Origin: a virus
DNA length: 64,000 bases
Virus record (IMG/VR): IMGVR_UViG_3300044878_000051
Coordinates: 1 to 64,000 of that record
Strand: one strand, 5' to 3'
Notes under the pieces: model-generated
Database searches by the model: none
Told to the model about the DNA's origin: nothing
What the model saw: the letters and a program-made list of their open reading frames with translations, nothing else
Position numbers and translations under genes: made by a program
Shown here: in pieces, positions 1-64,000 of the stretch
How the letters are laid out: every line of letters starts with the position of its first letter
How positions within the stretch are numbered: position 1 is the stretch's first letter

Positions 1-333
1 GACTTCACTAACGACATCGCTGTGAAGAACTCCACCATGGTGGTCACCTGTACTCTGAACAACGAGTTCTACGGCAACCAGACTCTGGCCTTCCGTCGTC
101 TGTATGTTCAAGAGATCATCAAGGCCGACACCTACGTTCTGCAAACCGGTGACACCCTCCCGAGCATTCTCGAGATGATCGCCGATCGCTACAAGTTGAT
201 CGCCACTGAACTGGAGTGGGACAACGACGTACTGAACGTTGCGCCGGGTGAAACCAAGCCGTACACCCTGAAGGCCAAGGACGGCAGCTACGTCTACCTT
301 GGTGAGCTGCTGATCCACATCACCAAAAACTAA
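1..333 (+). CDS. 3' part of a probable virion structural protein (begins before window)
   Basis: Frame open from base 1, phage-like codon usage, ends at a bidirectional terminator. Confidence 0.6.
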   Translation, partial: DFTNDIAVKNSTMVVTCTLNNEFYGNQTLAFRRLYVQEIIKADTYVLQTGDTLPSILEMIADRYKLIATELEWDNDVLNVAPGETKPYTLKAKDGSYVYLGELLIHITKN

Positions 334-376
334 GCGCATAAAGAGGCCAGCCCAAAAGGCTGGCCTCTATGCCGTC
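334..376. terminator. Bidirectional hairpin terminator with TATGC(C/G) tails
   Basis: AGAGGCCAGCC/GGCTGGCCTCT stem between convergent genes. Confidence 0.85.
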
Positions 377-378
377 TG

Positions 379-1026
379 TTACAGGAAATGTAACTCCAAG
401 TGCTGTTTAACCAGCTCAAGGTTTTCTACCCACGGGAGTTCAGCGTTGAGCACCAGACTCGAACGACTGGTAATCGGGTGACGCTCCTGGAAGCCCTCAC
501 GAACGAGATTGTGGTAGTCCATACCTTTCTCTTCGATACGGTCCTTAGCACGCCCAGCGTCTGGTTGACGAGCCATAGCAACGGCTGGGTCGATGTCCAA
601 GAACACTACCAAGTCGGGACGGAAGCCCTTAAGGACAGCCTGTTCGATAGCCAGGTAGTCTTTGGTGTCCACTTCGGCATCGGGAACAGCGTGACACTGC
701 ATCGCGTACGAAGAATCGACGTAACGATCACTGAGGACGACGCTACCCAGTTCCAGCTTGGGTTTGATCAGCTCTTCAGTGTGTTGTGCTCGAGCAGCCA
801 TGAAGCCCAACAGTTCAGCCATTGGGTGGAACTTCTCTTCACGTTTCTTGAGCAACACTTCACGGATCTCTTCAGCCAGCGGAGTACCGCCCGGTTCGCG
901 GGTTTCTACCACTTCGTTGGAGATGCGAGTACGCAGCCACTTGGCCACCTCAATACGCATGGTGGTTTTACCGCAGAAGTCTGGGCCTTCAAAGGACGCA
1001 AAGAACGGTTTAACTTTCATCGTCAT
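379..1026 (-). CDS. tmk: Thymidylate (dTMP) kinase
   Basis: FEGPDFCGKTT P-loop, TREPGGT, SDRYVDSSYAMQ, FLDIDP motifs. Confidence 0.95.
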   Translation of the reverse strand: MTMKVKPFFASFEGPDFCGKTTMRIEVAKWLRTRISNEVVETREPGGTPLAEEIREVLLKKREEKFHPMAELLGFMAARAQHTEELIKPKLELGSVVLSDRYVDSSYAMQCHAVPDAEVDTKDYLAIEQAVLKGFRPDLVVFLDIDPAVAMARQPDAGRAKDRIEEKGMDYHNLVREGFQERHPITSRSSLVLNAELPWVENLELVKQHLELHFL

Positions 1027-2368
1027 GGTCAGTTTCCAGGAACATGGTAATGGACGAGTTGGAGGTGTAACGCCTCGCAGCCATCCCTTCCCCTTTCAGG
1101 TGGATAAAGTCTTGCACTTGGGTAACAACACCGAACCGAATCTTCGTGGTGTTATCGTTTTCGTACAGGTACTGAACCGGCATCCCAGGATAGATCAATG
1201 AGCCCTTGGAATGTTCCCACACCGCTTGGACAACCTGTCCCTTACGAGACGAGATCTTCGACAGTGCTGACATCAAGTTCCCAGAGACTTGCTTGGCTGC
1301 TTGTACTACGTGGTTCAGTCCGTTGCCGGCCTCCTCGAACAACACTTCCGTAATGTTCTTACCGCGAGACAAAGTCGTGACGTTGTCTTTGGTCTGACCA
1401 AAGCTTTCGAAGATAGACTTAGCATCCGCAAAACGAATGCCGTTACCTTCGTCTACTTGACGAGCCGTGGACGTGTCAATCGACCGTGTGCCACCCGTGG
1501 TGATGATGATTAACTGGTTGGCAGTTTCACGGTAAGTCCGTTCGATACCCGGCATCCGGTTCTCAGGGATGTTGATCACCGTCAAACCTTTAGGCGAGTC
1601 CTCGAAACGTTGTGTGTTAAAGAGGGGCCATACATACCAAGAGCCTTTGTGTAGATAAAAACCGATCTCGCTGTTGTAGATGCCTCCACACTTGTCTTGT
1701 AGATAGCTAGGTAACGCCATCAACGGAGTACCGTGAGGAATGACGATGTGTGCACGGCGGTCAGTGTTGTCAGCAGGGACGCAATCAATCACGTCAATTG
1801 CCACACCACGTTCCACCGGCATCTCTTGAGCTTCTTTAGCCAAGATCGTCCGCAAGACATCCATCGGCGTACAGTTCTTGAACACTCCACCAGTGGCTAC
1901 GGAACGCAACCATTCAGAGGCAGCATCCACCAACTGGAACTGGACTTTGGTTACGTCACCCAAGTCACCCAACTCCACCGTATCGAGCAGCGGCGAACTG
2001 GATTCCTTAGCGTGTCCACGAGGGTCCATCAACACAGCCGAGTAGGTGATCGTTTCCACCGCCCCGTCAGGGTTGACCGCGTCTTCTACCTCACCGATGT
2101 ACTGGCGTTGAACGATCGCTTGGATCTTGGTTTTCCACGGATAAACTTTCTTGGTCAACGTACCCATACCGAAGACCACTTCCATGACCACCACGTCTGA
2201 GGCGTTTGTCCCGAAGTCCCGCACGATGTCAATCGACAGCAACTTCAAAGGATCAACCTCAGAGCCATCAGGCATCCTGAGTTTCACGCTGTAGTTATAG
2301 TGAACGAGGTTGGCACCGGATTGGGTGATCTTGGTCACCTCGTTCATTATAGTGCTGGTTTCTAACAT
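1010..2368 (-). CDS. Virion structural protein (phiKZ gp101-like, possible baseplate hub)
   Basis: 452 aa beta-rich ORF; synteny with the structural block. Confidence 0.6.
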   Translation of the reverse strand: MLETSTIMNEVTKITQSGANLVHYNYSVKLRMPDGSEVDPLKLLSIDIVRDFGTNASDVVVMEVVFGMGTLTKKVYPWKTKIQAIVQRQYIGEVEDAVNPDGAVETITYSAVLMDPRGHAKESSSPLLDTVELGDLGDVTKVQFQLVDAASEWLRSVATGGVFKNCTPMDVLRTILAKEAQEMPVERGVAIDVIDCVPADNTDRRAHIVIPHGTPLMALPSYLQDKCGGIYNSEIGFYLHKGSWYVWPLFNTQRFEDSPKGLTVINIPENRMPGIERTYRETANQLIIITTGGTRSIDTSTARQVDEGNGIRFADAKSIFESFGQTKDNVTTLSRGKNITEVLFEEAGNGLNHVVQAAKQVSGNLMSALSKISSRKGQVVQAVWEHSKGSLIYPGMPVQYLYENDNTTKIRFGVVTQVQDFIHLKGEGMAARRYTSNSSITMFLETDHDDES

Positions 2369-2940
2369 CAGTAGACTCCACCGCGACGACTAACCTCAGC
2401 AGCAATGACCTGAGCCATTGGACTGTGTTCTTTCGGCACTTCATTCTGAATCTGTTCAGGGGTCGTCAGGTCACGTTTAACGGTGGCCCGACGGTTGATG
2501 CGATCCAAGCTACGGAACAGACGAGAACCGCTAACCTGAGTCGTCATGTGTTGACGTGCCATCGGGTAGATCTCTTTGGCAAACTGATCCAGCAGCCTCA
2601 AGTCTTCCACGGGGACGTCACGACGGTTCGGGTCTTTGGTGACTTCCTCAGTCCAGTCGTTGATGTGTTCCACAATCCACTGGTAGATCTGCTTCGACTC
2701 TTCAGGATGCAACAGGGACAGCGCAGCCCCATCAGCCATGTGCTGAGCCATCTGAGCAACAGTCAGGTTGGCTTTCACAGTAGACTGAAAGGTCTGGGCG
2801 TCAACGTCCGCATCACCAGAGGTGTACAACCCAAATTTCTTAACGTACTCTTGGGAGTACAGGTACATCGCAGGAATCATGCACTCCACAAAGTAGTTGA
2901 AGATTTTGTAGGCGGCTGTGTGATGCGGCTGTTCCATCAT
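2368..2940 (-). CDS. Conserved hypothetical protein (phiKZ gp100-like)
   Basis: Start moved to MMEQPHH, just after the upstream stop; synteny. Confidence 0.6.
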   Translation of the reverse strand: MMEQPHHTAAYKIFNYFVECMIPAMYLYSQEYVKKFGLYTSGDADVDAQTFQSTVKANLTVAQMAQHMADGAALSLLHPEESKQIYQWIVEHINDWTEEVTKDPNRRDVPVEDLRLLDQFAKEIYPMARQHMTTQVSGSRLFRSLDRINRRATVKRDLTTPEQIQNEVPKEHSPMAQVIAAEVSRRGGVY

Positions 2941-2942
2941 GA

Positions 2943-4334
2943 TTAGTAATCTCGCAAAGCAGTTTTGATGAGGATGAACAGAATTGGAATGTAGTAGAAC
3001 CGTTCCAAGTTGTTCCAACGTTTGGCCGTCTGTACCAGATTCAGCAAGGTCGGTTTGTGCATCGACTCGCCATTCAACGCACACAGCACCAAGTGCTCCA
3101 GCTTGGACTGTTCCTGTGGGATGTCTTCATAGAACGCCTTGGACAGCACGTAGAAGTCACCCTTGTTCACTGGATGGATGTCTGGCAACGCCTCGATCCC
3201 CACAGGAGCCTCTGAGGGCGCGTAGTGGAAGCCTTTCAGCTCTTTGCTGACCAACACACGGCGTAGCTCACGATTGCGCGCTATGCCCGGCAGGAGGCGT
3301 CCTGGGACTAGGGGGTCTTGAACCGAGTACTGGGTGTCGACGACTTGGAGGGTCGAACGATCCATCGGGTACACAACATCCTGAATCCCGCTGTAATAGA
3401 TGCCATCAAACATGGCCGCTTCTGTGAACAGACTCGAAGGCGACAGACCAGCCGTTTGGAAGCACAGCTCACGGATGTCTGGGTTCAGTGTGGTCAGACA
3501 CGTCCAGAGGTTGTGTTCCTTGTAGCGGACGTTACCATCCACGTTCAAGGCCCGGATCTTCATGATGGTGTTGTTGTCGCTGTTGTTCAGGATCGACAGC
3601 AAACCAATCACCATGAATGGATCGTAGGTGATGTTGACCTGGTTCGGAACGATCAGGGTCGCGTACTCGATGTTGAAGAAGTCCGCCAGATACTGGAACA
3701 ACAGATTACCGTAACCGGCATTCAGTTGTGCGATCTGATCGAAGTCCGAAGACGCCATGACCGGGTTCTGACCGTGGTGAATAAAGTCCCGTACGAACAC
3801 GGACTCCTTCACAACTTTCTTGGCCAAGTCATTCTTGTATTCAGACGTCAGGTAGTCACGCAGGGTGTAGTCGATCTGGTAGCAGGTGTCTTTGAAGATC
3901 GCTTTCTTTTCAGTCCGCGTAATCGTAAACACGCCCACACGCCCGTCACCAATGTCAGCGAGGAACACGTCCCCGTTGTTTGGCTTGACCCCTGGGTACA
4001 ACGTCGCCGAACCCGTGACAATCGCGTTCCGGTTGTTGTCGTCTTGTTGATAGCCCAGTTCAGTCTGGACTTTCATCTCCAAGTGACGCACCAAACGGTA
4101 CTGTTGGTACACGGCCTGCTGGTTGAGTTGCAGGTCGGAGGTTTCGTTGTCGACGTCCAGCACCTGTTGGTAGTAGTCGACTGTCCAACTGGCGCCTTCA
4201 ATGTGAGTCAACAGACTCGACATCGGGATGTAACGAGTGTCCACCACCGCGTTACGAACTTCAGCCGCAATCGCCGTTGGTTCGACTGGGACTTCCTTAG
4301 GCGGGACGGTGGGTTTAGTATTCAAGATGGGCAT
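2943..4334 (-). CDS. Virion structural protein (phiKZ gp99-like)
   Basis: 463 aa ORF, tightly coupled operon, synteny. Confidence 0.6.
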   Translation of the reverse strand: MPILNTKPTVPPKEVPVEPTAIAAEVRNAVVDTRYIPMSSLLTHIEGASWTVDYYQQVLDVDNETSDLQLNQQAVYQQYRLVRHLEMKVQTELGYQQDDNNRNAIVTGSATLYPGVKPNNGDVFLADIGDGRVGVFTITRTEKKAIFKDTCYQIDYTLRDYLTSEYKNDLAKKVVKESVFVRDFIHHGQNPVMASSDFDQIAQLNAGYGNLLFQYLADFFNIEYATLIVPNQVNITYDPFMVIGLLSILNNSDNNTIMKIRALNVDGNVRYKEHNLWTCLTTLNPDIRELCFQTAGLSPSSLFTEAAMFDGIYYSGIQDVVYPMDRSTLQVVDTQYSVQDPLVPGRLLPGIARNRELRRVLVSKELKGFHYAPSEAPVGIEALPDIHPVNKGDFYVLSKAFYEDIPQEQSKLEHLVLCALNGESMHKPTLLNLVQTAKRWNNLERFYYIPILFILIKTALRDY

Positions 4335-5837
4335 TTACTTGTCCCTCCTAGCAATGATGCCTGTGGCACCCACGGTGAAGAAACGACGTGACTGATCACG
4401 CTTACCTTTGTTAATCAGATCCCACAGCCAATCCTTCGGAATCAACTGACCCCCGATGACGGGAATGTTGTCCACCCGAGGGTAGAGTGTACGGATCAAT
4501 TCGATCGCAAAAGGCGGGTCCTTACGAATCCGGTCAATGGCTTCTTTGGTCAAGATACTCAAGTCCGTCACCAGACACAGACGCAAGTGTTGCACGTCAC
4601 GCAGAGTCAGGTCATACGAACTACGGACATTCAAGTCAGCATCCATCAACACCGTTTTATCCGGCATCGGTTTGTCCCAACGGTACAGTTGGAAGTTGAA
4701 CACCGACTGGGTGTACTTACTGATGAACGGGGCTTCCTTAATGAGGAAGTGTAACGTCGCAGGAGAGAACTCGAAGTCACCGAGGTTACTCAGGTTCACC
4801 ATGTCACGCGGATCGTTTTCATCCACACCCAACAGTAGTTCCAACACCGGGGCGGTACGGGGTGGAGTCCAGTTCGGCATCCAATCGTCAATCGCGGGAA
4901 TCCGATTGCGGGCCAACGGTTGTACACGCTCCTTATACAGTCGAGTGTAGTAGTCCATCAGGAAGCGTTCGTTAGACGGACGACGTGCACGGTTAGCCAG
5001 TTCGTAAACCGGGACAGTAGGACGGAACCGCTCATCCACCATCTGGTTGTGAATAGCCACAGGGTAGTGAGCCATTACAGCGACCACCTTGTCGTACATG
5101 AAGGTGTAGTCGAATCCTGTTTCCCATGGGGCCCCTTCGCCAGCCTTCGAACCTTTGTCGGGTTGAGCCACGAAGTTAAAGCCGCCTACGATGCTCGCCT
5201 GACGTTCTGCGATCGCCAACAGGGGTTGGGTTCCTGCTTGCGTCCGAAGCGTTGTAGCGCGTCCTGAGATGTGTTCCTGCACCCATTGCTCTAGCGTCTC
5301 ACCGTAACCTGCGACTGCTTCACGCATTTCGTAGATTTGGTGGAGGATCAGAGCAATGGAGTCCGGGATTGGGTAATGGTAGTCGATCTCGTGTAACAGT
5401 TCTGCACGCCCTTGTGAGGAACGTACCCGGAACTCGTCTCGCCACTTCTCTGCTTGGGTTCTGTCCTGAGCACGGTAACGGAACGAGATAGTTACTTCAC
5501 AAGAAACGTAGACAGGCTTAACGAACACATCGAGGCGTTGGTCGTAGAAGACGAACTGAACGTTGTCTTTCTTTACCGCTGAGGTCAGCGTACGGTCTTC
5601 GATGTACTGCTCGTCAGCTTCGATGTTGATGCGACCATTGAACGGGAACTTGTTCTGGATGCCGTTATCAGTCAGTGTGGTTTGAGGTTGGAATTGAGAC
5701 TCGGCCATGCCGAAGAACTCAAAGCCAGTGTCATGCGGAAGACGCATGATCTCAATCAACTGTTTCGCTACCTGAGTAATGGCTGGGCGCGTAATCGAGC
5801 TATACGTTTCTGGAAGTTCAACAACGATGTTAGGCAT
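4335..5837 (-). CDS. Virion structural protein (phiKZ gp98-like)
   Basis: ~500 aa ORF; start MPNIVVELP follows a GGAG RBS; synteny. Confidence 0.6.
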   Translation of the reverse strand: MPNIVVELPETYSSITRPAITQVAKQLIEIMRLPHDTGFEFFGMAESQFQPQTTLTDNGIQNKFPFNGRINIEADEQYIEDRTLTSAVKKDNVQFVFYDQRLDVFVKPVYVSCEVTISFRYRAQDRTQAEKWRDEFRVRSSQGRAELLHEIDYHYPIPDSIALILHQIYEMREAVAGYGETLEQWVQEHISGRATTLRTQAGTQPLLAIAERQASIVGGFNFVAQPDKGSKAGEGAPWETGFDYTFMYDKVVAVMAHYPVAIHNQMVDERFRPTVPVYELANRARRPSNERFLMDYYTRLYKERVQPLARNRIPAIDDWMPNWTPPRTAPVLELLLGVDENDPRDMVNLSNLGDFEFSPATLHFLIKEAPFISKYTQSVFNFQLYRWDKPMPDKTVLMDADLNVRSSYDLTLRDVQHLRLCLVTDLSILTKEAIDRIRKDPPFAIELIRTLYPRVDNIPVIGGQLIPKDWLWDLINKGKRDQSRRFFTVGATGIIARRDK

Positions 5838-5868
5838 GTCAAAGCTCCAGTAAATGATCATAAGATAA

Positions 5869-5902
5869 ACGGCATAAAGCCCTGAGGCGTTAACCTCAGG
5901 GC
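5869..5902 (-). terminator. Hairpin terminator with TTTATGCCGT tail
   Basis: GCCCTGAGG/CCTCAGGGC perfect stem. Confidence 0.85.
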
Positions 5903-5908
5903 GATTGC

Positions 5909-6358
5909 TTAGCTCAGGCTGGTACGACCTTCTTCCAAGTCGATCAATGCTTGCTTGACCATTCTGGCGTGTTGTACGCGACGTGTGCGGCGGTGCAGGG
6001 CATCAATAGCTTTACCGATGTGGTGGAGAGCTTCGTCGTTCTCGATACAAGGGAACTGACCTGCTTCAAACCCTTGGACACGATGCTCACAGATTGCCAA
6101 CAACGATTCGAGGGTTACGCCGTTGGTTGGGACGTGAGGGTCTTGTTCCCCGTTAACAAACAGGATATTCAGTTTCTCTGCTGGCGGCAGATAGAACTTG
6201 TCAACATACGGCTCCAAGTAACGGAGGTCGTTGAAGTTGGTATCGAAACCACTGATGTCGTAACGGTGATGTAAGTTCGTGGCTCCTGGGAGATCCACTA
6301 CCTCAATGGTAAGGTTGTGAGGATCATCGGAGGACACTACGTGTCTGCTTAATTGCAT
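5909..6358 (-). CDS. tad1: Tad1-like nucleotide-signal sponge (anti-Thoeris/CBASS family)
   Basis: PG..HHRY, F.NG.......NGVT.ESLL.I...R.QGF.AGQFPC.EN..AL......I..LHRR matches the Tad1 family pattern as recalled. Confidence 0.75.
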   Translation of the reverse strand: MQLSRHVVSSDDPHNLTIEVVDLPGATNLHHRYDISGFDTNFNDLRYLEPYVDKFYLPPAEKLNILFVNGEQDPHVPTNGVTLESLLAICEHRVQGFEAGQFPCIENDEALHHIGKAIDALHRRTRRVQHARMVKQALIDLEEGRTSLS

Positions 6359-6421
6359 ATAAAAACCCTTAGACGGAATGACAGAGCATTTTAAAGACAT
6401 TAGATACAACGGATCGGTAAG

Positions 6422-6462
6422 AAAAAACCAAAAAAAAACACTGCTAGACAAGCCAGTGTTTT
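6422..6462 (-). terminator. Intrinsic terminator
   Basis: AAAACACTG/CAGTGTTTT stem plus long T tract on the minus strand. Confidence 0.7.
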
Positions 6463-6473
6463 CTTGGTGTTAC

Positions 6474-6983
6474 TTATTCTTCTTCAACGAAGCCACGGTT
6501 CTCGCTGGTACCGTCACCGAGTATGCGAGCGACCATTTGGTCGAACTGAATCGCCATCAGTTGACTTGGGGTCATCGCTTGGAACGCGTTCAGGTCCAAA
6601 CCGTAGTTGGCGTCAGGACGGATGTTCAGAACCATCACACGGTCTTGACCGTTTGGTACGACACCGAAGGCCTGTGCGCCAGGGGAAGCCATGATGCCGT
6701 AGCCACCGTACACTTGGTGCGGCTGGCGCATGTACTGCGGTTGTGCAGGCGGCTGTTGCATCTGTTCTTGCAGCGCCTTCATCATGGCCAGAGTGACCGG
6801 CTCGACGAGCAGGGTGTAACCTTTGCCGGCTTCCAGCAGAGCGCCGAACTCCGGGTTGATCTTGGTCACTGCTTTGACCACACGTTCGAACGGCGTTTGC
6901 AATTGACGCTTGTCGAAGATCGCACCGTGAACCAGGTTAGCCATTGGAACGATTGGGGTTTGCTTTACATCAGACATTTGCAT
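6474..6983 (-). CDS. Hypothetical protein with Q/P-rich central linker
   Basis: 169 aa ORF in early operon. Confidence 0.7.
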   Translation of the reverse strand: MQMSDVKQTPIVPMANLVHGAIFDKRQLQTPFERVVKAVTKINPEFGALLEAGKGYTLLVEPVTLAMMKALQEQMQQPPAQPQYMRQPHQVYGGYGIMASPGAQAFGVVPNGQDRVMVLNIRPDANYGLDLNAFQAMTPSQLMAIQFDQMVARILGDGTSENRGFVEEE

Positions 6984-7010
6984 ACTCTCTTGAGTGGGTG
7001 TTGCGAAGGG

Positions 7011-7319
7011 TTATTTTTTAAAGTCTGGGGGTACAGCTATTCGCTGCTGGCGAATCCAACGGTACACGAAAGCCCGCTGAATCCAACCACCTACGAAGTT
7101 TGCAGCAAACAGCGGAACGAGTGCCATAGCGCCGAAGTAACCGGCAGCTACCATCAGCAACACAGTGCCCGCTGTGAACTTGTAGCGGTGAGGACAGGTA
7201 CTCACGATGAACTTCAAAGGGCGTTCATCACCCTTGCGTTCAAACAGCCAGATGCCTCGTGTCAGCATGATAAAGCCCACGAAGAACCAGAGGTAGATCA
7301 CAGCTTCAAAGTAAATCAT
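7011..7319 (-). CDS. Small membrane protein
   Basis: 2-3 hydrophobic segments; start MIYFEAV follows GGAG. Confidence 0.7.
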   Translation of the reverse strand: MIYFEAVIYLWFFVGFIMLTRGIWLFERKGDERPLKFIVSTCPHRYKFTAGTVLLMVAAGYFGAMALVPLFAANFVGGWIQRAFVYRWIRQQRIAVPPDFKK

Positions 7320-7343
7320 GTTGTTCTCCACAGAACTGTTGGA

Positions 7344-7628
7344 TTAACGAGCGGTACCACCGAAGGCCACGATAGCGTCGAACACTGGGTACAGGTTCTC
7401 AGCCACGTTCTTTTCTGCTTTAGCGGCAGCAGCCGGACCCATCTTGCTCAGACGCTTGGCCAGATCAGTCAGGCCACGCAGCAGCTCAGCGGTCAGTTCA
7501 CGAGTAGCGAAGTACTCATTGAAAGGAACGCCTTCGATCAGGATGGTGGTCTCGTCAACGATCTCGTATTGGATCTGAGTCAGGGAAGCTTCAACAGCAA
7601 AGTTTTCAACGGAATTCGAAATGCGCAT
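7344..7628 (-). CDS. Hypothetical protein
   Basis: 94 aa ORF with GGAG RBS. Confidence 0.75.
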   Translation of the reverse strand: MRISNSVENFAVEASLTQIQYEIVDETTILIEGVPFNEYFATRELTAELLRGLTDLAKRLSKMGPAAAAKAEKNVAENLYPVFDAIVAFGGTAR

Positions 7629-7669
7629 GATGTGTTCTCCATAGAACGAAAGATTAGGGGTGTTACAGT

Positions 7670-7831
7670 TTACTTCAACAGCGCCATAGCGTCAGCCAGT
7701 TTCTGGTCGGCACTACGGTTGTCTTTCTCCTGAGCCTTGAGTTCGGCTTCGGATTGCTTCAGAGCTTCACGACCTTTCGCCAAGTGTTGAGCGAGGTTAG
7801 GGTTGTGTACACCGTATTGAAGATTCGACAT
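7670..7831 (-). CDS. 53-aa helical early protein, missing from the ORF track (MSNLQYGVHNPNLAQHLAKGREALKQSEAELKAQEKDNRSADQKLADAMALLK)
   Basis: Translated by hand; GGAG RBS; first gene after an early promoter. Confidence 0.75.
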   Translation of the reverse strand: MSNLQYGVHNPNLAQHLAKGREALKQSEAELKAQEKDNRSADQKLADAMALLK

Positions 7832-7859
7832 GTTAGACTCCAGAGATTATTCTAGTGTA

Positions 7860-7892
7860 TTCACCAAAGTAATATATACTTGAGATTTTTTT
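7860..7892 (-). promoter_or_regulatory. Early (virion RNAP) promoter
   Basis: TATATTAC at 7876-7869, then N5-TGAA; phiKZ-type early consensus. Confidence 0.85.
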
Positions 7893-7906
7893 AATTCAGA
7901 TTACAC

Positions 7907-7943
7907 GGGGCATAAAAGCCCACCCCGAAGGATGGGCTTTTAT
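7907..7943 (-). terminator. Terminator with TTTTATGCC tail
   Basis: ATAAAAGCCCA/TGGGCTTTTAT stem. Confidence 0.85.
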
Positions 7944-7972
7944 TAGACTGACGGTAAGTCAGACTTCAAGAA

Positions 7973-9268
7973 TTACTTCTTGCCGTCTTTCTTGTCGTCT
8001 TTTACCGGAGCCTTGGCGCCGAGCGAACGCTCTACCAGGGTCAGGGCAGCGCGAACGGCGCTGAAGCCAGCGTTGTTCACTTGCAGCAGTGGACGGGTCA
8101 GGTCCTTGGTCGCACGGCGCATGCCCATGTTGACCTTGGCCTGGGACCAGGCTTTACCCAGCTTGCCGGTTTCAGCAGCTTTCACGAAGGTCTCGGTTTG
8201 AGCCAGGGCCTTGTCGCGAGCGCTTTCCAGCTTGGTCAGGTAAGTACCTTTCGCCATCAGGGTGGTGACGATGCTGTCGCAGTAGTCCAGGGTCTTCTTC
8301 AGGTCGTTGCCGCTTGGGGTGTCGATTTCGACGCCTTCAGCAGTGTTGTGCTTCTTACGACCCAGGGTCAGAGTGGCGCGCTCAGCAGCTTCGCCGGCAG
8401 GAGTTTGCGTACCGCTGTCAACGGTGAAGTACCAGCCGCCCAGAGCTTCTTTCGAACGCTGGGAAACTTTGGTAGCCACGGTGGTGAACTCGGCATCGGC
8501 CTTTTCGACGGCGCTATTGATAGCGGCTTCTTCCAGGGCGTTCTGAGTTTTCGGGTCGCTCAGCAGAGCACCCCAGTGAGCGTAGTACTTCTCGGCAGCG
8601 TTGACCACTTCCGACCAGGAGTCTTCAACCATCGGAACCAGAACGGCGAAACCGTTGTTGATCGACGCGATGTCCGACTTGCCCTGATAGTTCAGGACGT
8701 CAGGGCTTGGAACCTTGACTTTGCCTTCGCCGGTGTGGCCGTCTTTCAGGCGGGACTTCAGGCCTTCAACGCGACCTTTCAGCTTCTTGGCACCGCCGAT
8801 CAGCTTGGCGAAGAAGTTCTTGACCGCAGCGATGGCTTTCATCACGGCGTTCTTGATGGCCTGCCAGATTTTCTTGACGGTTTCCTTGATGCCTTCCATC
8901 GAGATGGTGGTGGCAGCAGCTTGACCGCTCGCGCCGCCGAAGGATTCCAGCGAAGGAGTGATCGAGGAAACAGACAGACCCAGGCGACGGGTGTAGCCGT
9001 TCACGGCGTGTTGCATGAACAGAGCTGCCTGAGGGTTCAGACCGCCGTCTTCCATGCACGCTTCCATCGAGGCGCAGATGCTTTCCAGGCCTTCGGAGAT
9101 GTCGCCCAGTTCGGCAACGTCGTCGGAACCCTGCTCGGCTTCGGCGTAGGATTCGGCGGTTTCAGCGATTTCCTGCTCAACGGTGTCGTCTGGGGAAACA
9201 ACCAGCTCGGTGTCGAACAGAGCGTCGTCTTCCATTGAGACGAACAGGGCTTTCAAAGAAGTAGACAT
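7973..9268 (-). CDS. Internal head (ejection) protein, phiKZ gp93-97 paralog family
   Basis: Acidic propeptide with repeated S/G-x-E sites (SME, GLE, SLE, ISME), followed by KIWQAIKNAV..VKNFF; strongly biased codons. Confidence 0.8.
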   Translation of the reverse strand: MSTSLKALFVSMEDDALFDTELVVSPDDTVEQEIAETAESYAEAEQGSDDVAELGDISEGLESICASMEACMEDGGLNPQAALFMQHAVNGYTRRLGLSVSSITPSLESFGGASGQAAATTISMEGIKETVKKIWQAIKNAVMKAIAAVKNFFAKLIGGAKKLKGRVEGLKSRLKDGHTGEGKVKVPSPDVLNYQGKSDIASINNGFAVLVPMVEDSWSEVVNAAEKYYAHWGALLSDPKTQNALEEAAINSAVEKADAEFTTVATKVSQRSKEALGGWYFTVDSGTQTPAGEAAERATLTLGRKKHNTAEGVEIDTPSGNDLKKTLDYCDSIVTTLMAKGTYLTKLESARDKALAQTETFVKAAETGKLGKAWSQAKVNMGMRRATKDLTRPLLQVNNAGFSAVRAALTLVERSLGAKAPVKDDKKDGKK

Positions 9269-9344
9269 CAGGAGAACTCCATAAACAATTGTTTGATGCA
9301 ATGATTGCACATGTGCATAACATACACACAGTCAGGGGTAAAGC

Positions 9345-9914
9345 TTACACGAACTTACCGGCGAGCGCTCTGACGTCAATAGTGGCGTCAGCTTTGGACC
9401 GTTTATCGCGCACTTCACCAAACATAATGTAAAGCGAAACTACGAGATCATTCAGCCCACCAGGACGGGAAACCCACGCTGACACAACAGAGGTATCCGA
9501 AGATCCAACCGCTTTCAGGAAGTCGTGGATGTCTTTGCTCGAGCCGCGATCACGATAATCGTTGTTCGGAGAGTGGTTCTCCAGAAGCAGCGCTAACCAG
9601 TTCTGGACAGATACCCGGCGCCGACCCGTTTGGATAAAGCGCAGTGTGTCGATCAGAAACTCATAGTTATATCCGTACAAAAACGGATTGTTCTTTTGAG
9701 TCGTGATAAACTGCGGGAAATTGTTGAAGCAGTTCATTGCTACTTGGAGCACGCGCTTCTGGTAAGCCCAACCGTTGTGGTTGACCTGACGCTGCATCAT
9801 CTGGTCGTAGAGAGCGGTGATGTCACCGCTGCCCGTTACACGAATGATGTCGCTGCGTGGGGAAGGAGCAATGAATCCACGGGGATACAGATCACCGAAG
9901 ACTCGACTAATCAT
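9345..9914 (-). CDS. Probable virion protein (phiKZ gp91-like)
   Basis: ORF coupled to upstream gene; synteny. Confidence 0.55.
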   Translation of the reverse strand: MISRVFGDLYPRGFIAPSPRSDIIRVTGSGDITALYDQMMQRQVNHNGWAYQKRVLQVAMNCFNNFPQFITTQKNNPFLYGYNYEFLIDTLRFIQTGRRRVSVQNWLALLLENHSPNNDYRDRGSSKDIHDFLKAVGSSDTSVVSAWVSRPGGLNDLVVSLYIMFGEVRDKRSKADATIDVRALAGKFV

Positions 9915-10803
9915 TGTAGCCCTCCTCCATCTCCGCAATCTTCTTGTTCAGCTTCTGCACTCGACCCTCGGTGTAAGCGATCTCCTGCTCCAGCTTAGCG
10001 TCACCCTTGCCACCGTCCTTCAAAGCCAACAGACGGTATTCCAGAGCCCGCTTCTCTTCCACAGCGGCCTTGTAGCGGCTTACTTGCCACTCAGCGATCG
10101 ACATGCGGATGTAGTAGATCGGGTTCAGACGCACCGGGATGATGCCGAAGTGGAACGGGTCGGTCTTGGTAGTGCCGACAGTCGCTTCCACCGCAGGGAT
10201 GTCATCAGGAGCCACAACCATGTCTGGTACGGCACCGAACGAGCTTTGCATCTTCGAGGTGTTGATCGCCAGGATCGCCAAGCACTTGGCGTAGTTCTCC
10301 CGGTTGTCCCAGATCCAACGCTCTTCAGCTTTGGACATGGCTTTCGGCAGACGGAACGGCGAGTTATCGCTGTCCTGTTCTTCGCTGAGGCTCCACAGCA
10401 ACAGACGACGAGCGTAGCGGCTGGAGAAGCTGGCTACTTCGAGGTACTGGAGAATGTTGGCGCGCAGGAAGCTGATCGAAGACGAACCCACGTCTTTGGC
10501 GAAAGCACGGTCGATCATCTTACCCAGGACTTCGAGCTTCTCTTCCATGGTCGCCAGAACCATATAGCTGACGTTCAGGTAGTTACCCGACGCCTTCTCG
10601 ACGGTAGCGATCTTCAGGAAGTTCTTGTCGTAGTTCAGGGCCTGTTTGCTTTTCAGCTTACCGACACGATAGAACTCGGAAGCTTCTCGCAATGGCGGCA
10701 ACGTGATCTCTTTGATCTCGTTACGAACCACTTGGAGTTCCTCAGTCAAACGACCTTTCTCGAAAGTCGGCAACATGAGGGAGATGAATTTTTGCAACTT
10801 CAT
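9907..10803 (-). CDS. Head/inner-body protein (phiKZ gp90-like)
   Basis: 298 aa, C-terminal coiled coil; synteny. Confidence 0.65.
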   Translation of the reverse strand: MKLQKFISLMLPTFEKGRLTEELQVVRNEIKEITLPPLREASEFYRVGKLKSKQALNYDKNFLKIATVEKASGNYLNVSYMVLATMEEKLEVLGKMIDRAFAKDVGSSSISFLRANILQYLEVASFSSRYARRLLLWSLSEEQDSDNSPFRLPKAMSKAEERWIWDNRENYAKCLAILAINTSKMQSSFGAVPDMVVAPDDIPAVEATVGTTKTDPFHFGIIPVRLNPIYYIRMSIAEWQVSRYKAAVEEKRALEYRLLALKDGGKGDAKLEQEIAYTEGRVQKLNKKIAEMEEGYND

Positions 10804-10818
10804 AGCACACCCCTGGGG

Positions 10819-11952
10819 TTAGATAGACGGGCTGTTGCCCAGTTGGTAGGCCTTGAGGATCTCGGCTACGTCTGGACCCTTGCCTTTGTTAGACACGGCC
10901 AGCTCTTTCACGCTGAGTTCAGTCGGGGCAGACAGGCTACGATGGTAGAACGTCACCACTTCCCAGTCAGGGTCAATGACGCACATGATCATGCAGTAGG
11001 TTTCTTTGAAGATCTTCTCGCGAGTGCGGAAGTCCTTCAGACGACCACCGACGGTACGCTCCAGTTCTTTCGCGCTGGTGGCGGACATAACGATGATGTT
11101 CGACGCCGTAGCGACCGAAGGCTGACCGGAGAAGATGGCAGCAACGCTGTTGCCTTTACGACGGTTGCGGATCTCTTCGTACAGACCGGTGGGGTCTTTG
11201 GCCAGGGTTTTCTTGTGTGCGTCGATCAAGTCTTGACACAGCAGGAGGTCACGAACGAATTCCAGTTGACCAGCACGCCAAGCATGGAAGCGCTCCTTGA
11301 CGGAGATGTTCTTGCTGCCCACGCTTAAGATATGAATCAACTCTTTGGAGCCAATGCCGCTGCAAATGAGACGAACATTGACTGGGAAGGTCGCACGGTT
11401 GGCACCAGACTCGATTTGAACCTCGAGCATTTTGCCGACCGACAGGTTGGTCAATTCACCGAGTAGCTTGACGGTGTCACGACCAGTCGTCAACGTGGTC
11501 ATCGGGTGATCATTGTCGGCGACCAAGACGCTTTCCAGACTGGCATTCAGGGAACCGAGACCATCAGAACGACCCGGCACAGGCAGACGGTAGCGATACG
11601 CATCAGCCGATTCCATGGTTACGACAGAGGCCACCCCGTCCGACACGCCGTTGATTACGTTGTCCGCAACGTTACGTTTTGGGTTGAGTTTGTCGAGCAG
11701 ACGAATCACGTCGACCGAACCCACGTTTACCGACAGCGCGATGGCTTGCAGGTAGTAGCCGCTGAACAGCGAAGTCAGCGATTGCATGACGTCACCGGCA
11801 TACGGCAGACTGGCGCACTTCTCGTCCATCAGAACAATGGGTTCGACACGAGTCGGTTGGGTGTACTCGATCAACGAGCCGGACTTCGCAGCCCGCATCG
11901 TATCCGTCAGTTTGCTGGCCATATTAAGGCCAGTCACAATGTCATTCATCAT
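10819..11952 (-). CDS. Head/inner-body protein (phiKZ gp89-like)
   Basis: 377 aa, internal TME/SLE processing-like sites; synteny. Confidence 0.65.
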   Translation of the reverse strand: MMNDIVTGLNMASKLTDTMRAAKSGSLIEYTQPTRVEPIVLMDEKCASLPYAGDVMQSLTSLFSGYYLQAIALSVNVGSVDVIRLLDKLNPKRNVADNVINGVSDGVASVVTMESADAYRYRLPVPGRSDGLGSLNASLESVLVADNDHPMTTLTTGRDTVKLLGELTNLSVGKMLEVQIESGANRATFPVNVRLICSGIGSKELIHILSVGSKNISVKERFHAWRAGQLEFVRDLLLCQDLIDAHKKTLAKDPTGLYEEIRNRRKGNSVAAIFSGQPSVATASNIIVMSATSAKELERTVGGRLKDFRTREKIFKETYCMIMCVIDPDWEVVTFYHRSLSAPTELSVKELAVSNKGKGPDVAEILKAYQLGNSPSI

Positions 11953-11978
11953 TTCTGATAATCCCTCGAAGGTGACTT

Positions 11979-13100
11979 ATGGCTAAAACTATCAAAGACG
12001 TGTTAAGCGTCATTCAAAAATCAGGTGGGTTTGGCGCGCTGGACCAAGCTGCAATCAACAATCTGAAGGGCATCAACCACCGAGGTTACGGAAGTCCGCT
12101 ACCGGGCAACAAAGATAACTACGGCCTGACGTTCTTTACACGCCCTAACCTGAACTTGTCATACGATAATATCGCAAGTCGCCGTATTCTCACGCCGTTG
12201 CTCGACGGTGATGGCTTAGCATCCAACACTTATCAGCGAGCAATTCGCATGACACTTGATCCGTATCTCGGAGACCCGGCGATGTACAAAACCGGTGACC
12301 CCAATCGGGCACTCAAGATGTTGACGACAGACCTGATTGACCAGAAGAATGCCTTCATCCCTCTGTTGACGAACAACCTACTTTCGATCAGTGGTTGGCC
12401 AGACTTGCAGGTTGAAACCTACTCCTCTACTCCGGGTAACTACCAAGAGTCGTGGTCAATGGTTGACAGCTCTTCACGCTTCTTCGAGACGTACGAACTA
12501 CAGGCCAACTTCAGGAACATTGAAGGTGATCCGATCTCCGCGATGTTCTCTGCTTGGTTACACTATATGTCAGGGGTTTATGAGGGATCTATGGTTCCTT
12601 ACCCGAACAATCTGGCTGAGCGGCGCATTGATTACCAGACACGGATCTACCGTCTCGTACTCGATCCATCCCGTCGTTACGTTCAGAAGATTGCGGCCTG
12701 TGGTGCAGCCTTTCCATTGAACTCTCCGTTGGGCAACTCGTTCAACTATTCGGCGGAAGGTTTGCCGTATAACCAAGACAACGATCAGATCTCGATTCGC
12801 TTTAAAGCGATTGGTGCTGATTACTTGGACCCGATCACCATTCAAGAGTTCAACGTCGTGGTGCAGATCTTCAACCCTGAGATGAAAGGGGATGACTCTG
12901 ACCGTAGTCGGACGTATCGCAAAGCTGCGTACGAAGAACTCAAGTCGTACAACTACCAAGGCTATCCTCGCATTGACCCCGAGTCACATGAACTCGAGTG
13001 GTGGATCGACAAGAACCAAGGTGACCAAACTGCCGCTGGCGTGAAGTCAGCCGCGAGCAGTATCGACTTCTCTCAAATGACCGCCCTAATGAAAGGTTAA
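11979..13100 (+). CDS. Virion structural protein (phiKZ gp88-like)
   Basis: 373 aa, GLTFFTRP motif, divergent orientation; synteny. Confidence 0.65.
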   Translation: MAKTIKDVLSVIQKSGGFGALDQAAINNLKGINHRGYGSPLPGNKDNYGLTFFTRPNLNLSYDNIASRRILTPLLDGDGLASNTYQRAIRMTLDPYLGDPAMYKTGDPNRALKMLTTDLIDQKNAFIPLLTNNLLSISGWPDLQVETYSSTPGNYQESWSMVDSSSRFFETYELQANFRNIEGDPISAMFSAWLHYMSGVYEGSMVPYPNNLAERRIDYQTRIYRLVLDPSRRYVQKIAACGAAFPLNSPLGNSFNYSAEGLPYNQDNDQISIRFKAIGADYLDPITIQEFNVVVQIFNPEMKGDDSDRSRTYRKAAYEELKSYNYQGYPRIDPESHELEWWIDKNQGDQTAAGVKSAASSIDFSQMTALMKG

Positions 13101-13103
13101 CCC

Positions 13104-16022
13104 ATGGCCACCACCTCAGTTTCAGACTTGATGGCACAGATTGACGCCGTCCGCTTCAACCCTTCAGCTATCCATCAGCTCTCGCTGAAGTTGCTGGAGG
13201 AAGTCCGTAATGGAGAACGTGTGGTTGTTGACCCGACTAACCCGTTCATGTTCCTCTTGGAATCCAGTGCCGTAAACGCCGCTGCTGCAATGGCCGCTAA
13301 CGAAGCCAACACCCGGAAACAATACGGGGTGATGGCACTGACGGAAGACGAGATCTACCACCACATGTCCGACAAGGACTACCTCGATCGGTTTGCTAAA
13401 CCTTCCCGGACGACTATTACGATTCTGATGAGTCGTGAAGAGATCATGGCCCGTGCGGTTCCAACCGGTCAAGGCGGGATGCGTAAGCTGGTGATCCCTC
13501 GTCACAGTGAGTTTACTGTGGCGGGTTACCAATTCACCATGCAGTACCCGATTGAACTGCGAGTGATGGCGAACGGCGGTTTGCAGATCATCCATGACGT
13601 GTCGCGTCAGTCTCCTTTAATGAGCCTGTCGTCTAACGTGGTGGACTACTCGCTGGCCAACATTGATGGCACGATCTACTTGATGATCAAGGCTCCGGTC
13701 TTGCAGATGAAGATCGACGTCAAGTATCCGAAGATGACCTCGGCGGCTGTGTTCGATACTCGTTATGACTTCAACAACAAGTATCACTTTGCCCGTGTCT
13801 ACCAAGCGAATGCGAACGGGGACTGGGTGGAGATGCGCACTACCCACTCAGACCAAGTGTTCGACCCCATGACACCCACGGCGGTACTGCGGGTTTACGA
13901 CGGTAAGCTGCGGGTCAGTATCCCACTGATCTACCAGACGGCTGGTTTGGTGGACTCTGAACTGCGGGTGGAGATCTATTCCACAGTCGGTCCGTTGAAC
14001 CTGATCCTGAACAACTACGAACCCGGTGCGTATACCGCCCGCTGGCTCGATTACGACGGCGATGACAAAGGTCTGTACTCTGCCCCTCTGGCGCAGTTGA
14101 ACGCGATCTCTGTGTTCTCTGACTCGGTCGTAGTGGGTGGTGAAGAAGCCCTGTCGTTTGATGCTTTGCGTGAACGGGTGCTGATGAACAGTCTGGGGGC
14201 TCAACAGCTTCCAATCACCAATGCTCAAGCAACTTCGAAGTTGGCGAACCTGGGTTACAACCTGACCGTCAACTTGGATACCGTGACCAACCGTCAGTTC
14301 TTGGCGACACGTATCCTGCCTCCACCTACCGATAAGTCTGTGGTCTCTGGTGTGGCTTCGACGGTGGCGACGTATCAGGCTTCGTTTGACAGTCTCAAGC
14401 AACACCCTGACATCCGCGACAACGGTCAACGCCTGACGATCACACCTAAGGTACTCTTCAAGGGCGATAACGGTCTGTATCACGTTGTAGCGCGTCCTAC
14501 AGTGGATGCTATCCTAGCCTTGCGTGGTACGGATGCATTCCTCTCCACCATCGAAGAATCGAAGTACTTGGCGTCACCGTTCTACTACGTGTGGGACATC
14601 AATGACGACCTGTTCGATTGCCGGATGTATCACCTCGACTCACCGGTGATCGACTCCAAAGTGTTCGTGCAAGAGAACGACACGACTGGGTTGGTTGTCT
14701 CAACGGCGATGCAAGGCTTGGAGAAAACCGATGACGGCTACCGTCTGGTGATCAAGACCAAGTCCAGCGAAGAATGGAAAGCTCTGCGGGACAACCAAGT
14801 CTTCGTACAGCTCGCCTTCCAAGCCCAAGGTGAGAGTACGCGCGCTTACATCAACGGTACGCTGATCGGGCGGGACGTGGATACTCAGGAACGGATCTAC
14901 GAGTTCTTGATCCATACCAACTACGACGTCAACGTGACGGACGGTCTGGTCATCACCAACTTCAACATCTTTGGTGTGAATCAGAACTGCCCGATTGCTC
15001 TGTCAGCCACCTTCGATCTGATCTACTGCGTGTCGGACTACGCGTTCCTCGACATGAAGGAATCGGACATCGACCGCATCGCTGGCGCTGCGCTGTTGCC
15101 GGACGATTACGTGGGGATGATTCACGAGCAGTTGAACATTCACTTGGGTCACACCCTGTCGAACTTCTGGTTGAACAACCGGTCGGTCGTAGGGACGGCT
15201 GAGTACCTAGTGCACCCGGTGGACGTGTACGCAACCTATCTCGAGAACGTCTACGAACGTGATCCTACGACCAACGTCATTAAGGTGTCGATGGTTAACG
15301 GCAATGCGGTCTTCAACATCCTACATCACGCTGGGGACTTCATTCTGGACGTGCAGGGCAACAAGACCTACAAACACCGTCAAGGTGAGGTAGTTCTAGA
15401 CAACAACGGGAAACCGGTGATTGCTAACCCTCGGGGGATGTTGCGTCAGACGGATCTGTTCTTGATGGACGGTCTGTATTACTTCGCTAACGATCCTGTG
15501 GCCAAGGCGTACGCTGCGTCTGTTCCAAACACGATTGTCGACTGGATGGAGGAAGACATTGCGCCGATCTCCGAAAACCTGCTCGAACAGTCTGAGTTGT
15601 TCTTCCATCCACAGATCACCACCGGTAACACGGATGCTCTGGTGCTGGAAGGTTACGAGATCGAACTGGAAACCGAACAAGCCCTGACTGTGAAGTACTA
15701 CATGACGGACGCCGGTTACAAGAACGCCGAGCTGCGTACCAGCTTGACGGCCACGGCTATTGAAGTCATCAACAATGCCTTTGCTAGCTCTTCTGTGGTG
15801 GTTAAGGACATTGCTGCGAAGATCCAGTTGGCTGCCGGTGATGACGTTATCACTGTAGCTGTACAAGGTCTGGGTGGTGGCGTACCGGGCTTCGACATCG
15901 TGACACTCACGAATCAATCTGCTCGACTGGGGGTCAAGAAGAAACTCTTGCAACTGGCCGATGGATCGTACACCGTGGTTGACGACGTTGAAGTGCTGTT
16001 CCTGAAGCACCGCGAAAGCTGA
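13104..16022 (+). CDS. Large virion structural protein (phiKZ gp87-like, possible baseplate wedge)
   Basis: 972 aa; DPTNPF..LLE N-terminus; synteny. Confidence 0.65.
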   Translation: MATTSVSDLMAQIDAVRFNPSAIHQLSLKLLEEVRNGERVVVDPTNPFMFLLESSAVNAAAAMAANEANTRKQYGVMALTEDEIYHHMSDKDYLDRFAKPSRTTITILMSREEIMARAVPTGQGGMRKLVIPRHSEFTVAGYQFTMQYPIELRVMANGGLQIIHDVSRQSPLMSLSSNVVDYSLANIDGTIYLMIKAPVLQMKIDVKYPKMTSAAVFDTRYDFNNKYHFARVYQANANGDWVEMRTTHSDQVFDPMTPTAVLRVYDGKLRVSIPLIYQTAGLVDSELRVEIYSTVGPLNLILNNYEPGAYTARWLDYDGDDKGLYSAPLAQLNAISVFSDSVVVGGEEALSFDALRERVLMNSLGAQQLPITNAQATSKLANLGYNLTVNLDTVTNRQFLATRILPPPTDKSVVSGVASTVATYQASFDSLKQHPDIRDNGQRLTITPKVLFKGDNGLYHVVARPTVDAILALRGTDAFLSTIEESKYLASPFYYVWDINDDLFDCRMYHLDSPVIDSKVFVQENDTTGLVVSTAMQGLEKTDDGYRLVIKTKSSEEWKALRDNQVFVQLAFQAQGESTRAYINGTLIGRDVDTQERIYEFLIHTNYDVNVTDGLVITNFNIFGVNQNCPIALSATFDLIYCVSDYAFLDMKESDIDRIAGAALLPDDYVGMIHEQLNIHLGHTLSNFWLNNRSVVGTAEYLVHPVDVYATYLENVYERDPTTNVIKVSMVNGNAVFNILHHAGDFILDVQGNKTYKHRQGEVVLDNNGKPVIANPRGMLRQTDLFLMDGLYYFANDPVAKAYAASVPNTIVDWMEEDIAPISENLLEQSELFFHPQITTGNTDALVLEGYEIELETEQALTVKYYMTDAGYKNAELRTSLTATAIEVINNAFASSSVVVKDIAAKIQLAAGDDVITVAVQGLGGGVPGFDIVTLTNQSARLGVKKKLLQLADGSYTVVDDVEVLFLKHRES

Positions 16023-16064
16023 CGGCATAGAGAGGCTCCCGCAAAGGAGCCTCTCTTTATGCCC
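16022..16064. terminator. Bidirectional terminator with TATGCC tails on both strands
   Basis: GGCAT-AGAGAGGCTCC/GGAGCCTCTCT-TTATGCC. Confidence 0.9.
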
Positions 16065-17297
16065 TTACTTCTTGTTCAGCTCACGGAGTTTGTTCTTAAC
16101 TTCAGAGTCGTCAGAACTTACAATCGTGGCAACCATCGCCGAATTGGTTGTGCCTGCTGCACGGTTGGCCAATTCAACAATCTTGTTACGCTGAGCAATG
16201 ATGCGACCGGACAGACCGTAGAACATCCGTACGACGTCCAACATTTTACGCATGGAGGTGAGGCAACTACGCAGAGCGCGGTCGACGTCAACCCCAACGT
16301 TCTTGTTGAAGGTCAAGCCGTTCAGACGTTTGATTTCCTTATCAAGGTCGTCCAAGTGGCCTTCTGGTTTAAGCTTACCCAGTGGGCAAGTCTCAGTGTT
16401 GAACTCGGCGATGGTCTTCACGGTCTTGTCGCCGTTGAAACCAGCAGTCGCCGCTTGACCCAACTGATTGACGATGTGGTCATTGACCTCACGCATGTCA
16501 GCTTGGTAGTCCACTGGATTACTGCTCGCCCGAAGGATCGGAACGAACAGACCACGGATCGCTGTATCGTCATCATGGATTTGGATGCCATTGATGGTCG
16601 TCATGACACGAGCGGCAGCCATATGGTCACCGGAGTTGTCTTTCTTACCTTCACTCTCGATCACCTTTGCCATCAACTTCATCTTCTTGATGATGTCGGC
16701 GAAGGTTTTCTCTGCACCGCCGATAGTACGAGTGATTGCACCACCGTCCATGACGTCACGCAGAATTGGATTCCACATCTCGGCCATTTCTTTGTAGATC
16801 GGCTCTACGCGCTCAGACTTACGAACATCGAAGTCCCGCTGCATTTCTGGAGTCAGGAGCTTCGCGATCTGATCGTTACGCTTCACCGTTTCCTTCAGTG
16901 TAGCGCCAGCCTTGATAGCCGAGTCAGTAGCCTTGTCCCCTCCTTTAAAGAGGGAGATCAACCAACTGATGATCTTGGCGAACAGGAGTGCAGCAGCCGC
17001 CACCGCAGCACTGATCAGAGCCACTGCACCGACTTTCATCGACTCCATGGCAATCTGGTAGTTGGTGTGGGTTGGGTTCTTGGTGAACGAGTTGAGCTTC
17101 ACGTCAGCCGGCAGCAAGTGCATGGCTGGGCGAATCATCTTCTGCGAAACACCATTGACCGTACGCATGTCGTTGATAACCATCTCGATGTCGAGAGCTA
17201 CCGATTCCAATGAGGCAATCGTTTCTTCTTCATCGAGCGTGTCTGGGGCGTCGGGGAACCCCTTAGAAGTATCTCCGAAAGTCATGGCGAACTCCAT
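16065..17297 (-). CDS. Head protein with propeptide and hydrophobic segment (phiKZ gp86-like)
   Basis: SLE/AME sites followed by a TM-like stretch. Confidence 0.6.
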   Translation of the reverse strand: MEFAMTFGDTSKGFPDAPDTLDEEETIASLESVALDIEMVINDMRTVNGVSQKMIRPAMHLLPADVKLNSFTKNPTHTNYQIAMESMKVGAVALISAAVAAAALLFAKIISWLISLFKGGDKATDSAIKAGATLKETVKRNDQIAKLLTPEMQRDFDVRKSERVEPIYKEMAEMWNPILRDVMDGGAITRTIGGAEKTFADIIKKMKLMAKVIESEGKKDNSGDHMAAARVMTTINGIQIHDDDTAIRGLFVPILRASSNPVDYQADMREVNDHIVNQLGQAATAGFNGDKTVKTIAEFNTETCPLGKLKPEGHLDDLDKEIKRLNGLTFNKNVGVDVDRALRSCLTSMRKMLDVVRMFYGLSGRIIAQRNKIVELANRAAGTTNSAMVATIVSSDDSEVKNKLRELNKK

Positions 17298-17743
17298 TAG
17301 AACACGCTGTTGGCTTTGAACGCATCAACGAGGTCTTGGTTTTCGTACACGACTTTGTACTGCTGGGCGAGTTGACACGACGCAGGGTCAGTGATCTCGC
17401 CACACAGGACCAGGTTCTTCAGCAGGCTGGAGACCGCTGGGTGAGTCGGTTCGTGCACCAGACGGTAACGAGCGATCCACAGTTTGAAGACCAACTCTTC
17501 GACCACGTCCATTTCGATAACGTGTTCTTCGTTGATGGTGTTCAGTGCAGTACCGATGTTGGCACGCAGGGTATTGCGGTACCAGCTTTCTGGGGCATCC
17601 AGACGACTGGTAGGCAACGGCAACTGAGTAGCCAGAGCGTCAGCTACCATCAGGCTGGTAACTTTGCTGCGGTCAGCAAACTGCACCTTACCCCAGTCCA
17701 GTTGGTTCTGGATGACGGTAGCGATGGGTTTAATGTCAAGCAT
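17297..17743 (-). CDS. Probable virion protein (phiKZ gp85-like)
   Basis: 148 aa coupled ORF; synteny. Confidence 0.55.
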   Translation of the reverse strand: MLDIKPIATVIQNQLDWGKVQFADRSKVTSLMVADALATQLPLPTSRLDAPESWYRNTLRANIGTALNTINEEHVIEMDVVEELVFKLWIARYRLVHEPTHPAVSSLLKNLVLCGEITDPASCQLAQQYKVVYENQDLVDAFKANSVF

Positions 17744-17755
17744 GGGTGGCCCCTA

Positions 17756-19021
17756 TTAAAATTTGAGGTTGGTGAGTTTTTCAGCGGTCACGAACAGTTG
17801 GTTGTTCACCATCTTCTCGAGTTCAACTTGGAACTGGAGTTGCTGGTACTGACGACGACCACCTGGCAGAACGGAGGTGTAGAACATCTCCATCAGCGTG
17901 CGTTTGTCGTCAATGTTCTTGAGCAGCGCGTCGATCGCTTCGATGTCGTCGACCCAAGCCTTACGTTGCTGAGCTGGGACAGACTGATCTTTGAGACCAG
18001 CAACCAACTCACGCTTCATACGGGCCAGACGAGCACCCGGTTCATCGTAGAGCTTCATGGCTGGGTTGATCAGCAACACGAGGAAGATCAGGCCGAAGGT
18101 TGGCAGGATCAGTGCGAAGAACAACAGAACGCGAATCAACGTGGCGAACAGGTGAACTGTGGTCGATTGATACGAAGGGCTACCACCGTAGTGACGATGG
18201 ATACGATCCAGACCAGTAGCGAGGTAGCGACCAGCACCTTGACGAATGGCGTATTGATCCGCCAGCGCTTCAGTAGCCGTGATGTCGTACACAGCCGACC
18301 CGGTGGCCGACTTGGCGTTCAGGATAGCCTTACGCAGCACGACAGTTTGAAATACTTCCTTACTGGTGCAACGAACCAAGGCTTCTGGGTCTTCGAGGTC
18401 GATGTCCAACGCTTTGCACGTTTCGTCCACGATCTGCGTCCGTTTGATCAGGTCGTCAGACTTGAAGAACGCTTGGGTGGCGGCGTGCAGAATTACGTTG
18501 GTCGTTAAGGTATGACCGAGGAACTCGTAATACGTGAACAGGTGACCGATTTCGTGGAGCATGATCGCTGCACGTTCTTCGTCCGACATCAGCTTGGTGT
18601 CAACCAGGCCACGGTGAACGTAGACTTGGTGCTCGATTTCAGCGAAGACCCCACCGACCTTACCGTGCTGGAGATCTACCCAGCCTTTAATAATGTCGCT
18701 GCGCTTGGTCTTGATGAATTTCTTCACATCGTCGTTTTCGATGTGCGGCTTCCACCAGTCGTAGATCAACGGGTTGTTCTTGTCCACCATCGGCGGAATG
18801 ACGTAAGCGTTGATGTCACTGGACTTGTCGAGGTTGAATTTGATCTTCAAGCCAGTGTGGCGCTTAACGATGTCTTCAAACCCAACCCCGGCGACAGCCT
18901 TCGGATCATTGCTGGAAAGGCCACGCAACCGTGCGAAGGCTAAGACCAGATCCTTGAAGAACATCTCGTTTTGTACTTGAATGGCCTCGAGGCCAATGGA
19001 TAGTCGTTTACTGGATAACAT
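17756..19021 (-). CDS. Virion protein with M48-like zinc metallopeptidase motifs (phiKZ gp84-like)
   Basis: HEIGH, downstream EALAD, TM hairpin, N-terminal GLE site. Confidence 0.7.
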   Translation of the reverse strand: MLSSKRLSIGLEAIQVQNEMFFKDLVLAFARLRGLSSNDPKAVAGVGFEDIVKRHTGLKIKFNLDKSSDINAYVIPPMVDKNNPLIYDWWKPHIENDDVKKFIKTKRSDIIKGWVDLQHGKVGGVFAEIEHQVYVHRGLVDTKLMSDEERAAIMLHEIGHLFTYYEFLGHTLTTNVILHAATQAFFKSDDLIKRTQIVDETCKALDIDLEDPEALVRCTSKEVFQTVVLRKAILNAKSATGSAVYDITATEALADQYAIRQGAGRYLATGLDRIHRHYGGSPSYQSTTVHLFATLIRVLLFFALILPTFGLIFLVLLINPAMKLYDEPGARLARMKRELVAGLKDQSVPAQQRKAWVDDIEAIDALLKNIDDKRTLMEMFYTSVLPGGRRQYQQLQFQVELEKMVNNQLFVTAEKLTNLKF

Positions 19022-19106
19022 GTCAGCTCCATGGGCGGCGGTTGGGCTGTTAAAAAAGATGACTCATAATGATAGTATGGGCTAAACCGGACTAAAGGAA
19101 ATCACG

Positions 19107-20801
19107 GTGACAGAGCAGAATTACAGCGAAGAAGACATTGTTGGCGTTGAGTGCAAACACGCGGTGTATTGCGTCCCTCGTGACCGTGATGACCGTGACG
19201 ATGCGATCTTCGTTAAGGAGGTTGTACACCTCAAAGATGGTCGTCAAATCCCACGTACCAAGCTTGAGGAGAACTACAAGCGTACGTTCTATCTGGAGCG
19301 TAACCAGAACTACAGTGAGAAGAAGACTCAGCAGAAACTCAGTCGTTTGCAACAGTTCTCGTGTACCCAACGGAACCTGATGCCGTCTATCGGTCGTGCG
19401 TTAGGTCGTGGGAAGATCAATGGTGGTTTGCGGACTGTTGCTCGTAACCCGTACCTGTACGGTGCGGACATCACCACCCCGACACTACTCAAACAAGAGT
19501 ACCGTGATCGTGCTCCGAACTGCATCAGTCCGAACAAGGTAGCGGTGTTCGACATCGAGACCGACGTGGTCAACGGTACCGGTGACGTTCCAATCTGCAT
19601 GGCGTTGACCTTCAAGGACCGCGTGTTCTTGGCGGCCAGTAAAGAGTGGGTCGGTACCAATCCGAACTACGTCGAGCAAGTCAAGAAGGCAGCGCAGAAG
19701 TACATTGGTGATCACATCGAGAAGCGCAACATTACCCTCGAGGTACTGGTCTGTGCAACACCGGGGATGATGATCGTTGAGACCTTCAAGCGGGCTCACT
19801 TGTGGCAACCAGACTTCGTTACTGTTTGGAACATCGACTTCGATATTCCCAAGTGTCTGCGGGTACTGGAAAAGGAAGGGATTGATCCGGCTCAGGTGTT
19901 CTCTGATCCGTCGGTACCTGAGAAGTACAAGTTCTTCAAATACAAGCAAGGTAACGCTACCAAGGTTACAGCGACTGGGCGGGTGGACTCGATTCACCCG
20001 GCGGAACGTTGGCACACGGCGGAATGTCCTGCGAGCTTCTTCCTGATCGACTCCATGTGCGTCTACAAGCGCATTCGGATGGCGAAACAGAACGAGTCCT
20101 CGTACAGCCTTGATGCGGTCATGAAGAAGAACCTGAAGGACTTGGGGAAACTCAAGTTTGCTGAGGCCGACGCTTACACTGGTTTGCAATGGCACATCTT
20201 CATGCAGGAACAGTTCAAGGTCGAGTACTCCGTGTACTGTATCTTCGACTGTGTGGGCGTTGAGTTGTTGGACGAGAAGATCAAAGACTTGCAGTTGGTT
20301 ATCACCACGCAGTCCAAAGCTTCTGAGTACACCATCTACAACTCCCAGCCTCGCCGTCTGGTAGACGACTACTATTTCTTCTGTCGTGACCGTGGCTTCA
20401 TTGTCGCGTCGTGCTCTGATGAAATGGTACACGAGCTAGATCAGTACGTTACCGACATGAAAGGCTGGATTGTTACCCTGCCTTCTCACCAGTGTGTGGA
20501 CAACGGTCTGGACATCATTGAAGAGATGCCCGACGTCCGTACGTACATCCGTTCCCACGTAGCCGACTTGGACATCGTTTCGACGTATCCAAACGTACAG
20601 GTGATCCTGAACATCTCGCGTGAGACTACTCGCCGTGAGCTGTACAAGATTGCTGGGTGTCCTGAGCGGGTGCAACGGATGGCCGGTATCAACATGACTG
20701 GTGGTCATGTCAACGCTGTGGAAGTAGCTTGCAGTGTGATGAAGGCTCCGAACTTCGACATGCTGTTGGAAGACTTCATGGCTGAGCAACAAGCGGCATA
20801 A
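19107..20801 (+). CDS. Split family-B DNA polymerase, exonuclease plus motif A subunit (phiKZ gp82-like)
   Basis: FDIETD (ExoI), WNIDFD (ExoII), YCIFD (ExoIII), DLDIVSTYPN (motif A). Confidence 0.9.
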   Translation: MTEQNYSEEDIVGVECKHAVYCVPRDRDDRDDAIFVKEVVHLKDGRQIPRTKLEENYKRTFYLERNQNYSEKKTQQKLSRLQQFSCTQRNLMPSIGRALGRGKINGGLRTVARNPYLYGADITTPTLLKQEYRDRAPNCISPNKVAVFDIETDVVNGTGDVPICMALTFKDRVFLAASKEWVGTNPNYVEQVKKAAQKYIGDHIEKRNITLEVLVCATPGMMIVETFKRAHLWQPDFVTVWNIDFDIPKCLRVLEKEGIDPAQVFSDPSVPEKYKFFKYKQGNATKVTATGRVDSIHPAERWHTAECPASFFLIDSMCVYKRIRMAKQNESSYSLDAVMKKNLKDLGKLKFAEADAYTGLQWHIFMQEQFKVEYSVYCIFDCVGVELLDEKIKDLQLVITTQSKASEYTIYNSQPRRLVDDYYFFCRDRGFIVASCSDEMVHELDQYVTDMKGWIVTLPSHQCVDNGLDIIEEMPDVRTYIRSHVADLDIVSTYPNVQVILNISRETTRRELYKIAGCPERVQRMAGINMTGGHVNAVEVACSVMKAPNFDMLLEDFMAEQQAA

Positions 20802-20851
20802 AAGGCAAAAAAAAAAAAGAAGGGGGCGCAAGCTCCCTTCTTTATGCCGTC
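20793..20851. terminator. Bidirectional terminator
   Basis: AGAAGGGGGC/GCTCCCTTCT stem, A12 tract, TATGCC on both strands. Confidence 0.9.
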
Positions 20852-21451
20852 TTACATTTGATCTACCATCTGCCGCTGAAGCAACAATTCCTTAGAGAAA
20901 GTTTGTTCATAGAAGCGTGGGTAACGAGCGTAGCCCTCACTCCCGAACTTCTCCTTCATGTGGACAATCGCACCAGCACGCGCAGCTTCAGGAGTATCCC
21001 CTTTAGCCAATCGAACCTGAATAGCACGGCTGAGCAAGATCTCTACATCATTAGTAGGGAACCCTCGATCAGCAGAACACATCAGTTCAGCGAAGTCGCA
21101 GGTAAATGGTTGATTACCCGAAGCACGGTGTTCGCGACAGCCAGCAGCTACCATGACACGTTCTTCTGGAGTCAACGCAAGGATGGCTAGGTAATCCGTA
21201 CTACGAACCCATTCACCCGACATCAAGTGATGGTTATAGCGATCGTAGGCATACATGTCATGGAAGAAAGCCACCAACATGATCAACATTGGATCGAAAC
21301 CCAACTTCAACGTATCGTTGATATGATTACCTACCGCTTCCACTTCAGCAAAGTGACCGATGCGATGAGCACCATCATTCAACTCCCACACACGACTGAA
21401 GTCTTTGATGATGCGGTCGCGGCAATCGTTTACTTGTTCAACAGAATACAT
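20852..21451 (-). CDS. HD-domain phosphohydrolase
   Basis: H...H, FHD, EH, SAD spacing typical of HD superfamily. Confidence 0.8.
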   Translation of the reverse strand: MYSVEQVNDCRDRIIKDFSRVWELNDGAHRIGHFAEVEAVGNHINDTLKLGFDPMLIMLVAFFHDMYAYDRYNHHLMSGEWVRSTDYLAILALTPEERVMVAAGCREHRASGNQPFTCDFAELMCSADRGFPTNDVEILLSRAIQVRLAKGDTPEAARAGAIVHMKEKFGSEGYARYPRFYEQTFSKELLLQRQMVDQM

Positions 21452-21475
21452 ACAAGACCTTCTTAGGTTGGTTAA

Positions 21476-21504
21476 TTCACTTAGGTAATATGTACCTGAG
21501 TTTT
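21476..21504 (-). promoter_or_regulatory. Early promoter
   Basis: CATATTAC (21492-21485)-N5-TGAA. Confidence 0.75.
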
Positions 21505-21515
21505 GTTTGTATGCG

Positions 21516-21555
21516 AAAAAAAAAAGAAGGGGCGTGAACCCCTTCTTTATGTCGT
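21516..21555 (-). terminator. Intrinsic terminator (probably bidirectional)
   Basis: AGAAGGGG/CCCCTTCT stem with A10 tract. Confidence 0.85.
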
Positions 21556-21556
21556 G

Positions 21557-22486
21557 TTACAACGAGATCCCCACACCCGGTGGTTGGATGTCTTTCAGTT
21601 GCATCAGCACTGGTTGTTCAACACTCTCCGAGTCGTAACCTTCTTCGGTCGGGAGGATATTGAACTGGTCAGCGACCAGTACTTGGAGGACACGGGTAAC
21701 TCGACCACGGGTGTTGGTCATCATCTTCATGGTCTTAGCCACCACGACGTCAGTGACTTGGAAACGGACTGGTTGACCAGACTTGTTGAGCATCCAACCT
21801 TCGTAGTAGCCGGGTTCAATCCGAGGGAACTCACTGATGTAACTGTCAGCCACCTTAGCCACGATGCCAGACAGGATGTCTATAGGGAGGGCAGCGATAG
21901 CAATCACTTCCAACCCAGCCTGAGCAGTCAACCCCACGGTGTGGACGAAGTTGACCCCGGACTCGTTATCGAAGACTTGTTGTAGCGTGTAGCCATACTC
22001 GGCGATGCGCTCGTCTTCTTTAGCGTGGATGTGTGCCCGCACTACAGTCATTTGTAGATCACCAACCGCCTTGGGCGAAAGAACTTTCTCCCGCATGAAA
22101 CGGAAGTAGTCATCTCGACTGAACTGCGCCACTTTGAAAGGAGAAGTCTGCCAACCGCTAGCCAGTTGCTCCAGCAGGTGTTGTGTCATCACCGAAGGGA
22201 ACCGATGGATCACGTCGAAGGCGTCACGGAAGTCCTTGGCCGTTGGAATCAGATCCCATGTCAGAAAACGGGTAGCGTTCTCAGGGATCAGTTCTGGTTC
22301 GAGGTAATCACCCAAACCCTTGGACATCAACCAGGTACAGAAGTTCTCGGGAGTCCACTGAACCTCAGCAACTTCCGAGATGAACTCTTCGTACTCAGCA
22401 TAAGGGCTGAAGGAACGAGTGGGCATAAAGCCGACATTCCAGATCGTCACAGGACGACCTTCGAGGGTTTTCATCAACACTGTCAT
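21557..22486 (-). CDS. Protein with C-terminal DUF4262-like domain
   Basis: I.EYGY..Q.V......F.HTVGL....G.E and QVLVAD....LP.E.GY pattern. Confidence 0.6.
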   Translation of the reverse strand: MTVLMKTLEGRPVTIWNVGFMPTRSFSPYAEYEEFISEVAEVQWTPENFCTWLMSKGLGDYLEPELIPENATRFLTWDLIPTAKDFRDAFDVIHRFPSVMTQHLLEQLASGWQTSPFKVAQFSRDDYFRFMREKVLSPKAVGDLQMTVVRAHIHAKEDERIAEYGYTLQQVFDNESGVNFVHTVGLTAQAGLEVIAIAALPIDILSGIVAKVADSYISEFPRIEPGYYEGWMLNKSGQPVRFQVTDVVVAKTMKMMTNTRGRVTRVLQVLVADQFNILPTEEGYDSESVEQPVLMQLKDIQPPGVGISL

Positions 22487-23067
22487 TACTTGTCCTCCAA
22501 AGGACTGATTAGATCTTCTTCTGGATTAAAGTCAGGACCCGCCAGCTTCAACAACCGGCAGACATCGCTGATAGTGCTAACCAGTTCAGTGTAGTTGATC
22601 TGGTCTTGTACAAAGAAACGTGACACCGAACCATTGCGACGAATCGCCCCGACACAGTGAATCGCTTCCCATGGGATCACAGGACGATTACCGTGGATGT
22701 AGGTAGCCAACCCACGACCGAACCACATGGTCAAGCCTTCGTGAATCGAGCGCAGTCCAGACAACTCGTGGAACCAAACGTAAAGCATACCGTTTTCGCG
22801 GACGTAGTAGTCTGGGTAACGATCAAAGTCAATCGCTGCTGGATGCAGTTCCATAAAGAACAACGCACCGTGTTGACTGTTCTCGTAAGCAAACCACTTG
22901 TCGTAGCGCTTACGCATCTCCCACGTCACCCACCAGTTCAGCTTATGGATCTCCGCGATGGTATCCACAATCGTGGTGTCTTGATTGTAGAAGAAATACT
23001 TCTCGTCGCCGATCTTCTTTTCAGTACGCACGCCGTACTGTGCTTGTTCTGCACGGGTCTTGTTCAT
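22486..23067 (-). CDS. Hypothetical protein
   Basis: 193 aa ORF, AGGAG RBS. Confidence 0.7.
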   Translation of the reverse strand: MNKTRAEQAQYGVRTEKKIGDEKYFFYNQDTTIVDTIAEIHKLNWWVTWEMRKRYDKWFAYENSQHGALFFMELHPAAIDFDRYPDYYVRENGMLYVWFHELSGLRSIHEGLTMWFGRGLATYIHGNRPVIPWEAIHCVGAIRRNGSVSRFFVQDQINYTELVSTISDVCRLLKLAGPDFNPEEDLISPLEDK

Positions 23068-23076
23068 TGAGTACTC

Positions 23077-23379
23077 CTAGTCCCCTTGGACTTCTCGATA
23101 TTGTGCCAACAGCTTGTCTTTGTAATCTTCCAGCCGCTGCCAGTGACAGCTCACTTCACCCCAACGGCTCATCCGCAAGCGCACCACACACGGGTAGGCT
23201 TTCGGGTAGTTGGTTGGAAAGTCAACCTTCTCTTCAGCGTCACGGCAAAACGCTTTCACAGTATCACGGTAAGCCGCCTGTGTACGACAGAGCGTACTGC
23301 CATCCATCAAGCGTTTGCGATTCGAACGGGGTTCTTCTGCCGCCGTCAATTGTTCCAGTCCTACAAGTTTCATACCCAC
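23077..23379 (-). CDS. Hypothetical protein
   Basis: ~100 aa ORF in operon. Confidence 0.6.
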   Translation of the reverse strand: MGMKLVGLEQLTAAEEPRSNRKRLMDGSTLCRTQAAYRDTVKAFCRDAEEKVDFPTNYPKAYPCVVRLRMSRWGEVSCHWQRLEDYKDKLLAQYREVQGD

Positions 23380-23384
23380 CCCTT

Positions 23385-23412
23385 AAAAAAAGAAAGGGAG
23401 CCGAAGCTCCCT
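23385..23412 (-). terminator. Intrinsic terminator
   Basis: AGGGAGC-TTCG-GCTCCCT plus T tract. Confidence 0.85.
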
Positions 23413-23420
23413 ACTTACTA

Positions 23421-23822
23421 TTAGTTTGGAAATTGTAACAAGTACTCAGCCATACGCTTGCGAGTGCGGCGAATCCACCGTGCGCAAGGGACCTGAGTAC
23501 AGCTACGTTTACCCGCACGTACACGTTCTTCCAACGTACTGAACACCAACGGCAAGGGGTAGTAAACCCACTGATCTTCAACTGTACGTCTTACCAACGT
23601 GAATTGAAACTCCCGAGACGCCTCCTTGTGGTGGACGCCCCGGTATGCTGCCACCAACTCATGATCCCGCAGTTGGTCGTAAATGATCACCACCTCTCCA
23701 GTCTCCTCGTTGTTACGAGTTTTCTTCCTGAAGAGGGTGCCCTCAATTACGTGTTCATACTTCTGACCACGAACCTCATTGTAGATCCGTGGGCTTGGGA
23801 TATGGGTGTTGATGGCATTCAT
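23421..23822 (-). CDS. Hypothetical protein
   Basis: TAATG coupling with upstream stop. Confidence 0.65.
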   Translation of the reverse strand: MNAINTHIPSPRIYNEVRGQKYEHVIEGTLFRKKTRNNEETGEVVIIYDQLRDHELVAAYRGVHHKEASREFQFTLVRRTVEDQWVYYPLPLVFSTLEERVRAGKRSCTQVPCARWIRRTRKRMAEYLLQFPN

Positions 23823-24139
23823 TATTGCTTTTCCCACACTTGAGGTTTATCCCAAGGGTGAGGTATGCCATTGACTTTGATCCACTCTACAACCGCAGGG
23901 TGAATCTCTTGGATCTTCGCATCGGTGTACGATTCCGGGAACTCAATCGTGAGGCCATCTGGGGCGGTGTTGTCATCCCAGATCTCATTGGTTGTCCAGT
24001 TCTTACACACATCGAACTTGCAGCTAACAACTTGCATGTCTTTCAACCAGACCGGATCAGTACTCAGTGGTTGAACGTTAGCGTTCGCTTGAGCAGTTGC
24101 GCAAGTGACCAGCATCAGTGCAGCGAAAAGAGTTTTCAT
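23822..24139 (-). CDS. Small secreted protein (signal peptide, CKFDVC)
   Basis: MKTLFAALMLVTCATAQA signal peptide. Confidence 0.7.
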   Translation of the reverse strand: MKTLFAALMLVTCATAQANANVQPLSTDPVWLKDMQVVSCKFDVCKNWTTNEIWDDNTAPDGLTIEFPESYTDAKIQEIHPAVVEWIKVNGIPHPWDKPQVWEKQ

Positions 24140-24177
24140 GGTTTGTCTTCCTTAAGACCAGTTTTTGGTAGTGCTTA

Positions 24178-24465
24178 TTATTGAGGTTGTGTCACGTCGA
24201 TGATGACGAGGCGTTGGTTATCGAACAGCATCGGAAGAGAGTTGCTCGCTTTGCGGGCTTCGAACTCTTCCACAGGTATTGCGACGTCGAGGACGCTGTA
24301 GACCACGTAGCGGAACCCACCTTCCACTTCGATGATCTCTGGTTCAACTGGATCACGCGTCACCCCACGGTGGAGGTTATCACGAATCCAGTTCAGGATT
24401 ACTTGGGCTTCATCAACAGTCTTGAAGAGTTTCTCGGAGGTTGTTGCGCAAAGAACTTGCTTCAC
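24178..24465 (-). CDS. Hypothetical protein
   Basis: 95 aa ORF, 4-nt overlap with upstream gene. Confidence 0.65.
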   Translation of the reverse strand: MKQVLCATTSEKLFKTVDEAQVILNWIRDNLHRGVTRDPVEPEIIEVEGGFRYVVYSVLDVAIPVEEFEARKASNSLPMLFDNQRLVIIDVTQPQ

Positions 24466-24734
24466 AGGTCTACCCCTTTGTCTTTTTCAGATTGACTTTT
24501 ACGGATGGCTGCGTAAACCCACCACAGCACAATCACAGCGAGTGCCAAGAACCAAAGCTTCACCAGCACCAGCGCACCCAACAGGATGCAGAAGCTAGTG
24601 TTGGTATGGTGACGCACCCCGTACATTACAGTCGAGATGAACCAACCAGATTTACCATCAAACGAACCCTTCTTATGCTGGGTCCACATTACAGCGGCAA
24701 AGCCCAACAGAATTACAGCGATCAGGATCGACAT
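24462..24734 (-). CDS. Small membrane protein
   Basis: 2-3 hydrophobic segments, GAGGAGG RBS. Confidence 0.7.
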   Translation of the reverse strand: MSILIAVILLGFAAVMWTQHKKGSFDGKSGWFISTVMYGVRHHTNTSFCILLGALVLVKLWFLALAVIVLWWVYAAIRKSQSEKDKGVDL

Positions 24735-24757
24735 CAGGTACCCTCCTCAGGGTGAAG

Positions 24758-25108
24758 TTATTTCTTCCAGAGTGCGTACTCTGGGTTCAGTCCTATAACG
24801 TCGTCAGTGTCGTTATAGCAGAACTCTAGCGAACAATAGGCAGATTGGTCTGCCATTGGAATGTGTGCTCTCAGACGGTCTCTGGCGAGCTTACGGCCAC
24901 CGGTGGTAGTTGTCAGGTAACAGTCGTCACCCACAGGGTTGCACCAGATGTCGTAGATCTTGCGGCTGTACTGAACCTCAGAAGGTCCAAGTCGGCCCAA
25001 CGGTCCGTCGATAGCTATTGTCGGCGATTGGTCGGGCAAGGGGTTCGCTACTGCGTTCAACGCCAATGTGGCCAGAGTAATCGCGCAGATGCTGTACATC
25101 AGTTTCAT
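24758..25108 (-). CDS. Small secreted Cys-containing protein
   Basis: Signal peptide ending AVA; four Cys in mature part. Confidence 0.7.
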   Translation of the reverse strand: MKLMYSICAITLATLALNAVANPLPDQSPTIAIDGPLGRLGPSEVQYSRKIYDIWCNPVGDDCYLTTTTGGRKLARDRLRAHIPMADQSAYCSLEFCYNDTDDVIGLNPEYALWKK

Positions 25109-25277
25109 TCATTTCTACCGGGTGATGGTTAAAGACAATGGTGAGGCCCAATGCCACAATAAAAAAGATCGTTAGCCAGCGCAGCAACCTGTTCTCCTGA
25201 GCCAACCGTTTCTGGTCAACTTTATTGTTCAGGTTGTTGATAGCTTCACGGCTGCGATCGTTGTTAGCTTGCGACAT
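24978..25277 (-). CDS. Single-pass membrane protein overlapping the next gene
   Basis: Coiled N-terminus plus TM WLTIFFIVALGLTIVF; 131-nt overlap. Confidence 0.5.
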   Translation of the reverse strand: MSQANNDRSREAINNLNNKVDQKRLAQENRLLRWLTIFFIVALGLTIVFNHHPVEMNETDVQHLRDYSGHIGVERSSEPLARPIADNSYRRTVGPTWTF

Positions 25278-25278
25278 G

Positions 25279-25485
25279 TTATTCCCCTACCCAAACTTTC
25301 AGGGTGGTTTGTTTCAGATCACCGTCATCGGTGACTACCGTTTGTTCTACGTTGCACCAGCCGTCTTTGCAGTCAGCAGGTTTGCCAGTTTCAGCCGGCA
25401 GCAGGTAGAACGCGTACGCCGAGGAACACAGGGAAGCCAAGGCGATTACTGCGAGGATTGCTTTTACAAATTTGTTCACGATCAT
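25279..25485 (-). CDS. Small secreted protein (CKDGWC)
   Basis: Signal peptide ending AYA. Confidence 0.7.
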   Translation of the reverse strand: MIVNKFVKAILAVIALASLCSSAYAFYLLPAETGKPADCKDGWCNVEQTVVTDDGDLKQTTLKVWVGE

Positions 25486-25555
25486 TTCCCACTAAGGATA
25501 AGAGATTGGTGTAAGGTTGTACGAGTGGAGCCGAAGCCCCACTCGCGGTGCCGGT

Positions 25556-26026
25556 TTAGCGCCGGACCTTAGCCAGTATCGCGTTAACGATACTAGGTTG
25601 GGCCTGCTCCGAAGAGCGACTGTAGATCCCTTTCGAGACCCAGTCCAGCGCTTTCCCGTGGTGCAGGGCAATCAGATCCACCACTTGATTGTGGGTGACC
25701 TTTGCACCTGCCTCACGGGACCGCATGAGCATTTCATCACGGAACCCTTCCGCGATGTTCTCATACTTCCCTTCGCCGTAAACACGGTCGTAGAGAAGAT
25801 TGCCCATGGTCACACCCACGCTGAAGATACCAGCGTCAGTGAGAGGCACCTGCTCCTCGATCGCCATGTAGCGGATTGCCAGAGCAATCAGCACACCACG
25901 ACGCGAACGTTGCTTGAACAGGGAGTCTGCAAACGCAGCGCCCCGATCCAAGTCGTTCAGTGTCATGTTCAGACGACGAGCCCAGACAGCCAGATTCTGG
26001 TGGGTTTCGGTTTTGTAAGTAGTCAT
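25556..26026 (-). CDS. Hypothetical early protein
   Basis: Start MTTYK follows GGAG; first gene after early promoter. Confidence 0.7.
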   Translation of the reverse strand: MTTYKTETHQNLAVWARRLNMTLNDLDRGAAFADSLFKQRSRRGVLIALAIRYMAIEEQVPLTDAGIFSVGVTMGNLLYDRVYGEGKYENIAEGFRDEMLMRSREAGAKVTHNQVVDLIALHHGKALDWVSKGIYSRSSEQAQPSIVNAILAKVRR

Positions 26027-26030
26027 GTTC

Positions 26031-26114
26031 GTGTTCTCCATAGAACGAAAGATTAGCGACCAGATTATTCTAGTCTATTCACCTGAGTAATATAGATCTG
26101 AAATTTTTTTAATT
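26031..26114 (-). promoter_or_regulatory. Early promoter plus leader/RBS cassette, duplicated at 7632-7657 and 7844-7896
   Basis: TATATTAC at 26094-26087; 26/26 and 46/53 nt identity to the 7.6-7.9 kb copies. Confidence 0.85.
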
Positions 26115-26127
26115 GGAATGTTTACAC

Positions 26128-26280
26128 TATGTTGTGAATACAGGCAATGTCAACATTGTCCGCAAGGGGGTGATCCAGCCTTAGTGTGTTCTCCGAATCC
26201 TTGGACTGCTGTGAAGCAAACTAAAAGGGATTCACGGCTGCCTGTATCCGGACCGTCCTTCGGGGCGGTCCTTTATGCCC
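26128..26280 (+). ncRNA. Putative ~150-nt structured small RNA
   Basis: Starts at TATG; closing stem ATACAGGCA/TGCCTGTAT; inner GAATCCTT/AGGGATTC; GNRA loops; own UUCG terminator. Confidence 0.6.
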
Positions 26281-26310
26281 AAAAAAAAAAAGAGGGTGGT
26301 TAGCCCTCTA
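26281..26310 (-). terminator. Intrinsic terminator
   Basis: AGAGGG/CCCTCT stem with long T tract. Confidence 0.75.
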
Positions 26311-26324
26311 TCTTTCTTCACTAC

Positions 26325-26696
26325 TTACGCGTGGCCTCCATGCTTCTTCAAAGCCGCCGTTACCAAAGCGTTCTGACGAGTGGTGTCTTCGGTCATCAAC
26401 TTAAGTAGAGACGGACTGGCTTTAACCAACGGGCTCATCTCCATCTCAAACCGACCACCCTTGCGAATGTGTAACACTCCGAGCTGGTGACCCAACTCAA
26501 TACTGGCGAATTCAATGAAGTCACCCTCGTTACAATAGCTAATGGCCAACTGTAACATCCTTGGCATCGCGGTGTCGAAGTATCCGTAAGTCCGAACCAT
26601 GGTAATCTCTTTGGATTTACCGCGATACATGGTTGCAACAACACGGCGCCGGTGTGGGCTGTTCAATTGGTCAAGGATTTCTTGCGAGGTGGCCAT
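26325..26696 (-). CDS. Hypothetical protein
   Basis: 123 aa ORF, AAGGA RBS. Confidence 0.7.
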   Translation of the reverse strand: MATSQEILDQLNSPHRRRVVATMYRGKSKEITMVRTYGYFDTAMPRMLQLAISYCNEGDFIEFASIELGHQLGVLHIRKGGRFEMEMSPLVKASPSLLKLMTEDTTRQNALVTAALKKHGGHA

Positions 26697-26759
26697 TCTA
26701 CTTTCCTTCTAAGGACTTGAGTTTAGTGGGGTTCCCGAGAGAACCCCACTTATGCTGCT

Positions 26760-27848
26760 TTACTTCTGTTCGCTGTTGGACTTCTTGACGAAGGCCGCAG
26801 TGATCAGGATCTTGACTTCGTTCAAAGCCTTGATGATCGACGCCGACTTACCAGCCGAGTATTCCAGGATGGTATCGCCAGCCAGTTGCTCGTATTCCGC
26901 AGAACGGTCTACAGGCTTGACTGGTTGGAAGTACTTCCTGAAGATGGCATCCAGCAGGACAACTGTGGCAGGGGCCGGTGTAGCTGGCGCGTTGTTCAAC
27001 AGTTGTTGTAGGGCTGCGTTGATAGCCACGTCACCGAGGTCTGGATCGACTTTCGGTTCTTCTCTCGGAGACGCCTTCGGCAGACTGTACGGCATAGGGA
27101 TCAGATCACCAACCGTCCAACCTTTCACCGAGAAACGACGACCCCACTGTAGGAAGGCATCGTAGTCTTTCGCATCACCAGCCGACCCCAAACTACGCAC
27201 CATCCCATCAACGCCACGAGTCACCCAGTGAATGCTGTTGTTGAGCTGCGACCACATCAGGATGTTACCGGTTTCCAACTTGCCGGAACTGACCTTCTCG
27301 CCAGAACGGCTGTCGTGGAGACGTGCTTGGAACCGCAGCGATTCCAGGCCGTTGTTATCTGGACGCAGTTGAATCAACATACGGGAGTGGTGGAAGAGAC
27401 CATTCGAGTCTTCGAAGCCTGGACGGTTGTCGAATACTTCCAGGCAATCGTCGAAGAGGATCGGGTAGGTTGGGCGAGTCGCAGCGAACTCAAGGATTTC
27501 CAAGCCCCCACGAACGCGGGTCAGCAGGAGGGTAAACAGTTCGTTGGCGTCTTTCCAACCACGCTCAGCGCGACCATACCCGCTGTTCAGGAGACCGTGG
27601 AACTCGTCGCAAACGTAGACCACCGGGATCAGCTCTTCGCTGCGAGCCTCAGGATTGTAGTGGACTTCACCATCCCAAACCAGTGGAGCATCGAACTCTT
27701 TACTGAACAGCAGTTGAAACGCTTGCCCACGGAATGACGCCAAGACCACAGCATCAATGGACATAACGGCACGCTTCTGGTGTGGATCAAGGATCACACG
27801 GTTTTTGTTTTCCAGCAACTTCTCTACTACGGAATTCAACAGGGACAT
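26760..27848 (-). CDS. Hypothetical protein
   Basis: 362 aa ORF. Confidence 0.7.
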   Translation of the reverse strand: MSLLNSVVEKLLENKNRVILDPHQKRAVMSIDAVVLASFRGQAFQLLFSKEFDAPLVWDGEVHYNPEARSEELIPVVYVCDEFHGLLNSGYGRAERGWKDANELFTLLLTRVRGGLEILEFAATRPTYPILFDDCLEVFDNRPGFEDSNGLFHHSRMLIQLRPDNNGLESLRFQARLHDSRSGEKVSSGKLETGNILMWSQLNNSIHWVTRGVDGMVRSLGSAGDAKDYDAFLQWGRRFSVKGWTVGDLIPMPYSLPKASPREEPKVDPDLGDVAINAALQQLLNNAPATPAPATVVLLDAIFRKYFQPVKPVDRSAEYEQLAGDTILEYSAGKSASIIKALNEVKILITAAFVKKSNSEQK

Positions 27849-27898
27849 TTCTTTTCTCGCCTTCTTAGGGTTAATACATAGTTGGGGTGTGTCAGGTT

Positions 27899-28111
27899 TT
27901 ACAAGTAGAACACTTTGCTGTGCTTGGGAGAGGCGGCATAACGGGCCACACTGCGAGCACTCAGGTTGTTAGCTTTGGCGGCTTGGGTGAGGTTGGGGAA
28001 CACCTTACCGTTCACACTAACTTTCTTACGGATGGTTGCTTCACGCTTAAAAGAAGCTTGGCGCAGGTTCTCTCTTTGTTCAGCGGTAAACACGTACCCT
28101 TCAGCACACAT
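27899..28111 (-). CDS. NUMOD3/NUMOD1-like DNA-binding miniprotein (homing endonuclease remnant)
   Basis: FTAEQRENLRQA plus KKVSVNGKVFPNLTQAAKANNLS HTH pattern; no nuclease domain. Confidence 0.6.
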   Translation of the reverse strand: MCAEGYVFTAEQRENLRQASFKREATIRKKVSVNGKVFPNLTQAAKANNLSARSVARYAASPKHSKVFYL

Positions 28112-28128
28112 TAGTTTTCTCCATCAGA

Positions 28129-28160
28129 TTCACTTGGGTAATATAGGTCTGAATTCTATT
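28129..28160 (-). promoter_or_regulatory. Early promoter
   Basis: TATATTAC (28145-28138)-N5-TGAA. Confidence 0.85.
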
Positions 28161-28165
28161 TGAAT

Positions 28166-28192
28166 GCGGCATAGCGGGCCCGAAGGCCCACC
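28166..28192 (-). terminator. Hairpin with TATGCCGC tail and no U-tract
   Basis: GTGGGCC-TTCG-GGCCCGC-TATGCCGC. Confidence 0.65.
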
Positions 28193-28193
28193 A

Positions 28194-28640
28194 TTAATAA
28201 AGGATGATGCTCACGGGTAACGGGGTTTCCGTCAAGTGCTTCTCAACCAACGGCTTGAAGTTCTTGAAGTAATCCAATTGACCTTGACCACATCCCAATG
28301 CTGGAATGCCGAGTTCGGTAATCCCTAGCTCTTCGTAACGGGCCACCAAGTCTTCGAAGCCTGCAATCAGGTACTCTTCTTTACTAGGGTTACAGAAGTG
28401 TTCCTTGGTCGGGAACAGCAAGACTTGCTGACAGGAATCTGGAATGGGGTAAACCAGAAGCTTACCCACATCCAGTTGTCCAGTCTTCAGAGCCACCTGA
28501 TAGAACGCAAGAAGGCCAGGGGTCCTGTGTTTAAATGCTGCGGCCAACCCGTTCCCGAGTGTGCCCCAGGTATTGACTGGACAGGCTACAGTTTGCAGCC
28601 CACAAGTAAAGAGGGAACCCTCACCTTCAAATACGATCAT
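28194..28640 (-). CDS. Macrodomain ADP-ribosylhydrolase, DarG/TARG1-like
   Basis: G.LF, PVNT.G.LG.GLA..FK, FPTK.H, PALGCG.G.L motifs. Confidence 0.85.
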   Translation of the reverse strand: MIVFEGEGSLFTCGLQTVACPVNTWGTLGNGLAAAFKHRTPGLLAFYQVALKTGQLDVGKLLVYPIPDSCQQVLLFPTKEHFCNPSKEEYLIAGFEDLVARYEELGITELGIPALGCGQGQLDYFKNFKPLVEKHLTETPLPVSIILY

Positions 28641-29062
28641 TTCTTCGGACCCTGTTTGTTTTGTTCAAGCTGTTTGATCTGCTTCTCCGTAGGGATCAGC
28701 GACCGTGCAGCGTCTTCTGAGCAAATGCGCAAGATGAGACGATGGATCTCACGAGGGAGGTCTAGGAACTCCGTCAATGTGAAACCCCAATTCTTGTGCA
28801 CCTCATTAACATTGAACTGGTAAATAGCGCGATACAGACCACCGTATTCGTGGTAGTCCTCTTTGACGTGTTTACCCACCAAAGCCAACGGGCGATTCTG
28901 CTCCGTAGAGTGATCGTAGATCCCGTAGTCTTCGTCGTACGCTTCCCGCAGCACTAGTTGGGCTGTCATGCTATCCAAGTTACTGGCGTTCTCAAGCAGC
29001 CCTTCTAGCCGTCCTTTCTGACCTATCCGAGACAAACCGAAGCCGGGGAGTGCGGTGTGCAT
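28637..29062 (-). CDS. Conserved protein, likely C-terminal extension of the upstream ORF via -1 frameshift (T4 gp51/gpT-like)
   Basis: WGFTLTEFLDLP motif; frame open back to the T9 run at 29136-29144. Confidence 0.6.
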   Translation of the reverse strand: MHTALPGFGLSRIGQKGRLEGLLENASNLDSMTAQLVLREAYDEDYGIYDHSTEQNRPLALVGKHVKEDYHEYGGLYRAIYQFNVNEVHKNWGFTLTEFLDLPREIHRLILRICSEDAARSLIPTEKQIKQLEQNKQGPKK

Positions 29063-29085
29063 GTCCCCGACTCGTGGGTCGATCT

Positions 29086-30624
29086 CTAGAGGTAAGTTCT
29101 TGTAAGGACTTTGCTGGTGCGTTGGTAGAGAAGGGAAAAAAAAACTCTCGCAACGTCCAGAGGGATGAGGTGAGGGTGACGTTTCTCCGTCTCAGACGCC
29201 TGAGGGAACTGGCAGGCCGGGCAGTTATGCTTCGGCAGGGCAACCAGCGACACGGTGGCGTTGTCGATGAACTTGCCGATTTCTTCGATGAAGCGGTTAC
29301 GAATTTCTTCGTCGCCGGAGAACAGAGCCGCCAGACTTTCGATGGTGTCTCGATCGTCGGAGATCTCGGTGTCCGGCACCAGCACTTCACCCACCCAGTG
29401 ACCATACTGACGCATGGTGGTCAGACGACCTTGGTTGGTGATGTACTCGTCGCGCTCGTTACCCTTCAACGGAACCTGGAACGCGTTCTCCATCATCTGG
29501 ACAATCGAGTCGATCCAACTGAAGCCGGAGTTCTCGTAGTCCTGGATTACAGGAGTGCGCAGGTTCATCGAAACGGTAGGAGTCAGCTCAACCAGCTTCA
29601 CGCCACCACGGATGTGCTCTTCTTCGTAACGCTTGATGTCCTCTGGGGTCATCCGTTGTTTACGCTGAGTCATCCGCTTACGCTGCCACTCGGACAGGGA
29701 ACGGTTGTCGGTGAAGGTGAGCTTGCCGAGATCCAGCAGCTCTTTGATCAAGTGCTGACACGAGCCTTCGACGTTGGCGCAGGCTTGTACGTACGGATAA
29801 CCGTTCGGGTAGATCGCCAGTGCCAGGCCCCACAAGATCGTCGGAATGTCCGTGACCTTGATGATCGACTTGAGGTAGTCGATGTTCAGCTCTTGGGCGT
29901 TGGTGTCGAACACGTACTGGAATGCGAAGTTCAGCAGGTAGCTGATCTGGTAGACCGACGTGTTGGAGAAGATCATGCCGTTGGTCAAACGACCCAGCGT
30001 GGTCTTGTCGTTGGCGATCCGACGTTCCAGTTCCAGGATGGCCGACTCAGGCGGAGTCTTGAAGCTCAGCCAGATACCGGTGTGCCACAGAGGCACTTGA
30101 ACCAGAGAACCCAGGCCAGTAGCCGCAGCCACACGCAGTACAGCACGTTCACCAGTCAGGACCGAACCGCCGTCACCGAACTTAGGACGGGAAGCACCGA
30201 TCTTCTCGCCTTCGAAGTCGACGAACTGTTGCCAGTCAGAACCAACCCGTTCCAACGAGGCCGCCAGTGGGTTGCCACGCAACAGGGTTGCTTGAGCCAG
30301 CTTCAGCTCTTGCGCCCACAGGCGCATCTTGGCATCACCGGAAGCATTGAGGTTCGGGTAGTTGTCGATCAACTCGTTCAAGTCGAAAGCGTCACCACCG
30401 AGCAACGACAGGTGTTCGTTGTCAGCATCGAAGTCGTACTTGGCAACGTCTTTCTCCGGCACCGGTTTCGAGTGCGGGAAGGTCTGCGTGACGTTGGCGT
30501 TGGTACGCTTGGTTTCGAAACCAGTCGGCGGAGTTGGTTCCTCCGGCTTCTGTGCTGGCTTCAGTTCAGGCGCAGGAACTACTTCCTTTTCTACGCCTTC
30601 CTTGTTTTGGTCTTCAGTGGACAT
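29086..30624 (-). CDS. Conserved core protein (phiKZ gp77-like), candidate tail/baseplate assembly chaperone
   Basis: 512 aa, two Cys pairs incl. CPAC, near-terminal VFF encoded by GTT TTT TTT. Confidence 0.6.
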   Translation of the reverse strand: MSTEDQNKEGVEKEVVPAPELKPAQKPEEPTPPTGFETKRTNANVTQTFPHSKPVPEKDVAKYDFDADNEHLSLLGGDAFDLNELIDNYPNLNASGDAKMRLWAQELKLAQATLLRGNPLAASLERVGSDWQQFVDFEGEKIGASRPKFGDGGSVLTGERAVLRVAAATGLGSLVQVPLWHTGIWLSFKTPPESAILELERRIANDKTTLGRLTNGMIFSNTSVYQISYLLNFAFQYVFDTNAQELNIDYLKSIIKVTDIPTILWGLALAIYPNGYPYVQACANVEGSCQHLIKELLDLGKLTFTDNRSLSEWQRKRMTQRKQRMTPEDIKRYEEEHIRGGVKLVELTPTVSMNLRTPVIQDYENSGFSWIDSIVQMMENAFQVPLKGNERDEYITNQGRLTTMRQYGHWVGEVLVPDTEISDDRDTIESLAALFSGDEEIRNRFIEEIGKFIDNATVSLVALPKHNCPACQFPQASETEKRHPHLIPLDVARVFFSLLYQRTSKVLTRTYL

Positions 30625-30633
30625 CTATAACTC

Positions 30634-31113
30634 CTAGATGCTGGCGGCTGGGGCATCAGGCAGCGGCTGGATCTGACCCAGGACTGGCTGTGCGTCTTGT
30701 GAGAAAAACGAGGTGACTTGGAACGCCGACGGAATCACGACCAATTGATATGACGTGATCCAATTGCTGTACTCTTCACCGATGGCCATCAGGTTGGCCA
30801 GTACGTCCGGATCGAGAGTCGGGTCGCCTTTGCGATCTTTCGCGATCTGTTCGTGCTTGACGTGAATAGCAGCGAGCTTGTCACCGTACTCTTTAACGTC
30901 TTTGGCCAACACACGAGCAGCGTCGAGCAGACCTTGTTTGTCGGTCACTGCACGATCAACCAGATCTTGGTTCTTGATCAGCAGCAGCGCATGGGATGGA
31001 CTGGTACGCAGCGCGTGACATTCACGCAGCAGAGTATCCATACTGTTCCACATCTCCATGGAGCGTTGGGTCTGAACCATTTGTGCAACGTTATTGAATT
31101 GACGCTTTGCCAT
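30634..31113 (-). CDS. Hypothetical helical protein
   Basis: Start MAKRQF follows AAGGA. Confidence 0.7.
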   Translation of the reverse strand: MAKRQFNNVAQMVQTQRSMEMWNSMDTLLRECHALRTSPSHALLLIKNQDLVDRAVTDKQGLLDAARVLAKDVKEYGDKLAAIHVKHEQIAKDRKGDPTLDPDVLANLMAIGEEYSNWITSYQLVVIPSAFQVTSFFSQDAQPVLGQIQPLPDAPAASI

Positions 31114-31219
31114 GATTGGGTTCCTTAAAGCCGAAATAGGTGACGTGCCGGGAAATGAGTAAAGAAAGGGCACTTTTCCTATAATGAGAAAGTTGTGTAT
31201 TTATTAACAGGGCGGTACT

Positions 31220-32071
31220 ATGACTATTGATGAACTGGAGAAATACCTCCTACAGCGGGTCTCCCCCGAAGCAACAGAGTTAATGGTTGATACCGCTCGA
31301 GTGTTGTGTGAGTCAGGACTCACCAGTCACTTAGACGATCTCGACGACATGATTGCCTCTGAAGATCAGATCGGTCGTGACATCACCATGTACCAAATGC
31401 GTCAGTATCTGACGTCCACGTTGGAAGCGTGTGTTAACCAATTCGGGATCGAGTTGTTGGAAGACGCTGAGATCAACTTGCGACACCTGACTGGGTTGCA
31501 ACGTGGTATCAACATGATCACCAACTACGAAGACGTAGAGACTATCGAAGCTCTGTGTCTGGCCGAGACTGATCCTGAACAGCGCCTCATTGACATACTG
31601 GAGTTGCTGACCGAATATACATGGGCTGACTACAGCCTGTTGATTGACACGGTGAGTACTTCCCTCTTCGATCGTATTCTGGAACAGTTGGTCAAGCCTG
31701 ATCAGTTGGAAGAGTCGACGCACATCGGTAACGCTGTACTGATCCGGGTTAAGTCGTTGATTCGTCAAGTAGAGTCACCGTGGTTGCTCGATGAGATCCA
31801 AGACGGGTGCGAGTTGGGGTTGCCGGTTGCCGCAATGGTAGAGCGCTTCAAGACCCGTTACGACAGCGTACTGACGGTCTCCAATGAACTGCACCGCAAG
31901 CCACAGTTGCTGGCTGAGCAATTCCTTCTTTATATACTCGCTTCGAGTTGTCCTGACGCCGAACTGTTGGCTACAGCCCAAGATCAATTGGAAGCTGTGG
32001 TGATGCACGTTCCTACGTTGTCGGCTGCCTCCAAGTGTATCCAACAACTGTTGAGTCAGGTGACGCAATGA
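31220..32071 (+). CDS. Conserved hypothetical protein (phiKZ gp79-like)
   Basis: 283 aa acidic helical ORF coupled to the vRNAP gene. Confidence 0.6.
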   Translation: MTIDELEKYLLQRVSPEATELMVDTARVLCESGLTSHLDDLDDMIASEDQIGRDITMYQMRQYLTSTLEACVNQFGIELLEDAEINLRHLTGLQRGINMITNYEDVETIEALCLAETDPEQRLIDILELLTEYTWADYSLLIDTVSTSLFDRILEQLVKPDQLEESTHIGNAVLIRVKSLIRQVESPWLLDEIQDGCELGLPVAAMVERFKTRYDSVLTVSNELHRKPQLLAEQFLLYILASSCPDAELLATAQDQLEAVVMHVPTLSAASKCIQQLLSQVTQ

Positions 32072-33381
32072 AAACTGCTGACTACTACTTGATGGCCCTG
32101 AACGGTGGCGCTTATAAAAAGAAGCGTTGGGTTCTGTCCATCTTCAGTGTGCTGATCGACTCCAAGCCTCAGGGCTGGCCGTTCGAGATCGTGCGGACTG
32201 AAAAGAACGTATTCTTCCGTGACCCTACGGACTTGAACGTTCTGATCTCCCTTGACGACGCTGACGTGAATAAGCCAGTCTTGAGTTTCAAAGACAAGAT
32301 CGCGGTAACGCCTGAACAGGTTCTGAACCTCGACAAGCCGATCACGACCACCGCAGGCAACCTGCTCTTCAACTACTACGCATTGATCTACGCGTTGGGC
32401 AAGAAGATTCCGTACATGGAAGGGCGTATCACTGCGACTCAAGTGGAAAAGATCATCGAGCCTCGGTTGACGTCTAACCCGGTGGACAATGGGGCGAACT
32501 ATGACCCTAATGATCTGAACCCAATCTACGTGAGCGAGTACAAGAAGTTCAACAAAGCCATGTTCGGCTTGATGGGCTTCACACAACTGTGTGTACCGTC
32601 CGCTACGCCACGTACGATGTCAACCGACCCACGTATCCCCGAGTTGCGTAATCGGCTCGTAGAGAAGCACAAGGACCGTCTGAACGACCCTGCCATCATC
32701 TCCATGATCGACCAAGAGTTGATCAAGATGGACAAAGAGTGGATGGCTAACGATCCTGACGGCGGCGCCGGCTTCTATGTGAACGAAGCCAAGTCTTACG
32801 ACGTTGTGCGTAAGAAAGTGTTCCTGATGCACGGTGCTGAGTCGGGCTTTAAAGACGGCACTGATGTGGACTTCATCAAGAACTCCTTGAACGAAGGTTG
32901 GGACATCGAGAAACTCCCGAGCATGGTTAACTCCTTGCGGGAAGGTTCTTACAACCGTGGTCGAGACACGGCACTCGGTGGTGAGGCTGTGAAGTTCTTG
33001 GGTCGAGTGTTCCAGAACACTGTGATCGCTGAGAAGGACTGTGGGTCTACTCTCGGGTGGATGAAAGACTTTACCGAGGCCAACTACCAGAAGTTCGTCG
33101 GCTTCTACCGAATCACTCCACAAGGCCCTGTGTTGATGGATGAGGCTTACACTAAGTCTCAGATCGGTAAACAAGTTCACGTTCGTTCACCAATGTTGTG
33201 TAGGACTCCAAAAACAGCGTTCTGCGAATGCTGTATGGGTGCCAAGAACGCATTGAATCCAACCTCGTTGGGTCTGATGGCGGCTGACGTAGGATCGCAG
33301 ATCATGGGTATCTTCATGGGTGCGATGCACGGTAAGTCCCTGAAGACTGAACGGTACGATTTCAAGAAGGCTATCTTCTAA
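32068..33381 (+). CDS. Virion RNA polymerase beta' C-terminal subunit (phiKZ gp80-like)
   Basis: REGSYNRGRDTALGGE bridge helix, EKDCG, RSPMLC....FCECCMG zinc site, AMHG trigger loop. Confidence 0.9.
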   Translation: MKTADYYLMALNGGAYKKKRWVLSIFSVLIDSKPQGWPFEIVRTEKNVFFRDPTDLNVLISLDDADVNKPVLSFKDKIAVTPEQVLNLDKPITTTAGNLLFNYYALIYALGKKIPYMEGRITATQVEKIIEPRLTSNPVDNGANYDPNDLNPIYVSEYKKFNKAMFGLMGFTQLCVPSATPRTMSTDPRIPELRNRLVEKHKDRLNDPAIISMIDQELIKMDKEWMANDPDGGAGFYVNEAKSYDVVRKKVFLMHGAESGFKDGTDVDFIKNSLNEGWDIEKLPSMVNSLREGSYNRGRDTALGGEAVKFLGRVFQNTVIAEKDCGSTLGWMKDFTEANYQKFVGFYRITPQGPVLMDEAYTKSQIGKQVHVRSPMLCRTPKTAFCECCMGAKNALNPTSLGLMAADVGSQIMGIFMGAMHGKSLKTERYDFKKAIF

Positions 33382-33402
33382 TCACTGTAAGGAATGCTAC
33401 AC

Positions 33403-34323
33403 ATGGCTAAGCAACAAAAGACTCAGGCGGCTCCACAACAAGCGCCGAAAGATCCTGCTCTGGAACAAGAGCAACTTGACCAAGCCAACCTCGAAGAAGG
33501 TGCAACCGATGAGAATGAGTCGGGGAATGAATCTGCTGGCGTTGATGCTCCGACGGGCGACAGCACCGGGGGCGAAGGTTCGGAAGAGGGCGAAGCGGAC
33601 GCTGGAGCTGGATCGGATTCCGAGTCATCCGACACAAGCCTGGAGCAAGGTACTGGTGAAGCAGCCGATACCTCCGAAGCAGACCAACTGGCAGCAGCAC
33701 TGGCGGCGGCAGCTTCCGCGTCACAACAACCGCCGGTACCGGTAAACGACGCTCCTGCTCCGGTGGAGCCCGTAGCCCCGGTCGAGCCAGAAGGTTCCGA
33801 CATCCCTGACGCCGAACCCGTTGCTGCTCCGAGCGAGCGTGCACCTTCGGTTTCCGTTCAACGCAATGTCCCAGTGAGCGTCAATGTGAAAGAGCAACAA
33901 GCCTCCATCAAGTTCCAACTGATCATCGACCGCCTGTCCGAGTTCGCCAAGGCCATGGCCCCGAACGCCCCGATCAACGAAACCGACGGCAAGGCCCAGC
34001 AACTGGCCCTGTGGAAAGTGATCGACCAGGTCCTGAAACTGGAAGGCGCCGAGTTCATCCGTGGCTTCAGCCTGCTGCTGGACTTCATCGCTGAACACCG
34101 CACCGCCCACTTCAGCGAGAAATACGCTTACCGTTTCTTCGGTCCTCTGAACCTGAGTGCCGGCGACAAGCGTAACTTCAACCGCCTGCTCAACCTGTTC
34201 ATCGCCACTGCCGACCGCGCAACTCGTCGCATGGGCCTGGAACAAGTTGGTCTGGAAGCAAGCGTAGCTGGTATCCGCGACACCGCTGTTCAACAGCGCA
34301 TCGTTGAGTTCTACCAGATCTAA
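33403..34323 (+). CDS. Protein with long acidic disordered N-terminus and helical C-domain
   Basis: E/S/A/P-rich first ~150 aa; biased codons in C-half. Confidence 0.75.
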   Translation: MAKQQKTQAAPQQAPKDPALEQEQLDQANLEEGATDENESGNESAGVDAPTGDSTGGEGSEEGEADAGAGSDSESSDTSLEQGTGEAADTSEADQLAAALAAAASASQQPPVPVNDAPAPVEPVAPVEPEGSDIPDAEPVAAPSERAPSVSVQRNVPVSVNVKEQQASIKFQLIIDRLSEFAKAMAPNAPINETDGKAQQLALWKVIDQVLKLEGAEFIRGFSLLLDFIAEHRTAHFSEKYAYRFFGPLNLSAGDKRNFNRLLNLFIATADRATRRMGLEQVGLEASVAGIRDTAVQQRIVEFYQI

Positions 34324-34378
34324 GCGGCATAAAGCCAAAAAAAAAAGCAGGGGTGCGAGCCCCTGCTTTTATGCCGTC
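34324..34378. terminator. Bidirectional terminator, TATGCC tails
   Basis: AAAAGCAGGGG/CCCCTGCTTTT stem. Confidence 0.9.
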
Positions 34379-34380
34379 TG

Positions 34381-34995
34381 TTAATGGAAGGTGAAGTCCA
34401 TCTTAGGACGACCGGTTACTTGCTTGACGCGTCTAGTCACGGCGATGACTTCCTCCAGACTTAGTTGCAGGCGACGGCACAGTTCAGGTGCCATTACCCC
34501 GGAGACGTTTGGTGGGTAATGCATTTCCAACTGTCCGATCAGTACCGAAAGGTAGAACGGTTTGAAGTCGTAAGGCTTGATCCTAGCGGCTGCATCATCG
34601 GTCTTGAAGCTCTTCTGATAGAAGCCTACGTCGATCTGGTAGAACGTTTCAGCCATCAGGAAAGCGCCGATCAGCGAACCGAACAGCTTCAGCACTTCAT
34701 GGACAAACTGTTCACCCATGGAGCGATGAGCCAGCGCCATACCTTTCATGACCTGCTCACGTAGAGCTTGGTCGGAGATCTGATCCACAGTCGTACTGTA
34801 GACGTTATGTTTGCCATCAGTGAGTACCCAACGTGGGGACAACATGGCTTTGGTGTAGCGGCTTTCGCACACACCCATAATCACCTCACGGTAATTCACC
34901 AGATGAAACGGTGTATTGACAATGAAGTCCACGGGGAAGTCGAAGAACTGTTCAACTGCGACGCGAGGGGAGTTCTGGAAATAACGACTTGGCAT
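34381..34995 (-). CDS. Hypothetical protein
   Basis: 204 aa ORF. Confidence 0.7.
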   Translation of the reverse strand: MPSRYFQNSPRVAVEQFFDFPVDFIVNTPFHLVNYREVIMGVCESRYTKAMLSPRWVLTDGKHNVYSTTVDQISDQALREQVMKGMALAHRSMGEQFVHEVLKLFGSLIGAFLMAETFYQIDVGFYQKSFKTDDAAARIKPYDFKPFYLSVLIGQLEMHYPPNVSGVMAPELCRRLQLSLEEVIAVTRRVKQVTGRPKMDFTFH

Positions 34996-35013
34996 ACTGG
35001 ACCTTACTTAAGG

Positions 35014-35045
35014 CTGGCATAAAAAGTGGGGCCTTGCGACCCCAC
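35014..35045 (-). terminator. Terminator with TTTTTATGCC tail
   Basis: GTGGGG/CCCCAC stem. Confidence 0.85.
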
Positions 35046-35049
35046 GAGA

Positions 35050-36621
35050 TTAAATTACATAATCGGTTGTCAAGTACTTGTGACCCACGACCCTACCCGC
35101 AAAGTTCTCGACCTTGCGTTCGTGATACTCGATATGCTTGTCGATGTCGATACACACGAAGTAGTAGAAGGTTGGCTTAGCATCGGGCCAAATCTTAATG
35201 ATCGTGTCACGTAGACGCCCCATCGCTTGCAAGTTACCTTGTTTGGAACCCAAGGCATCTGTCATCAACACATGAAGCAACTTAGGGATGTCCTGAGCTG
35301 TCCCGAGGGATTTCAGTGTCGACACGATGAGATCTGCTTCGAGCATTTCGTCGAAGTCGTCATCTGCCGTATACCGCATCACAGTGATGTCACTGTTCCG
35401 TGGTTTCAGGTAGTTCGTGACAATGGTGCACATCTCAACCGTAGCACAATAGATCAACAGCTTTTGGTCATCCACACGAATCTTGCGAAAGTTGTGGGTA
35501 ACGAAATCGGAGATCATCTCAAGGTAAGCCTTGAGGCACTGCTTGTTCTTCATCAACGATTGCTCGAAGATGACGTGACTGTACGACTTACGCGCCTTGT
35601 TGATCCACTTAAGGACGTTGTGGTGCCTGAGCCGGTACTGCAATGCTTCTACTGCGGTGAAGATCACACGCTCACCGTTGTCAATCCGTTCGTCTCGCGG
35701 GAACATGATTGCCGTACGGTTAATCAAGAACTCGTCGTCACCTTCCAATGTACCGGAGAGTGAGATGGTCTTGTGAACGTGCGTGTACAAGTCTTGCCGA
35801 TAGTTGAGGTGGATGTCCTGGTGGACTTCGTCAATCAACCGAATCCCAATCCCACACGTTTGGTAGAAGTTGGGAGGAGTGCAACCGTACCCGAGCTGTA
35901 ACAAGCCGTCTTTAAACTTCTCGTAGTCCTTCAGGTAGTTGAAGTACGTCATGTTCGAACAGATGATGATCTTGGCTGTCAACTCGCCTGCAATTGCAAG
36001 CTGCGTCACGAGTGCCAGTTGTGCTGACCCCCGAACAACCATGATGTCACCTTTCTTACACTTGAACGCTGCCTCAATGTCGCCAATCCACTTTTCAATG
36101 TACATGGCCTTGATGCAGATGAAAACCCGACGCCCAATAGCTGCGATACCACTCAGCGCCATGAATGTCTTACCGCGACCGGGGTCTACGGTGAGGATCT
36201 TCGTCTTACCCGGAGCAATCAGGTAAGCGATCTTTTCAACTTGGTCATCTCGCGGTGTACGCTTGTCGATTACTTCGAAGTTAACTTCAACCCCGAGGTT
36301 CTCAGGCAAGTGCTCGTACACAATGGCGCTCTCATGAACGCCCCACATTTTCAAGCACCGAAGTAACGCGTCCAGTTCATTCCGATGGAAGTGAAAGTCT
36401 GTACGGTCATTCGTAACGCCCACAAAGACCCGCAGCATGGCTTTTCTGAAACGACCATCAGGCCCCTTCTCAAAGCCGTACTGAGCCAGTGACTTACAGA
36501 AGTCAAGCAACGCAGCTTTAACCCGAGGGGTGAACTGCGTTGCTCTTACGTGGTGACTGGCTACTCTAAGAGTCAGTTCTGGTGCTCTAGCGGTAGGCGG
36601 ATTCTGGACTTCACTAGACAC
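35050..36621 (-). CDS. SF2 (UvsW-like) helicase (phiKZ gp75-like)
   Basis: PGRGKT, DEVH, SGT, QAMGRLR motifs. Confidence 0.92.
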   Translation of the reverse strand: MSSEVQNPPTARAPELTLRVASHHVRATQFTPRVKAALLDFCKSLAQYGFEKGPDGRFRKAMLRVFVGVTNDRTDFHFHRNELDALLRCLKMWGVHESAIVYEHLPENLGVEVNFEVIDKRTPRDDQVEKIAYLIAPGKTKILTVDPGRGKTFMALSGIAAIGRRVFICIKAMYIEKWIGDIEAAFKCKKGDIMVVRGSAQLALVTQLAIAGELTAKIIICSNMTYFNYLKDYEKFKDGLLQLGYGCTPPNFYQTCGIGIRLIDEVHQDIHLNYRQDLYTHVHKTISLSGTLEGDDEFLINRTAIMFPRDERIDNGERVIFTAVEALQYRLRHHNVLKWINKARKSYSHVIFEQSLMKNKQCLKAYLEMISDFVTHNFRKIRVDDQKLLIYCATVEMCTIVTNYLKPRNSDITVMRYTADDDFDEMLEADLIVSTLKSLGTAQDIPKLLHVLMTDALGSKQGNLQAMGRLRDTIIKIWPDAKPTFYYFVCIDIDKHIEYHERKVENFAGRVVGHKYLTTDYVI

Positions 36622-36641
36622 AGACCTACCTCCTTACTCCA

Positions 36642-38618
36642 TTACTGTTTGGTGAGATCCCCCATCATTAGAGGATCTAGCGGATGGTCAGGACGTTGCT
36701 TCAAGATGAAGGTCTTGATGTCCTGCAACGTGGCCCCTTGACGCTCGTACGCCATACTGGCCGACAAGCTACGGAAGTCCATGTTGTCCTCGTAGTAACC
36801 CACTTCCCCGTTCACCCGATCCAGCGGCAGTCGGTGATCCCGACCTTCGATGCTCTCAACCATGGTCGAAAGGATGATGTTCTCAAGGTGAGCAATGTTG
36901 ACGTTCAACTTGGAACTGATCAGATCGTAGAAAGCAAACAGCGCTTCCTCGGTGTTGGTGTAGGCGTTCGACGATTTAACCTTCGAACGTTTGCCACGTT
37001 GTTTCCCAGACTTCGTAGGGGCAGCCTTGATGAAACGCTCGATGTCGCCCATGTACTCCACCATGTTGGTGTGCTTCATTGGCAACTTGAACATTGTGTC
37101 AGAGTAGTCCCAACCCGACAGGTCGATGATGTAATCACCACGAGGGGTGAGTTCCCAACCTACACGTTTGATGTAGATCAGGGCATCTTCTGTCAGGAAG
37201 CTCAACCGGCTACCCATGGACACCGACAGGTTGACTTTATCCAAGTTCCCGTCATCAGCCACAATCTCCAGCGTGATGTCAATGATCTCGGAGAGTTTCT
37301 CCAGAGGCAGGTTACGAATCGTGCGAACCCGATTGATGTCAGGTAGGCGCGGTGCGTAGTCTGCCGAGATCACCATCTTCACGGAGGAACGCTCAGCCAA
37401 GTCAGCACTGAGTTTGATTTCTGCCCCGGTATTCCCCTGTCTGAGATACACAGCATCGTGCTCACAGATATAGAAGTCATCTACGACCGAACTACCGTCC
37501 AAGTGTTTGGTCGACAGAACGTTCTGGGACACCAGCTCACATAGAGTTGTGGCACTTACGTGACCCAATACAGTGTGCGGTGGAATCGAGAAGCTGATCT
37601 CACCCAAGCAAGTGGAGCAAACACCGTAGCGATCTGGGTGGCGGCACTTGAGCACTGAACGAACTTCAATCTCTTCGCCGATCAGTTCACGCGACGACTT
37701 CAGGATTGGCTTCAACCCGTGAGGCGTCTTGTAGTACTTGCCTTCCAGTGCTTGGAAGTTCCCTGCTGTGACTTTCCACAGGATGGTGTCCTGCGTACCA
37801 CAGTCTTCGTAGTGGACGTGCTGCAACGTTGCACAGCCCAACTGCATCTTCCGGTTGAAGTACTCGGAATCCGCTACTGGATCTTTAGCAGCCCACAGCG
37901 CCTTGGAGGCCGAGCGGGATTCTACCAGTGCATCGTACAGGCTGACCAAGCCCTGGGTGTAGTTACGCATCACCGGATCGTGGAAGATCCGTGAGTCGAT
38001 GTCCGTCAGGAAGCCCCGCAAGGAAACTACCTGCAACACCTGACCGAGGCTCACCAGTTTGGACTTTACCGCTTTACCGATAGGATTGCCCTGGAGTTCG
38101 TTGGGGTCCTTCAGTACTGCTGTCACACCGCGATAGGTATCGTCGATGCTGTTCTGCGTTGGCTTGGCCGCAGCATTCAGCGCAGCGATCTTCGGGTGAC
38201 GGATTACGTCAACGAAGTCCGTGATGCAGATGCTGGCCACTTCCTCTTCCAGCCCAGTCACGGTGTCGTTGTAGATGTCTTGCTCCACGTCGTAGATCCA
38301 ACCTGACCACTCAGTGTTGTCGAAAGCCGTGTGGGTACTGTTACAGTAGTCCAACGCCAAGCTACGACCAAACGCCAACAGGTTGTTGAACGTCTCCTTC
38401 GTCAAGCGCTCGTCACACATGTGCGATTTCTTCAGACACGGAATCTGAGGATACGCACGGTTGAAGATGGCGCAGTACCACGAGAAGATAGTAGCTTCGC
38501 GCTCTACTACCTGATCGCCATCATCGAACACCATGATGAACTTCGCCTCTGGGGATTCCAAGTCCCAGATTTGTTTCTTGGTGAGCTGGTAAATGTCACG
38601 GGCATTGTAACGATTCAT
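36642..38618 (-). CDS. Non-virion RNA polymerase beta' C-terminal subunit (phiKZ gp74-like)
   Basis: RGFLTD, ESRSASKA, EDCG, RSVLKC...GVCSTCLG, SQNVLSTKH. Confidence 0.92.
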   Translation of the reverse strand: MNRYNARDIYQLTKKQIWDLESPEAKFIMVFDDGDQVVEREATIFSWYCAIFNRAYPQIPCLKKSHMCDERLTKETFNNLLAFGRSLALDYCNSTHTAFDNTEWSGWIYDVEQDIYNDTVTGLEEEVASICITDFVDVIRHPKIAALNAAAKPTQNSIDDTYRGVTAVLKDPNELQGNPIGKAVKSKLVSLGQVLQVVSLRGFLTDIDSRIFHDPVMRNYTQGLVSLYDALVESRSASKALWAAKDPVADSEYFNRKMQLGCATLQHVHYEDCGTQDTILWKVTAGNFQALEGKYYKTPHGLKPILKSSRELIGEEIEVRSVLKCRHPDRYGVCSTCLGEISFSIPPHTVLGHVSATTLCELVSQNVLSTKHLDGSSVVDDFYICEHDAVYLRQGNTGAEIKLSADLAERSSVKMVISADYAPRLPDINRVRTIRNLPLEKLSEIIDITLEIVADDGNLDKVNLSVSMGSRLSFLTEDALIYIKRVGWELTPRGDYIIDLSGWDYSDTMFKLPMKHTNMVEYMGDIERFIKAAPTKSGKQRGKRSKVKSSNAYTNTEEALFAFYDLISSKLNVNIAHLENIILSTMVESIEGRDHRLPLDRVNGEVGYYEDNMDFRSLSASMAYERQGATLQDIKTFILKQRPDHPLDPLMMGDLTKQ

Positions 38619-38627
38619 AGTTCCTCC

Positions 38628-40829
38628 TCAGGACTGTTTCTTATAGACGAAGCGAATACCGGCACATTCAAGGATATGTCGCACGAACAAGTTGTTACGA
38701 CCGTTACCTACAGGGTGAACCTTACGGTCGATTACTTGCTGAATGTCGGTAGGCTTATCAGCCCGCAAGAGATTTGCCAAGATCTCTTTACCCACGGTTG
38801 GGTTGTTCGACTGGTCGATGATGTCTGCCCAGACTTCACCGCCACACGTAGCCGCACCCAAACGCACTTCTGCTTCACCAGTCATCCGTACAGGCTGAGC
38901 AGCCCCAGGATAACTGTTCTTGTCACCTTTGGTAATCTTGGCTGGAATCCCGTGGTGTTGTAGCTTCGGTGCAGAAACACCTGACCAATCGCCACCGGTT
39001 TTCTCCAACACAATGATGTCAGCACCACCAATCAGGATTGGCTCCTTCGTGGTGATCCGATTACCATTGATCCCGCCAAACGTAACCGGACCGTACACAG
39101 GAGGGTATTCCGCCCGCAGTTGGTCGATCATCGTTGGGTAATCCACTGGGGAGTTGTTAGGCATCCACAGGTAGATCCCGTCCCGCAGTACAGTCAGAAC
39201 ATGAGGTTCCCCTTTGTTGAGGTACTCAGGCTCCGACATCACCTGCACCATCCACGGCGACACGATGTGGTAGAAGCGCAGCAGACGTTCCCACGCCGAC
39301 TGGACTTTCACTGGATCGAGCCGTGGTCCCGAGTTCACCACTTGGGCCTTGAACAGCGAAGGCTTGGCATCTTTAGGGATGTCCGAACCATCGTTGGCAA
39401 AACCAAACTCACGGCGGAGCTGCTTGGTGAGGCGATCAGCACAGGCGTTGATGTAGGGTTCGTACAGACAGCCCAGGTTCATACGCTTGATCACGGAATA
39501 CGGTTCCATGATGATGTCCGCACGGTTGCCTTCAGCATCGACTGGCATCCGGTGGGCTGGCCACACTTGACAGATTACGCCTTTGTTGCCGTGGAACCCC
39601 GACAGCTTCGCACCATCAGTCGGTTGGGTTTCGAACTCGATGGTGATCTCAACACGCCAATCGTCCAGAGGCTGACGACGGTGAGTCTTGTTCACCTGAA
39701 CACTTTGAGCACCGTGTGGACGGTTCACGTAACCCAAGGCTTCAAAGATCAAGCGATGGAACTCGTGACTCAGGTTCAAGTTCGGACCGTATTCCTTCTT
39801 GAGCTGCTTGTGGACTTCCAGTACCCGGTTGTAGAACCGCAGGGCTGCCTGATGATACTTGCTCATCTGACGTTCCATGCCCACCGGAGTCGGAGGGTTA
39901 CGGTTGGTGTCGTCGTGGTGTACCACAATGTCCACTACGCGCGCCCGTGGCGTTACGTAGGTGAGACGGTCGTAGACGTAGTCCACTTCCTTCAGTGCAG
40001 CCACCGACATCTCCACAGGAGCCAGCAGGGGGTTGTACGGACGGGTCGCAAACAACAGACCATCAGCACGCACGTAGTCCCCAATGTCTGGGAACGGCTT
40101 GTACTCATCGGGTTTGTTCGGATCAGCATACAGGTTCAGGAACATGTGGTTCTTGCCTGCGGACTCCACATACTTCTTGAAGCCCTTGGCGGTGATTCTC
40201 GGTAGCACGTCATCGGCTACAATCACCCCGTCTTCAATCACGCCTGCAAGTGACATGTATGCCACCTTCAGTTCCAGCGATGGTGTGTAGTTACCGTGCT
40301 CGTCAATGTTCGGCGAGTCAGCTACTACAGAACCGGCTGGGATACGACTGCCAGCATACAGCTTGGTGGACAGCTCCTTGTTGAACTTGTACTTAAAGCC
40401 GAAGTACTGGTGGTTACAGTTGAAACGTGGGACCGACATCATCCCGACTTCTTTTGTTTCTGCATCTTCGTAGATGTAAATCGTTTCAGGGTTCTCTACA
40501 ATGGAGTCGCCACCCATCGTTTGTGGATAGCGTTCAATCTCTGCGATGATCGTTACATTGCTGTCGAACTTCTTCGCAAAGGTAAACTTACCAAACTCAC
40601 GTTCCGTACCAGTCTGCTGGCGACGTGGTGAGGCCCCTTTAATAACAAGCGCCTGCCCAAGCTGGGAGTTAACCATCTGCACACGAGAAGCAGAGTTACC
40701 ACGAATGTGAGTAATCATGCTGCCCATACCGCTGACCTCTGGGAACAGTTGGTATTCTGTTGCCATTGGGTCTTGGTTCATGTAGTGCGGAATTGGGTTA
40801 CCGCTTGCATCGACGGGTGTTTCGTTCAT
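38628..40829 (-). CDS. Non-virion RNA polymerase beta C-terminal subunit (phiKZ gp71-73-like)
   Basis: IEDG, GAKLSGFHGNKG, KRMNLG, RMTGEAE motifs. Confidence 0.93.
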   Translation of the reverse strand: MNETPVDASGNPIPHYMNQDPMATEYQLFPEVSGMGSMITHIRGNSASRVQMVNSQLGQALVIKGASPRRQQTGTEREFGKFTFAKKFDSNVTIIAEIERYPQTMGGDSIVENPETIYIYEDAETKEVGMMSVPRFNCNHQYFGFKYKFNKELSTKLYAGSRIPAGSVVADSPNIDEHGNYTPSLELKVAYMSLAGVIEDGVIVADDVLPRITAKGFKKYVESAGKNHMFLNLYADPNKPDEYKPFPDIGDYVRADGLLFATRPYNPLLAPVEMSVAALKEVDYVYDRLTYVTPRARVVDIVVHHDDTNRNPPTPVGMERQMSKYHQAALRFYNRVLEVHKQLKKEYGPNLNLSHEFHRLIFEALGYVNRPHGAQSVQVNKTHRRQPLDDWRVEITIEFETQPTDGAKLSGFHGNKGVICQVWPAHRMPVDAEGNRADIIMEPYSVIKRMNLGCLYEPYINACADRLTKQLRREFGFANDGSDIPKDAKPSLFKAQVVNSGPRLDPVKVQSAWERLLRFYHIVSPWMVQVMSEPEYLNKGEPHVLTVLRDGIYLWMPNNSPVDYPTMIDQLRAEYPPVYGPVTFGGINGNRITTKEPILIGGADIIVLEKTGGDWSGVSAPKLQHHGIPAKITKGDKNSYPGAAQPVRMTGEAEVRLGAATCGGEVWADIIDQSNNPTVGKEILANLLRADKPTDIQQVIDRKVHPVGNGRNNLFVRHILECAGIRFVYKKQS

Positions 40830-40889
40830 AAAGCGCTCCTAACAGGGTGGAGTTAATACAGGAGATCTTGGATGCACGTACCCTTGATC

Positions 40890-40915
40890 CCAATAATAAT
40901 ATAGGTTTCAAAAGC
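40890..40915 (-). promoter_or_regulatory. Early promoter for nvRNAP beta/beta'/helicase operon
   Basis: TTTGAAACC-TATATTAT. Confidence 0.7.
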
Positions 40916-40941
40916 TTTTTAATGAACGTGAGGTTCAGACC

Positions 40942-41286
40942 ATGGCAATGCCAATTGAATCGTTGTTGGTTAATTCGGGAGCAGCTATCTATTACGACGC
41001 TGGCTTCCGACGCGTTCTTGAAACCCACATGGGTCTTCTACGCAACCTAGCCTCAACACAGCTAATACAGATCGAAGCACAACTGGCGTACAAGTACGAG
41101 TTCGACTTCTACGGCCTGTTGCAGGAAAGGGGTGTGGCTGAACATCTCCACTGGGTTATCCTTCGTGTGAACGACATGGTTGACCCGCGAGAGTTCAGAG
41201 CGACGATGGATCGGTTGTATGTTCCTTCGGCGGAAGTTGTTGATGCCATCCGAAAGCTCCACATGACCAGCGCCACCAAGATTTAA
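40942..41286 (+). CDS. Small conserved protein, T4 gp53/LysM-like baseplate wedge candidate
   Basis: LHWVILRVNDMVDP...LYVPS pattern. Confidence 0.55.
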   Translation: MAMPIESLLVNSGAAIYYDAGFRRVLETHMGLLRNLASTQLIQIEAQLAYKYEFDFYGLLQERGVAEHLHWVILRVNDMVDPREFRATMDRLYVPSAEVVDAIRKLHMTSATKI

Positions 41287-41291
41287 ACCAC

Positions 41292-41335
41292 GACAAAAAA
41301 AGAAAGGGAGCGTGAGCCCCCTTTCTTTATGCCGC
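41292..41335. terminator. Bidirectional terminator
   Basis: AAAGAAAGGG/CCCTTTCTTT stem, TATGCCG tail. Confidence 0.85.
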
Positions 41336-42670
41336 TTAGATCCCGTTCGGGAACATTACCGCAGGCTGGTTAAAGCCTTGGGGTTGCTGATTGAAGAACC
41401 CCTGCGGTTGTGCCGGTTGAACGTAGCCACCACGAGTCACTTGTACTTGTGGTTGCGCGAACTGTTGCGGTTGGTTACGGAACAGCGATGGTTGTTGGAA
41501 CTGCTGTTGCTGCTGGAACATCGCTTGTTGCTGTTGCAGAGCTGGGTTGTGCGAGACAACCGAGTTCCACGACAGGCCGGCGCCGGTTTTGGCCACAGGG
41601 GCTGCTACTGGTGCAGGTTGCTGGGTGAAGCCAGTCGGAGCAGGAGCAGGTTGCTCGTTCCACGGTGGAATGAAACCAGTCGGTGCAGCGGCTGCCGCAG
41701 GTTTGGCTTCAGACTCACGGTCGATCACAGCTTGTGCGAACTTGCTGGTATCAACTTGTGGGTGCTGGTGCGGTTTGGCTGGAGCGCTGGATTCAGCACT
41801 GTCACCCAAGTCGCCTTCGTTACCAGTCAGCGACGGGATCAGATCCCGGTACTGAGCCAGATCGCCGATGTGCTTCTCGAAGCCCAGCTCGATGTGCAGG
41901 TCCTGCGGATTGTCCAGGTGTTTCTTGAACAGGTTGGTCACCTTGTTCAGTTTGCCGGCAATCTTCGCGTAGCTGGTCAGTAGGGCGTGCAGGTTCGGAG
42001 CAGCCAAGCTGTTGCTACCGAAGGAGTAGGTTTCACCCTCGGCATCAGGCAGCACGTAGTTGAACAAGGCGGTGATGGCCTTCTTGTTCTTCAGGCTGTT
42101 CAGGTTTACGCCACAAGCGTAAGTCCCTTCCGACTTCAGTTCCTGGATCAGCGGGAAGTCCACTACGCACACGCGCTGGAACTTCTTGCCCTTGAACTCG
42201 CCACCACGCTTGATGTACATGTTGAACAGACGGTGATCACCATCAATCGACACGACGTCCAGCAGCTTTTCCAGCTTGGTCAGAGTTTCTTCCTTGACGT
42301 TCGGGATCAGGTCAAGGAATTCGTTCTGGGTGGGCGACAACTTCTTGTGGTAGTCGTGGTCCACCGCGATGCCCATCAGTTCAGTAACCAAGCAAGTGGC
42401 TACCGAGGTCAGGCGGTTCAGGCAGGCGATCTTCAGCTTACGGAAGACTGGGGATTCCCCACGGATGATCGCTTCGGACAACGGGTGGAATGCCACGGTG
42501 TTTGCCCAGTCCGGGTTTGCCAGTACGTCATGTACCGGCAGCACCAGACGTTTACCACTAACTTGCACCGGCACTTTGTGGTTGCCGATCACGAAGCTGA
42601 TCAAGTGGTTTTCATCGACCTCGAAGTTGATGGACTTCAGAATCGACTGATACAACTCGATGATAGTCAT
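41336..42670 (-). CDS. Core chimallivirus protein (phiKZ gp70-like) with Q/P-rich tail
   Basis: AFHPLSE...GES motif; synteny. Confidence 0.65.
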   Translation of the reverse strand: MTIIELYQSILKSINFEVDENHLISFVIGNHKVPVQVSGKRLVLPVHDVLANPDWANTVAFHPLSEAIIRGESPVFRKLKIACLNRLTSVATCLVTELMGIAVDHDYHKKLSPTQNEFLDLIPNVKEETLTKLEKLLDVVSIDGDHRLFNMYIKRGGEFKGKKFQRVCVVDFPLIQELKSEGTYACGVNLNSLKNKKAITALFNYVLPDAEGETYSFGSNSLAAPNLHALLTSYAKIAGKLNKVTNLFKKHLDNPQDLHIELGFEKHIGDLAQYRDLIPSLTGNEGDLGDSAESSAPAKPHQHPQVDTSKFAQAVIDRESEAKPAAAAAPTGFIPPWNEQPAPAPTGFTQQPAPVAAPVAKTGAGLSWNSVVSHNPALQQQQAMFQQQQQFQQPSLFRNQPQQFAQPQVQVTRGGYVQPAQPQGFFNQQPQGFNQPAVMFPNGI

Positions 42671-44193
42671 AGTTGACCTTCCCAAGGGTTATGGATATTG
42701 CCGCCAGCAGGTGGGACGACGAGATTATTGGACTGTGCGTGCTGGTGGTGTTGAGCCATACCTTGCGCAGCAGAGTGTTTGATGTCCAGGTTGTTGGCCA
42801 CGGTGTCGAAGTCTTTCACCAAGCCGAATACTGCTTCTTGGTTATACGACATCACCGGAGCTGTCAGGGCATCAGCGAAACCAGTGAAGCAATGAGGAGT
42901 CATTGGTCCGCCGTTCAGCGACATGCTGACGTAGGTTTCACCGAACATATCCACTTGTACCGACATGCTGAACTTGGTCATGCGGTTGTTGGACAGACCC
43001 ACCAACACACTGCCGATCAGACGCTGACGGAATGTCTCGATATAACGAGTCATGTCCATCTGTGCAAACGACAGGTAGTTCGGTGCGATGTCTACCACGT
43101 ACTCGCCACCGATGGTGTCGTTGGTCGCAGTGAACATCAGGCCAGTCAACATCAGTTCCGACATCAGTGCAGGAACTTCACGGGCCACTGTGGTAGCCGC
43201 CATGCACTCAGGCGTAGCTGCTGCGAGGTTAGCCGTGGAACCAGCGTGGTGCAATTGCTGGGTGTACTTGGATTCGCCGCCCGTTACACCGGCAACGCTA
43301 TCCAGCCCAGGACTGACCTGACACAGCGAACCGTACGTGATGCTACCGTCTTCGTTGAAGTTCAACGTCCGACAGATCGCATGGAACAGTGGGTCTTCGT
43401 TGATCACCGACTCAGCCACGTTACCGATGGCGTAAGACATGGCGTCCGCAGGAGTAGCCACGCCACCCATTGCGTTAGTGACCGAATCCCGATAGTTGCT
43501 CAGGATCGACGACATGTAGACGTTGGTCAGTTCGTTGGAACGGCGAGACTTCTTCGGCAGCAAGTCAGCGAACAACAGACGACCATCGGCGTACGGCTCA
43601 TTGCCAGATTGCATCGACACTTCCAGCACGCTGAAGATGTCTTCCGGGCGAGTAGCGTAAGCCACTTGCGACTGGTCTTGGTTGAAGCTCGGGTTGTACT
43701 TACCGAACAGCAGGTGACTGGAATCAATCACCGAGGAACGGACAGCATTGCCGTGGCCAGCATCGTACGTGCTGTGTTGCAGCGTAACGGTGTTGTTGAA
43801 GTACAGCTTCATGTTCTTGTCGAACACCACTTGGTTGCCGGCGATCCGGGTGTAGCCGGGATAGTCGGTGTAACCCGTGACGTAGCTGGTCAGGTTGGCA
43901 CCCATCGCCTGACTTTGCACTTCCATCATGAAACGCAGGCGCTGTTCGCCCCAGCCGTTTGCAATCTGGATGCCAGTCATGATGTCCGCTTTAGGACGCA
44001 GCAGTTGACCAGAGAATGGAGCCAACACACCCGCGTTGATGTTACGACCACCTTTGGTCACTTCTTGCAGGATCGACATCGACTGGTAGTCAACGTTGTC
44101 ACCCAGGTAAAACGGGCGGAGGAACTGATCGCCGTACGTACCAGTAGGGCAGAACAGCAACTTGGTAATCTGGAAGCTAGAGCGAGGGTTCAT
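42667..44193 (-). CDS. picA: Phage-nucleus protein import factor PicA/Imp1 (phiKZ gp69-like)
   Basis: 508 aa, immediately downstream of gp68 homolog; call rests mainly on synteny and size. Confidence 0.7.
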   Translation of the reverse strand: MNPRSSFQITKLLFCPTGTYGDQFLRPFYLGDNVDYQSMSILQEVTKGGRNINAGVLAPFSGQLLRPKADIMTGIQIANGWGEQRLRFMMEVQSQAMGANLTSYVTGYTDYPGYTRIAGNQVVFDKNMKLYFNNTVTLQHSTYDAGHGNAVRSSVIDSSHLLFGKYNPSFNQDQSQVAYATRPEDIFSVLEVSMQSGNEPYADGRLLFADLLPKKSRRSNELTNVYMSSILSNYRDSVTNAMGGVATPADAMSYAIGNVAESVINEDPLFHAICRTLNFNEDGSITYGSLCQVSPGLDSVAGVTGGESKYTQQLHHAGSTANLAAATPECMAATTVAREVPALMSELMLTGLMFTATNDTIGGEYVVDIAPNYLSFAQMDMTRYIETFRQRLIGSVLVGLSNNRMTKFSMSVQVDMFGETYVSMSLNGGPMTPHCFTGFADALTAPVMSYNQEAVFGLVKDFDTVANNLDIKHSAAQGMAQHHQHAQSNNLVVPPAGGNIHNPWEGQL

Positions 44194-44223
44194 CTTTTCT
44201 TCGACCTTCTTTAGTCAGGGAGA

Positions 44224-45744
44224 TTAGGTTGGGACGCGTTCGAGGATCAGGCGAGCCAACTGGTTCTTGATTTCAGCCGGTACTACCATGTCGCCGTTCA
44301 CAACGTGCTTCGCTACATCTGGCAGCAACTGTGGAGGCAAGTTCAACGACCAATAGCACTTGGACATTTCACTGGTCAACAGGTTGATTGCACGGATGGC
44401 GACGTTGTTCTGACGATCCGACTGTGGCTTACCACCAACACGCTGGGCGTATGGGTAGCGTTCCATCAACTGTGCGATGTACTCTTTGGAGACGCGTGCA
44501 CGGAAATCACCCGTAGCCAGTGCGTACTCTTCATCATAGATCGCAGGTTGAGCAGTCATCAGCGCTGCCAACTCTTTGTAGCCCCAGTGCCACAGCAACG
44601 CTTGAGTCACCCCAATCGTACGCAACAGTGCTGGTTTGCTCAGGCTTGGGATAGCCCGTGCGGACAGCGAACGAGCCATTACCCACTGACACAGAGTCAT
44701 GTGGTGCTGGTCAATCCGCATGTTGGTCATCTGTGTAGCAATCCCCACGAACCCTTCGACTAACTCGACTGGTACGGTTGGATCGACCTTCACCGCCATA
44801 GCAGTGTAGTTCTCTGTATAAACAGACAGCATGATGATGTCGCCGTTGGACACCTCTTGCTTGATCTTGTAGTTCTCAGCCGAAGACATGTTGTCCTCTT
44901 CAGCTTTCTCCGCAGCATTGCGCTTCGGAATGATGCTACCCGCTTTCCAGAAGTTCCGGTCGAGCGAGTTCAAACTGGTGTCGATGGTGTGGAATACGTT
45001 GGAGATCACGCTGGAGTTGTTATCCTCCACGGTCACTTCACCGATACTCACCTTCCGTACGATTACCTTTGCCAACAACCAGTCTGGCAATTCGGTAGAC
45101 CCCAACGACTTGAAGACGGCCCCGTTAGAGACTTTCTCCAGTTGTGCGTAGGAATCAATGTACACCCGCAGACGATCCATGGGTGGACAATCGTACAACC
45201 ACGATTCGCTGATCAGCGACATCGCGTACCATTCCTTGTAGTTGTTGCCAACTTCGCGGAAGATCTGTTCCACGTATTCGCCGAAGATGGGAACCATCGG
45301 GCGCATCGCTACCGACATCACACCAAGCTGGTAGTAGTCGTCGCGCAAATACGTTTTGTTCTGCGGCTTGTCATCGTACTCGGTTTTGGTAGTCGTCGGG
45401 ATAACCACCTTACCGTGCATCCGCATCCAGCTAGTGAGATCGTCACTAGGAATGCAGCCGTACATTTCACGAACCAGCTTGATCAGACGTTTCTTCATCC
45501 GATCTTTATCCGCTACAGTCTTGATGACTTCGTGGATTGCGACGTAGTGCGCCCAGATCGCATCCTGCTGGTGCGAAGGGAGAGATGCAAAGAATGCGTT
45601 GCACTGTGTGAACAGGTTCGGCAAGTCTTTGAAATTGTTCCGACGGTAGATAATCGAAACGCCCCAGTCTAGAAACTCATCGCCGTGCACGGTACGGAGT
45701 GTGGTGAGTTCGCTAGCCTTTTCACTGATGTTATCAATACGCAT
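44224..45744 (-). CDS. Non-virion RNAP promoter-specificity (sigma-like) subunit (phiKZ gp68-like)
   Basis: Q..IW..YV.I, TYL..DY..L...S.A.RP.VPI.GE, L.AKV.VR match gp68 as recalled. Confidence 0.85.
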   Translation of the reverse strand: MRIDNISEKASELTTLRTVHGDEFLDWGVSIIYRRNNFKDLPNLFTQCNAFFASLPSHQQDAIWAHYVAIHEVIKTVADKDRMKKRLIKLVREMYGCIPSDDLTSWMRMHGKVVIPTTTKTEYDDKPQNKTYLRDDYYQLGVMSVAMRPMVPIFGEYVEQIFREVGNNYKEWYAMSLISESWLYDCPPMDRLRVYIDSYAQLEKVSNGAVFKSLGSTELPDWLLAKVIVRKVSIGEVTVEDNNSSVISNVFHTIDTSLNSLDRNFWKAGSIIPKRNAAEKAEEDNMSSAENYKIKQEVSNGDIIMLSVYTENYTAMAVKVDPTVPVELVEGFVGIATQMTNMRIDQHHMTLCQWVMARSLSARAIPSLSKPALLRTIGVTQALLWHWGYKELAALMTAQPAIYDEEYALATGDFRARVSKEYIAQLMERYPYAQRVGGKPQSDRQNNVAIRAINLLTSEMSKCYWSLNLPPQLLPDVAKHVVNGDMVVPAEIKNQLARLILERVPT

Positions 45745-45769
45745 ACTGGCTTCCTAGTGGAGTACTGCA

Positions 45770-45795
45770 ACTAGATGATATATACTTCAAATATC
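45770..45795 (-). promoter_or_regulatory. Early promoter
   Basis: TTTGAAGTA-TATATCAT, variant consensus. Confidence 0.6.
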
Positions 45796-45800
45796 TTTGT

Positions 45801-45891
45801 ATGGCATAGAGCCAACAGAGAGTCCGGCTATGGGGGATAGTGGACTTAGAGTCGGGCCAGGTCGTATTGACCCAGCCCTCCTCTCATCAGT
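45801..45891 (-). other. Branched 3'-UTR RNA structure ending in TATGCC
   Basis: Two hairpins enclosed by an outer G-U-rich stem. Confidence 0.55.
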
Positions 45892-45893
45892 AG

Positions 45894-46610
45894 TTACATC
45901 GGGAAGTCGTCGTCATCGAAACCGCCAGCGGACTGGTTGCTCGATTCGTTACGTTGTTTCCAGCCACCGCCACCGCCGCCTTGTTGGCCACCGCCACCAC
46001 CTTGACGCTGTTGTTGACCGCCACCACCGTTGAAGTCTTTCTTCACCGGTTCAACGTATTCCTTCACGGCCACGGCAGCCATCATGCTTTGCAGCATTGC
46101 GCGGTAGCCACGCAGGAAGTAGTTGGAGGCCGCACGCTTGTCCAGCGGGTTGCCGTCGGTGCCGATCATGGCGTGGTAGTTCGAAGGCAGCAGGTTGAAC
46201 TTCAGGTACGGACGATCTTTCGCCACGACCGCGATGAACAGGCAGCCTTCTTTGTCGCGACCGACGCAGGTGGTCGAGATCAGTTTCGGCTGTTCCGAAC
46301 GCTTGCCTTCGAAGAAGGTGTGGTTCAGGTTCTGGATCTTCAGCACCATGCCGTCTTCCAGGGTCAGCGCGTCTTGCATCGCTTCGAGCAACATGTAGAA
46401 CGTTGGCATGTCCATCGCAGCGCGGATGTTACCGTTCTGCTTGTCGTTCGGGACGTTGGTGTAAACGTCGATACGTGGGTTGTTGCTTACCAGCGAGATC
46501 GCGAACGAGCCAGGCTTTTGTGCGCCCTGAACTGGTGGGCAAGACAGACGCAGTTTGAATTCGTCCAATGCGTTCTTGGCGCGAGGTGGTGCTTGAAAGT
46601 TACCGGCCAT
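45894..46610 (-). CDS. Core protein (phiKZ gp67-like) with SSB-like G/Q linker and acidic tip
   Basis: Ends GGFDDDDFPM; biased codons; synteny. Confidence 0.7.
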   Translation of the reverse strand: MAGNFQAPPRAKNALDEFKLRLSCPPVQGAQKPGSFAISLVSNNPRIDVYTNVPNDKQNGNIRAAMDMPTFYMLLEAMQDALTLEDGMVLKIQNLNHTFFEGKRSEQPKLISTTCVGRDKEGCLFIAVVAKDRPYLKFNLLPSNYHAMIGTDGNPLDKRAASNYFLRGYRAMLQSMMAAVAVKEYVEPVKKDFNGGGGQQQRQGGGGGQQGGGGGGWKQRNESSNQSAGGFDDDDFPM

Positions 46611-46680
46611 TTTTGAATCTCCAGGCTTTTTTGTTTCGTACAAATTATGGGAGTTCCCCGTATTTCAATACAGGGAGTCG

Positions 46681-47529
46681 TTAAAACATCGAGAGAATGA
46701 TACCTTTAAAGACTGGATGTAACGGCTCAGCTTTAATGTCCGATCGCATCTTGTCCAGCGACGTCGTCGGATTCCAACGGCGTGCTTCGGCTAACTCAAT
46801 GATTTGTTTCTTTTCCTTTGCAGGAAAGGTGCCAAAATGAACCCCGTCACCAAAGAACTGTAACGTTACATGGTTGAAGGGCATTCTCGCAAGGTCCTTG
46901 CCTCCGGTCAGCTTGCTGTTCCAGGAAGTGTAGGACTTCACCTTGCCTGTGTGTGACTCTAACAGGCGAAGTTTGGTGAAGTTGTAGCGGGACAACAAAT
47001 CCACAGGCATGTGGGTGATGATCAAAGCATCGGCGTTGTTCCCAGCCAATTTGAGGTCTGACATCAGGATCGGTTCGAACACTGCGTCAGTCATCTTGGT
47101 AATCGCGGTGTCTTCCAAACCACGGAAGAACTGTTGCTTCTCTGTCTTCAACTCCCTATGAAAGCAGTGTGGGTATTCCCGCATGATGCTTTTATAAGAC
47201 TGACAGTAGAACACCACCTTGCAGCCACCGTGCGTGTAACGATCCACAGCGGCTTGGATGATCTGCATTTCTGAGGTTATCGCATCCACCAGAGGATCGG
47301 GGAACACCTTGCTTTGGTCAGCGGACGGGATCGCGCCAAGGATGTTCCTTATTAATGTACGCACGTTGATCCACAGCGCATTCGCTGAAAGGATCGGGGG
47401 TTTGTTCTTATGCTCCGGGTGGTCTTCCGAAATACCCAAAGCACTTTCAATCGCTAAAGCCGTAGCAATGGAAACGGGGACTTGCGTCCCCACCTCACGA
47501 TCAGCTAGGACTTGGTAGTACTTGTCCAT
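46681..47529 (-). CDS. Core conserved protein (phiKZ gp66-like, possible PIN/5'-nuclease-like fold)
   Basis: WINVRTL.RN, TH..VDLL, LLESHTG; synteny. Confidence 0.6.
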   Translation of the reverse strand: MDKYYQVLADREVGTQVPVSIATALAIESALGISEDHPEHKNKPPILSANALWINVRTLIRNILGAIPSADQSKVFPDPLVDAITSEMQIIQAAVDRYTHGGCKVVFYCQSYKSIMREYPHCFHRELKTEKQQFFRGLEDTAITKMTDAVFEPILMSDLKLAGNNADALIITHMPVDLLSRYNFTKLRLLESHTGKVKSYTSWNSKLTGGKDLARMPFNHVTLQFFGDGVHFGTFPAKEKKQIIELAEARRWNPTTSLDKMRSDIKAEPLHPVFKGIILSMF

Positions 47530-48637
47530 TCAACAACTCCTGAGTGGCTGCGATCAGCACGGGATCGTCAGTACGCTCCCGAACGCGTTTCATGACCATC
47601 TCAACAATATTGTCGGGAGTGATGGCAGCAGGAGTAAACGGAGTGATGATTGCGGAAACGGCTTCCCGGTTGATCTTCTCCCCGCCTACAGTTTTCTGAG
47701 TGAGCCAATGTAGCCTGTAACGATCCGTGACTTCCTTGAAGCCCACCAGTATCGGTGCACCCTTCTCGGCAATGACCCGCACATGACTGTCAATCGGCAT
47801 GGTGTTGATCAAGTTGTCGATCTTGGTGAGAGAGTCCTCAAGGTTCAGACCAGTGCAGTCCACAGACTTGTACAGCTTCGACCCTTCGTTCACGATGAAG
47901 CGAATCTCGTGGTCTAGGTTGTCCCGGTCTACAGCTACCCGGTAATGACCTTTGTCTTCTTCTTCACCATGGGTCAGTCGATCGAAAGAACCCGCAGCCA
48001 GAATGTTACCGTACTGCGAACGCTTGTGGATGTGGCCACCGAATACAAAGTACTTGGTGATCTCCATGTAACGCTCAGGAATATGCGTTGGCACTGGAAC
48101 GTGGGCTGGAAGCTGGTAGTTGAACGCACCGTGCAAGACAGTGAAGTCTACCTGTGTCAAACCCTTCTCATGCAATTCCTTACACACGTCTTTCCAAACG
48201 TCGTCGGTCTCGTGTTTCCATTCGTCTGGGACGTACAGAACATTGATACCGAAACGTTCGATGTGTTCAATCGACAACGACTCTACCCACTTGATGTCGC
48301 AGCCGATCCCGGCCACTTCATTCTCAGTGACAAAGTGCACCGATTGCTTCCAGTCGTGTGAAGGCGTGCCCTCCAGTATCCGCACCACAATGTCGCGGCG
48401 CTTACACATATTCAGGAACATGAACATCCAGCGACGAATCAGCGCGATGTTGGTGTCCGGGTATGTGGTCAGGCGGTCAAACAGATCGCCAGCAATAATG
48501 ATCAGATCCAGCTCACCGGTCTCAGCGTTATCGGGAAACGCTTTGTACAGGTTCTTCAGGATGTGTTCAGTGGAGGTTTTGTTGTGCAATAGGTGAACGT
48601 CCCCCAGCTCACCTATACGCAGCTTACGCCAGGTCAT
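47501..48637 (-). CDS. sbcD: SbcD/Mre11-like metallophosphoesterase nuclease (phiKZ gp65-like)
   Basis: GDVH, AGDLFD, GTPSHD, LHG, GHIH, GSFDRL. Confidence 0.9.
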   Translation of the reverse strand: MTWRKLRIGELGDVHLLHNKTSTEHILKNLYKAFPDNAETGELDLIIIAGDLFDRLTTYPDTNIALIRRWMFMFLNMCKRRDIVVRILEGTPSHDWKQSVHFVTENEVAGIGCDIKWVESLSIEHIERFGINVLYVPDEWKHETDDVWKDVCKELHEKGLTQVDFTVLHGAFNYQLPAHVPVPTHIPERYMEITKYFVFGGHIHKRSQYGNILAAGSFDRLTHGEEEDKGHYRVAVDRDNLDHEIRFIVNEGSKLYKSVDCTGLNLEDSLTKIDNLINTMPIDSHVRVIAEKGAPILVGFKEVTDRYRLHWLTQKTVGGEKINREAVSAIITPFTPAAITPDNIVEMVMKRVRERTDDPVLIAATQELLNGQVLPSPS

Positions 48638-49184
48638 ATTCGTCCGAAAGGAAATTACCTGTGTCCAACGCCGGAGTAACTGGAGCAGCCTTAGCCGCTT
48701 CAATCTCTTCAGGAGTGTCTGTGAAGGCCGTCACGTTGTAGAACGCAAAGACCTTACGCCACTCTGCGATCTCCTTCGGATCGAGCACACCGTCCTTCAT
48801 ACGGCCATTCAGCACGTTCTTCAGGTAACGCTGACCGAGCTTAGGTAGGACTTCGTCTTTCTGTACTGCTTTGGAAATGTGCTCGAACATCGAGTCACGA
48901 GGACCGTGGGCTTTGTGCAGGTTCATTGGGCGACCAATCGCCGGACACTTGAACAGGAACTCGTTACCACGCCACACAGTCAGGGGACGCTGGACCGAGT
49001 CCGACCAGCGGAGCCACGGACCGTAGTCCTTAACAGGTTCCTTGCTGATAATCATCGGGAGAATCGTGGTACGGAAGACGTCTTCCTGTACTCGGGGTAA
49101 ATCTTCTTCGAATGCTTTTGCCAATACTTCGAACGCGTTTTTAACTTCGTCTGTATTGGGTACCGGTGCGCTTAGTGGGTTCAT
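48624..49184 (-). CDS. Conserved hypothetical protein
   Basis: 186 aa ORF, AGGAG RBS. Confidence 0.7.
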   Translation of the reverse strand: MNPLSAPVPNTDEVKNAFEVLAKAFEEDLPRVQEDVFRTTILPMIISKEPVKDYGPWLRWSDSVQRPLTVWRGNEFLFKCPAIGRPMNLHKAHGPRDSMFEHISKAVQKDEVLPKLGQRYLKNVLNGRMKDGVLDPKEIAEWRKVFAFYNVTAFTDTPEEIEAAKAAPVTPALDTGNFLSDEYDLA

Positions 49185-49200
49185 TAGTTATTTCTCCTAC

Positions 49201-49234
49201 AAAACTCCTAGGGCTGTTATACCCTAGGAGTTTT
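49201..49234. terminator. Symmetric hairpin terminator
   Basis: AAAACTCCTAGGG/CCCTAGGAGTTTT perfect 13-bp stem. Confidence 0.8.
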
Positions 49235-49268
49235 GTATAAAGAGTTACGTTTGATTGATGGCGGTACT

Positions 49269-49799
49269 TTATTCAGACTGCTCGACGACGGCTACGGACG
49301 TTTCGTCCACAGGCTCGTCAGTCAAGCGGTGTACTTCAACGAAGTACACTTTGTTCGGCACTTGACCGACTTGTGCAGCGAATTCACGGGTGAGCAGTTC
49401 AACCATGATCGGTTCAACCGGCGCCGAGTCAAACACGTCTTCGCCGTCACGGCGAGTGTGAATGTTGAGCTGGTTCGGGCAGATCGGATGGTCAGGACCG
49501 TCCAGGTATACGCGGTACATACTATTAACAGACAGCGCTTCCAGGAAGGTGAACATGATCTGCGGGGCCGGTGGCGCTTGGTGATCGTGGTCGTGGTTGA
49601 GATGACCGAGCGCGCTCAACTGCGTGCGGTGCATCTGGTTCACGTTCACGGACAGGTCACGAATGGCCGACATGATGGTGTTTTCCAGGAAGTCAAGGCG
49701 CTTCTCCAGGAATTCCACTCGCTCCTGAGTTGTAGGCTTGGCTGGCTGACGTGGGTCTGGAGTGTGCAGGTTATGCAGGTCTTGGTCTTTAGGTAGCAT
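49269..49799 (-). CDS. Hypothetical protein with short coiled coil
   Basis: 176 aa ORF. Confidence 0.7.
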   Translation of the reverse strand: MLPKDQDLHNLHTPDPRQPAKPTTQERVEFLEKRLDFLENTIMSAIRDLSVNVNQMHRTQLSALGHLNHDHDHQAPPAPQIMFTFLEALSVNSMYRVYLDGPDHPICPNQLNIHTRRDGEDVFDSAPVEPIMVELLTREFAAQVGQVPNKVYFVEVHRLTDEPVDETSVAVVEQSE

Positions 49800-49808
49800 T
49801 CTCTTTCC

Positions 49809-50213
49809 TTATTTACCGTTGTTTGCATCGAAGATCGCTACAACCTTCGAATTGATGATTTGAAGTTGCTTACCCACGCTGTACGAGACACCGTCTTGGC
49901 CAACCGTTGCATCCACCATGAGATTTAACTCCCCCGGTTTGTTGGGGTCATCAACCGTAACTGTCACGTCCACTTGGACTCGGTCAAAGTATGGTCTTAG
50001 CAAGTTGGTCAGAGCCTTGTTGGTTTCTGACAGCAATAGGCTTTGGTTTTCCGTAGTGATCTTGATGATGTACGGAAGCGAAGCAATGTTGCCACGGTAC
50101 AGGTGGCTCTGGGAGTAATCACTTACAAAGAAGTAACCTACCAGCTTGTCGAGTTTCTCTGAAATGTTCCCTACCCAACCGGAAGCACTCAGACTAGGTA
50201 CTTGCACTGCCAT
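49809..50213 (-). CDS. Core protein (phiKZ gp62-like, gp25/sheath-initiator-like)
   Basis: PSLS..GWV, SDYSQS motifs; synteny. Confidence 0.55.
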   Translation of the reverse strand: MAVQVPSLSASGWVGNISEKLDKLVGYFFVSDYSQSHLYRGNIASLPYIIKITTENQSLLLSETNKALTNLLRPYFDRVQVDVTVTVDDPNKPGELNLMVDATVGQDGVSYSVGKQLQIINSKVVAIFDANNGK

Positions 50214-50264
50214 GAGATGGCCCTCCTATGAGATCATAGAATGGCTCAACTCTTGCAGCCCAAC

Positions 50265-50295
50265 AAAAAAAGAAGGGGAGCCGAAGCCCCCTTTC
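50265..50295 (-). terminator. Intrinsic terminator
   Basis: C-TTCG-G hairpin with T tract. Confidence 0.8.
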
Positions 50296-50298
50296 AAT

Positions 50299-50916
50299 TT
50301 ACAGTGAGGCGTTGTACTTACTGGTCGGGTCATCCCGACGCTTACGGATTTCTCGGATGATGTTCAGGCAGGAGTCTTTCAAGTCCATCTGTTCATCGAA
50401 CCGGAGTTCGTGGTCGCCTTCCAACAACTCGTCGAAGAAGGTCCACGCTACCCAGCCACCATCTTCGGTCTCTTCGATGATACCGTTGTTGAGACGGTGG
50501 TAGTCGTAGTGACCGTGGCCAATCGCATTACCGTGGATGTTCTGATAGGTATCAGAGTAGCCATCAATCTGCTGGGCCAAGAACATTTTGCGGATTGTCG
50601 GGTCAGCCATGATGTACCGCTGCATGACTATTGGAGCATGTTGCATTTGCGCAATCGTTGTCAGATGCTTGATTACGTCAGCATCCCACATCGTCTGGAC
50701 TGTACGCACCGCTGCACGCGCAGCACGTAAAGCGTTGTCCCCGAAGAAATGTGCCCACTTCTCCCGAGCTGTGTCCATGAACATCCTACCCGTGTCTGTC
50801 AGGTTCTGCGACAGGTTCATCGCTTGGTCTTTCAGATACTCAATGGTATTCTGGTCACGCGGTGCATACGCCAACTCGTTAAAAGCTAGGGTACCACCTT
50901 CAATGTACATCGCCAT
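50299..50916 (-). CDS. Core conserved protein (phiKZ gp59-like)
   Basis: MQRYIMA.P, GYSDTY, DPTS motifs; synteny after nvRNAP beta'. Confidence 0.55.
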   Translation of the reverse strand: MAMYIEGGTLAFNELAYAPRDQNTIEYLKDQAMNLSQNLTDTGRMFMDTAREKWAHFFGDNALRAARAAVRTVQTMWDADVIKHLTTIAQMQHAPIVMQRYIMADPTIRKMFLAQQIDGYSDTYQNIHGNAIGHGHYDYHRLNNGIIEETEDGGWVAWTFFDELLEGDHELRFDEQMDLKDSCLNIIREIRKRRDDPTSKYNASL

Positions 50917-50959
50917 GGTTACGCTCCTTCCTCACATACCTTACGGACGGGATGTAAAG

Positions 50960-51238
50960 TTAAACAAGGGAGAAGCCCCGCTGTTCCAGCCATTCTGCCG
51001 AAGAGTTAGAAGCCACCAGTGCCATCGAGTCATCGTCACCGGTTACGAGGTACAGGTCGTACTGGATCTTGCCTTCAGTTTCGCGCTTGCGAGTGGTGAA
51101 GGAGATCTTGCGTTCCTCCAGTTCATCACGCATCTTGGCGAAGTCTTCAGGGGTTTGCTTTACCAGGGTAAGGTACATTGCGGGCGTACTACTCTGCCCG
51201 GTTTTCACCATCTCCACTATTTTATCAACATTACACAT
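50960..51238 (-). CDS. Hypothetical protein
   Basis: 92 aa ORF, AAGGA RBS. Confidence 0.65.
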   Translation of the reverse strand: MCNVDKIVEMVKTGQSSTPAMYLTLVKQTPEDFAKMRDELEERKISFTTRKRETEGKIQYDLYLVTGDDDSMALVASNSSAEWLEQRGFSLV

Positions 51239-51291
51239 AATCGACTTTTCCTTAAAAGCGTGGGGGCACTAAGACCCCCACAGATTCGGGG

Positions 51292-52713
51292 TTACCTGCC
51301 GTGATGGATAAAGTTGGCGATCGTGGCGATCATTGTGGAGGAGAGACTCACGTGTCCCGAGATTGCTCTAGGGGTACGCAGGTCCAACACACCGTTCTTG
51401 GGCGCCAGCGGGTCCAGCTTTTCCAGGGTAGTATGATCCAGAATCACAATGCCGTTCAGGGCATCGCCGTCAAAGTCAGCGTTCATCCCGGAAAGGATGT
51501 TCACAGACGGGCTGATGGTGTTGATTGCTGGATTCGTTTTAACACGTTTCACGTAGAGCCGTTGCGCTGACAGACGAGTCAGGGTCGGGTTCCGCTGGAA
51601 GATCACTGGAATACCGCCACGAGGCGCTTCAGCAATCAGTTCCTTGAACAGCTCATCAAGGAGCGGGTGGTAGCACAGGGTGTTCTCGAACAGAAACTTG
51701 TTAGCTTCGTTCGGGGTGTAGCCGCGTTTCAGTAGTTTGTTGGTCAGGTGAATCTTGAACGTCATCACCGACAGAGACCATGGAAGTTCCAAGTCTTCGT
51801 AGTGGTGAGGATCAGACAGCGAGGAAATCACTGCACGGAAGGAGAAGCTATCCCGTGATCCAAAGATGTGCTTACGGTACCAACCAGGTTTACCGCCCAA
51901 CTGTGTGGAGATAAACGGGGCATAATAAGCTACCAACATGTTCAACGCTTTGATCGTACGCAACTCGATCTCACGCTGACGCAGGGGTGTAGGTGAGTTC
52001 TCAATACTGCTGAACGCTCGCATGGCGTTTACCGCTGGAGTCATCCCGGTGTCGGCGTAAGTGCCGGTAGCGGTGTTCTCCGTGATAAACGTGATACGAC
52101 TCGGACAAGGCAGATACTTACAGAAGATCTCCTTACGGTACATCTCAATGAACGTGAGAGTGTCGTCCATTTGTTGCTGGTTCTTGTTGTTCGGAAGGAT
52201 CTCCCGCAAGAACAGGTTCATCAACTGGTCAAAGTGACGGTAGAAGGTATTGATCCCTCGACCGAGCTGCAACGACTTGATGTAGTCCAAGACGTTGTTG
52301 GCGTCTTGGTTGGGCGGTTGATAGCCTGGGTTTGTAATCCAGTCCAGCAGGTTCACCCCTTTGTACAGGAAGATCGGTTTCAGTACGTGGAAGGCCCACG
52401 GGTTGATCAGTGTGTCCACGCCACGGGGTGTGGTGATCCACAGGAGCGATTCTAGCGGTCGTTCCGTAACAGACATACAGGTGAACCCGCAGTCGTCGCA
52501 GACAACCCCTACGTTGTGCTCGTACTTAACCTTCTTGCACTCACATGACGGGATCACGTCCAAGGTATCACCCTCGTAACGTGACATGATCATGCGGTTG
52601 AGCTTCTCCCGGTCTTCTTCGGTAGTGACATCGAAGTCGTTGATAATCACTGGAGCTGACGTCAAGCTATTGAACAACTCGTCGTGATCAACAATAACTG
52701 CTTCTACACCCAT
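51292..52713 (-). CDS. Non-virion RNA polymerase beta' N-terminal catalytic subunit (phiKZ gp55-56.1-like)
   Basis: CEC..CDDCG zinc finger, GKPG..RKHIFGSR, RAVI, RNPTL, NADFDGD. Confidence 0.95.
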   Translation of the reverse strand: MGVEAVIVDHDELFNSLTSAPVIINDFDVTTEEDREKLNRMIMSRYEGDTLDVIPSCECKKVKYEHNVGVVCDDCGFTCMSVTERPLESLLWITTPRGVDTLINPWAFHVLKPIFLYKGVNLLDWITNPGYQPPNQDANNVLDYIKSLQLGRGINTFYRHFDQLMNLFLREILPNNKNQQQMDDTLTFIEMYRKEIFCKYLPCPSRITFITENTATGTYADTGMTPAVNAMRAFSSIENSPTPLRQREIELRTIKALNMLVAYYAPFISTQLGGKPGWYRKHIFGSRDSFSFRAVISSLSDPHHYEDLELPWSLSVMTFKIHLTNKLLKRGYTPNEANKFLFENTLCYHPLLDELFKELIAEAPRGGIPVIFQRNPTLTRLSAQRLYVKRVKTNPAINTISPSVNILSGMNADFDGDALNGIVILDHTTLEKLDPLAPKNGVLDLRTPRAISGHVSLSSTMIATIANFIHHGR

Positions 52714-52734
52714 GGGAGGTTCTCCTAAAAATAC

Positions 52735-52771
52735 CGGACATAAAAAGAAAAGGGGCGCGAACGCCCCTTTC
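52735..52771 (-). terminator. Terminator after chimallin
   Basis: AAAGGGGCG-TTCG-CGCCCCTTT, TTTTTATGTCC tail. Confidence 0.9.
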
Positions 52772-52789
52772 ATTACCGCTTAGCCGAAC

Positions 52790-54799
52790 TTAGTTACGAC
52801 CCCAGTTGCCGGTGAACGGCGAGCTGAAGAGGCGGGAGTTCTGCTGGGTAGCGGTGCCGTAGTTGAAGAAGTCACCCACGTTCTGGTTGACGACCAGGTG
52901 ATCCAGAGCGTAACCACCGCGCTGTACCAGGTTGGCGTTGTCATCCAGACCTTTGGCAGGACGGACGTTCAGGCCGGACTTCACGATGGCTGCCGACAGT
53001 GCGTCCAAGAACGCGTTGTCGAAGCTGACGCGACGAGCGAAGCCTTTGATCACGATGTCGCCAGAGATCAGTTGACGCAGGATCGCCTTGCGCTGATCCA
53101 GACGGACTTCCAGTGCGATGTTGGTGTTGCGGTGGGTATCTTCCCACGCTTCAACCAGCTTCGGATTGGTTTTGCCGGCCAGGTTCAGGATTGCAACGTA
53201 GTCCAGTTCACGCAGGTCACGACGATTGCCTTCGCGATCGTAGTAGTAGCCCAGGTGAATACGGTCTTGGTCGTCGTAGCAAACCGGCGCGTTGGCGTTG
53301 AACAGGGTCTGGAAGTGACCCATGGTCAGGTTGTTGGCTGCTTGCAGGATCGCCAGGCGAGCATCTTCGTTGCCGTTGGCGGCAGCGATGAAGGTCTGGT
53401 GAATCCAGGACAGCTCACCGGCTTCTTCGATGTCCAGGGTGTAGATCAGCTTCGGAGCGATCAGCATGTTGATCAGTTGGCGCATTTCGTTGTCGCCGAA
53501 TTCAGCGGAACGAGTGTCCAGACGATCAGGTTTTGCTTGCGGATCACCAGTCAGGTTGATCTCGTAGCCCAGGGCGCCGAGGTCCTTCAGGTCAACGTCG
53601 TTGCCTTTGCCCTTGTGAGTACGGAAAGTACCCGACCAGTGCATGTTGCGGTTCAGGCCGAGTGCAGTCGACAGAGCCAGCAGTTGCAGTTCCATGGTGA
53701 CGGCGTCAGTCATGGTGTCGATGGTGGTCATGACCAGACGAGGCTGGTACATTTGAGTAGCCATCGGCTGCTGCTGTTGGAACATGTTGCCCATTTGCTG
53801 AGCAGGCTGGAAGCCGGCTGCGGCAGGTTGGTACATCAGGTCAACGTACGCGGTCACGCGGGTCAGTTGACGGGACTGTTGCAGGCCGAATTGCGCATCG
53901 GTCTGGGTCTGTGCGCTCATGCCGACGATGATGTCGCCACGAACTGGCAGGCCGACGATGTTCTCTTCATGCTGACGGGTGAAGTCAACACGAGCGATCA
54001 TCTGGTCGTTGGCGCCAACTTCGCCGAGGGTGAACGGTTCTTCAACCGAACCCAGCTTGTTGTCCATGATGGTGTACACCGCCTGGGTGGCGTTGTGCAA
54101 CAGACGGTTGAAGCGCTGCTCGGTGAAGTCTTCGGTTTCGCTGTTGACGATCACGCAGCCGCCGTCGTGAACCAGGGCGTTGATGCCGTAGCTGTCGATG
54201 ACGAACTTTTCCAGCACCGACCAGTAGGACTTGTGCAGGTAGATGTCGCCGGCAACGACGTCGACTTCAACTTGCTGACCGTTCAGGTTGACGGTGGAGC
54301 TTTCCAGCGGAGAACCCGAGGATTCAACCATCAGGCTGTAAACCGCGATGTGGTTCTGACCGCCGACGGCTTCCTTGTAGCAGACCAGGATCGAGCTGTA
54401 GGTGACCGGGGTAGCGTTGTTGTCCAGAACCAGGAGACGGAAGTCAGCTTTCTGCTGTTCGTTCATGGTTTTGGCGATGCGGTCTTTCAGGCCTTGAAAG
54501 ATTACGCTTACGTCTTCGCCGGCCATGTTACGGCCAACGGGACGACGGTGGTTGGCGTTGATGTCGAGGACCGAACGGCCACGGCTACCAACACGAGAGG
54601 ACGGCTGATTCACGTTTGCACCTGCTTGAGCGAAAGACTGTTGTTGGGATTGGGTTTGTTGCTGTTGAGCTTGCGCCTGTGGCTGCTCAGCCTGTGGAGC
54701 CGACTGAGAGGCCTGGGGATTCAAACCTGCCGTACGCATGGCTTCGGCCATTGCATTGTTCGGAGGAGTTTGGTTGTCGCGGTTTTTCTGGACGGCCAT
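52790..54799 (-). CDS. chmA: Chimallin, major phage nuclear shell protein
   Basis: 669 aa, disordered N-terminus, IHLGYY...RDLRELDY..LN motif, strongly biased codons, directly upstream of nvRNAP beta'. Confidence 0.9.
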   Translation of the reverse strand: MAVQKNRDNQTPPNNAMAEAMRTAGLNPQASQSAPQAEQPQAQAQQQQTQSQQQSFAQAGANVNQPSSRVGSRGRSVLDINANHRRPVGRNMAGEDVSVIFQGLKDRIAKTMNEQQKADFRLLVLDNNATPVTYSSILVCYKEAVGGQNHIAVYSLMVESSGSPLESSTVNLNGQQVEVDVVAGDIYLHKSYWSVLEKFVIDSYGINALVHDGGCVIVNSETEDFTEQRFNRLLHNATQAVYTIMDNKLGSVEEPFTLGEVGANDQMIARVDFTRQHEENIVGLPVRGDIIVGMSAQTQTDAQFGLQQSRQLTRVTAYVDLMYQPAAAGFQPAQQMGNMFQQQQPMATQMYQPRLVMTTIDTMTDAVTMELQLLALSTALGLNRNMHWSGTFRTHKGKGNDVDLKDLGALGYEINLTGDPQAKPDRLDTRSAEFGDNEMRQLINMLIAPKLIYTLDIEEAGELSWIHQTFIAAANGNEDARLAILQAANNLTMGHFQTLFNANAPVCYDDQDRIHLGYYYDREGNRRDLRELDYVAILNLAGKTNPKLVEAWEDTHRNTNIALEVRLDQRKAILRQLISGDIVIKGFARRVSFDNAFLDALSAAIVKSGLNVRPAKGLDDNANLVQRGGYALDHLVVNQNVGDFFNYGTATQQNSRLFSSPFTGNWGRN

Positions 54800-54882
54800 C
54801 TCTGGTTCCTTTCTTTTCGATTTCGAGGGTTACTAGCACAACATTAGCCAATGCACTATTCTAATACATTTACTGCTAAGTG

Positions 54883-54910
54883 TTCATGTTGGTAATATGT
54901 GGCTCAAATT
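54883..54910 (-). promoter_or_regulatory. Early promoter of chimallin
   Basis: TTTGAGCCA-CATATTAC-N5-TGAA. Confidence 0.8.
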
Positions 54911-55022
54911 GGTTTGAATCAACTATTACCGATTCTTCGGATCATGCGCCCATATTCACTAAGTGCTCATCGCACCCAGAAGGATCATTTTCCTTATAAG
55001 ATATAGTAGCGTATGTATTCTT

Positions 55023-55313
55023 TTACTTAATCAGGGTATTGCTCAGCACACAGTGGACGTAGTGCCCTGCCGCTTTAGCTGCTTTGCGAGCATCTTGCTC
55101 AGCCAACGATTCCAGCAATTGCTTGGAGTCGTGAGGGAACTCGGTGATAGTGTGGCCCCGATCCTTGGAGATACCCAAGACAACGTGACGTTCGTAGACT
55201 CTACGCTTAGCCTTCTTAGGCTTGTCTGGGACTTCCACCACAGGAGCGCTTCCAGTAGCACGAGCAATGTCGAGGCGCAGTTGGGATTCCCAGTCTTTCA
55301 ATTCTTTGGTCAT
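55023..55313 (-). CDS. Small basic early protein
   Basis: 96 aa, GGAG RBS, early promoter upstream. Confidence 0.65.
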   Translation of the reverse strand: MTKELKDWESQLRLDIARATGSAPVVEVPDKPKKAKRRVYERHVVLGISKDRGHTITEFPHDSKQLLESLAEQDARKAAKAAGHYVHCVLSNTLIK

Positions 55314-55366
55314 AGCGATTCAACTCCACAGTTGAGATAGATTAGTGATAGCTTTAGGTGTGGTCT

Positions 55367-55394
55367 ATCACGAGGATAATATGTATTTCAAATT
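55367..55394 (-). promoter_or_regulatory. Early promoter
   Basis: TTTGAAATA-CATATTAT-N5-TGAT. Confidence 0.7.
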
Positions 55395-55423
55395 CCTTTG
55401 AATCCAGTTTAAGGGCGCCTACC

Positions 55424-56524
55424 ATGTACACCCTCTTTAATGAAACAATCTGGGGTTCGAGCGGTGTTACTATTACTTACCCCAAATACGAGCAAGCCCT
55501 CAAAGGTCTACGTTTGAATTTGGAGCGAGTGGTTGACTACAACCGTCAATACCCCAGAGCTACCAACAGTAATCACTTCCTCGTGAAATTGCTGCAATCC
55601 CTTAACGTACCATTAAGCATGGACGTCAACATTTACAGGGACCGAGTCGCCGAGGTGGCTGAAGGTGTGGGGATGGCCTTGAACCTGACCTCTTCCTTAT
55701 ATAGAGGCCGAGTGTTCAGTCCCGGTGTGTTCTACGGGAAAGGGTCTTACGAGATCATCATTGCCCACTCTGAAGATTGGGACATTAGCAACATTGAGGA
55801 CGAGTGGGAGAACTATCGCCCAGTTACCTTCCTGACTCATCCCAAGACTGACTTGGACATTGATCTACCAGAAGGACTACAGAACAGTTCAGAGACTGGG
55901 TTGTCGGTGATTCTGGTGAACGTACCGATGTTGGCCTGTCAGTACAAGATGTGGCGGATGCGGGAGTGGTCACAGAACTCTGAGGCCCAGCGCACCAAGA
56001 TGCAGTTCGTGGCGTCTTACCCGTTGACCAACATGTTGCACTCCCAGTTGGACTTGGCGATCCTGAATCGCTTCCAGCACATCTACCGGGGTGAGCCTTG
56101 TGCACGTTCCCTACTGCGTCGTCCGTTTGCTTTGACTGACTGGTATCCGAATGTGGACTTTGCTCTGGATCAGATGTCGGTGGACTTCCGTAAAAGGAAG
56201 ATGTCGTTCGACCAAGCGCTGATGTGGATCAAGGGTGTGTCTAACTGGACGCTGCGTGATGCTGTACGTATTCCGTCAATGGCACCTACCCGACAAGTGG
56301 TGTGGGCTTTGGGGATGGCTCGAGCTTCTCTGGTCAAGTTCTTATTGGACTGGACTGTGGAAACCGGGAACGACCGTAATAAACAGTACGCGAACATCAT
56401 CCAGTTGGAAACTAGTCGACTGATGAATGACAGTGCACTGCGTGGTGCGTTACCCCCAGTGGCCACTAAGCTCTGGGAAGACATCTTCAAAGCAATCGTC
56501 ATAAAAGCTAAATCGGTACGGTAA
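55424..56524 (+). CDS. Core conserved protein (phiKZ gp52-like)
   Basis: Start MYTLF; opposite orientation between DNA polymerase and chimallin. Confidence 0.65.
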   Translation: MYTLFNETIWGSSGVTITYPKYEQALKGLRLNLERVVDYNRQYPRATNSNHFLVKLLQSLNVPLSMDVNIYRDRVAEVAEGVGMALNLTSSLYRGRVFSPGVFYGKGSYEIIIAHSEDWDISNIEDEWENYRPVTFLTHPKTDLDIDLPEGLQNSSETGLSVILVNVPMLACQYKMWRMREWSQNSEAQRTKMQFVASYPLTNMLHSQLDLAILNRFQHIYRGEPCARSLLRRPFALTDWYPNVDFALDQMSVDFRKRKMSFDQALMWIKGVSNWTLRDAVRIPSMAPTRQVVWALGMARASLVKFLLDWTVETGNDRNKQYANIIQLETSRLMNDSALRGALPPVATKLWEDIFKAIVIKAKSVR

Positions 56525-56572
56525 GCTAAACAGCCAGGGCTCGACGCCCTGGCTGTTTAGCCTTTATGCCGC
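56525..56572. terminator. Bidirectional terminator
   Basis: Perfect 16-bp GCTAAACAGCCAGGGC/GCCCTGGCTGTTTAGC, TTTATGCCGC tail. Confidence 0.9.
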
Positions 56573-58792
56573 TGGTGAGGCTTCGAGGAAGTCCGATACA
56601 AGCTTGGTGTTATTGTCGTTAGACAGGAAAACGCCGAGTGATTCCAAAATCAAATAGAACGGACGTACAGTCGAGTACACGAGTTTACGGATGTTCATTG
56701 CAGACAGTACTTCAGTTGGCAGGCCGGTCAGCTCTACCACGTCTTTCGGCAGGAGCAAGGTAGTCGCGTTAGGTTTCCCCTCGTACTGCCTCATCAGGCC
56801 TTCACGGATGTGTTGGTCTTGAATACCTTCAATCCAACCGGCTAGGGCTGTCTTGTTCGGTACATCCAGCGAAACCTTGATCGCAGCGTACGGTGGCTTT
56901 GGGGCCTCGCCGTATTTCTCACGGAACACACGTTCCCACAACAGGTAGTGTTGGTACGGAGACTGCCCAGGGTTGACGTAAGCACCAGCATCTTTGACAG
57001 AAGCCCGAGCAAGGTACTTGGACTCAGCTCTCATCACCGAACTGATAATACCGTGTTCGATGTCAGCGACTTTCTGCATGATGTCAGTGATCTTGATTTT
57101 CTCCCCAGCCATCACGTTGTCCATGATCCCACACATGGTGGCTGTCACTTCCTTCATGATGTTCGGCGGACAGTTCGAGTCTTTGAGGTAAACCCCTTTG
57201 ATCTCTTCTTCCAGCTCGGAGAACACGTTACCTTCTTTGGCTGCCTTGTAGGCGTAGTAATGCTTAGCCATCGAAGTCAAACTGAAGACAGAGAATGCAA
57301 ACTCGTTCTTCATAGCCAGAACGTTGAGCTTCTCTGGAACCACACCCATCGTGGTCGACAGTTGTGCCAGTACGTGGATGATCGACTGAGTAGCCAGATA
57401 CACCATCGTGTAGTCCACAGCAAACGCTTCAGGACTGAAGTCAACCTTACCGCAATACCACTGCACCCAGTTCTGCACGGTGAAGATCGTGGAGTCGGTG
57501 TCAGAGGTAATAGCCACCTGACGCACAGAGTCACGAATCCATGCTACCGAAGCAGGCATGTTGTCCGTTACCCAGAACGCATTGATCAGGTAGACGTAAT
57601 CGTTCAGCACTTGGTGAATGTTCTTCACTGTCGCACCGATGATGCAGTAGTCAGCAGGGCGCTGTTCCAACAACTTACCCAGACCCAGACCACCTAGCTC
57701 GTCAGAACACAGCAGGCTCACGAACGCTTTGAGGTCGTTGTCCATACCCTTGATGTAGGTCTTGGCTTCTTCCAGCTCAATACCGACTGTAGCCTTGCTG
57801 GACAGACGTGCCATGAACAGACGCATCGGAGCGTTGTTGAACTTGGACAGGTGCCACATATCGCCAACGTAGGCAAATGCGGAACGTTCCAGATCATTCA
57901 ACCCTTCGACCAAGCAACGGATCTCAGCCACTTGACGCTTGTTCACCCAGTAGTGCTGAGTGGAGTACAGGATCAACTCCATGACTTCATCAACAGTAGG
58001 TGCCCGGAATCCGTAGAGTTCCATGGCCTTAGCGATCAGGTCGTAATCAACGTGACCGATGATGCTGACGATGTTTGCCTTCACAACGTCTGGCGACCAG
58101 TAGTGACGGTTGCCTGCCAAGAACTTCTCGTTGTTGGCGTTACCCAGCGAAGTCGCAACCCGGCAGGTAGAAGTCAGGCTCGAGTGTGCCGACTTGTTGT
58201 GCAGGATCGTAGAAGCCGACGCTTGACCACCGGACAGACTGTTGTTCGCAATCTTGTACGTGGTCTGTTCGTTTTCTTTCAGGTCTTCCAGTTCTTGCAT
58301 AGTCGCCGCTTGACGACTCATGACACGAGCTTGAACGGTGTCACCTGCTTTCAGGAACTCTTCAGCTTTGAGTTTGAACTCCTGGCCAGCCATCTTGGCT
58401 TCCAGACCTTCGTGCTTCACCTTACCACGACCGACGATGTTACCGGTGATGTATTCGGAGAGCAGGGAAGGCAAGACATCCGGGTGTTCGTAGACAGTCA
58501 TGCTCGGTGCAAAGAGCCAACGGTTCTGGATGATGTCTTTCAGGTACTGCGTGAAAGTGGTTTCATGTTGACCACGATCACCTTTATCGTCGCGATGTAA
58601 GCAAAGTAGCGCAGGGTCGACTATCTCAAACTTGCCACCGGGGCCTGTCTGACGCTGTACGTAAGCCACACAGTCTTCAATCGGTTTACCTGTACGTTTG
58701 CTTAGGAAAATCGCCATGTCCCGTCGGTAGTTCCCCACGACGTCCAGATCGCGCTTGTACGCGGTAGCTGGCTTAACAAAATGGTTCTCCAT
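56564..58792 (-). CDS. Split family-B DNA polymerase, motif B/C subunit (phiKZ gp50-like)
   Basis: KIANNSLSG (motif B), SDTDST (motif C), KHYY, IKG. Confidence 0.9.
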   Translation of the reverse strand: MENHFVKPATAYKRDLDVVGNYRRDMAIFLSKRTGKPIEDCVAYVQRQTGPGGKFEIVDPALLCLHRDDKGDRGQHETTFTQYLKDIIQNRWLFAPSMTVYEHPDVLPSLLSEYITGNIVGRGKVKHEGLEAKMAGQEFKLKAEEFLKAGDTVQARVMSRQAATMQELEDLKENEQTTYKIANNSLSGGQASASTILHNKSAHSSLTSTCRVATSLGNANNEKFLAGNRHYWSPDVVKANIVSIIGHVDYDLIAKAMELYGFRAPTVDEVMELILYSTQHYWVNKRQVAEIRCLVEGLNDLERSAFAYVGDMWHLSKFNNAPMRLFMARLSSKATVGIELEEAKTYIKGMDNDLKAFVSLLCSDELGGLGLGKLLEQRPADYCIIGATVKNIHQVLNDYVYLINAFWVTDNMPASVAWIRDSVRQVAITSDTDSTIFTVQNWVQWYCGKVDFSPEAFAVDYTMVYLATQSIIHVLAQLSTTMGVVPEKLNVLAMKNEFAFSVFSLTSMAKHYYAYKAAKEGNVFSELEEEIKGVYLKDSNCPPNIMKEVTATMCGIMDNVMAGEKIKITDIMQKVADIEHGIISSVMRAESKYLARASVKDAGAYVNPGQSPYQHYLLWERVFREKYGEAPKPPYAAIKVSLDVPNKTALAGWIEGIQDQHIREGLMRQYEGKPNATTLLLPKDVVELTGLPTEVLSAMNIRKLVYSTVRPFYLILESLGVFLSNDNNTKLVSDFLEASPAA

Positions 58793-58850
58793 TACAACTC
58801 CTAAGCTGAGGTCTCTTCATTCTATTGGTCGGGTACGGATTTTAATACGC

Positions 58851-58886
58851 ACGGCATAATGAGGGAGGTTTCCCTCCCCCACTATT
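58851..58886 (-). terminator. Hairpin with TATGCCGT tail and no U-tract
   Basis: GTGGGGGAGG-GAAA-CCTCCCTCAT. Confidence 0.7.
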
Positions 58887-59502
58887 AATCAGCAATAGCT
58901 TCGACCGGTTCGGACTTCAGGGATTCCACCTTGATAGTCCATTCCTCAAAGAGGCTACTGATCTTGGCCTTCTCTTCGTCCGTACGCTGAGCAGGCTGGT
59001 TAACAATCACCTCCTTCAGCGGGAACGGGAACTTAGGCAGCTCGGTCTCTTTGGACTTCACTTCCAAGTCGATCTTGATCCACGGGTGACGCTCACCAGC
59101 TTGTGTGGTGTAAACGTCGACTTCCCATTTCAGGTCAGTCCCTTCGATCTCGAAGATGTAGCGAGTCTTGTTCAGACCCTTGTCGGCGAAGAAACGGAAT
59201 TGCTCGAAGAAATCCTTGGAGCAGATCTGTTCTACTTCTTTCTTGCCCAATTCCCCAGGGGTCTTGGTCTTGACGCACATCTCGTACGTCTTGTCGTCAG
59301 TAGCTCGTACGCGACATTGAGCAAAGGCACCTTCACTGCGTTCGCGGTAAGATTCCCACTGCTCCTGCTTCTCCTGACGGGTCGCTTGTTCCAACCACTC
59401 CCAGGACTCTACCCGAGCGAAGAAGGCGTATTCGATCTCTTGCTGTACCGTTCCATCAGCACCGTCTTCCAGTGAGATGTTCAGGCGTCGTAAAGACGTC
59501 AT
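58885..59502 (-). CDS. CYTH (triphosphate tunnel metalloenzyme) protein
   Basis: EIE, RVR, K, EVE, KTRY, WEVDVY, DLEV motifs; GGAG RBS. Confidence 0.85.
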   Translation of the reverse strand: MTSLRRLNISLEDGADGTVQQEIEYAFFARVESWEWLEQATRQEKQEQWESYRERSEGAFAQCRVRATDDKTYEMCVKTKTPGELGKKEVEQICSKDFFEQFRFFADKGLNKTRYIFEIEGTDLKWEVDVYTTQAGERHPWIKIDLEVKSKETELPKFPFPLKEVIVNQPAQRTDEEKAKISSLFEEWTIKVESLKSEPVEAIAD

Positions 59503-59521
59503 AAAAAACTCCAATTGGGAC

Positions 59522-59555
59522 AAAGAAAAAAGATAGGGGCCGAAGCCCCGTATCT
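59522..59555 (-). terminator. Intrinsic terminator
   Basis: GGGGC-TTCG-GCCCC plus T tract. Confidence 0.85.
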
Positions 59556-59639
59556 AATCCCACCAACCAGGAACCAACAGCCCATGCTAGTCCTAATGGC
59601 GACACGGCCCAACGTGTCATAGATTAATGGGTTGTGTAT

Positions 59640-60050
59640 TTAATTACCGGCGGTGAGTTCTACTTGGTTGTAACCGTTCGCACCCAACAGGGCCAGGATC
59701 TGATCCCAGTCCGAAGGTTTGACCCCGGAGATCTTGGCGTTGATCACCGTGTAGTCAGACAACACGATGCTCGATTCCTTGATCCACGGCAAACCTAGGA
59801 TCTGGCGTTGGCCAGAAGGGAACTCGATCCGCACGTACAGGTAAGCGTCAGGATCATTCGGCGTACCGCTAGGTAGTGAACCGAACACGTTGGCGTGGAT
59901 CTCATCCACCCCAGTACCCAAGTCACGGGCAGTGGTGGAATCAATAACACCGAGAACCTTGACGTTCTTGAACTGGGAGTTCAGTACGGCAGTTGGCCAG
60001 ACCGAGAAACTCACAACAGACTTTTGAACCAGTTTGTCTTGTGTAGCCAT
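59640..60050 (-). CDS. Core conserved protein (phiKZ gp49-like)
   Basis: H..V...LP.GTP.DP..Y.Y, GLPWI motifs; synteny. Confidence 0.6.
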   Translation of the reverse strand: MATQDKLVQKSVVSFSVWPTAVLNSQFKNVKVLGVIDSTTARDLGTGVDEIHANVFGSLPSGTPNDPDAYLYVRIEFPSGQRQILGLPWIKESSIVLSDYTVINAKISGVKPSDWDQILALLGANGYNQVELTAGN

Positions 60051-60382
60051 GGGTGTTGAAACTCCTGAAACTCAACCATAACTAGCCCGCTATGGTTAAT
60101 CAGTTTAATAGAAGAAAGAGTACCCCTAACAAGCCGCCGGTAGAGTAGTTCCTCACGTATTCTCTCGACTGTCTCCCAGAACAAGTCTAGGAGGTCGTGG
60201 TCTAACGTTTCGGTATCGAGATCGTAAGGATCTTCTAAACCTAGGACCGTACTCACCAACAGATCAAAATCCTGTGTCCGGTCTTCCGTTTCACCCAAAG
60301 GATCGACGTTGACAGGGCAGATCATCTTGAAGATTGCTAGGGCCTCTAATAAGTTGGTGGACACGAAAGCAGCACGACCCAC
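60011..60382 (-). CDS. Hypothetical protein, array member 8
   Basis: 123 aa ORF. Confidence 0.65.
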   Translation of the reverse strand: MGRAAFVSTNLLEALAIFKMICPVNVDPLGETEDRTQDFDLLVSTVLGLEDPYDLDTETLDHDLLDLFWETVERIREELLYRRLVRGTLSSIKLINHSGLVMVEFQEFQHPWLHKTNWFKSLL

Positions 60383-60394
60383 GATAAACCTCGC

Positions 60395-60748
60395 TTAGCC
60401 AATGAACTCCAGTATAACCGTGGAACTCACCAGCGACTGGAAACGGTACATCAGTTGACCGTCAGGCCTGTAGAGCATCATCTGTGACATACACTTCAGA
60501 AGATCCACCCCGTAGCGTTTCAAGGCGTTACACATAATTTCACCATCCTCAGTGAACTTACCGTCTTTCGCCATGTGTTTCAGTACGGACAGGCAGTAAC
60601 GATCTAACTCGCTCATGTTATTACCGTCAGACAAGTGAGTAATTACATTTCGCGTCTCTTGCACAAGGTCATACTGCACCACTTCCATCATTGCCAGTGA
60701 GGCACGGAACTGCTTTATAGCGGCTGCGCTGTTCAATGCGACATTCAT
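60395..60748 (-). CDS. Hypothetical protein, array member 7
   Basis: 117 aa ORF. Confidence 0.7.
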   Translation of the reverse strand: MNVALNSAAAIKQFRASLAMMEVVQYDLVQETRNVITHLSDGNNMSELDRYCLSVLKHMAKDGKFTEDGEIMCNALKRYGVDLLKCMSQMMLYRPDGQLMYRFQSLVSSTVILEFIG

Positions 60749-60784
60749 AATTCACTCGTCATAAAGAGGAGCGCACAGCACTCC

Positions 60785-61201
60785 TCAGATATAAGACTCA
60801 ACCAAGACGTTCCCACCGATCCATTGACGGGTCAAGCGGTAGCCGAAGCTTGGGGTTTTGAAGTACTGACTGGTCATGTCTGAGATCAGCATGTGGATCT
60901 CGAGCGCAAGGTTCGTCAGGTTGTGCAAGGCGATGGCTTCATCGTCACTCAGTTCGCTGGGGTCTGATTGCCCCTTGACATTACACAGGAAGTGATCCTC
61001 TATAATGCCCATCACAGTCCACGTCTTATCGTACCGGATGTGGAGGTCAGTGATGCTGAAGGAGAGTTCGGCTAACCCTTTAAGGCTCACCTGATGCTCC
61101 AACAGATAGGGTTCCAGATGCCAGTAGTCCCGGAGGATTCGACTCACCGGGATCAGGATGGGATTAGAACGCACCACTTTTAAATCGCTCATGATAGTCA
61201 C
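60785..61201 (-). CDS. Hypothetical protein, array member 6
   Basis: 138 aa ORF. Confidence 0.7.
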   Translation of the reverse strand: MTIMSDLKVVRSNPILIPVSRILRDYWHLEPYLLEHQVSLKGLAELSFSITDLHIRYDKTWTVMGIIEDHFLCNVKGQSDPSELSDDEAIALHNLTNLALEIHMLISDMTSQYFKTPSFGYRLTRQWIGGNVLVESYI

Positions 61202-61213
61202 TCACTCGAGTGC

Positions 61214-61585
61214 TTAGCAGCGGATTAGATCTACGTAATGCCCGTGGTTAGGATTCACCCGGAGATCGAAGTCGTAGTTCCCGTGTTTGAGGATCGGCTT
61301 CAGGTAACGGGCTACCGCTATCTGGGCACGGATGTAGTTCTCCTCGTATGCCATCAGTTGTGCTTTGTGAACCATGAAGTACGCGTACTCCATCTCCGTC
61401 AGGTGCTGCACCAAGAAGTCGTCCATGGAGCAGATCACGCTGGCCTCGTAATCCAAGGGGTCTCGTGTGAGTTCCCCGTAGAGCACGTTGTTGAAGAACT
61501 CGTCTCGATCCACCCCGAGCTGGTCCAGGATGTCCTTATCCACAGGGGGCAATAAGGTATCCCGGATGTACAAACGCATGGACAT
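61214..61585 (-). CDS. Hypothetical protein, array member 5
   Basis: 123 aa ORF. Confidence 0.7.
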   Translation of the reverse strand: MSMRLYIRDTLLPPVDKDILDQLGVDRDEFFNNVLYGELTRDPLDYEASVICSMDDFLVQHLTEMEYAYFMVHKAQLMAYEENYIRAQIAVARYLKPILKHGNYDFDLRVNPNHGHYVDLIRC

Positions 61586-61586
61586 G

Positions 61587-62081
61587 TCAGACTCCTAGAT
61601 ATTCTCGCAAGCCTGATGCTACCCAGTCACCGTTCTCCAAACTGCTCTCGACGTCCTTCCTCAGGAGGTCGATGTGGTTCTGGGGGTTGTGTGGGCGACA
61701 CCGTGCCAATTGCAACAGCTTGATGTCACCTCGAGGCGTCAGGTCAAAGTGCCAACTCCAATCGTCAGCATTCTCTTTGATCATTCGCCAGATGTAACGT
61801 TTGATGAAATCAATAGCTTCTTCAACCATGTCCTCAACTTCTGCCTGAGGAATCTTGTCGGAGTAGCTACGGATCTGATTCACCACAATCTCGCGGGCTG
61901 CAATCACGTTGCCGTAAAAGCAGTTCTCCACAGTACCAGAGAGAATCCCTATCAGGTTCAGGTAGTTAGCGCCGATGCCCAAGTATGGACGTAGGCGGCC
62001 TTCTAGCTGCTTAATGATGGGAGTCCCAGGTATGACGTATGTCGCCGCGAGCGTAATGCCAATCCCAAATTCGGTAGTCAC
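61587..62081 (-). CDS. Hypothetical protein, array member 4
   Basis: 164 aa ORF, GTG start with GGAG, overlaps upstream gene by 71 nt. Confidence 0.65.
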   Translation of the reverse strand: MTTEFGIGITLAATYVIPGTPIIKQLEGRLRPYLGIGANYLNLIGILSGTVENCFYGNVIAAREIVVNQIRSYSDKIPQAEVEDMVEEAIDFIKRYIWRMIKENADDWSWHFDLTPRGDIKLLQLARCRPHNPQNHIDLLRKDVESSLENGDWVASGLREYLGV

Positions 62082-62550
62082 CTTTGAACTCCAACATCAA
62101 GTTATTGCCTAGGGGCTTGATCGCACAGACTTTCCACGTAGGTTCAGTCAGCAACTTCTGCATGATCTGGTTCACACCGCCTGCGATTGGATCGAGGACT
62201 TGGTTATCCAGTTCAGAGAAGAAACCATCACCATCATTCTGGTACTGTCTCCCCACGGTCTGTTCGTAGCCGGGCATCAGTCGTGCCAGTGCTCCAGCGA
62301 TAAACCCTACTTCAAAGAATTCACGAGGGTAGTTGCCAAATACACGCGACAGCTTCCGATCGTGCTTTTCCAGCTCGTACCAGTTGAACCATTGTTGCAG
62401 TTCCCGGCAGACAATTGCTTGTGCCAACAGCCGACACTTATTGACGGTGATGTTAGCCACCATCTCAGGATGGCCGATGTTTACCAAGAAGTTATCAAAA
62501 TGATACTTCAAGCTTAGCGCTGTAGCATCAACAGGGAATAGGAAATTCAT
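62011..62550 (-). CDS. Hypothetical protein, array member 3
   Basis: 179 aa ORF. Confidence 0.7.
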   Translation of the reverse strand: MNFLFPVDATALSLKYHFDNFLVNIGHPEMVANITVNKCRLLAQAIVCRELQQWFNWYELEKHDRKLSRVFGNYPREFFEVGFIAGALARLMPGYEQTVGRQYQNDGDGFFSELDNQVLDPIAGGVNQIMQKLLTEPTWKVCAIKPLGNNLMLEFKGDYRIWDWHYARGDIRHTWDSHH

Positions 62551-62560
62551 GAGGCAGCCT

Positions 62561-62917
62561 TTAAAGGTACAGATACAAACCCGTGGGTCTGATCATCAAC
62601 GTCAATTCACCTTCTGGGATCAAGTGGTGGTTACACGCCTTGATCTTCCGGTAAAGCTGGGTGCGTAACAAGTTTTGCTTGTCAATCAGGTGGATTAGTT
62701 TGTACACGTCAGTGTGAGCTTGATCCTCTCGGAACACTAACAACAACGTGCTTTCGATGCAGTCTTTCAACCACGTCGTCTCAATCATGATCATCAGGTA
62801 CTGAATGTCGTACAGCCCTAATAGATGTTGAAACTGCGGGGTACTCAGTGCATCCCGTATCTCACAGTGGAGCATCACCTGTAAGTTACGGTAGTCAGTC
62901 ACCAATTGAATATCCAT
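62561..62917 (-). CDS. Hypothetical protein, paralog of 62928-63284
   Basis: 118 aa, ends IRPTGLYLYL. Confidence 0.8.
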   Translation of the reverse strand: MDIQLVTDYRNLQVMLHCEIRDALSTPQFQHLLGLYDIQYLMIMIETTWLKDCIESTLLLVFREDQAHTDVYKLIHLIDKQNLLRTQLYRKIKACNHHLIPEGELTLMIRPTGLYLYL

Positions 62918-62927
62918 CGGTGTCTCC

Positions 62928-63284
62928 TTAACTGTACAGGTACAAACCTGTGGGACGTATATAAAGGATGAGGTTCTCGTTGAACTTTCTAGGGATCAAG
63001 AGTTTCGCTATGCGGTTACGCAGAACGTGGTCTCGATCTAGGAAGCACAACACCCCATGAAGTACAGTGACAAAGTGTGACGGGTATTGTTGCTGAACTA
63101 TCCTACCAGTCAACTCTTCCACAGTCTCCCTTAGCCAAAGGTATTCAATCAACCCAACCAATTCCTCGTAGTCTCCGAAGGCTTGTGTCAGGTACTGAAA
63201 CTTGAGCATCCCCAAGGCTACATCTATATCGTCTCGCAGGTGTACTTGAATCTGGCGAAACCCTATAACGAATTGGAGCCGCAT
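62928..63284 (-). CDS. Hypothetical protein, paralog of 62561-62917
   Basis: 118 aa, ends IRPTGLYLYS. Confidence 0.8.
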   Translation of the reverse strand: MRLQFVIGFRQIQVHLRDDIDVALGMLKFQYLTQAFGDYEELVGLIEYLWLRETVEELTGRIVQQQYPSHFVTVLHGVLCFLDRDHVLRNRIAKLLIPRKFNENLILYIRPTGLYLYS

Positions 63285-63308
63285 GGTTCTAACCTTTCTG
63301 AAGGTTTG

Positions 63309-63336
63309 TTCAATTGGATAATATAGGTCTCAAACT
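63309..63336 (-). promoter_or_regulatory. Early promoter
   Basis: TTTGAGACC-TATATTAT-N5-TGAA. Confidence 0.8.
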
Positions 63337-63421
63337 TCTTCGGATGGCCTGTATGCTCTTTACTCTATATCATCAGGGGTTTGTGTGAACTTATACACGC
63401 AGTCGCTCCTGTGAGCTTACA

Positions 63422-63468
63422 GACGGCATAAAGCCCAACCACCCTCAGTTGGACTGGGCTTTATGTTT
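63422..63468 (-). terminator. Terminator with TTTATGCCGT tail (possibly bidirectional)
   Basis: CATAAAGCCCA/TGGGCTTTATG stem. Confidence 0.85.
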
Positions 63469-64000
63469 TACGCTGGCTTCGGTCGGCTATCCGTGAGTGG
63501 AGTCAGGTCCCCTCTCGGCCAACCTAGTGGGGTCGGAGTAGCCAGGCATGTTTTCCCACCGAGTACCCCTGACGGCACAAGGATTGCGGCTAGAACTTAC
63601 GCACCCCTCCAATTGCCCGGCTCGGCTGGTAAAGGTAGGATTCCAATGCGTAAGCGAAGTGCCGAAACACTTCCCCAAGACTATTCAGATCGAACCCGGC
63701 CTAGGCACATCCGAATACTCTTGAGGCTGCGTTCAAGCGTAGGCCCCAACCACTATAGGTGCAGAGGGGGCGGGCTATCGTACAACTTGAACCCTTCGCG
63801 GGGGTCCCGTACCCTTTGCCTTACCGGTCGAGTGCGAGTCAACTTTATAGGGCTTCCTGTAGTACGTCTGCTTATCCAGGGTGAGGTTGCAAACGCCCAA
63901 CCCTTGCCGGGCTGAGATACGTGACCCCTCGGGTTCAACCGAGCAGCGACGATTTAAGACCCCCGAACCCACCGGCTCTCTGGACAGAGTAGTCACTAGG
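63425..64000 (-). ncRNA. Putative large structured non-coding RNA (5' end beyond window)
   Basis: No credible ORF; at least 7 contiguous helices; most G-U pairs and a UUCG loop favour the minus strand; ends at a terminator. Confidence 0.65.

Follow-up and report, generated by a model that had tools for sequence, protein, structure and literature searches.

The window, i.e. the whole stretch of 64,000 nucleotides of viral DNA that was analysed, contains two consecutive reading frames on the minus strand, here called ORF1 and ORF2 (Table 1). The homologues of ORF1 are phiKZ gp77, PhiPA3 gp074, Goslar gp081 and RAY gp267, and the gene corresponds to the Chimalliviridae core gene cg18. Its neighbours do not form a tail module; they are the macro-domain gene, a gp78-like gene, a homologue of gp79 (a head protein), and genes of RNA polymerase subunits. 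ORF1 ends in ...DVARVFFSLLYQRTSKVLTRTYL followed by the stop and contains, 16 codons before that stop, the codons GCG AGA GTT TTT TTT TCC, whose nine consecutive T form the only run of at least eight T located inside genes in this part of the window. The frame of ORF2 relative to ORF1 is -1. Between the T-run and the ATG of ORF2 the -1 frame has no stop and reads FFFPSLPTHQQSPYKNLPLEIDPRVGD-MHTALPG, such that the predicted fusion has 496 + 166 = 662 aa, with a predicted junction of ...VFFFPSLPTHQQSPYK. The ATG itself is preceded by GGGGA at a distance of just two or three bases, a badly spaced Shine-Dalgarno (SD) sequence. An earlier note on this DNA had described the T-run near the end of ORF1, an open -1 frame leading to a fusion of about 662 aa, and a weak ribosome binding site of ORF2, and all three descriptions are confirmed. 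The extension consists of a disordered linker, a conserved H-x4-FG motif, and a helical domain that ends in a helix of approximately 33 residues. Its TGA overlaps the ATG of the macro-domain gene (ATGA), which is a neighbour outside the recoding unit.

Table 1. Features of the ORF1/ORF2 locus, with positions counted from the first letter of the window.
Feature	Position	Strand	Basis
ORF1, 512 aa, zero-frame product	29086..30624	minus	ORF list; phrog_4585, E 3e-111
Slippery heptamer T_TTT_TTT (GT-T TTT TTT) in the zero frame, encoding the conserved FF (residues 495-496)	29137..29143	minus	
T9 homopolymer enclosing the heptamer	29136..29144	minus	sequence
Dual-coding overlap: conserved amphipathic C-terminal helix in the zero frame (SLLYQRTSKVLTRTYL, then stop), start of the Pro/Ser/Thr-rich linker in the -1 frame	29086..29136	minus	
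Stop-free linker in the -1 frame, from the ORF1 stop to the annotated ORF2 ATG	29063..29085	minus	
Extension in the -1 frame, 166 codons and stop	28637..29137	minus	
Annotated ORF2, 141 aa, distal part of the extension	28637..29062	minus	
Macro-domain gene, downstream neighbour	28194..28640	minus	PF01661, E 1e-8

The arrangement is conserved throughout the family. We examined 96 relatives, consisting of 16 GenBank chimalliviruses (including phiKZ gp77, PhiPA3 gp074, Goslar gp081, RAY gp267 and PCH45) and 80 IMG/VR contigs; 73 of the loci are non-redundant. The conservation of the T-run and the open -1 frame, a check proposed in the earlier note, is found in 94 of the 96 loci: a run of five to nine T lies on the conserved FF codons and is followed by an open -1 frame of 128-170 codons, while the +1 frame of these 94 loci extends over just 1-86 codons. 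The two exceptions are GenBank records with evident indels. The distance from the T-run to the ORF1 stop is mostly 30-62 nt (139 nt in PCH45), and the extension is homologous across all loci examined. Over the interval between the T-run and the extension's first conserved motif, 73 of 73 loci are free of stops in the -1 frame, compared to 24 of 73 in the +1 frame. The runs are mostly T7 or T8 (T5-T8 in 71 of 73 loci, T5-T6 in 14). T_TTT_TTN occurs in the same phase in 59 of the 73 non-redundant relatives, and a canonical X_XXY_YYZ heptamer is present in 60. Non-canonical sites (N_TTT_TTT, G_GTT_TTT) are found in 13 of the 73 lineages; they include four of the five loci whose run is only T5.

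Homopolymers are error-prone, and the GenBank record of the relative RTH11 seems to carry an error of this kind. The two frames could in principle result from a similar error in the window, with T10 or T8 as the true run and a single continuous ORF as the true gene, an explanation to which we assign hardly any weight. Three independent metagenome assemblies, with proteins 93%, 93% and 74% identical to those of the window, show no or almost no differences across the T9 and the ~70 nt after it; T9 is given by four independent assemblies, and is therefore not an assembly error. The two-frame arrangement is kept in all 94 loci with T5-T9 runs, none of which is fused. A word-based search for longer proteins that contain ORF2 returned no natural in-frame fusion, and neither did a profile search with the extension among the best 150 of its 1650 matches, all of which are 97-186 aa long. 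In addition, the zero-frame tail beyond the run is a conserved helix that ends at the stop and can be likened to the C-terminus of T4 gp26. Its conservation is helix-like (L, L, Q, R/K, I/V/L, I/L), and since this tail is itself conserved, both products are probably made.

We note that start signals for a separate ORF2 are scarce. In 60 of the 73 loci the -1 frame contains no ATG, GTG or TTG ahead of the conserved H..FG motif, and a -1-frame start with an SD sequence is found at only two of the 73. Gene callers place the start of the small ORF anywhere from position 2 to position 60 of the profile. Likewise, the best 150 of the 1650 clusters retrieved with the extension profile are short gene calls with variable N-terminal truncation. 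For phiKZ, only the last 80 codons of the extension are annotated, as gp76.4. These observations bear on the possibility of two independent genes, in which ribosomes would start ORF2 at its own ATG (position 29062) or reinitiate once they have passed the ORF1 stop, and the T-run would be nothing more than two Phe codons. Such a reading accords with the ATG that is present in the window and its close relatives, with the annotation of two separate genes in all GenBank records examined, and with the assignment to separate families in PHROGs. It is nonetheless very improbable, given the missing start codons, the difference between the -1 and +1 frames described above, and a -1 relation that has been preserved in all lineages although indels are numerous. 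The ATG of the 74%-identical relative even lies downstream of the conserved His. ORF2 is best explained as an extension of ORF1 rather than an independent gene; because it has an ATG in the window, some independent initiation may occur there.

The nucleotides of the slip site are subject to selection beyond their coding content, which also argues against two independent genes. At the run, Phe is encoded by TTT 126 times and by TTC 17 times (88% TTT), whereas the corresponding numbers elsewhere in ORF1 are 391 and 684 (36%). The bias includes GC-rich phages: for those with a GC content of at least 55%, TTT and TTC are used 62 and 7 times at the run versus 78 and 405 times elsewhere. The codon preceding TTT has a T at its synonymous third position in 62 of 73 loci (85%, against a background of 26%), and this third base is mostly T although the encoded residue varies. 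The T-run is lengthened almost only on its 5' side, matching the X_XXY_YYZ phase. Substitutions in the overlap are distributed over the phases as 37/80/127, versus 222/177/468 upstream, with a rate that is about half as high in the overlap; judged from the sequence comparison, the pattern indicates dual coding. The arrangement is neither chance nor homopolymer error.

Taken at the level of comparative sequence evidence (the 94 of 96 loci, the synonymous-site bias and the absence of start codons), a programmed -1 shift that joins both ORFs of this jumbo-phage core pair, as proposed in the earlier note, is strongly supported. It is very likely that a trans-frame fusion is made via some -1 recoding event. 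We infer that the shift is ribosomal and of an efficiency at which most ribosomes would reach the ORF1 stop, yielding the 512-aa protein with its conserved amphipathic helix at the end. A fraction of the ribosomes would slip back by one base at the U_UUU_UUU that encodes Phe-Phe 495-496 and thereby replace the last helix by a flexible linker and a helical domain of about 150 aa, giving rise to the 662-aa isoform. The complete explanation, comprising a ribosomal -1 slip, two isoforms and an assembly role similar to that of T4 gp26/gp51, is in our assessment probable.

The same fusion might also arise by transcriptional slippage, in which the RNA polymerase of phage or host adds one U to the U9 run (or drops two) and the edited mRNA is read through. 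Transcriptional slippage is associated with homopolymers of about nine or more A/T, and the T9 of the window reaches the length of runs on which slippage is established in bacteria, e.g. those reviewed in PMC5009743. Stimulators of ribosomal frameshifting, which commonly accompany such sites but are not required, were not found: the mean folding z-score downstream of the site is -0.44 versus -0.31 in control windows, i.e. no difference, and SD-like motifs upstream occur at 5 of 73 loci against a background of 9%, i.e. no enrichment. Moreover, the T7 in the GenBank record of RTH11 compared to the T8 of its sister LucasX shows that errors do arise in the run at one level or another. The relatives, however, mostly have T7-T8, and the 14 of 73 with just T5-T6 keep the same architecture although a polymerase would not slip efficiently on runs so short. 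If length alone mattered, side and phase would also be irrelevant, whereas the runs are extended almost only on the 5' side and in phase with the heptamer. With T5-T8 in 71 of the 73 non-redundant relatives, slippage cannot be the mechanism of the whole family, and we consider it unlikely as the source of the fusion; owing to the length of its T9, slippage of the RNA polymerase could also contribute in the phage of the window. Ribosomal slippage is the preferred reading.

Structure predictions were obtained for both parts of the putative fusion. The AF2 model of ORF1 has a pLDDT of 84.7 and a pTM of 0.84, with a C-terminal helix at residues 491-511; the model of the extension has a pLDDT of 83.3. 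The window's ORF1 has no match in Pfam and nothing meaningful in the PDB by sequence, and its model finds nothing better than E = 1 in the PDB with Foldseek and only generic helices (Z at most 5.6) with VIA-align wide. For the extension, the BFVD matches are confined to its own family, and those in the PDB to long helices of a generic kind. A BFVD search with the ORF1 model, which compares predicted models on both sides, returns below the family's own relatives about 15 entries of 225-312 aa that bear the name of a baseplate hub subunit, assembly protein or chaperone. Their E-values range from 1e-4 to 0.05, most of the probabilities are 0.9-1.0, and the TM-scores relative to the target are 0.4-0.56. 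A cluster of the ESM Atlas in which 24% of the members carry PF12322, the Pfam family of T4 gp26 and gp51, scores 0.91. PF12322 itself matches weakly in 4 of 60 ORF1 family members (best E 5.6e-5). It does not match ORF1 of the window, and six-frame searches gave no match in this genome or in the records of phiKZ, PhiPA3, Goslar, RAY and PCH45; ten divergent relatives were scanned individually, and the four weak matchers are not among these ten.

The resemblance extends to the C-terminus. T4 gp26 ends in CPEC...FFELL (...CPECGKTHAHVIRGLKEFFELL), and the consensus of the ORF1 family is CPxC...PxLIPLDVxxxFFxLLxQR. The sequence-profile similarity is not significant: hhalign of the family against an alignment of gp26, the latter consisting of T4-like sequences only, gives a probability of 8% over 54 collinear C-terminal columns. 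The likeness of ORF1 to T4 gp26, as suggested by the earlier note, is thus recovered at two levels, the CPxC...FFxLL end and the match of the AF2 model to predicted hub assembly proteins of the gp26/gp51 type. Both gp26 and gp51 are counted among the chaperones of hub assembly in a review of the T4 tail (PMC3004832). The Goslar virion model makes no mention of gp81 or gp82, which together with the absence of matching PDB chains fits a non-structural assembly factor; T4 gp26 and gp51, like ORF1, appear to be absent from solved virion structures. From the predicted models and the short C-terminal motif, we tend to regard the body of ORF1 as a greatly expanded protein that is distantly related to gp26 and gp51, the baseplate-hub assembly chaperones of T4, and has a comparable role in assembly. 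T4 gene 26 also has two nested products, gp26 and the internal gp26', reminiscent of the two isoforms proposed here. The second T4 product, however, arises from an internal start and not from recoding, gp26 and gp51 are shorter than ORF1 (208 and 249 versus 512 aa), and the FF of T4 gp26 is followed by no extension. A slip in T4 gene 26 was considered and rejected, as its FF is encoded by TTC TTT, without a slip site, and the -1 offset between genes 25 and 26 stems from an ordinary TAATG overlap. Also rejected was a kinship of the extension, i.e. the ORF2 motif of the earlier note, with gpT, E' or gp51: hhalign against T4 gp51 and gp26 gives probabilities of only 0.1-1%.

Several known systems follow a similar logic. 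Xu, Hendrix and Duda reportedly described in 2004 a conserved -1 frameshift in tail assembly chaperones, namely lambda gpG/gpGT, P2 gpE/E+E' and Mu gp41/42. In these pairs, as proposed for ORF1, a short and a C-terminally extended product result from a -1 slip near the 3' end; the extension lacks a separate start, no strong stimulator is known, and the P2 slip site T_TTT_TTG also occurs in one relative, SNUABM_54. In contrast, their upstream part comprises only ~100-140 aa (512 aa in ORF1), and the pair is located between the tube and tape-measure genes. The earlier note had read the locus as a candidate tail-assembly-chaperone G/GT system. Membership in this family is not supported: Pfam, Foldseek against the PDB and VIA-align reveal no relation in sequence or fold to lambda G/GT or P2 E/E' (no Pfam match to tail assembly chaperones and no PDB match by sequence or fold, although a remote relation may escape these searches), and the locus is not flanked by tube and tape-measure genes. 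The term G/GT system therefore denotes an analogy of logic, not family membership.

Two further cases are instructive. The T7 capsid gene 10A/10B undergoes a -1 frameshift at G_GUU_UUC. Similar to the model proposed here, the shift occurs at a U-rich site near the stop and results in a minor extended isoform, and the site resembles the non-canonical G_GTT_TTT of two relatives (L074 and L079); unlike the ORF1 locus, T7 10A/10B concerns a capsid protein with a short extension and is not known to be a family-wide core feature. The tau and gamma subunits encoded by E. coli dnaX are likewise two isoforms whose fixed ratio is due to a slippery heptamer of the homopolymeric type. The dnaX shift, however, truncates the protein, whereas the shift in ORF1 would extend it, and it depends on a hairpin together with an SD-like element, both of which were looked for at the ORF1 site and not found.

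By analogy with lambda G/GT and P2 E/E+E', hub and tail assembly probably involves the joint action of both isoforms in a fixed ratio, in which the extension would recruit a second partner. A broader, tentative proposal is that hub chaperones of the gp26/gp51 type are the counterpart of G/GT in large contractile-tailed phages, and that the chimalliviruses have independently evolved, on an unrelated protein, two isoforms whose stoichiometry is set by frameshifting. The extension would then serve as a tether for another partner in assembly (the tube initiator, the tape measure or a hub protein), and a fixed ratio of short to long product would be general to the assembly of long tails. We consider this proposal possible but somewhat doubtful.

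Neither the literature searched nor the GenBank records yielded any mention of this frameshift in phages of the phiKZ type. The core gene cg18 (gp77 in phiKZ) still carries the label hypothetical, and the ORF downstream of it is not annotated consistently. Nucleus-forming phages like phiKZ are the subject of intensive study and in use for phage therapy. Family-wide recoding would correct the annotation of hundreds of genomes and add an isoform to the core proteome. It would also provide a testable function, that of a hub or tail assembly chaperone, for two orphan families, one of them with more than 1600 sequence clusters, and constitute a second, evolutionarily independent case of frameshift-controlled isoform ratios in tail morphogenesis. 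In engineered phages, homopolymer 'corrections' or codon optimisation of cg18 would abolish one of the isoforms. As a side observation, the name gp77 in the papers on Goslar and PCH45 refers to other proteins.

ORF1 is encoded on the minus strand of the window, which comes from an IMG/VR virus record of 94 kb, and ORF2 lies downstream of it. From the T-run in ORF1 to the ATG of ORF2 the -1 frame is free of stops, and a slip on T_TTT_TTT would append 166 codons of that frame to residues 1-496, for a predicted fusion of 662 aa. An earlier note had proposed such a fusion, and re-reading the window confirms the coordinates, the peptide and the length it gave. ORF1 is an end-to-end match to phrog_4585, and ORF2 matches phrog_12109. 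By tblastn, ORF1 is detected in 218 phage records, including phiKZ (PHIKZ077), PhiPA3 (gp074), Goslar, RAY and PCH45, with ORF2 immediately downstream in 57 of them. Within the nucleus-forming phage family it is catalogued as core gene cg18, with the label hypothetical (supplement of 10.1101/2023.02.24.529968). In Goslar, too, a macro-domain gene occupies the position that it has in the window, with a 50-nt overlap.

Features of the recoding locus in the window
Feature	Coordinates	Strand	Remarks
ORF1	30624-29086	minus	512 aa; codons GCG AGA GTT TTT TTT TCC
T9 run in ORF1	29144-29136	minus	ORF1 stop 16 codons on
Slippery heptamer T_TTT_TTT	29143-29137	minus	within T9
ORF2	29062-28637	minus	141 aa; -1 frame relative to ORF1
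Macro-domain gene	28194-28640	minus	PF01661, E 1e-8; ATGA overlap with the extension's stop

The homologues retain both the run and the open -1 frame, a comparison the earlier note had called for. Among 96 loci (16 GenBank and 80 IMG/VR; 73 non-redundant), 94 have a run of T5-T9 on a conserved Phe-Phe, whose distance to the ORF1 stop is mostly 30-62 nt (139 nt in PCH45); from the run, the -1 frame of these loci stays open until 128-170 codons beyond the stop, whereas the +1 frame continues for only 1-86. The two exceptions are probably record faults. In Xanthomonas phage RTH11 (OQ790161.1; 2870-2900 of the locus) the run is T7, against T8 in the sister phage LucasX, and a homopolymer error in the deposit is the probable cause; the conserved FFTLLGQR tail is thereby out of frame and an artificial 627-aa ORF arises. 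The -1 extension of Pseudomonas phage RVTF4 (PQ015378.1; about 2780-2835 of the locus) contains one further frame switch relative to Psa21, likely an indel error or else a genuine mutation. The extensions of the 73 non-redundant loci align along their full length and have in common FFYP at the site, H-x4-FG, AQ..L.E.YE..YGI.DH, PL.LV and EFL.LPR. Over the 23-45 codons that separate the run from the FG motif, 73 of 73 loci have no stop in the -1 frame and 24 have none in the +1 frame; since linker lengths differ widely, the frame has been retained through many independent indels.

Assembly error as the source of T9, a concern of the earlier note, is excluded, because the run recurs in three IMG/VR contigs from other samples, whose encoded proteins are 93%, 93% and 74% identical to ORF1, and the next ~70 nt are almost unchanged. 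The linker of the 74% relative is 21 nt longer, yet open and in frame. All the other runs of at least eight T in the window, at 6430-6438, 20807-20818, 21516-21525, 26281-26291 and 34337-34346, likewise lie on the minus strand (19 overlapping matches, 2 expected) and probably form the terminator tails of genes on that strand.

The nucleotides of the site are themselves constrained. Phe codons at the run are TTT in 126 cases and TTC in 17, compared with 391 and 684 elsewhere in ORF1; for the 35 phages with a GC content of at least 55% the figures are 62 and 7 against 78 and 405. The codon preceding the first TTT has T as its third base in 62 of 73 loci (third-position background 26%), while its residue varies (T, V, L, I and others). 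A canonical X_XXY_YYZ heptamer is present in 60 of 73 loci (T_TTT_TTT 43, T_TTT_TTC 15, T_TTT_TTG 1, G_GGT_TTT 1); the remaining 13 are near-canonical, e.g. G_TTT_TTT or G_GTT_TTT, the latter resembling the T7 gene 10 site. The run is lengthened almost solely on its 5' side, in phase with the heptamer, which favours a ribosomal slip over a mere requirement for length. RNA-polymerase slippage at T9 may add to the yield in the window's phage; it cannot explain the T5-T7 lineages, and the protein product would be identical by either route. The event is most likely ribosomal. No stimulator was detected: downstream folding z-scores equal those of control windows, and an upstream SD-like motif occurs at background rate; the site probably works alone at modest efficiency, in which we liken it to lambda G/GT. 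The run is a real, family-wide recoding site, and the trans-frame fusion is very probably made.

The overlap bears the marks of two coding frames. After FF the zero-frame tail is conserved in the manner of a helix (L, L, Q, R/K, I/V/L, R/Q/K, I/L) and is modelled by AlphaFold as the last helix, residues 491-511; past Y-P the -1 frame is a poorly conserved Pro/Ser/Thr/Glu-rich linker of low pLDDT. For 47 related pairs, substitutions at zero-frame positions 1/2/3 number 37/80/127 in the overlap and 222/177/468 upstream, and overall the overlap changes at about half the upstream rate, as expected for dual coding. In the clade to which the window belongs, conservation is stronger in the -1 frame: the 74% relative shows eight differences, which cause one conservative change in that frame and seven changes in the zero frame. 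Both products probably matter.

From the run to the H..FG motif, the -1 frame lacks ATG, GTG and TTG in 60 of 73 loci; ATG occurs in five, and an SD-like sequence with a start in two. Without a start of its own, the extension is opened by GenBank annotators and gene callers as a "small gene" at arbitrary internal codons. In phiKZ (AF399011.1; 2661-3176 of the locus), for example, PHIKZ076.4 (80 aa) covers no more than the C-terminal half of gp77's -1 extension, the last 80 codons; the 219 nt before its ATG, although open and homologous, carry no annotation. An exhaustive profile search with the extension yields 1650 clusters, of which the best 150 all measure 97-186 aa, start anywhere between profile positions 2 and 60 and include no in-frame fusion. 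A joined CDS is annotated in none of the 16 GenBank records examined, and our search of papers and databases brought up no description of a frameshift in this gene.

With regard to function, the AF2 model of ORF1 is confident (pLDDT 84.7, pTM 0.84) but has no counterpart among solved structures, ORF1 is not among PDB sequences, and the Goslar virion paper mentions neither gp81 nor gp82. In BFVD, below its own relatives, the model matches many proteins of 225-312 aa, about 15 of them named baseplate hub subunit, baseplate hub assembly protein (T4-like) or hub assembly chaperone (E 1e-4 to 0.05, probability mostly 0.9-1.0, TM 0.4-0.56 on target). PF12322 is matched weakly by 4 of 60 family members (best E 5.6e-5), and an ESM Atlas cluster with PF12322 in 24% of its members scores 0.91. 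T4 gp26 and gp51 are listed as hub assembly chaperones (PMC3004832). The C-terminus of gp26, ...CPECGKTHAHVIRGLKEFFELL, is collinear with the CPxC...FFxLL end of the ORF1 family; its FF is encoded TTC TTT without an extension, whereas the ORF1 family has a TTT-rich run and an extension. The gene for T4 gp26 (3803-4429 of the T4 locus, minus) also yields 26', a second, nested product that arises at an internal start, another route to two isoforms. The gp26 likeness suggested earlier stands for the shared CxxC...FFxLL end and the fold matches; a profile-profile match to T4-like gp26 sequences covers that C-terminal region at 8% probability, which is not significant. On the fold, PF12322 and motif matches, we lean towards ORF1 being a distant and enlarged assembly factor of the gp26/gp51 type. 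For the extension domain no match was informative. That the two products form a pair of chaperones for hub or tail assembly is plausible but inferred. The logic of a -1 slip giving a short and a long chaperone isoform is shared with lambda G/GT and P2 E/E+E', but membership of a G/GT system, as first supposed, is not borne out, since no relation between the proteins was seen, the upstream part is larger by a factor of four and the locus is not in a tail module. Two non-chimalliviruses in BFVD, Myoviridae sp. ctLnO19 (687 aa + 171 aa) and Tenacibaculum phage pT24 (306 aa + 73 aa), match both the ORF1 and extension models, so the pair, perhaps with its frameshift, may reach beyond the nucleus-forming family.

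Follow-up and report, generated by a model that had tools for sequence, protein, structure and literature searches.

What is encoded by the long noncoding stretch at one end of a 64-kb piece of an uncultured phage genome? The window analyzed here is the whole 64,000 nucleotides of DNA under study, the first 64 kb of a 94 kb IMG/VR record that CheckV rates as 34% complete. This record encodes chimallin (phrog_4795, 5e-112), split RNA polymerase beta subunits, and two DNA polymerases; it thus belongs to a nucleus-forming phage, and the chimallin and split polymerase genes bear out what an initial annotation of the window had proposed. Among cultured phages the best chimallin match is Xanthomonas phage LucasX, only 31% identical, and the record is accordingly distant from cultured phages. 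From comparative analysis we conclude that the stretch holds the gene for a large, elaborately folded noncoding RNA, transcribed from the minus strand and belonging to an uncatalogued family. Its layout, established from the same alignments, comprises two 5' domains conserved in sequence, fast-evolving paired helices, an arm tipped with GGCC, and a terminal hairpin.

Extent, Strand, and Coding Status

The noncoding run spans positions 63425 to approximately 64268 of the record, and the RNA reads on the minus strand from approximately 64264 to the terminal hairpin, a length of about 837 nt. The window contains only its 3' portion of some 570 nt, the last two-thirds, and the size of about 540 nt given in the initial annotation proved too short once the full record was read rightwards past the window end. 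That the stretch is noncoding and densely paired was confirmed, with pairing in excess of chance. The statement that it has no protein-like open reading frame (ORF) needs amendment: two ORFs exist, one of 150 aa on the plus strand (63463-63915) and one of 73 aa on the minus strand, yet no homologue retains either of them. Most indels that separate the homologues measure 1-2 nt and would shift a reading frame. Over the full 851 nt, the minus strand folds with a better energy (MFE) than shuffled controls do (z = -2.81), whereas the plus strand does not (z = -0.60). In the alignments read as minus strand, G·U pairs occupy 161 cells versus 26 for A·C mismatches; the transcribed strand is therefore the minus one, that of the tRNAs, as the initial annotation had preferred.

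Homologues and Their Long and Short Forms

Eight homologues were found, all in contigs of uncultured chimalliviruses, which gives nine sequences with the window. The flanking nuclease, used as a lead, gave two IMG/VR contigs; conserved 19-21-mers gave two further IMG/VR contigs and two metagenome contigs; and blast of chimallin-related records (70% amino-acid identity) added two more genomes, one of them complete with terminal repeats. Five sequences are long forms of 836-842 nt (the window, L003, L022, L024, and L026) and four are short forms of 642-656 nt (L004, L025, L034, and L035), in which a small GC hairpin replaces one internal module and the 3' domain of about 190 nt is missing. The 5' domains A and B display 74-88% identity where chimallin DNA displays 74-77%, and the middle helices are approximately 50% identical with their pairing nonetheless kept; judged from these alignments, this is the conservation profile of a structured RNA. 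The 5' domains of the window are 87.6% identical to those of L004 (chimallin DNA 77%) and only 80-81% identical to those of L003 and L022 (chimallin DNA 92%). In the middle arm, by contrast, L022 goes with L024 and the window with L003 (alignment A4). Evolution of the RNA gene is mosaic, and we regard recombination within it as likely. The family is small, nine sequences in about three subclades, and kinship inflates the shuffle statistics.

Searches beyond these genomes set the limits of the family. With the RNA as query, blastn found nothing similar among 50,697 cultured phage records, and a scan of IMG/VR with conserved 20-mers led to contigs already known and no others; the same scan of metagenomes returned two new members and one chance match (L027). 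Two 20-mer matches in 185,579 prokaryote genomes were rejected as chance by a model built on domain B (R1). This model finds exactly one copy in each of three genomes (G000, G002, and G003) and no match in the cultured chimalliviruses LucasX, RTH11, Xoo-sp14, RAY, and Eowyn; it found none in G001 either, a genome only 65% complete that ends near the expected site. The chimallin alignment as query gave nothing new, the patterns used being of low complexity. The range of the RNA family is so far a single clade of uncultured nucleus-forming jumbo phages. Among the sequencing runs listed as containing it, none was an RNA run, and the best was a sediment metagenome, possibly the source; relatives were also seen in wastewater, compost, plant, and soil runs. 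In two wastewater runs labelled RNA-Seq there are 3.7-kb contigs of a relative that has the RNA next to a tRNA, the nuclease gene being absent; the depth of these contigs is similar to that in the same study's DNA run, contigs cannot show ends, and they are uninformative on expression.

Domain Structure and Covariation

The features of the locus are collected in table 1. Four segments were modelled, together comprising 141 base pairs, 62 of them with compensatory changes, and 84-98% of cells are paired. Domain A (alignment A7) has 31 pairs, 98.3% of cells paired, and 7 compensatory pairs versus 0 in register-shifted (slid) controls. The corresponding figures are 39 pairs, 96.2%, and 15 versus 0-3 for domain B (A6); 39 pairs, 89.6%, and 24 versus 2-7 for the middle domain (A8); and 32 pairs, 83.7%, and 16 versus 3-10 for the long-arm domain (A9). 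Every slid control falls far below the real register. Since the structures of A8 and A9 come from the very alignments that were counted, and the nine sequences are related, the numbers overstate independence; nevertheless, the contrast with slid registers is large and consistent. The closing helix of domain B covaries between UACCCUC/GAGGGUA and UGCUUUC/GAAAGCA or AGCUUUC/GAAAGCU, and the inner helix of the long-form insert between CCCCCGA/UCGGGGG and CCCCUGA/UCAGGGG; at the site of this insert, short forms have a different GC-rich hairpin. The 3' domain is approximately 95% identical among long forms and has five compensatory pairs, exemplified by CUUACGCA/UGCGUAAG versus CGUACGCA/UGCGUACG and by GUGCC/GGUAC versus GCGCC/GGCGC.

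Table 1. Position of the RNA, its domains, and the neighbouring genes and motifs (coordinates from the window unless record or L002 is given; record 64750-70050 = L002 4750-10050)
Feature	Coordinates	Strand	Remarks
Syntenic small-gene array	60785-63284		118, 118, 179, 164, 123, 138 aa; follows the RNA in all relatives
Early-type promoter-like motif (..uuugagaccuAUAUUAUcc..)	63304-63330	minus	just downstream of the RNA
ATATTAC/T motif sites, window	7875, 21491, 26093, 28144, 54898, 63324	minus
ATATTAC/T motif sites, record	record 70040, 70559, 79335, 79765	minus
TTATGCC motif	63425-63431	minus	directly behind the 3' hairpin; contains TATG; conserved in 9/9 sequences
Terminal GC-rich hairpin	63430-63462	minus	presumed 3' end/terminator of the transcript of RNA and tRNA island
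3' domain, long forms only	63463-63651	minus	~190 nt; window, L003, L022, L024, L026
Long-arm domain	63652-63788	minus	~16-bp helix 63676-90/63709-23 extended by further pairs; hairpin 63656-61/63668-73
GGCC	63698-63701	minus	caps the long covarying arm; invariant in 9/9
Multi-hairpin middle domain	63782-63923	minus	GGACCC/GGGUUC hairpin, conserved GCGAA-containing loop; invariant CUCGCA loop
Long-form-specific insert	63924-64000, on to record 64022	minus	cut by the window end
Domain B	record 64023-64151	minus	most conserved multi-branch core, closed by UACCCUC/GAGGGUA
Domain A	record 64151-64264	minus	four-way junction, 7-bp P1 GUGAGCG/CGCUCAC; RNA 5' end (inferred)
Secreted SNase-family nuclease gene	record 64269-64748 (L002 4269-4748)	minus	159 aa; Pfam PF00565, 2.8e-11
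tRNA-like stretch with insert	L002 ~5100-5250		uncalled by ARAGORN
Kelch-repeat protein gene	L002 5672-6580	minus	among island tRNAs
Tad2-like anti-Thoeris domain protein gene	L002 7375-8205	minus	among island tRNAs
Rfam-only tRNA in island	L002 8850-8929	minus

Five of the six local helices drawn in the initial annotation were recovered in the comparative fold with compensatory changes (63596-603/63647-54, 63656-61/63668-73, 63676-90/63709-23, 63780-94/63802-12, and the hairpin 63878-904). The sixth, 63502-07/63568-73, is indeed complementary (GUCAGG/CCUGAC) but clashes with two local hairpins, one of which covaries (GUGCC/GGUAC, GCGCC/GGCGC, CGCU/AGCG), and could at most be a loop-loop contact. 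A long-range match, CCUAGUG/CACUAGG, had been read as a pseudoknot or switch. Its complementarity is real and extends to 9 bp, formed by AACCUAGUG in the long-form insert and CACUAGGUU in the 3' domain, yet the proposed pseudoknot or switch is without covariation support: the match is unchanged in four long forms, L024 breaks three of its nine pairs, and short forms lack it. Docking of these two long-form-only modules through the match is possible but unproven. Further long-range pairings can be drawn in long forms, where the 5' P1 strand GUGAGYG (record 64255-64261) could pair with CACUCAC in the 63488-63494 region (alifold) and UUUCCCRCU with GGUGGGAAA. Both may represent an alternative fold or chance, without covariation to decide; a search for covariation in the GUGAGYG/CACUCAC pairing found none.

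Comparison with Known RNAs

No match to the RNA was found with Rfam 15 (4227 models) at the gathering score, in the window and in 18 kb around the site, and cmscan at E<=10 gave just two chance-level matches (E~1-2), outside or at the edge of the RNA. This negative covers group I/II introns, RNase P RNA, OLE, HEARO, aptamers and riboswitches, and self-cleaving families; RF01998, a group II intron fragment model, gave no match either. Direct searches of G000, G002, and G003 with the ROOL (RF03087) and GOLLD (RF02032) models found nothing at E<=10. Neither search had a control genome above the cut-off, for which reason the ROOL result is weak. Within the RNA, ARAGORN and Rfam detect no tRNA or tmRNA; tRNAs occur outside it only. 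Given strong covariation across nine sequences and the absence of an Rfam match, the initial description of a large structured noncoding RNA of no recognized class, without tmRNA, RNase P, tRNA, or group I/II intron signature, is supported. Domain A, considered as a tRNA-like element, was rejected, having an 8-10-nt linker, a third hairpin of 6-7 bp, and no T-loop sequence. A full-text literature search yielded no description of such an RNA, and a 2026 jumbo-phage review says on noncoding RNA merely that phiKZ expresses some.

Among RNAs of comparable size, OLE (RF01071), a cellular RNA of extremophilic Bacillota with dedicated protein partners, is likewise highly structured (about 600 nt) and interspersed with invariant nucleotides; it differs in that its model finds no match here and in the phage tRNA-island setting of our RNA. 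The tRNA cluster of phage T4 includes stable non-tRNA RNAs of unknown function, species 1 and 2 (~120-140 nt), which are co-transcribed with the tRNAs and cut out by tRNA-processing enzymes; the present RNA is 5-7 times larger and far more elaborate. ROOL and GOLLD, on the other hand, are phage RNAs near tRNA islands that self-assemble into RNA-only cages, their function being unknown (PMC12286853). GOLLD is phage-encoded, exceeds 800 nt in many members, and combines an ornate multi-domain fold and a tRNA-island setting with one conserved and one variable half; GOLLD env-38 lies downstream of a tRNA (PMC12286853). However, the 3' region of GOLLD is universally conserved and the 5' region less so (PMC12286853), whereas here the 5' domains A and B are conserved in all nine sequences and the ~190 nt at the 3' side are optional. 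Besides the lack of a model match, the virus here is a nucleus-forming jumbo phage, and self-assembly has not been shown for its RNA. ROOL, which is ~580 nt long and lies near tRNA islands in phages or prophages, with a complex fold and no known protein partner (PMC12286853), is similar in size to our short form; yet its model finds no match, no shared motifs were recognized, and oligomerization of the RNA described here is inferred at most. Encoded by a chimallivirus record as the last unit of a tRNA island, the RNA does share the setting of both families, and likeness to them is limited to size and setting only.

The RNA within a tRNA Island

In every genome examined, a co-oriented tRNA island has the RNA as its last unit; the RNA is not the stand-alone one that had initially been envisaged. 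To its right, the minus strand carries six tRNAs called by ARAGORN and one by Rfam only, in an array from record 64832; the island also has long noncoding spacers. In L026, L034, and L035, from which the SNase gene is absent, just 3-8 nt separate the start of the RNA from the ACCA end of tRNA-Leu(UAA). The window, L003, L004, and L025 carry the nuclease gene as an insertion at this point, with its stop codon directly against the same ACCAGAA lead-in. This gene is an insertion polymorphism exactly between tRNA-Leu(UAA) and the RNA, with ACCAGAA kept on the RNA side. The LucasX region after tRNA-Leu(UAA) was considered as an analogue and set aside: its fold reaches a z of only -1.76, there is no homology, and no analogue is shown there. 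That region (MW825358.1 135992-137144; L065 15995-17144) holds tRNA-Leu(UAA), then two small hypothetical CDSs, as well as ~635 nt of unannotated DNA with a T-arm-like hairpin.

At the other end of the RNA, the stem of the terminal hairpin reads AAAGCCCAG.../...UUGGGCUUU in the window versus AAGCCCCUUGCUGG/CCGGUGAGGGGCUU in L003, L022, L024, and L026, with pairing kept, and short forms have a different, long covarying hairpin in its place. The phage-type terminator annotated here survives in part: hairpin and TTATGCC are real and recurrent, but TTATGCC is probably a promoter motif and not the terminator's tail. The record has 22 copies of TTATGCC, at least 17 of them directly behind a GC-rich hairpin between genes. 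In phiKZ, TATG is the late-promoter consensus of the nvRNAP, with G as the start (PMC4666361). Given this consensus, the module of hairpin and TTATGCC resembles a terminator coupled to a signal for restarting; by analogy, TTATGCC would probably be a TATG late-promoter motif behind a terminator hairpin, its promoter role being inferred. Such modules occur on both strands (e.g. window 5877, 7915, 20801/20842, 34332/34369, 58859, and 63431), several of them back to back, as bidirectional units.

A different motif, ATATTAC/T, is preceded by an extended AT-rich consensus and followed by a gtgaata-like box. All 13 of its occurrences are on the minus strand and none is on the plus strand; we take it to resemble phiKZ early promoters. 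Its copies at record 70559 and 70040 lie upstream of the tRNA island, and none was found between 70040 and the RNA, which is therefore without such a motif of its own. The copy at 63324, promoter-like only, would serve the downstream array of small genes. That a single transcription unit of ~6.6 kb has the RNA at its end, and that processing of tRNA ends sets the RNA free, are both inferred, and neither has been shown.

Proposed Role and Alternatives

Why should a phage place such an RNA at the end of its tRNA island? We think it probable, though with considerable doubt, that it is a stable trans-acting RNA scaffold derived from a tRNA precursor, and so a third kind of giant ornate phage RNA; this function is an inference. 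The RNA would be co-transcribed with the tRNA island, starting at an early-type promoter some 6.6 kb upstream; trimming of tRNA 3' ends by host enzymes would release its 5' end, and the terminator hairpin would protect its 3' end. It would then accumulate as a stable folded particle and act in trans as a scaffold, most likely (by analogy with ROOL and GOLLD) through self-association with the GGCC tip as a candidate contact, and also or instead through binding of tRNA- or translation-related partners. In the absence of transcript data, the ends, abundance, processing, expression, function, and self-assembly of the RNA are all inferred. In seven of the nine sequences, GGCC lies within perfect palindromes of 6-12 nt (GUCUGGCCAGAC, UGUGGCCACA, AGUGGCCACU, CGGCCG). 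It is compatible with a tetraloop hairpin as well as with self-complementary contact of two RNA copies, which is a hint only; a 4-nt loop is small for a kissing contact, and GGCC could alternatively be a plain stable tetraloop or a protein site. A farther-reaching version of the scaffold, a third, unrelated class restricted to a single clade of nucleus-forming jumbo phages, which self-assembles through its GGCC tips into an RNA-only multimer and either handles island tRNAs and their mimics (caging, ferrying, or shielding them) or blunts RNA-targeting defence, is speculative and, in our estimate, rather unlikely.

Other readings of the locus have to be weighed against a trans-acting scaffold. 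Since a Tad2-like anti-Thoeris sponge, a Kelch-repeat protein, and a secreted nuclease are encoded in the same island, and the mosaic locus evolves fast, gaining and losing modules, the RNA could itself be an anti-defence decoy or sponge, the RNA cargo of an island directed against defences, that soaks up or misleads an RNA- or tRNA-targeting host defence (anticodon nucleases, RNases) or an immune signal; phage tRNAs are indeed thought to counter tRNA cleavage (review PMC13282480). Such a role stays open, but we hold it to be unlikely: neighbouring genes alone are weak evidence, no tRNA-like element was detected inside the RNA, and no known aptamer or riboswitch family matches it. Little weight, in turn, can be given to a cis-acting tail that stabilizes the precursor, guides its processing, or insulates units. 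The fixed position at the island 3' end, directly before the terminator hairpin and without a promoter-like motif of its own, would suit it, yet a simple hairpin is enough for 3' protection, 640-840 nt with two conserved multi-branch domains and invariant loops far exceed the need, and the RNA is retained irrespective of whether its upstream neighbour is a tRNA or a protein gene.

Multi-junction cores that are both large and conserved are characteristic of ribozymes, and a setting among RNAs that need processing could accommodate a phage-specific processing enzyme for island tRNAs or tRNA-like elements, or else a self-cleaving unit; without a match to RNase P, group I/II introns, or self-cleaving families, with no interrupted gene and one copy per genome, we find this highly improbable. 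It would be equally surprising if the RNA turned out to be a GOLLD or ROOL member so divergent that the Rfam models miss it. It has size class, phage origin, and a tRNA-island setting in common with them, but cmscan and the family searches of three genomes gave no match at E<=10 (with no positive control above the cut-off), and the conserved half of GOLLD is the 3' one where here it is 5'. The notion that there is no RNA gene at all, and that the region codes for protein, serves as a DNA-level element (origin, packaging site), or folds by chance, can practically be dismissed. Its one support, the 150-aa plus-strand ORF, is broken in every homologue, and strand-asymmetric G·U pairs and compensatory changes, which show selection on RNA pairing, contradict it.

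Few RNAs of bacteria and phages exceed 500 nt and also have a conserved, ornate fold. The known large ornate RNAs (ribosomal RNAs, RNase P, group I/II introns, OLE, ROOL, and GOLLD) do sophisticated chemistry or build unexpected RNA-only assemblies. If the present one is a third unrelated giant RNA, association with phage tRNA islands would be a recurring solution and no mere peculiarity of two families, and cryo-EM would gain a new object. It is also the first such giant RNA linked to nucleus-forming phages, where RNA must cross a protein shell, and the idea of RNA trafficking can therefore be put to the test. For structure-function work, the long and short forms found in nature already provide a set of deletion variants.

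Genes Downstream of the RNA

PHROGs and Pfam found nothing in the small-gene array that follows the RNA, and the 118-aa protein on the left flank has no relatives in IMG/VR. A confident fold is predicted for the downstream 118-aa protein (pLDDT 87.6), a helical bundle with a small sheet. It has no PDB match, and the search with this predicted structure gave no hint of RNA binding. The fold bears a weak likeness (TM 0.5-0.6) to uncharacterized chimallivirus proteins of RP12, PhiPA3 (gp038/039), Goslar, and Psa21.
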